From Amoebidium appalachense (Eukaryota; Protista; Ichthyosporea): a stretch of DNA of 21,959 bases. The notes under the pieces are model-generated. The model saw only the letters and a list, made by a program, of their open reading frames with translations, did not search any database and had not been told where the DNA came from. The stretch lies in NCBI GenBank assembly GCA_963693365.1, contig CAVNZM010000063.1, positions 1 to 21,959 on the forward strand, written 5' to 3'. A program made the translations under genes and the position numbers. Positions 1-21,959 of the stretch are shown here, piece by piece. Each line of letters begins with the position of its first letter. Position 1 is the first letter of the stretch.

Positions 1-46
1 CCCACCCACCTACACCCACACACAACCCCCATTGATCCACACATAC

Positions 47-149
47 GTGCTGTTTTTTCACGGGGCGAAGCCTTCCCCCGTTTTTTGGGCACATGGACCT
101 CACGGATCAATAAATTGATGACTGGGGGCTTGCCGTGGTTTACAACCAT
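47..149 (-). CDS. Possible first coding exon of a minus-strand gene that runs off the window
   Basis: Minus strand reads gcaATGg at 149, then MVVNHGKPPVINLLIREVHVPKKRGKASPREKTA, followed by a GTATGT donor (46-41). TATAAAAA lies about 60 bp upstream (~211-218). No domain recognised. Confidence 0.25.
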
Positions 150-223
150 TGCAGGTTCACTTTCGTCCAAGGGGATGTCCCCCTAGAGGCAACACACGTC
201 CCGGAGTAGTTTTTTATAGACTA

Positions 224-551
224 CAGAAACCGACTTTCCATACCCCCACACACCACACACACATACATCTATATATATCATACACATATACATACAAGCA
301 TACAAGCGTACATATTTTTATACATATGTATACTTATATACACATAATATATATATATATATATATATTTCTTTGTATTCTAATTTTTATTTGTATACAC
401 TGACCTTTTCATATTCTTCTAACCTACTTCCAAAAGGATCATGTAGTGATAGCTACATCGGACTTGGAAGACTACTTCAATGTTCATTTATTATAAATAT
501 ATAAATAAATATTTACAAAAGTGAAGTTCATATGTCTTTTATTTTAGTATA

Positions 552-582
<31 letters not shown>

Positions 583-673
583 GATACCTACATATACAAG
601 AATGATACTGTAACATACGTATACATGTAGGTGTATGGTGTGTGGTGTGTGGGGTATGGAAAGTCGGTTTCTG
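224..673. mobile_element. Non-autonomous Tc1/mariner-type MITE (~450 bp)
   Basis: Terminal inverted repeats of about 40 bp: CAGAAACCGACTTTCCATACCCC(C)ACACACCACAC from 224, with the reverse complement ending at 673. Flanked by TA at 222-223 and 674-675. Interior is AT-rich and non-coding. Confidence 0.8.
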
Positions 674-689
674 TAGCAACTCTTCAACT

Positions 690-1140
690 CACCAATCAAA
701 TCGCGCGCATCCCGACAGTTTGAATATTGAAAGAGTCGGATGGCGTCATTCCAGTGATTTGATTGGATAGTCGGTGAGTGGCATCACACTTACCAATCAT
801 AGCGCTATTATATAAATATGAGATTAAAGGGCTTTTTATTACTTTCTACCTTATCGATGACATCATCGGTGCGCTCTGATGACTATCTATATTGAAGACA
901 TAGTCATATTTATCATCATATATATATGTATATATATATAAACATATGGACTTTTTTTAAATATAAACATTAGTATGGATGTAAAAGTACACTATGTATG
1001 CCGATGTTATACTATGTAGAGACAGGTACATGTATATATATATATATATATGTGTGTGTAGACAAACAATCGTTAGTGCAGCCAATGGGACTGCGGGGTT
1101 CGTGTCAAACCTTTGATGATCGATATAATATGGACCATCA
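690..1140. promoter_or_regulatory. CCAAT/TATA-rich intergenic promoter region
   Basis: CCAAT/ATTGG at ~692, ~762, ~793 and ~1082; TATA-like TATAAAT at ~811; lies upstream of the 1187 ORF. Confidence 0.4.
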
Positions 1141-1186
1141 CGGTGGCTGCTGATCGGCACAGTCTCTGTAGTTTCGAATCTGCGCG

Positions 1187-3054
1187 ATGCTGTACTGCAC
1201 GATGACATCTCTCCTCCATTTCATCAGAAGTAATGGAAAATTGTTTGAAGTACGAAAAAGAAATGGAGAATTCGACGTCGTCGACTGCTTTACCGTATCT
1301 TATAACGGAACGCGCAGCACGGCAACAAAGGCCCGGAAATTGGTGCTGGAGCGGAATCGTGCTCTGTTTGAAAAAGAAACCACGGTCTCGGGTGCACGTG
1401 GCTCCCACTATTATTTTGCCCCTGCGGACACAATCAGCCAAATGTTAATGGCCACCGAGAGCGCCACATCCGCGGAGTTTTTAGAGGCAGACGGCGAGCG
1501 CTTCTTCCGCGCGATAGGCGCCTCTCAGACCCAAGTGGACCAAGTAGTTCAAATGCGCGAAAGAATCGCTCGACGCCGCCCACCCGGCCACCCTTGCGCT
1601 ATCTCGCGGACGGTTATGACGGCAGAGGACAGCGAGCAGGATGTGCCCACACATGATGTCTCTGCACACAACGCGAGTGCGTCGACAGCGGGTAAACAGA
1701 ACCCACTCTTGTTGCCACCCCCCCTGCCTAACTACGAGCAGGATGTACACCACGGTGAGCCTGGCGGCGAGCACAACTACCACTCCATACTGCACGTAGC
1801 GGCGCAGCAGGCAGAAGCGACTGCACTCGCCGCGAAAGTAGCGGGTTTTCAACACGAGGAGTTTAAATTAAAACTCCAACTTGAGCACGACGAGCGCGAG
1901 ATGAAGCGTCGCCACGACGAGAGGATGATGGAACTCCGTATACAAAATACACGCCTCGAGATAGAACTGAGGAGGATGGGAACAAACGAACAGAGGGAAC
2001 AGGAGACGGTGATGGATGGCGAGAGGGGGCATGTGGCGGATATCGTGGATGTGGCGGAGGTCGTGGACGGGGCACACGGGGATGGAGGGACGGGGGCAGA
2101 CGGGGAAATGGTTGAGGCGGACGGGGACAGGGGATGGAGGGACGGGGGCAGACGGGGAAATGGTCGAGGCGGACGGGGCACACGGGGATGGAGGGACGGG
2201 GGCAGACGGGGAAATGGTCGAGGCGGACGGGGGCGGGGAGACCCAAATGCCTGAGGGACACGGGGAGGATCATCCGTTGTGTAACGACTGCGATAACGAG
2301 GAGATGGGTGTAAAGGAGACGGAACACGAACAGGAGAGCACAGTGACAGAGGAACGGCGTGCCGCGCAAGAGGATAAACTGAAACGGCTACAAGATATTA
2401 TCAGCAGTGCCCGAGGGTTCGAGCGGGTCTACCGCGATGAAATTTATGACAACCCCGTCTACGACGAGCGCGGCGTCAACCGCATCCTTGTATTTTATCA
2501 GCAGACACTGGAGAGCCTCATCCTACAGGTCGACGGCGTGCGGGATAGCACGGACACGGATACCGTCCGCGCCAAAGGAAAACGGGTTGTCGACGTGATC
2601 CTGGGGCTTCTCGCCAAGGCCGACGCGCAGCACACAGCACGCCAAAAGCGCCCTGCTTCGGACACCCGCCCCGCCGACACCAGACGTGCTAAGCGCACCA
2701 AGAGGACGCCCACTCACAGGGAGCGGCTAGTTAGCAGATTCTTCGAGCCGGCTCAAGGAATCGGCCCCCTGTGGTGCGGTCTATCTTCTTCGTCACCTCA
2801 GGGACCTGTTCCACAAGGAGGCTAGCAGTGAGAGCAGGACTTTCGCACGAGCGCCTCTGTCTACGGGTGAAGTAGCTAGGTTTTTGGGCAAGCAGGTATC
2901 TGTGTATTTTTGTACTATAGACAGGATGGAGGTGTTGCGTGATGAAAAAGGGGAAGTTTATGCCGTGAGACTCCCTAAGAACTGTTTAGGAAAGCCCGGC
3001 TATCCGCGCCATAAGGCAAGAGGGTACTTTCTCGGGAATCTGGTGTGTGCTTGA
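1187..3054 (+). CDS. Bro-N/KilA-like N-terminal domain + coiled coil + acidic repeat + BAG-like domain + C-terminal helical region; one gene broken by two frameshifts
   Basis: N-terminus VRKRNGEFDVVDCF...SGARGSHYYFAPADTISQMLM...AEFL...FFRAIGASQTQVDQV resembles the Bro-like family of large eukaryotic DNA viruses. The frame shifts at a 2-nt-short repeat unit (2120-2171) into ORF 2016..2825, which contains LESLILQVDGV...VRAKGKRVVDVILGLLAKAD (BAG-like). A third frame is open 2731-3054 (GAVYLLRHLRDLFHKE...EVARFLGKQV...NLVCA*). Confidence 0.6.
2066..2225 (+). repeat. Coding tandem repeat, 3 units (54, 52, 54 bp; DGAHGDGGTGADGEMVEA)
   Basis: Units start at 2066, 2120 and 2172. The middle unit lacks 2 nt, which shifts the reading frame. 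Confidence 0.9.
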
Positions 3055-3188
3055 TAAGGCCAACGGGCTTGGCGAAGTGAAAACGTGGTTGTAACAATGC
3101 ATTAGACACCCCCTTCCGGTCCGGTCTGACCCCTTTGGACCGCAGTCTGGTCCGGTTCGGTCTGAACAGGAGTCCTCGCCCGGCAGAG

Positions 3189-3612
3189 CCCCCCCTCCCC
3201 CCCCCGCCCGTGTGTATGTGCTTTTGTGCCCCCATATCCCCCCCCTCCCCCCCCCCGCCCGTGTGTATGTTCTTTTGTGCCCCCATATCCCCCCCCCTCC
3301 CCCCCCCGCCCGTGTGTATGTTCTTTTGTGCCCCCATATCCCCCCCCCCCTCCCCCCCCGCCCGTGTGTATGTTCTTTTGTGCCCCCATATCCCCCCCTC
3401 CCCCCCCCCGCCCGTGTGTATGTTCTTTTGTGCCCCCATATCCCCCCCCCCCTCCCCCCCCCCGCCCGTGTGTATGTTCTTTTGTGCCCCCATATCCCCC
3501 CCCCCCCTCCCCCACACCCGTGTGTATGTTCTTTTGTGCCCCCATATCCCCCCCCCCCTCCCCCCGCCCGTGTGTATGTTCTTTTGTGCCCCCATATCCC
3601 CACCCCCCTCCC
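3189..3612. repeat. Minisatellite, 8 copies of ~52 bp
   Basis: Unit is CCCGTGTGTATGTTCTTTTGTGCCCCCATAT plus variable poly-C tracts. Confidence 0.95.
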
Positions 3613-6376
<2,764 letters not shown>

Positions 6377-6777
6377 CATACGGATGATAGCGCTATTATA
6401 TATTAGAATGGAAAAGTTGGCACTTTGGAGTTACATTGGGGTTGTGACAGGTGTGTGAGCACCGTAAAGCGGTGCTTCATTGGGTGTAGAAGGAATGCAG
6501 CATTCGATTGGAGAGGGGAATGGCATGCAGCATATGTGTAGAAAGTGCATGTAGCGCCGAACAAGCCGAACAAATCGACCCAATCATCTGGGACCATAGT
6601 ATTCTCTTGCCAATCGAATGCTGGATTCCATTCCTCTCCTCCCACAACCAATGAAGCGCCGGCAGCCCCCTATATAATCGCGGCCCGCGCTGAACAGCCA
6701 GTAACCTTCACTGTACACACAGAACACAGAACACACAACCCCCAAACCCCAAAGCGCCAACTCTTCCACCAGCGACC

Positions 6778-8453
6778 ATGGCTTCCACCTACGCCATCTA
6801 CGAGCGCCTCAACATTGCCGGTGCCAAAGAGGCCGGCTTCCCTCCCATCTCCCCCGAGCTCGAGCGCCTGCTGGGCACCGTGGGCGACGACGTGGTGGCC
6901 AAGGTGCTGCGTTTCCTCGACCCGTTTCTGCTGGACTGCAAGGAGACCATCTCCGGGCGCGCCGTGTATACGCTGCTTGGGTATGGTGACTACAGATTCT
7001 TCGTGAGAGCCATGTTTAAGGGGCAGATGGGGTCACCTGGCTTTGTCCCAGCAGGCAACTACCGTGTTATTGAGATGGAGGTATGTCTCGGAATTCTAAA
7101 GTTTTGAATGAATTCCCGGCACTATGCCGTGAATTCTCTGATTGGCTATGGGGGCATCATGTGACGTCATCACTTTTACGGATCAGAGCGGCAAAGTTTA
7201 GATTGGCTCTAAGGGCATCGTGTGATGTCATCACTTCTCAGCCTCAGGGCTGAAAAGTCATTTCGTCATTTTTGCGTCATCACTTTAGTCTCTACCATAA
7301 CTCAAAAGTCTTGACGTCAAAATTACGTCACCGGTGTCTTGCCAGTCTTGACGTCATCACTTATTTGTTTGGTTTAGAGCTGAAGTGTGCTAACAAACCA
7401 CGCCTTCATTCTACACAGAGCACGGGAGGTCGTCCGGGGCAGGATCATCTGCTCACTGCAAAGGGATTTCGTATGGCGTCTGCTTCCACAAACACCCTGC
7501 TGGGCCAGGCCATGCGTGTGTGGGCCTTTGATGTCGCCGAGGCCTTTGCCCGCCTGGCTGCCAACCGCAAGGACGAGGCCTATGACGCCTTTTGCGTCAC
7601 CCTTACCGCGGCCGAAGCACTTGCTGCCGCTGCCGCTACCGAGCGCGACCAGGCCATCAACGACAAGGGGGCCGCGGATGCCGCTGCAGACGCCGCCAAG
7701 GCCGCCAAGGAGGCCGCGGAGGCCGCCCAGGCCGAGGCGCTCGCCACCCTCGCTGCCGCTCTCGCCCGCGTCAAGCTCGAACCTCTGACCCTCCCGAACC
7801 GCATGCCCCTCACCACCGGCGGCACGTACACGGACAACCATGCGTTCAAGCGCCTGACGCGCGCCTTTGCGTATCTGTGCGTGGACACGCTGTACGGCGA
7901 CGGAGTGCGCTGCGCCAGCACGTACATGGGCATGATCATGGCCACCACGGGCGTGTGCTTTGTGTTCCAGTCGGGGGAGATTTCCAACATCATTGCCACC
8001 ACCGGGCTGCAGAAGGCCATGAAGGAGCGCATCCGGGTGTGGACCGGCGAGGAGCCCAAGTACTCGACCGACATGACCACGCAGCAGCTGTACACCTTTG
8101 TCTACAACTACACGCGCTGGTACGTGGAGTACTGCAAGGCGCCGGTGCTGCTGCGCCAGTCGACCATCAACAACGCGGACACGGGCGCTGCCGAGCACGA
8201 GGTGCACGTCGAGCTGGCGTCGTGGCTGGAGGCCATCAAGGACAAGTTCCCCGACATCGAGCCGCTGGAGCTCGGGCGCACCGTCAGCCTCAACGAGCCG
8301 CTGGTGGAGCGCGGCGAGCAGCTCAAGGGGCAGACCCAGCTGGACGTGTATGTGCAGCGCGGGCGGCTGGGGCGGAAGCGCAAGGTCGCCCGCCTGCAGA
8401 AGCCCGAGGGCCCCGTTGATGTTGTGGTGATTGCGGACAGTGATAGTGAGTGA
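6778..8453 (+). CDS. Two-exon gene (6778-7080, 7419-8453; 445 aa): AntA/AntB antirepressor- or MSV199-like DNA-binding domain, Ala-rich coiled coil, C-terminal NLS and SIM-like motif
   Basis: Kozak accATGg, with TATATAA at ~6671. Splicing gives ISGRAVYTLLGY...GFVPAGNYRVIEME|STGGRPGQDHLLTAKGFRMA...GQAMRVWAFDVAE, which follows the AntA pattern (SARELxxxL...GFxxxxDY...STGGRPxxDYxLT...GxxxRxYF). Strong GC3 bias in exon 2. Confidence 0.8.
7081..7418 (+). other. Spliceosomal intron (338 bp, phase 0)
   Basis: GAG|GTATGT donor, GCTAAC branch site at ~7389, pyrimidine tract and ACACAG| acceptor. It joins the two ORFs in frame and restores a domain. Confidence 0.85.
7138..7360. promoter_or_regulatory. 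Intronic cluster of CRE/ATF (TGACGTCA) and CCAAT motifs
   Basis: TGACGTCA at ~7162, ~7312 and ~7349, plus TGATGTCA, TTGCGTCA and TTACGTCA variants. Duplicated GATTGGCT...GGGCATC.TGTGA.GTCATCACTT module. Confidence 0.55.
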
Positions 8454-8456
8454 AGT

Positions 8457-8525
8457 GTGAGTTGTGTAGCGCTGGTCGATTGGGGGGTGTTAGTGTATAA
8501 GAGTTGTGTAGCGCTTTCGACGGGA

Positions 8526-8567
<42 letters not shown>

Positions 8568-8607
8568 GTGTATAAGAGTTGTGTAGCGCTTTCGACGGGA
8601 GTGTGCG

Positions 8608-8642
<35 letters not shown>

Positions 8643-8732
8643 TAGTGCAAAGCGCTGGAGTTGTGTAGCGCCAGACACTTGGTGTTAGTGCATAGCGCTA
8701 GCGTTGTGTAGCGCCAGACACTTGGTGGTAGC
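8457..8732. repeat. Short repeats GTTGTGTAGCGC (5 copies) interleaved with (GT)n
   Basis: Motif repeated directly after the 8453 stop codon, including two longer duplicated sub-blocks. Confidence 0.75.
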
Positions 8733-9750
<1,018 letters not shown>

Positions 9751-10317
9751 TATCTGCATGAAATTATGTGGGAACATGTATGTCTGTATATATGGGAAAT
9801 AAACAATAAAAATCATGATAACATAGTGGGTTCATATGTGAAGCGCGAATTTACTTGATATCGAACTTGTGCTCTTTGGCTTGAGACTTCAGTGAACATT
9901 CTATTCATATCTGATTGGTTAATTGTGATTGGGTGTCTGCGATTGGTCGAGTATCGATTTCAAAGAAGCCCTTGGTGATGAAATGTTTGATGGGTAAAAG
10001 GTTGTGTTAACTCGATTAAATCAAAGAAGGTTAAACCATCCGAGAAACTGTAGGTACTACGTCAATATTTTGATGTTGCATTTGTAAACATTGAGTGCAT
10101 TAGCGGCTCGGAAATATTTTGAGTCGTTTTGCACTACTCTGGGACTAAGATCACCAAAAAGCCAATCCAGCGTGGCTGCCAATAGAATCCACTCAAATAA
10201 CAAAGTCTGACATCCAATCATATGTCGCGGAATTGCCAAACAAGTATATAAGGTCACATCCACTCGGCCGATGCCATTGCATTCTACAAACACAGATACT
10301 CAAGCAACACAGGCAAA

Positions 10318-11047
10318 ATGTACACGACACATGGCGCTGCGCCTGTCTCATACAGCACCTTCACGTTTCCACCCACCCCACAACCCGACCTGGACATCAT
10401 ACAGAGTACCGACTTCATTCCGCTGACGTCCGACGATTTTGCTGCTTTTGACAACCAACTAGGTGACGGCTCCATGCTCCATGCGCCCACCCCGACGACG
10501 GCTAAGAGCCACGGCCAGCACCACGTCTTCGACTTCGACATGGTCTGCGGCGAGACAATCCCCCCCCTCTCCGGCGCGTGGTGTTCCCGCACGTCTGCAT
10601 CTGCAAGCGGTCTCCTCTCAAGCCCCCACGCTGCCACCCACCACAACCACGCCAGCAACAACATGGTTTGGCCGGCTCAGGTCTGTCGAGAACCAGGATT
10701 CCGATACGAGACAATGGAAGCGCTCGCGCGCTAACATCTCAATGACCAAAAAGCCACCTGGTGAAATCAAAGCCCTCGCCACTGCTGGTGATTGGAGGCG
10801 CCATCTTGCACCCCTGCCTGTTTCACAGATGTTGGGCGAGGCGCTCGACAGACTTAGCCCGTTGTGCCTTATACCGTTCATCAGCTGCACGCTCCCTTTT
10901 GCAGCTAGCAAAGAGCAGCTCTCCTACCTCGACGCTGGTAGCATCTGTGCGCTTCTCGGCTTCAGGGACATCGATGAGATACGCGACCGTCTCGATCAGG
11001 CCAAAATCGCAAACGCCCGTGATGTGCCAGGCACAGAAGCGGTAGGA

Positions 11048-11110
<63 letters not shown>

Positions 11111-11146
11111 AGAAGGCTTCCCACACACACACACACACAAGGCTTC

Positions 11147-11177
<31 letters not shown>

Positions 11178-12563
11178 GGCTTCCACACACACACACACGC
11201 ACACACGCACACACAAGGCTTCCACACACACACACACGCACACACGCACACACAAGGCTTCCACACACACACACACACAAGGCTTCCACACACACACACA
11301 CACACACACGCACACACAAGGCTTCCACACACACACACGCACACACGCACACACAAGGCTTCCACACACACACACACACAAGGCTTCCACACACACACAC
11401 ACACACACACGCACACACAAGGCTTCCACACACACACACACACAAGGCTTCCACACACACGCACACACAAGGCTTCCACACACACGCACACACAAGGCTT
11501 CCACACACACGCACACACAAGGCTTCCACACACACACACACACAAGGCTTCACACACACACACACAAGGCTTCCACACACACGCACACACAAGGCTTCCC
11601 ACACACACACACACACAAGGCTTCACACACGCACACACAAGGCTTCCACCGACACTTTATCAACACCCCTACTAAATGGTGGATCCGGGCACCATAGTGG
11701 TCGTGGCTACGGTGGCGTTTTGTGTGGGCATGTTCTTTCTCAGTGTCCTTGACTATCTCTTCCCCGTGTTCTCGGATCCGATTAAGGGGGACCCACCCCC
11801 GCCATACTCAATCCATGCTGATACTTGGTGATTCCTACAGGGTTCCCCGCACTACTACAAGGAGGGCAACTTCATGCTGGTCTCGCCCGCTGCGTTTCTT
11901 CACTTGACCACCCAGGTCTTGTACGAGTCCCCCCTGGCCCTCGATTTTCTGGGATGGTTTAACAGCGCGCGCAACAAGGAGCTGCACTTGCACGAAACCC
12001 GGCTCTATGAGAAGACCCGCGGCGCGCCCCCTTCCACCACCCCTCTGGATGCCACTCGCCACATTCACGCTACCTTTGTCGGTTTCCTGGTGGCCACACT
12101 CAGCTCGACATCCGTGCTTGACGTCCACCGGCTGGTGACCATCCTTGAAAAGGTCGCAAATGTGCAAGTCACTTCCCGCTTCAAGACCCGCAACATCTGC
12201 GCCCCGCACGCCGAGGCGCTGGTGTTCAAGGTGCTTGCCCAGCGCATCAATATAGACACGGGCGTTTCGATAGCGTCTGCGCTCGACATCAACACGTTGC
12301 ACCTCTACACGTTTCTCTCGCGCGCCCTTGAGGCTCTCGATGTTGACGTACCCCATCCACACGGCGTCCCAGCAGGCAGCACCTACAAGGACCCCCAGCT
12401 GCGCGACCTGAGGAAGCTGGGTCGCTCCCTCGAGAAGGACTTTGCCGGCATACGCCAGTTGCCCCTGGAGCCCAAGTCCTTCTTCTATGCCATGCCGGAG
12501 CGCCCGGTCACCCCGGCCGGACACGAAGTGTGTGCGTGCTTCAGGATGGATCGGAGTCTTTAG
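10318..12563 (+). CDS. Two-exon Bro-N/AntA/MSV199-like DNA-binding protein (exon 1 ends 11041, exon 2 11841-12563); 5' part either frameshifted near 10720-10735 or starting at ATG 10742 (340 aa)
   Basis: Spliced sequence YLDAGSICALLGFRDIDEIRDRL...PGTEA|GSPHYYKEGNFMLVSPAAFLHL...SPLALDFLGWFN parallels the 6778 gene. TATATAA at ~10246, aaaATG at 10318 and several upstream CCAAT boxes. Confidence 0.6.
11050..11649. repeat. Poly-C run followed by about 19 units of AAGGCTTCC(AC)n
   Basis: Seen directly. The last unit continues into unique sequence (AAGGCTTCCACCGAC). Confidence 0.9.
11676..11831 (+). CDS. Putative 51-aa single-pass membrane microprotein with PPxY motif, nested in the intron
   Basis: aaATGg start. 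MVDPGTIVVVATVAFCVGMFFLSVLDYLFPVFSDPIKGDPPPPYSIHADTW* has a ~20-residue hydrophobic stretch followed by PPPPY. Shorter than the ORFs listed in the track. Confidence 0.45.
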   Translation: MVDPGTIVVVATVAFCVGMFFLSVLDYLFPVFSDPIKGDPPPPYSIHADTW

Positions 12564-12852
12564 GTTGGACGGACATGTACGGATGGATGCGTCGCACGAG
12601 TCCTGTGCACACGGGGCAGCGCCGTGCAAGCTTGCACGATTTGGAGTTGTTAGGGCACTTGTCCTGGGATACATACTTTTTTTTAGCTGGCTTGTGTGTG
12701 CTTGTACTGGTGGGTTTGGGCTTTGCTCCGTTTAGCTTCGGCATGGTAAGCGCAGCCGGTTTGTGTGTGCTTGTACTGGTGGGTTTGTTCTTTGCTCCGT
12801 TTAGCTTCGGCATGGTAAGCGCAGCCGGTTTGTGATTTTGTGTTTGCGCCAT
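12541..12852 (-). CDS. Small basic protein (103 aa) with a 23-aa tandem repeat and a C-terminal Cys cluster
   Basis: gccATGg at 12852, with TATATAAA about 30 bp upstream. HKPAALTMPKLNGAKxKPTSTST occurs twice (69-bp in-frame repeat), then CPNNSKSCKLARRCPVC. Overlaps the 3' end of the convergent gene by 23 bp. Confidence 0.55.
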   Translation of the reverse strand: MAQTQNHKPAALTMPKLNGAKNKPTSTSTHKPAALTMPKLNGAKPKPTSTSTHKPAKKKYVSQDKCPNNSKSCKLARRCPVCTGLVRRIHPYMSVQPKDSDPS

Positions 12853-13332
12853 GGCCTCTTCTGTTGGGATTTCAGTCTTTATATACACCTACATAATCAT
12901 CAACAATAGCCGCTAAACATTGCGCGTTGTCTCGCGCGTGAGCTTTTGCAACCTTGTTTGTATTTGACAGGCCCGATGGCCCATGCCTACTTATCAAATG
13001 TGTACTAATCTTATCATGTCACGTGATATAAAGCTGACCAATCAGATCGTTTGGCATCTGATAATCACCCTTTGATCGCTGACAGAAAGGGGGGTTTATC
13101 GATCTGGTCTGATTAAATCGCATTCCGTGGCGCGGATTGCCCTGTATATTGTGTTTCAATAAACCCCACCTTTTTTGTCGCTTGCGGGAGATTTCCATGA
13201 CGCGATGGCATTTTTTAATTGAAGGTTGGGTGACAGGCAAACGGTGTCACATGGACATCAACTCTCACCTCGATCGGTTTCGTTTGTTCACCTTTCGATC
13301 ACATGACTTCTCTTCACCCACCCTTGCAAAAC

Positions 13333-14507
13333 ATGAACGCCCCACTCCCCCACCCACTCCCCCCTCCCCTCCCTTCACCCCCAAAGCCCGTTGAAGGGTG
13401 TGAATGCACTCGTTGCACAGACCTTCGCGTCTGTGACGGCTCTTCCGACGCGTGTGCCGTCTGCGGTTACCACAACACCCCGCATCTCAAGACGAAATCA
13501 AAACACTTCCCCGCCATCACCCATTTTGTTTGTGGCTGCGACCACTGCCTGACCCTTGCGGCAACAAGTGTTCCCCGTCTGTGTAGTTCGTGCTTCACCT
13601 CGCTGTCGACTCACTCTTCTCCCGTGCCCGGCCTCCCTGGCTGCTGCGACACATGCCGTAGCGGCACCCACTGTGCCTTCCGCATCGCCCGTCGCACCCA
13701 CAACTATATCAACACACAGCGTCGGCGGGCTTGGAATGCCGTCTACTCCCTGCTGACCACCATACCCGTCACGTGCACATGCATACCCGACATCCCAGAC
13801 CCCCTCCCCACCGCCCACCGCATGGCCCCGCACAACCCTGCATGTGCCATGTGGCACGTTGGCTTCCCCGCTCCCGTGCCCGAATGTGCCTCCCCCGTCT
13901 GTGCATGCACACACTACCGCAATGCGGAGGCCTTTCTCGCTCACATGTGTGCGGGTCGCCTGCGCCACCTTGTCACTGACATGTACACCCCCGCCCTCGA
14001 ATACTGCCCCTTGTGCAGCTGCCGCCGCCGCCCAGCTTCGCCCGGCACACCCCAGGCCTACGTGGCCGCCGACCTCCCCCTCCGCTTCCATTCCTGTCCT
14101 TGTCCACACTGCACGTCTTTGCACGCCCTGCCACCGTGCTCGTGTGTGCCGACTGCCACACACTCGTCCTGCAGCATCAGCATGGTGTGGACGGCTGCGC
14201 GAGGAGGCTTGTTGGCCGTAGACGACAGCTGCGACCGGGTTTGGCCCCCCGAAGACTTGTTCCTGCCCCACAAGCCCACACAAACACCCATTTTTCTCCC
14301 CAACCCCCACCATGCACATCTCTTCCACCAAGCCCATACCCATCCCCAAGCCCGCTCACACCGCCTGTTAAAGATACTGTATGCAAGAATTTAGAAGTTG
14401 AAGACCCCAACTCCCCCCAGGGTGAGTGGTTGTGGATGCTTTTCCCCTCTGGGTGGCAAAATGTGTGGGTGCCGGCCACCCCGGGCACCCCGCAAAATAA
14501 ATCGTGA
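13333..14507 (+). CDS. Cys/His-rich putative multi-zinc-binding protein; C-terminus probably continues through a frameshift near 14270
   Basis: aaacATGa at 13333. Many CxC/CxxC motifs (CECTRC, CAVC, CGCDHC, CSSC, CCDTC, CPLCSC, CPCPHC). The ORF ends at 14394, while another frame gives a plausible tail ...NLEVEDPNSPQGEWLWMLFPSGWQNVWVP to 14507. Confidence 0.55.
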
Positions 14508-14530
14508 AGACTTGGCATCTGTACATCTGT

Positions 14531-14750
14531 ACACACACACACACACCAAACACACACACCACACACACACACACACACACACCACACACACACACCACAC
14601 ACATGCACACCACACACACACACACCACACACACACCACACACACACACACACCACACACACACACCACACACACCACACACACACAGTCACCACACACA
14701 CACACACACACACACACCACACACACACACCACACACGCATACGCACATG
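14531..14750. repeat. Imperfect (CA)n microsatellite
   Basis: Seen directly. Confidence 0.9.
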
Positions 14751-15070
14751 CATGTTTCAGATACGTCCAAGTGTGGTTATGTATTGACTTTTGTGTTTAT
14801 TCAATCTTGCTGTCGTTAAGTCTCGCTTACATGTTAGGGTTCAGATACATAGATGATGTTTGCACCAAATCGTGCTTATGAGAAGACATCGTAAGAAACA
14901 AACGATGGGATATTTGCGCTGGTTTGCACATTTGCACATGTATGGGTTGGGGCATATCATAGCATATCACATTGTGGTACTTGTACACACTGCCCTGTCT
15001 ATATTTCTCTATGGGGATAGCATTCCTCTCTCCCATACACACTCACCCACCCAGCAAACACCCCACACCA

Positions 15071-16093
15071 CTATCCTGGTCGAATGCACACCCACACCTC
15101 ATTCACCGCAACGGTGTTTTCTCCATTGCCTCCTATGACTACACGCAATGGCTTCTTGTTGTCCTTAAATTGCAGTTGCCACAGCTGGTTGGAGGTGGCC
15201 TCCTCGGATGTGATGTGTATTTTAGAACCCTTGTTTGTTACTTGCACTATGACATGCTTCATGTTGTAGTAGATGTATGGGGGGTGCGGAGATCGATCGA
15301 CAGACACCCAGATCTCGCACTGCTCTCAGGCTCCCGCTGTCTCCGACTGGGGGCTGCTCGTGGCTACCACCTGCTCCGTGAAGGCCACCTGGTCGTCGAC
15401 GTCGACGGAACTGTGGTCCTCGGACACGAGCGGCTCGCGTGCTGCTTCGCACGCCGGGCTGCTTGGGGGCGCTGCTGCTTCGCACGCCTGGCTGCTTGGG
15501 GGCGCTGCTGCTTTCTCCTTATCCGCTGCCTCCGTGGTCTCTTCCGTGTCCATATCCGGAAAAGGGAGGGGCCGCCAGGGCGCTTTGGGTTCGGGGTTGA
15601 CTGCCACTGGTAGGCGCAGGGACGTGGGTTTTTTGCAGGCCCCCAGCTCGTTTTGGCGTAAGTGGCGCCCACGTCTATTTGGATTCACCCCTGCCTTCCA
15701 ATAAAATGCATCCCGTTGCTTTTGTACCACGTCGCTGGCCGCAGCACCTGAAGTCTTGCACGGGAGAATCCTGCGTAGCGGAATCTTGCCCGGTGGTGGT
15801 GGCCATGTTGTCTGCAACGGGTACACTCGCACGTCCTTGCTGCACAGGGGCGGTGCGTGCACAGCTGCAGAAGGGGGTTGAGAAGGCTGTGCATGCACGC
15901 AGTCGTCTTTGGGCGGGATTGCGCGTGCAGCTTTTGTGTTGGCGGGGAACGAGTGCATGTTGGCTGGGGGCGAGTGCATGTCGAATTCGCCGAAGACGGG
16001 AACGCCCATGAGCGCTGCCTCGCTGGCCGGTGTTGTCGCTTTGAAGAGCTTGTCGCGCAGGCGCCACAGCTTAACGTTTGGCTTGTGGTTCAT
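15071..16093 (-). pseudogene. Hypothetical ~340-codon gene with one in-frame TGA (15328-15326); Pro-rich low-complexity N-terminus, beta-rich C-terminal domain
   Basis: ORFs 15326..16093 and 15071..15307 share a frame: ...ETAGA*EQCEIWVSVDRSPHPPYIYYNMKHVIVQV... Contains a 33-bp internal duplication (AAAPPSSxACE twice). Confidence 0.5.
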
Positions 16094-16664
16094 AGCTGCA
16101 TGTTTGCAAGACTGGCAGCATCCGAAGCCGTGATGGGGTTATATGGGTCCTATAGCCAATTAGACTGGTCCCAGTGGCTTTGCCAGGGTGCGCAATTGTC
16201 CTTCGGCGCAGTAGATTTGCAACTGAAATGAAACGAAATGAATAATCTATAGAATAATCAACTGTTGTGAAAGCCACACAACGAGAGGAACTCGGTCAAA
16301 TTGATTTAAACAAAACAGACATCCTATTGTATATAGGGTTTTTGTTTCAGGGATCTCGATTCGGTTGTAACCCTGACCGCGAGTCACATTTCCGAACTCT
16401 GAGTAGAAACTAAAACAACAGCCTGTTCAATAGGAAAACAATGGCCAAAATGTTCTTATTAAACGGTTTTATATATTTCGGTTTTGTTTTCAAATTGGCG
16501 TGCTTGGAGTGTTGTAAATCACGACGTTCACATCACATCAATACTGTATCATAACCAGTCAATTTTAGAATAACACAAATGCTGTAACTGAGCCAATCAG
16601 ACGCTGCATGCCTTGGCTACAGACCCTTCGGTCATCTTCCACAGGAATACAAGACCCTCTATCC

Positions 16665-16760
16665 GATTGGTCATCACGCTGATTGGTCAAAATTCCAAAC
16701 GTCTGATTGGTCGGTACGTCTGATTGGTCAACGCGTCTGATTGGTCAGCGCGCTATTGGT
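16665..16760. promoter_or_regulatory. Tandem CCAAT-box array (GATTGGTC x5 plus ATTGG)
   Basis: Repeats spaced about 16-24 bp apart, immediately left of the Copia insertion site. Probably the original promoter of the F-box gene and/or the divergent 16093 gene. Confidence 0.6.
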
Positions 16761-16777
16761 GGCCGGCTCTCAGGGAG

Positions 16778-17692
16778 TGTTAAATTCTATAAGTATTTAG
16801 GAATGAAAGCAGAGACACAGTGGTGCAGTGTGAAAACACCACAGACACACACAACAACAAAACACGGAACGATCGGAGCAGTGTACACAACAGACATCAA
16901 TGTTTAGAAGACTGAATGAATTTATTCTGATCTTCGAATAAATACCTGAAATTCCTCTAAGTCCAATCCATACATGATTTCCGACCAGTCGGAAATCAGA
17001 TCCATCTCTAATAGAAACCAATCACTAAGAACCAATTGCTTTCAGAGAGATCCGGTACGCGGAGGCGTACACGATAGGACACAGACACTAGTTAAGATCA
17101 ACTGTGTCATCATCAAGGAAGTTCTAACCTATGACAACTGCAAAACTCAGACATATCACACTTAACCTTGATGATTGGTTAAAGCCCGGCAACACATGAA
17201 AACTAAAGTGAATTAATGAAGTCTAAACACACATGCTATTCTAAGTGTAGCCTAAGTGTGTTACCGTCAATGAACACGTATTAAGTAACACAAATCTACC
17301 TAACATATATTAGTAGAAAAGAAATACGATTATACACATGAAGACAAGGAGAGAAAGAAAAGAAAATAAGGAAGGAGAAAGAGGAAGGAAAAGAGGCACA
17401 GATCAACAAACAAGATAGTAATAGCATAACTATAACAGAGATATTTATGTACACACGAACATGTACACGTCTCTCCCTGAGTGGGTGGATCCGTGTACAC
17501 ACATATAAATATTCTAATCGATATTACAATACACGAAAAGCCGATACAACACGATTACAAGTATACAAGCATATCGGAGATCGATGCTACACTTTACATA
17601 ATAGGAGTGTGGCATTTACACTAAGCATATGAACTGAAACATAACACAAACTGAGAAGATCTTACCATATGTAAATACTACGTATTACAACA
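16778..17692 (-). repeat. 3' LTR (915 bp)
   Basis: Runs TGTTAAA...TACAACA on the + strand and is a direct repeat of ~18790-19568. Confidence 0.9.
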
Positions 17693-18073
17693 TCCCCACT
17701 TAAGACTTTGAAGTTTGTGTTATCATATCCCCACTGAACTAGTGAAATCTCCCCACTTGAGAACAGAAACGAAAAAAAAAATTAAAGTGTGTACTTTTCC
17801 GGGGGGGGGGGGGGGGGGGGGGGGGAGGGGGGGGGGGGGGGGAAAGGGGGGGGGGGGATAAGGGGGGGGAGGGGGGGGGGGGGGCAACAACAGCAAAGGA
17901 AGAAAACAACCAAGGAAAAAAAAAAATATGCAGGTGAAGGCATATATATATATTAACGGGAGCCAGCCGTGGAAACATTAACCTATGTTTGTGACTCAGT
18001 GGGACTGGGAGTCGGCCAGTATTCGCAAAGGTGGCTAGCCTCAGGTGTATATGTGTTGTGCTAACGAGAACCC

Positions 18074-18420
18074 TTAAAGTGGGCAAACCCCACTTAAGGC
18101 AAAAAAAAAAAAAATACATATACAGAATCGTAGTAGTAGACGTTCCAACTGGGAAGCAGTGTAGAGGAAGCTGCTGTCCAGGGCCCCAGGTGTAGTAGAA
18201 GACCACCGATGATCACTGCACAAGGTCGGGCACACAGAGTCGATCACGGTGAGTGAATGGCTGGGACCCGGCAGTGACTTGGTAAGGATGTCAGCCAAGT
18301 TGTTGGCGACGAGTTGAGACAACATCCCCACTCAGGCTGGGGGGGAGGATAGGGGATGGGGGGTATCGAGGACGAAACGGTAGAAGGACAACGGGGGTCA
18401 CGGATTTGGATGCAGTGTGT
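18074..18420 (-). pseudogene. pol: Copia pol remnant (RNase H C-terminus)
   Basis: CIQIRDP... followed by LVANNLADILTKSLPGP, matching the Copia ADxLTK motif. Heavily frameshifted. Confidence 0.75.
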
Positions 18421-18789
18421 CGAGGGTAGCCACAGTGTAGGGGACGGTGGAGGGAGATGACCAAGGAGGAGTAGATGTCGTAGTTTGGAATCGTGAGGGG
18501 GCGTCGAGGGTGCTTGCTGCTCGGGGTGATGGGAAAGGCGAAGGGAGGGGGGTAGGTCTAGGAATTTGGGTTGGGAGAGGGAGGAGGCAGGTAGGGAGGA
18601 GGAGGAGGGGCGGAAGGGGGGGGGAAGGCAGCACAGCAGCTGGGGGGAGACTGGCAGATGCGCGGGGAAGGGGGAACAGCTGAGGGGTATGTGCCGTGAG
18701 AGTGGTGGTAGCTGGGAAGGGAGGGGGAAGGAGGAGGGAGGAGAGGGAGGAAGGGAGGGGGCAAGCAGCGGAGGGGAGGGGAGTCCAGC

Positions 18790-19568
18790 ACACAACAACA
18801 AAAAGAAGCGACAAAAAGACATCAATAGAGCGACGATAAATACTGAAATTCCTCTAAGTCCAATCCATACATGATCCACAAATAGATCATCTCTAAGAAC
18901 CAATCACTAAGAAAATTTTTCAGAGAGATCGGTACGCGGAGGCGTACACGATAGGACACAGACACTAGTTAAGATCAACTCGTGTCATCACAGAAGTTAA
19001 CCAGACAACTGCAAAGACCAGACATATCACACTTAACCTTGATGATTGGTTAAAGCCCGGCAACACATGAAAACTAAAGTGAATTAATGAAGTCTAAACA
19101 CACATGCTATTCTAAGTGTAGCCTAAGTGTGTTACCGTCCAATGAACACGTATTAAGTAACACAAATCTACCTAACATATATTAGTAGAAAAGAAATACG
19201 ATTATACACATGAAGACAAGGAGAGAAAGAAAAGAAAATAAGGAAGGAGAAAGAGGAAGGAAAAGAGAGCACAGATCAACAAACAAGATAGTAATAGCAT
19301 AACTATAACCAGAGATATTTATGTACACACGAACATGTACACGTCTCTCCCTGAGTGGGTGGATCCGTGTACACACATATAAATATTCTAATCGATATTA
19401 CAATACACGATTAAAGCCGATACAACACGATTACAAGTATACAAGCATATCGGAGATCGATGCTACACTTTACATAATAGGAGTGTGGCATTTACACTAA
19501 GCATATGAACTGAAACATAACACAAACTGAGAAGATCTTACCATATGTAAATACTACGTATTACAACA
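18790..19568 (-). repeat. 5' LTR (left boundary degraded)
   Basis: Near-identical to 17050-17692 over ~18930-19568 and increasingly deletion-ridden leftwards. No PBS recognisable. Confidence 0.85.
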
Positions 19569-19637
19569 GGGAGGGGTATACCACAGCTCAGCTTTCAAAC
19601 TTCACTCTCCAAACGAACTCATGGCGCGTTCATCACA

Positions 19638-21104
19638 ATGGGCGCCGATCAGTCCACCCTTTCTCCCAGCGCGCAACAGCTGGTCTTGGGCAACCACTAC
19701 CTGCTTCTGTACATCTGCTCCTTCCTGGATGCACGCTCACGTCGCAGCATTGCGCTCACCTGCCGAGCGCTTCGCCACGTACACGAGGCAGAGCTGGCGC
19801 GCCCGAACAGCCACATGCGCGTCGACCTATCCAAGGGTCCGAAGTCAATCGAGTTTGCCACGCGCGTCCGTGCCACCCACGTCGTTGCCACCACTGCTGA
19901 CTACAAGCGCCTTGCCGAGCTTCCGCCCATGCGGTTCGTTCTCCACATGGTTCTTGATGAGTACCGGGACCTGGCCAACCACCATGCAAAGGCTGCCCAT
20001 AACCACCGCTACACCAGCACGGAGCCCATCTACCCAGACCTGTTTCCCAACCTCAAGGTCGCAGAGGTCAACTCCTTCAAGTGCCACACCCCCCTTGTCG
20101 CCCCCTTCGCGTTGCTGGGCCGCGCTATCCTGAACCTGACGAGTCTGACCCTTGCCTTCTCTGCCACTCCCAGGCCCACACCTGGTGTAGTCATGGATCT
20201 CACTGCGCTCGAAAACCTGGCCCATCTGCACGTCCACCTGTGCACGCGTGTGAACCCCTCTAACATCTACGCCATCCCCAGCACGGCGCTGCATGTGCCT
20301 GCGGGCCTTGTGAAACTGCATCTGGACTACCGCTTCCGCTCCATGTGCGGCCACCAGTACGGCTACGGCAGCGGCGGCTCCGCTCCCGGTATCCACAACA
20401 TCCACAACATCGAGTCCTGCGTCAACATGCGCAATGTGCACGTGTGCGTCTTTGGCATGGTGGTGTTCGACACCATCAATCGCGCCCACCGTGTCGAGCT
20501 GCTGTGCTCACAGGCCCGCGGCACGCTGCGCGGTTGCACCAGCGTCCAGATCGGCAAGGAGGTGCGCGACATCGAGATCACCACCACCGGGGACAGCGCC
20601 AGTGACTACCCAGGCAACCGGCTGCTTGTGGCCGGCGCCCGCGAGTTCGAGTGCTTCCATCCTGCCCACAACTGGGCGCTGCAGGACGTCCATGTGCTGG
20701 AGCTCATGCACGTGCCCCACAGCCCGCGCGCGCTGGTGGCCATCGCGCAGGCCGTCAACCTGCGCTCGCTGACCGTCACGGCGCCCATGTTCAGCGACAA
20801 GGAGCTCGTCTACCACATGCCCCCGACCATCGAGATGGTCAACTTCAGGCACGTGCGCCTGGTCGTGCTCGCCGACCCCAGCGGGCTCATCCGCCCGCTT
20901 GTGTTTTCCAGCGACTGCGACCTGGTCCTCTACAACCACTGGCTCCTCCGTGCGGCCGGGTTCCTGATGGACTCGAAGTGGGACCGGTTCATGACACGGC
21001 TGCTGCACATCACGCAGTGCGACATGCCGTGGGCGCTCGGGCGGAAGCTGCAGTACATGGGCGACAAGTCGTACAGGCACCTGCCGTTCCCCGAGGGGGT
21101 GTAG
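19638..21104 (+). CDS. F-box protein with LRR-like C-terminal repeats (488 aa, intronless)
   Basis: acaATGg start. LVLGNHYLLLYICSFLDARSRRSIALTCRALRHV is F-box-like. FPNLKVAEV, LNLTSLTL, LENLAHLHV, PAGLVKLHL and VNLRSLTV are LRR-like. Strong GC3 bias. Confidence 0.8.
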   Translation: MGADQSTLSPSAQQLVLGNHYLLLYICSFLDARSRRSIALTCRALRHVHEAELARPNSHMRVDLSKGPKSIEFATRVRATHVVATTADYKRLAELPPMRFVLHMVLDEYRDLANHHAKAAHNHRYTSTEPIYPDLFPNLKVAEVNSFKCHTPLVAPFALLGRAILNLTSLTLAFSATPRPTPGVVMDLTALENLAHLHVHLCTRVNPSNIYAIPSTALHVPAGLVKLHLDYRFRSMCGHQYGYGSGGSAPGIHNIHNIESCVNMRNVHVCVFGMVVFDTINRAHRVELLCSQARGTLRGCTSVQIGKEVRDIEITTTGDSASDYPGNRLLVAGAREFECFHPAHNWALQDVHVLELMHVPHSPRALVAIAQAVNLRSLTVTAPMFSDKELVYHMPPTIEMVNFRHVRLVVLADPSGLIRPLVFSSDCDLVLYNHWLLRAAGFLMDSKWDRFMTRLLHITQCDMPWALGRKLQYMGDKSYRHLPFPEGV

Positions 21105-21120
21105 GGGGGGGGGGGGCTGT

Positions 21121-21959
21121 TTAGAGCCCTAGACACTTGGTCATGTGATTGTAGTCGAATCTGTGGGCCTTGATGGTCACCTTGTTTGCACTTAGTTTCT
21201 TTGTACTTACTGGTTTCATCATGAATATCTGCCGTAGAACTTTGCCAAATACACATAGGTTCATGTGAACCTCCATGTCTGACCCTTGTTGTCTCACCCA
21301 TTCGGAATACAGTGCATAGAGAGATGATGTTTTTACGGGGGATCCCGGGGGGAACTTGTGCCTGTTGTTTTCGTCTTTCAAAAATTCAATAAAAAACTGC
21401 TTGACCAGCTCGTATCCCTTGCTGTGTCGCAGATTGGAGTCTTTTGTCCACGGCCTTGTTATCCACTCGCCTATCCTATCGTCAATAAGTATGCGCACCC
21501 CCCGTGACTTCCCGTCGTCCAAGGCAGACTTGTATGCACGCCACGGGCAGTGGCCGTACAAATAAAGTGTTGGGCGGTGGTTGGGGTATGTGCTCTGTCT
21601 TGCAAGGATTGTTTGTAGGCCGTCTACGAATCGGGTGATGTGGACCACCAGTATCACGTCGGTTCCCGTCAGCACACAGTCCTCCCCGAGCATTGTGGTT
21701 TCCGGTTGGTATAAAAGGCGTGTTACGATTTCAGACCCATCACTTCCAGTCATCTTAGAGTAGTGAACAAAAATATTGGAGGGTGGGCCTTTTATAGGTT
21801 TTGGGTGGGTGGTGTAGGTGGAGGTGCTTGCAAGCACCTGTCGTTCCCCGAGGAGTGTGGGGGGGGGAGGGGCTGGGGGGGGTGCATTTTTATTATCTAG
21901 CATATACATAATGGTCGACTTCAACAACATGTCTGTACCATTGGTACCAGAGCGCACTC
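21121..21959 (-). CDS. 5'-partial protein: degenerate PD-(D/E)XK-like domain + D5-C/RFX-like winged helix
   Basis: LGEDCVLTGTDVILV...GLQTILARQSTYPNHRPTLYLYG resembles the GxIDxLTxxExIEVK...GQxLxY...YPxHxxxxxLFG family without the catalytic residues. VKTSSLYALYSEWVRQQG...MNLCVFGKVLRQIF resembles the winged helix of D5 primase C-termini or RFX. Confidence 0.6.
   Translation of the reverse strand, partial: VRSGTNGTDMLLKSTIMYMLDNKNAPPPAPPPPTLLGERQVLASTSTYTTHPKPIKGPPSNIFVHYSKMTGSDGSEIVTRLLYQPETTMLGEDCVLTGTDVILVVHITRFVDGLQTILARQSTYPNHRPTLYLYGHCPWRAYKSALDDGKSRGVRILIDDRIGEWITRPWTKDSNLRHSKGYELVKQFFIEFLKDENNRHKFPPGSPVKTSSLYALYSEWVRQQGSDMEVHMNLCVFGKVLRQIFMMKPVSTKKLSANKVTIKAHRFDYNHMTKCLGL

What the first reader, a model, noticed from the sequence alone, without database searches (positions are those of the whole stretch)
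1187..21959. Cluster of virus-type regulatory genes with host-style introns and promoters: candidate intronised endogenous virus or giant mobile element
Seen: about 8 compact genes in 22 kb with no housekeeping gene, mostly with CCAAT/TATA promoters, two with GT-AG introns, several with basic NLS-like patches. Known: Bro-N, KilA-N, AntA and MSV199-type domains, F-box proteins and D5-type winged helices are typical accessory genes of large DNA viruses and phages, and Bro/AntA domains are rare in ordinary eukaryotic genes. Inference: this is part of an integrated, nucleus-transcribed large DNA element that uses host Pol II and the spliceosome, possibly of an undescribed lineage. No hallmark gene is in the window.
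Basis: partly seen in the sequence, partly recalled or inferred. Interest (0 to 1): 0.85.

Follow-up and report, generated by a model that had tools for sequence, protein, structure and literature searches.

The report
Multi-copy, spliced virus-like gene block
This stretch holds seven virus-style genes, two of them with predicted host-type introns, and is likely one ageing copy of a large virus-derived DNA element that appears to sit in tens of copies in a microbial eukaryote's genome and would need the host nucleus to be read.

Summary
The observation largely holds. I find seven genes (A-G), not eight. Gene B's predicted GT-AG intron splits a phage-type AntA domain: the junction ranks 1 of 2,378 in-frame joins against an AntA profile. 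Gene G is a degenerate restriction-nuclease-like domain, as in giant-virus KilA-N proteins, plus a D5-like winged helix. F is F-box-like. Bro-N, KilA-N and MSV199 were not recovered. CCAAT boxes are enriched upstream. Homologues of B and G lie on what appears to be one 183-kb contig of a Daphnia assembly, and the B homologue seems to keep the intron at the same place with the same CCAAT/TGACGTCA boxes. Public runs under three organism labels hold the block; depth hints at about 40-50 copies, B is under purifying selection, and a 2.8-kb LTR element splitting F's promoter is absent from other copies in 4 of 4 runs. No capsid, polymerase or integrase gene is in view, splicing is not shown in RNA, and the host is unidentified (an Amoebidium-like protist is a guess). 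Best reading: accessory block of an endogenous large DNA virus; a Plavaka-type giant repeat is the main rival. Known kind, with an inherited intron and high copy number as the new twist.

The parts
1187..2825 (+). Gene A: N-terminal globular domain, coiled coil, then a C-terminal BAG-like helical domain; the reading frame changes inside a 54-bp tandem repeat (2065-2232), so it is in two pieces (1187-2254 and a frame ending at 2825)
   Evidence: ORFs; repeat; BAG E 0.041, under cut-off; N-terminal model pLDDT 54 gave no fold match
3189..6374 (.). Tandem arrays: 51-bp unit x8.3 (3189-3615) and 223-bp CA-rich unit x12.3 (3632-6332)
6435..6777 (+). Gene B promoter: six CCAAT/ATTGG boxes and TATATAAT at -107
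6778..7080 (+). Gene B exon 1 (101 aa; first half of AntA-like domain)
   Evidence: 48% (46/96) to P0001; profile
7081..7418 (+). Predicted phase-0 intron (GTATGT ... GCTAAC ... CACAG) with 3 TGACGTCA and 2 ATTGG boxes
   Evidence: junction ranks 1 of 2,378 joins; not seen spliced
7419..8453 (+). Gene B exon 2: rest of AntA-like domain, Ala-rich coil, conserved uncharacterised C-terminal domain, GRKRKVAR basic patch; spliced product 445 aa
   Evidence: 20 synonymous of 33 coding variants
10318..12563 (+). Gene C, predicted three exons (10318-10680, 10829-11041, 11841-12563; 432 aa); intron 2 holds the C-run and 25-bp CA-rich array; promoter has six CCAAT boxes and TATATAAG at -73
   Evidence: no homologue for exon 3; Bro-N profile negative
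13303..14394 (+). Gene D: Cys/His-rich ORF (32 Cys, 7 CxxC), possible zinc binder
   Evidence: no family hit
15326..16093 (-). Gene E: 255-aa low-complexity ORF
   Evidence: variants 8 synonymous of 19, p 0.064
16430..16777 (+). CCAAT cluster (8 boxes within 350 nt of F's start when the LTR element is absent), now cut off from F's TATA box
   Evidence: empty site in 4 of 4 runs
16778..19568 (-). Internally deleted LTR retrotransposon (TG...CA ends, 5-bp GGGAG duplication, LTRs 95% alike, polypurine tract, copia-like RNase H remnant at 18074-18331)
   Evidence: joint 16770->19567 in 4 of 4 runs; copia call rests on a recalled motif, no Pfam hit
19638..21104 (+). Gene F: 488 aa, N-terminal F-box-like domain, repeat-like remainder
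   Evidence: F-box-like E 2e-4, 21.5 bits vs cut-off 24.3; no homologue
21121..21930 (-). Gene G: degenerate PD-(D/E)XK-like domain plus D5/RFX/MCM-type winged helix; start and promoter at the window edge

Best explanation
The window is likely an accessory-gene block of a large DNA virus that has integrated, probably tens of times, into the chromosomes of a microbial eukaryote, and this copy carries signs of decay. Inferred working: the element's DNA is read in the nucleus by host RNA polymerase II, recruited through CCAAT (NF-Y-type) and TGACGTCA (CREB/ATF-type) boxes and TATA boxes; genes B and C are spliced by the host spliceosome; B (AntA-like, basic patch) and G (likely inactive nuclease fold plus winged helix) would act as DNA-binding regulators of the element, F as an SCF ubiquitin-ligase adaptor and A as an Hsp70 co-chaperone-like factor. 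The B intron and its enhancer-like boxes are inferred to be inherited from the element's ancestor rather than gained after this insertion. Shown: gene anatomy, promoter-box enrichment, AntA match across the junction, homologue pair, empty LTR site in other copies, purifying selection on B. Inferred: viral identity, copy number, splicing, transcription, protein functions, host.
For: AntA profile (44 phage domains): spliced B 15.0 bits, exon 1 -0.3, exon 2 4.0, best of 2,000 shuffles 7.3; predicted junction 1 of 2,378 joins. G model matches Tetraselmis virus 1 (E 1.3e-4), FirrV-1 A34 and C-terminal domains of HaV, moumouvirus, mimivirus KilA-N proteins (rmsd 1.2-1.6 over 64-72 columns) and an MCM winged helix (Z 6.5, rmsd 5.0, 97 aligned). 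The only named homologues of B and G (GHT06_003815, GHT06_003768) each list one 183,011-bp contig. P0001 matches both B exons at 48%, with a 117-aa insert at the junction enriched for words left by TGACGTCA/ATTGG boxes (0 and 6 of 20,000 shuffles; none in the other 357 aa), then an off-frame match to exon 2 (69 vs max 60 in 2,000 shuffles). In run X11 shared stretches of B, E, F lie 39-49 times deeper than contigs identical to the window's own B intron. Empty LTR site in 4 of 4 runs. B variants 20 synonymous, 13 not, no stops (p 1.3e-5).
Against: No capsid, polymerase, ATPase, integrase or terminal repeat in the window, and no whole genome to scan. No relative in viral contigs, metagenomes (36, 61). 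Bro-N not recovered. AntA score is modest and the profile seeds were picked through a weak hit to exon 2. F-box, D5 and BAG are under Pfam cut-offs. G model is middling (pLDDT 59) and Z 6.5 is not decisive. Depth of contigs is stated by the tool to be no copy number. Published Amoebidium GEVEs are described as mostly intronless and divergent from each other (PMC11244446 sections 7, 8), which fits 2 of 7 spliced genes and about 99% identical copies less well than the giant-repeat rival. The homologue's intron is read from a protein model only.
Confidence: 0.58

Rival explanations
1. The block is cargo of a non-viral giant transposon or giant repeat (Plavaka-associated type, or another tyrosine-recombinase element) that picked up virus-type regulators and multiplies by transposition or tandem amplification.
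For: [quoted passage not shown]
Against: No transposase or recombinase in the window; the two homologues are 47 locus tags apart on a 183-kb contig, more than a 50-kb repeat would easily span; G's closest folds are giant-virus proteins.
Confidence: 0.27
2. The depth excess comes from an episomal or replicating nuclear virus (mirusvirus-like or latent NCLDV) in the culture; the window is one integrated or assembled derivative.
For: High, even depth across B, E, F, G in several runs; mirusviruses carry GT-AG introns with WCTAAC branch points and occur as episome plus integrant (PMC12768974 passages).
Against: Many discrete variant classes at different depths fit several fixed copies; the window copy carries a very high-depth LTR family, a MITE and microsatellite arrays typical of chromosomal DNA.
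Confidence: 0.1
3. These are ordinary lineage-specific host genes, or long-domesticated viral genes, in a segmental duplication.
For: Host-type promoters, introns, poly(A) signals; purifying selection on B.
Against: No named eukaryotic family for any of 7 genes; phage AntA and giant-virus domains; multi-copy depth; five of seven genes without a predicted intron.
Confidence: 0.05

Closest known systems
Giant endogenous viral elements (GEVEs) of Amoebidium appalachense, Mamonoviridae-related (Sarre et al. 2024, PMC11244446)
   Same: Gene-rich, intron-poor blocks with transcription-factor-like genes, secondary transposon insertions, many insertions per genome, shared between isolates in part.
   Different: Described as mostly intronless and mutually divergent; here 2 of 7 genes are predicted spliced and copies are near-identical. 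No marker gene here to place it; host not established. The window may already lie inside one of their catalogued regions.
Plavaka-associated giant repeats of Amoebidium (same paper)
   Same: Repetitive, intron-poor genes with few database hits.
   Different: No Plavaka transposase or tyrosine recombinase in the window; virus-type domains present; homologous block seems longer than 50 kb.
Punuivirus latency module, Chlamydomonas reinhardtii GEVE (PMC13692296)
   Same: Virus genes with GT-AG introns and host-like regulation (61 of 506 genes), read as functional rather than as erosion.
   Different: Single intact 617-kb insertion in a green alga with shown expression and virions; none of that is shown here; CCAAT and TATA are not mentioned in its main text.
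Teratorn of medaka (PMC5601938)
   Same: Works like it if the depth hint holds: a large virus-derived element in 30-40 near-identical copies with intact genes.
   Different: Teratorn is a piggyBac-alloherpesvirus fusion in a fish; no transposase, herpesvirus gene or terminal repeat here.
Intron-rich mirusviruses (PMC12768974)
   Same: GT-AG introns, CTAAC branch point, predicted nuclear transcription.
   Different: No HK97 capsid or other mirusvirus gene; long (148-799 bp) introns rather than a peak near 80 bp.

Membership tests
Endogenous Nucleocytoviricota (GEVE) | Core genes (double jelly-roll capsid, family B polymerase, A32 ATPase, VLTF3, D5 primase-helicase) in the element | not testable with these tools
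   None in the 22-kb window; no genome held; no flanking loci found
Endogenous Nucleocytoviricota (GEVE) | Accessory genes whose closest relatives are giant-virus proteins | tested here: inconclusive
   G fold matches giant-virus proteins; no sequence homologue in viral contigs for B or G
Endogenous Nucleocytoviricota (GEVE) | Chromosomal integration with host junctions | tested here: inconclusive
   Host-type LTR element inserted in this copy only; no virus-host junction in the window
Plavaka-associated giant repeat | Flanking Plavaka transposase and tyrosine recombinase genes | not testable with these tools
   Absent from the window; flanks unavailable
Plavaka-associated giant repeat | Repetitive, intron-poor gene cluster | tested here: met
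   5 of 7 genes without predicted intron; many variant classes and high depth
Adintovirus / Polinton-like virus | About 30-kb element with protein-primed polymerase, capsids and terminal repeats | tested here: inconclusive
   About 14 kb of non-repeat DNA without any such gene makes it unlikely; ends not in view
Mirusviricota | HK97 capsid, terminase, portal | not testable with these tools
   None in the window; flanks unavailable
AntA/AntB antirepressor domain (PF08346), gene B | Profile match over the whole domain | tested here: met
   Own profile from 44 PF08346-bearing phage domains, positions 15-99 matched, 15.0 bits vs 7.3 best shuffle; Pfam's own cut-off could not be applied to the spliced product
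Bro-N (PF02498), genes A and C | Profile match | tested here: inconclusive
   Own profile from 21 phage Bro-N domains gave no score above shuffles; profile is narrow and the A model was poor
KilA-N / MSV199 | Pfam match | tested here: inconclusive
   No hit on unspliced pieces; spliced products not scanned against Pfam
F-box (PF00646/PF12937), gene F | Score above Pfam cut-off | tested here: inconclusive
   21.5 vs 24.3 and 17.2 vs 20.5 bits, N-terminal position as expected
Active PD-(D/E)XK nuclease, gene G | Acidic and Lys catalytic residues | tested here: not met
   Homologues P0004/P0006 show D and ExK; G has other residues in those columns

The most novel reading that the evidence does not exclude
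A Teratorn-like giant element outside animals: a large DNA virus lineage that multiplies to 40-50 near-identical chromosomal copies in a unicellular relative of animals, whose regulator genes depend on host Pol II and the spliceosome by descent, with an intronic CCAAT/CRE enhancer kept across relatives that are only 48% identical in protein.
Probability: 0.25. Interest if true: 0.8.

Novelty: new variant of a known kind. Interest (0 to 1): 0.5.

Why it matters
Introns in endogenous giant viruses were long read as decay after integration; the punuivirus preprint (PMC13692296) argues they can be functional. An intron kept at one position, with the same enhancer-like boxes, in two elements at 48% protein identity would be independent support from another host group. 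If tens of near-identical copies are real, integration is part of this element's life cycle and not an accident, against the stochastic model proposed for Amoebidium GEVEs. It also shows why such genes are missed: the AntA domain is invisible to Pfam until the intron is removed, and the public model of the homologue reads through it.

Tried and rejected
No whole genome held. Pfam, PHROGs and NCBIfam on unspliced ORFs: nothing above a curated cut-off. No related loci: viral contigs 0 in 4 scans, metagenome contigs 0 in 2, GTDB 0 in 1. No homologue for F (53, 88) or C exon 3. Phage tblastn with C exon 3 start and A N-terminus: chance hits only. Atlas with P0002: no usable hit. Gene A N-terminal model uninformative; G against PDB by Foldseek no E under 0.001. 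Bro-N resemblance of A and C, seen by eye, failed the profile test. Direct protein-level similarity between the window intron and the P0001 insert is not significant (87 of 1,000 resamples reach it). No RNA holder listed; no spliced joint in 4 of 4 runs laid, X23 laid nothing, X17 and X18 leave 7100-7454 uncovered: no evidence either way. No CpG depletion in six of the coding regions (o/e 0.8-1.1; G 0.66), so no methylation signal. Earlier findings: none by place or sequence. No paper names the homologues' accession prefix; 'Daphnia sinensis' plus virus gave nothing relevant.

Full report
Anatomy. Six-frame ORFs, splice signals and repeats give seven genes: A 1187-2825 (two frames, changing inside a 54-bp repeat), B 6778-8453 (one predicted intron), C 10318-12563 (two predicted introns), D 13303-14394, E 16093-15326, F 19638-21104, G 21930-21121. 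Coding DNA is 8,417 of 21,959 bases; tandem arrays and an LTR element take about 7,860. No tRNA or Rfam match. No family passes a curated cut-off in Pfam or NCBIfam on unspliced pieces, and PHROGs gives only two weak hits.

Promoters. CCAAT/ATTGG occurs 26 times in six 450-nt upstream regions (A-E, and F read without the LTR element) against a null mean of 7.9, maximum 19, 0 of 2,000 resamples; 4 times in 7,846 coding bases. B, C and F have a TATA-like box 63-107 nt upstream. All 5 TGACGTCA sites lie in the B intron (3) or at 9605-9623 (2). Reading these as NF-Y and CREB/ATF sites is established knowledge, not tested.

Gene B. The start of exon 2 gave 12 weak phage matches, 4 annotated as antirepressors; three of these carry PF08346 AntA. 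A profile from 44 distinct of 83 AntA domains scores spliced B at 15.0 bits over profile positions 15-99, exon 1 at -0.3, exon 2 at 4.0, and the best of 2,000 shuffles at 7.3. The predicted GT-AG junction ranks 1 of 2,378 in-frame joins. The seeds were chosen through exon 2, so the exon-1 gain and the junction rank are the independent part. Of 40 variant rows shown (141 more not shown), 33 fall in the coding region (7 upstream rows dropped): 20 synonymous, 13 not, no stop; expected synonymous share 0.25, p 1.3e-5. For E, 19 rows gave 8 synonymous, p 0.064; F and G had 3 rows each, too few.

Homologues. Exon 2 found 2 proteins among 7,995 candidates: P0001, GHT06_003815 of a Daphnia sinensis assembly, and an unnamed ENA protein. 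G found 2 among 1.84 billion representatives; one cluster includes GHT06_003768. Both named proteins list one contig of 183,011 bp and have close accession numbers, so I infer the same contig. P0001 matches exon 1 (46 of 96) and exon 2 (48% over 237). Between them it has a 117-aa repetitive insert, near the 338-bp intron in size. After removing its internal duplicate, the insert holds 4 words that a TGACGTCA box and 3 that an ATTGG box would leave when translated (0 and 6 of 20,000 shuffles; none in the other 357 aa), and it is followed by a match to another frame of the window's exon 2 (69 vs maximum 60 in 2,000 shuffles). I infer that the public model reads through an intron at the same place with the same boxes. 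Against: insert and window intron are not alike as protein, and the DNA was not seen.

Gene G, F, A, C. A model of G (pLDDT 59) matches a Tetraselmis virus 1 protein (E 1.3e-4, the only one of at least 500 under 0.001), FirrV-1 A34, and proteins named KilA-N from HaV, moumouvirus, mimivirus and megavirus over 64-93 columns. Against solved structures residues 61-164 resemble restriction-nuclease folds (best Z 6.6, rmsd 2.7, 86 aligned) and 175-278 an MCM winged helix (Z 6.5, rmsd 5.0, 97 aligned); both are middling. Pox_D5 scores E 0.004, under cut-off. The catalytic-type residues of P0004/P0006 are not kept in G. F has an F-box-like N-terminus just under cut-off and no homologue. A ends in a weak BAG match. 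A Bro-N profile from 21 distinct of 35 domains found nothing in A or C.

Copies and the LTR element. Of 24 runs listed, 20 hold part of the F/G stretch, 16 at least half, under three organism labels, none on record as RNA. Bases 16778-19568 are a deleted LTR retrotransposon with TG...CA ends and a GGGAG duplication; the copia label rests on a recalled RNase H motif. A joint skipping it is seen in 4 of 4 runs, and it separates eight CCAAT boxes from F's TATA box. In X11, contigs identical to the window's B intron lie at depth about 25, while shared stretches of B, E and F and the summed empty-site joints lie 39-49 times deeper. The tool warns that depth is no copy number; I take it as a hint of tens of copies amplified as a block, with this copy alone carrying the insertion. 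No spliced joint was seen, which tests nothing, as no RNA run covered the gene.

Host. Not established. GC-rich genes (GC3 0.57-0.85), CA microsatellites and CTAAC branch points suggest a protist or fungus. [quoted passage not shown]

Mechanism. Most likely (0.58) an accessory block of an endogenous large DNA virus, transcribed by host Pol II and spliced in the nucleus, encoding DNA-binding regulators (B, G), a ubiquitin-ligase adaptor (F) and a co-chaperone-like protein (A), with the present copy decaying. Rivals: non-viral giant repeat (0.27), episomal virus (0.10), host genes (0.05). No hallmark gene could be reached: no genome, and no loci in seven collection scans.

Literature seen. PMC11244446: outline, sections 6-10, passages, part 1 of 2 of supplement 1 (legends; 4 of 18 pages are pictures) and searches of both supplements; the Pfam list of its Fig. 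2D and Fig. S4 are pictures I could not see and may already show these genes. PMC13692296: passages and conclusions. PMC12768974, PMC5601938, PMC12344493: passages. 10.1101/2024.01.18.576163: term search with no hits. Searches listed no paper on this element or on a conserved intron of this kind. The distribution of AntA, Bro-N and KilA-N in large DNA viruses is recalled, not read here.

Verdict. A real feature, of a known kind (integrated virus-like giant element with some host-style genes). New aspects are the apparently inherited, enhancer-laden intron inside a phage-type domain and the apparent high copy number. Interest 0.5.

Noticed in passing
window 221-676: MITE-like element: 33-bp terminal inverted repeats (97% alike), AT-rich interior, TA next to both ends.
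   Followed up: partly
window 7093-7160 vs 8824-8891 and 9139-9206: The 5' part of the B intron is 81% like an inverted sequence in a 315-bp duplication downstream of B; the intron may contain or derive from a small repeat.
   Followed up: no
window 8925-8955, 9240-9270 and 9726-9756: Perfect 31-bp inverted repeat bracketing a 270-bp CA run and two TGACGTCA boxes; possible small TIR element.
   Followed up: no
window 6745-6957: Exon 1 of B draws much higher summed depth and loose ends than the rest of the gene in X11, X17, X18, suggesting paralogues that share only the N-terminus.
   Followed up: no
window 20033-20533: A second, about 90% identical version of gene F appears at roughly a tenth of the main depth in X1, X5 and X11: a second subtype.
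   Followed up: no
window 17735: One X17 contig ends in a poly-T run beside the LTR end; X17's kind is only guessed as DNA.
   Followed up: no
P0001 (KAI9549629.1): The public gene model seems to read through an intron and run off-frame; the 183-kb contig may not be Daphnia DNA.
   Followed up: partly
window 3632-6332: Each 223-bp satellite unit carries a perfect donor-like CAGGTAAGT.
   Followed up: no

What the first reader, a model, noticed from the sequence alone, without database searches (positions are those of the whole stretch)
6778..8453. Phage antirepressor (AntA)-like domain split by a spliceosomal intron
Removing 7081-7418 (GTATGT...GCTAAC...CAG) fuses two unrelated-looking ORFs in frame. 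It rebuilds the motif NYRVIEME|STGGRPGQDHLLT, which resembles the STGGRP..DY.LT signature of AntA/AntB proteins. A prokaryote/virus-type DNA-binding domain carrying a canonical intron implies nuclear expression and either domestication or an intron-bearing virus.
Basis: partly seen in the sequence, partly recalled or inferred. Interest (0 to 1): 0.8.

Follow-up and report, generated by a model that had tools for sequence, protein, structure and literature searches.

The report
Intron-split phage-type DNA-binding gene family
A repeated gene in a eukaryote-like genome is cut by what is very likely a real spliceosomal intron, and the joined protein begins with a distant relative of phage antirepressor domains, so it is likely a virus-derived DNA-binding regulator adapted to the nucleus, of a kind known in outline but from a family I could not find described.

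Summary
Removing 7081-7418 (GTATGT…TGCTAAC…CAG, phase 0) joins 101 and 344 codons into 445 aa. No spliced read was obtained, but comparative evidence supports the intron:
- An uninterrupted homologue, P0007, aligns straight across the junction.
- A Daphnia-labelled homologue has both halves, with intron-like sequence between them.
- Diverged copies lose similarity after GTATG and regain it at CAG.
- The junction ranks first of 88 possible splices.

The AntA link is probable but remote. The family profile matches AntA at 95% (HHalign, E 6e-8), collinear over both exons. There is no Pfam AntA or MSV199 hit, and the STGGRP motif is not conserved in P0007. AntA itself models as a KilA-N/Mbp1-like fold.

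The family is tiny: 7 clusters in 1.84 billion proteins, none in IMG/VR. It is multicopy here and has likely nuclear-import and SUMO-binding tails. The intron carries TGACGTCA/CCAAT repeats that the homologue appears to share. The best reading is an accessory regulator of an integrated virus-like or mobile element. Host and element type are unresolved.

The parts
6470..6661 (.). Nested inverted repeat (about 190 bp fold-back, with CCAAT boxes) just upstream of the gene; possible promoter/operator or small inserted element
   Evidence: Arms 6470-6494/6637-6661 (84%) and 6492-6511/6610-6629 (95%); CCAAT/GATTGG at 6506, 6580, 6610. Function inferred
6671..6677 (+). TATA-box-like TATATAA, 107 bp before the ATG
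   Evidence: consensus recalled
6778..7080 (+). Exon 1 (101 aa): about 54-aa helical N-terminal extension of no known family, then the first half of the AntA-like domain (from 6940)
7081..7418 (+). GT-AG intron, phase 0, branch site TGCTAAC 7388-7394; holds 3 TGACGTCA palindromes, 2 GATTGG boxes and a 61-bp tandem unit, and folds back on itself
   Evidence: boundaries supported
7419..7547 (+). Exon 2, second half of the AntA-like domain (predicted wing strand and two helices)
   Evidence: Aligns to AntA positions 57-99; AntA secondary structure
7551..7778 (+). Ala-rich (43%) predicted helical linker, variable in length among copies
   Evidence: 42- and 114-nt skips (multiples of 3) in other copies; shorter in homologues
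7779..8372 (+). Conserved C-terminal domain of unknown fold and function; defines the family
   Evidence: 40-47% identity to P0001-P0003; 7 hits; model pLDDT 47 with no fold match
8373..8453 (+). Basic stretch RKRK (nuclear-localisation-like) and C-terminal V-V-V-I plus acidic/Ser tail (SUMO-interacting-motif-like); stop at 8451-8453
   Evidence: Sequence; basic stretch and hydrophobic tail recur in homologues. Motif definitions recalled, not tested
8746..9364 (-). Two 315-bp tandem copies holding a decayed piece of a paralogue: 68 bp like the intron's 5' part, then the 3' splice site and the start of exon 2, out of frame
   Evidence: (81%); acceptor region scores 58 vs a maximum of 39 in 2000 shuffles

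Best explanation
A 338-bp GT-AG segment that is very likely a spliced intron splits a 445-codon gene whose N-terminal domain is a remote relative of phage AntA and is predicted to bind DNA, and the gene is one of several diverged copies that likely belong to a virus-derived or mobile element integrated in a eukaryotic nuclear genome. Proposed working, step by step. (1) Host RNA polymerase II would transcribe it from the TATA/CCAAT region (inferred). (2) The host spliceosome would remove the intron. The cut falls in the loop between the two wing strands of the KilA-N/APSES-type fold, so neither unspliced ORF could form the domain (position shown by alignment to the AntA model; consequence inferred). 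(3) The basic tail would import the protein into the nucleus, where it would bind the element's own DNA and tune its transcription, possibly by contacting SUMO-marked host chromatin factors through the tail (inferred from recalled motifs). (4) The intron predates the copies and the split from the 47%-identical homologue, so it was probably carried by the mobile ancestor rather than gained during decay of this copy (inferred from comparison).
For: One gene: P0007 is unbroken across the junction, and P0001 has both halves. Shared intron: P0001's model has 115 extra residues at this place, compatible with TGACGTCA at 7 places (4 distinct) vs 0 in the other 408 aa. From residue 212 another frame of that model fits the exon-2 start at 25 of 48 positions, best of 948 offsets, matched by 1 of 300 shuffles. 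Copies in runs X1-X3 and X6 (one sample) leave the window sequence at 7085 or 7096 and rejoin at 7416. Substitutions favour third codon positions: 13 of 24 listed places in exon 1 and 13 of 20 in exon 2 (p 0.03, 0.004). AntA: exon 1 aligns to positions 14-55 and exon 2 to 57-99. Shuffling exon 1, which played no part in choosing the seed, matches the real score in only 3, 1, 15 and 9 of 1000 trials and 0 of 500. HHalign gives 94.7%, E 6e-8. All 9 IMG/VR matches to the window's GGRPxxDHLLT pattern are AntA loci already fetched. The AntA model (pLDDT 88.6) matches Mbp1 best (Z 7.3, rmsd 3.2, 80 aligned) and giant-virus antirepressor and MSV199 proteins. Setting: long intronless neighbours, with weak Pox_D5 (E 0.017) and F-box-like (E 0.003) hits; decayed paralogue pieces next door; a near-identical LTR pair.
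Against: No spliced contig or read. None of the 7 runs laid has a 7080^7419 joint, and the kind of X1-X6 is not on record. No Pfam, PHROG or NCBIfam hit supports AntA. The AntA seed was chosen because it matched exon 2 (E 0.3), so that half is not independent. P0007 alone barely matches AntA (0.8%). The window's own domain was not folded. No capsid, polymerase, packaging ATPase or integrase hit appears among the 12 ORFs scanned, and the D5 and F-box hits are under Pfam's cut-offs. No relative was found in IMG/VR or JGI metagenomes. The tree is uninformative (end branch 5.39). Some contigs show 1-nt gaps in exon 1, so some copies may be dead. Only 40 of 186 difference rows were shown.
Confidence: 0.5

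Rival explanations
1. Domesticated host gene family: a viral KilA-N-fold domain was captured long ago, gained an intron and nuclear signals, and expanded as a lineage-specific transcription-factor family, as fungal SBF/APSES did.
For: Old conserved intron, bias toward third-position changes, TATA/CCAAT upstream, NLS-like tail. No viral relatives found. Precedent in PMC4862756 (section 9 read).
Against: Several subfamilies at under 90 to 99% identity in one sample, plus decayed fragments. Intron-poor neighbours with a weak D5-like hit. A stretch 95% identical over 59 aa in records labelled as two different Daphnia species, on 183-kb and 35-kb contigs, fits a shared hitchhiker or mobile element better than a fast-evolving host orthologue (inference).
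Confidence: 0.25
2. The contig belongs to a free, nucleus-replicating, intron-bearing DNA virus (mirusvirus- or pandoravirus-like) co-sequenced with its host.
For: Such viruses carry GT-AG introns (PMC12768974 passages). AntA-fold proteins occur in giant viruses.
Against: Low gene density, long CA microsatellites, a 12-copy 220-bp array and a near-identical LTR pair. Many diverged copies in one sample. No viral-contig relatives.
Confidence: 0.1
3. The gene and intron are real, but the AntA likeness is a chance or convergent match of a short Gly-Gly-Arg-Pro loop.
For: No curated-profile hit. Seed chosen on that loop. P0007 lacks the motif and scores 0.8-10%. The MSV199-like profile alone gives nothing.
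Against: Collinear 83-column match across both exons at E 6e-8. Exon-1 shuffles rarely match. P0007 and P0005 each score about 8.7 bits on the combined profile, at the expected positions.
Confidence: 0.1
4. 7081-7418 is not spliced but is a small fold-back transposon that broke the gene.
For: Strong fold-back (z -5.24), internal inverted repeats, related pieces elsewhere in the window, and an uninterrupted homologue exists.
Against: Canonical donor, branch site and acceptor restore the frame exactly. Both exons stay open with GC3 about 0.8. Diverged copies keep the ends while the interior changes. The inverted repeats are internal, not at the ends. A transposon origin for a now-spliced intron stays possible.
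Confidence: 0.05

Closest known systems
Phage AntA/AntB antirepressor domain (Pfam PF08346), e.g. Ruminococcus phage NatCom_23091 Ant (XTK83510.1)
   Same: Collinear 83-85-column match over helix-helix-hairpin-helix; best pairwise identity 30% over 90 columns; N-terminal position followed by a helical linker.
   Different: No Pfam hit; about 54 extra N-terminal residues; a novel C-terminal domain instead of KilAC/ANT; intron; NLS-like tail. Antirepressor activity is untested and has no obvious target in a eukaryote.
Giant-virus MSV199-like and 'phage antirepressor' proteins (PF10553)
   Same: Same predicted fold as AntA (profile-profile 94%); adding them to the AntA profile raises the score from 11.5 to 17.8 bits.
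   Different: A profile of 51 MSV199-like sequences alone does not detect the window domain (-0.5 bits; HHalign 0.2-0.5%). They came from one recalled motif, so other giant-virus subfamilies are not excluded.
Fungal SBF/APSES factors (Mbp1) and the Trichomonas KilA-N expansion
   Same: A viral KilA-N-type domain resident in a eukaryotic genome (PMC4862756, section 9 read); the AntA model's best solved match is Mbp1 (Z 7.3).
   Different: No Pfam KilA-N hit; AntA-type rather than KilA-N-type sequence; no evidence of a host role.
Endogenous giant-virus, adintovirus and Plavaka giant repeats of Amoebidium appalachense
   Same: Repeated, intron-poor gene clusters with secondary transposon insertions in a repeat-rich genome, with rare intron-bearing genes (KDM4-like) inside them (PMC11244446, section 7 and passages).
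   Different: No hallmark gene seen in this window; host not established; the passages and two supplementary text files searched do not mention AntA, KilA or MSV199.
Intron-rich mirusviruses, pandoraviruses and introner-bearing viral elements
   Same: GT-AG introns in genes of viral type (PMC12768974, PMC12166617 passages).
   Different: Mirusvirus intron lengths peak near 80 bp, against 338 bp here; there is no nested endonuclease here and only one intron per gene.

Membership tests
Major-spliceosome (GT-AG) intron | GT donor, branch site, YAG acceptor | tested here: met
   GTATGT, TGCTAAC 7388-7394, CAG 7416-7418
Major-spliceosome (GT-AG) intron | Removal restores a conserved reading frame | tested here: met
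   Continuous alignment to P0007; best of 88 candidate splices
Major-spliceosome (GT-AG) intron | Ends conserved, interior free to vary among copies | tested here: met
   Loose ends at 7085 and 7096 and a rejoin at 7416 in contigs of one sample
Major-spliceosome (GT-AG) intron | Spliced RNA observed | tested here: inconclusive
   No joint in 7 runs laid; none is on record as an RNA holder
AntA/AntB (PF08346) | Pfam gathering score of 27 bits or more | tested here: inconclusive
   No hit for either exon or for P0001, P0002, P0004-P0008, including unbroken P0007; the joined window product was not scanned against Pfam itself; home-made AntA profiles give 9.9-11.5 bits
AntA/AntB (PF08346) | Remote profile homology over the whole domain | tested here: met
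   HHalign 89.6-94.7%, E 2e-6 to 6e-8 per comparison
AntA/AntB (PF08346) | Prophage context and antirepressor activity | tested here: not met
   Eukaryote-type DNA with an intron, microsatellites and an LTR pair; activity not testable
MSV199 (PF10553) | Match to the MSV199 profile | tested here: not met
   No Pfam hit; a 51-sequence MSV199-like profile (7 of 7 sampled hit PF10553 at E<0.001) gives -0.5 bits
KilA-N/APSES fold | Three-dimensional fold like Mbp1 | tested here: inconclusive
   Shown only for the AntA model (Z 7.3, under the tool's caution line of 8); the window's domain was not folded
KilA-N/APSES fold | DNA binding | not testable with these tools
   Needs a binding assay
Endogenous giant virus / Polinton-like element | Hallmark genes (capsid, packaging ATPase, PolB, VLTF3, D5) | tested here: inconclusive
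   Only a sub-threshold Pox_D5/primase hit at the window's end (E 0.017 and 0.011) among 12 ORFs; the 22-kb window is cut there and no genome is held
Endogenous giant virus / Polinton-like element | Repeated, diverged, intron-poor copies with secondary insertions | tested here: met
   copy number shown for this gene only, not for its neighbours
Group I/II or other Rfam intron | Covariance-model match | tested here: not met
   0 matches in the window at gathering scores

The most novel reading that the evidence does not exclude
The gene marks an undescribed nucleus-dwelling DNA element of Daphnia-associated eukaryotes. Its AntA-derived regulator carries its own control panel inside the intron: an array of TGACGTCA and CCAAT sites, kept since before 47% protein divergence, that would recruit host bZIP and NF-Y factors or the protein itself. 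This would make a splice-dependent autoregulatory switch built on a phage-type antirepressor domain, an independent parallel to the origin of fungal APSES factors.
Probability: 0.15. Interest if true: 0.65.

Novelty: new variant of a known kind. Interest (0 to 1): 0.4.

Why it matters
KilA-N-fold domains moving from viruses into nuclear genomes, and introns in virus-type genes, are both known, so the class is not new. What this adds is a small unnamed family in which an AntA-type domain, rather than a KilA-N-type one, sits on a novel C-terminal domain. The intron hides it from gene callers: the NCBI model reads through it, and several database entries start in exon 2. The intron looks old and carries motifs apparently shared with a distant homologue, which argues against the view that introns in endogenous giant-virus genes only mark decay. 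The family is also a probe for an unidentified element or hitchhiker in two Daphnia assemblies.

Tried and rejected
Expression: no RNA holder listed. X7 had 0 contigs laid and X8 one 37-nt partial match; this is no evidence either way.

Library scans: Pfam, PHROGs and NCBIfam gave no meaningful hit for the exons or homologues. tblastn of exon 1 on phages gave noise. The word-indexed search with exon 1 found nothing, missing even P0001. ESM Atlas gave no usable hit for P0001 1-100 or P0002. No relatives in viral or metagenome contigs.

Structure: the C-terminal domain model was too poor to use (pLDDT 47). The AntA profile has no PDB sequence match, and Foldseek found none at E<=0.001.

Phylogeny: 30 of 137 AntA and 25 of 51 MSV199-like rows plus the window domain; long branch, no supported placement.

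Ideas tested and dropped:
- A second gene, 10742-11041^11841-12563, as a paralogue with an intron at the same place. No profile supports it.
- ORF 1187-2254 as Bro/KilA-like, seen by eye. Not supported by a 19-sequence profile or by a search.
- CGC/GCG depletion as a host signature. Absent.
- Alternative acceptors 7241, 7247 and 7442, and donor 7003. All score lower.
- Intron folding as proof of function. z is -5.2, and it still beats 60 of 60 shuffles that keep the motifs, but 2 of 8 other non-coding stretches reach -3.9 or lower.

Literature: ten paper searches showed no description of this family and no report on the origin of the Daphnia-labelled contigs; I read listings and abstract starts only, except for the papers named in the full report. 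Iyer 2002 is not held. bioRxiv supplements are closed, and supplementary figures of PMC11244446 were not visible; they may list domains enriched in the insertions. Earlier-scan look-ups by place and sequence were empty.

Full report
1. Observation. The coordinates are right. Exon 1 (6778-7080) encodes 101 aa and exon 2 (7419-8453) 344 aa. The 338-nt segment between them starts GTATGT, has TGCTAAC at 7388-7394, ends CAG, is GC-poor (0.44 vs 0.60 and 0.66) and has stops in all three frames. The window looks eukaryotic: CA microsatellites, a 220-bp tandem array, an LTR pair and sparse ORFs. No genome is held.

2. The two ORFs are one gene. A search with exon 2 found 2 proteins among 7995 candidates scored. 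P0001, an NCBI model labelled Daphnia sinensis on a 183-kb contig, matches exon 1 (48% over 96 aa) and exon 2 (47% over 238 aa). A full profile search of 1.84 billion representatives gave 7 hits. One of them, P0007 (310 aa, Logan contig), matches exon 1 (E 2e-10) and exon 2 (E 6e-16) and runs without a break through the junction (26% over 149 columns, E 5e-13). Whether its contig is DNA or RNA is unknown. P0002-P0005 begin inside the exon-2 region, as expected if gene callers stop at the intron, though contig ends could also explain it.

3. The intron. Among 88 open in-frame GT-AG excisions, this one ranks first by three measures, with small margins in two. Contigs of runs X1, X2, X3 and X6 (one sample, kind unknown) hold several diverged copies. 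They follow the window to 7085 or 7096, then differ, and one rejoins at 7416. One copy whose exon 1 is too diverged to align still shares 7056-7085 (record 2). Read by hand in frame, the loose ends keep conserved residues and show no stop. Listed substitutions favour third positions (13 of 24 in exon 1, 13 of 20 in exon 2, from the rows shown: 40 of 186 and all). Larger skips in exon 2 are multiples of three (42, 114, 3), but some contigs show 1-nt gaps in exon 1. P0001's model contains 115 residues at this position that look like read-through intron. They are compatible with TGACGTCA at 7 places (4 distinct) against 0 in the other 408 residues, and exon-2 similarity starts in another frame right after a possible CAG (25 of 48 positions; 1 of 300 shuffles). 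The intron is therefore probably shared, within about one codon. No junction-spanning contig was found in 7 runs laid, and no RNA holder is listed.

4. What the intron contains. It has three TGACGTCA palindromes (0 of 5000 resamples reach this), two GATTGG boxes (46 of 5000) and a 61-bp tandem unit. It folds strongly (-108 kcal/mol, z -5.2), but 2 of 8 other non-coding stretches fold comparably, and Rfam has no match. TGACGTCA and CCAAT are, from recall, ATF/CREB and NF-Y sites; function is untested. A decayed piece of a paralogue, with part of the intron, the acceptor and the start of exon 2, lies in two 315-bp copies at 8746-9364 on the minus strand.

5. The domain. No exon or homologue tested hits Pfam AntA, MSV199, KilA-N or Bro-N. 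The best phage match of the exon-2 start (E 0.3) is an annotated antirepressor Ant with Pfam AntA. Profiles from 57, 80 and 137 AntA relatives align exon 1 residues 56-101 to positions 14-55 and exon 2 to 57-99, at 9.9-11.5 bits. Adding 51 MSV199-like giant-virus sequences gives 17.8 bits (E 1.5e-7 for one comparison, about 0.004 scaled to Pfam's size). Shuffling exon 1, the half not used to pick the seed, rarely matches the real score (3, 1, 15, 9 of 1000; 0 of 500). HHalign rises from 75% for the single sequence to 94.7% (E 6e-8) for a 7-row family alignment. Against this: P0007 alone gives 0.8-10% and lacks STGGRP, and the MSV199-like profile alone gives nothing. An AlphaFold model of AntA (pLDDT 88.6) matches Mbp1 best among solved chains (Z 7.3, rmsd 3.2, 80 aligned), with Bqt4 and Dachshund close behind. 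It also matches giant-virus antirepressor, MSV199, KilA-N and Bro-N models. The junction maps between AntA strands 50-54 and 64-69, the wing hairpin. I put about 0.85 on true homology. The gene should be called AntA-like, not filed as AntA.

6. The rest of the protein: a helical N-terminal extension, an Ala-rich linker of variable length, a conserved C-terminal domain with no fold assignment, then RKRK and a V-V-V-I/acidic tail. The last two resemble a nuclear-localisation signal and a SUMO-interacting motif (recalled definitions) and recur in homologues.

7. Context and host. Neighbours are long single-exon ORFs with only sub-threshold hits: F-box-like at 19551-21104 and Pox_D5/primase at 21121-21957. 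No relative was found in IMG/VR or JGI contigs. The two named homologues are labelled D. sinensis and D. pulex and are 95% identical over 59 aa. For so variable a family, that suggests a shared hitchhiker or mobile element rather than host orthologues (inference). Ichthyosporeans associate with Daphnia (one reference title in PMC11286789), and one of them has hundreds of such insertions (PMC11244446). That is a lead only; the host is not established.

8. Comparison with print. Viral KilA-N domains in fungi, Trichomonas and insects: PMC4862756 (passages and section 9). Intron-poor endogenous viruses with rare intron-bearing genes: PMC11244446 (section 7, passages, two supplementary text files). 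Spliceosomal introns in mirusviruses and pandoraviruses, and the view that introns in endogenous nucleocytoviruses mark decay: PMC12768974 (passages). Introners in viral elements: PMC12166617 (passages). Bro-N in endogenous Polinton-like viruses: PMC12721341 (passages). P22-antirepressor/MSV199-like domains in phaeoviruses and their hosts: bioRxiv 10.64898/2026.08.29.747986 (passages). PMC13533422 and bioRxiv 10.1101/2025.04.19.649669 (passages) added nothing. An unchecked note from this scan reports a 62-base intron in a giant-virus KilA-N gene.

9. Verdict. The intron is very likely real (about 0.93), the AntA-like domain probable (about 0.85), and a repeated integrated virus-like or mobile element is the best home (about 0.5 overall). 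It is a new variant of a known kind; interest 0.4.

Noticed in passing
window 16946-17690 and 18843-19566: Near-identical direct repeats about 1.87 kb apart (LTR-like), with a short copia-type RNase H-like remnant on the minus strand near 18300 (motif recalled). The many 1-nt offsets between the copies suggest long-read indel errors or a very young insertion.
   Followed up: partly
window 10742-11041 and 11841-12563: Two ORFs that could be joined by a 799-nt phase-0 GT-AG segment filled with microsatellite (GTAGGA ... GCTGAT ... CTACAG). By eye it echoes the AntA-like layout, but no profile supports it.
   Followed up: yes
window 21121-21957 (-): ORF cut by the window's end, with weak Pox_D5/RFX winged-helix and phage primase hits (E 0.017, 0.045, 0.011); a possible D5-like primase-helicase C-terminus. 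Lower GC3 (0.57) than the focal gene.
   Followed up: partly
window 19551-21104 (+): Intronless 517-codon ORF with a weak F-box-like hit (E 0.003), starting right at the end of the right LTR-like repeat.
   Followed up: partly
window 3600-6380: Twelve tandem copies of a unit of about 220 bp with CA runs, each containing CAG/GTAAGT. It ends in TAGCGCTATTATA, which also occurs at 800; reminiscent of microsatellite-bearing Helitron-type ends (recalled, untested).
   Followed up: no
window 1187-2254 (+): ORF with a globular N-terminus and a coiled-coil-like middle. A Bro/KilA-like look by eye was not supported.
   Followed up: yes
window 13234-14394 (+): Cys/His-rich 386-codon ORF with no family hit.
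   Followed up: partly
window 692-793, 9605-9623, 9913-9946, 16665-16744: Further clusters of GATTGG/CCAATC and TGACGTCA outside the intron, so these motifs are common in this DNA's non-coding parts.
   Followed up: no
P0008 (EFX61890.1) vs P0001 (KAI9549629.1): Records labelled as two different Daphnia species share a 59-aa stretch at 95% identity, hinting at a common co-sequenced organism or mobile element in both assemblies.
   Followed up: partly
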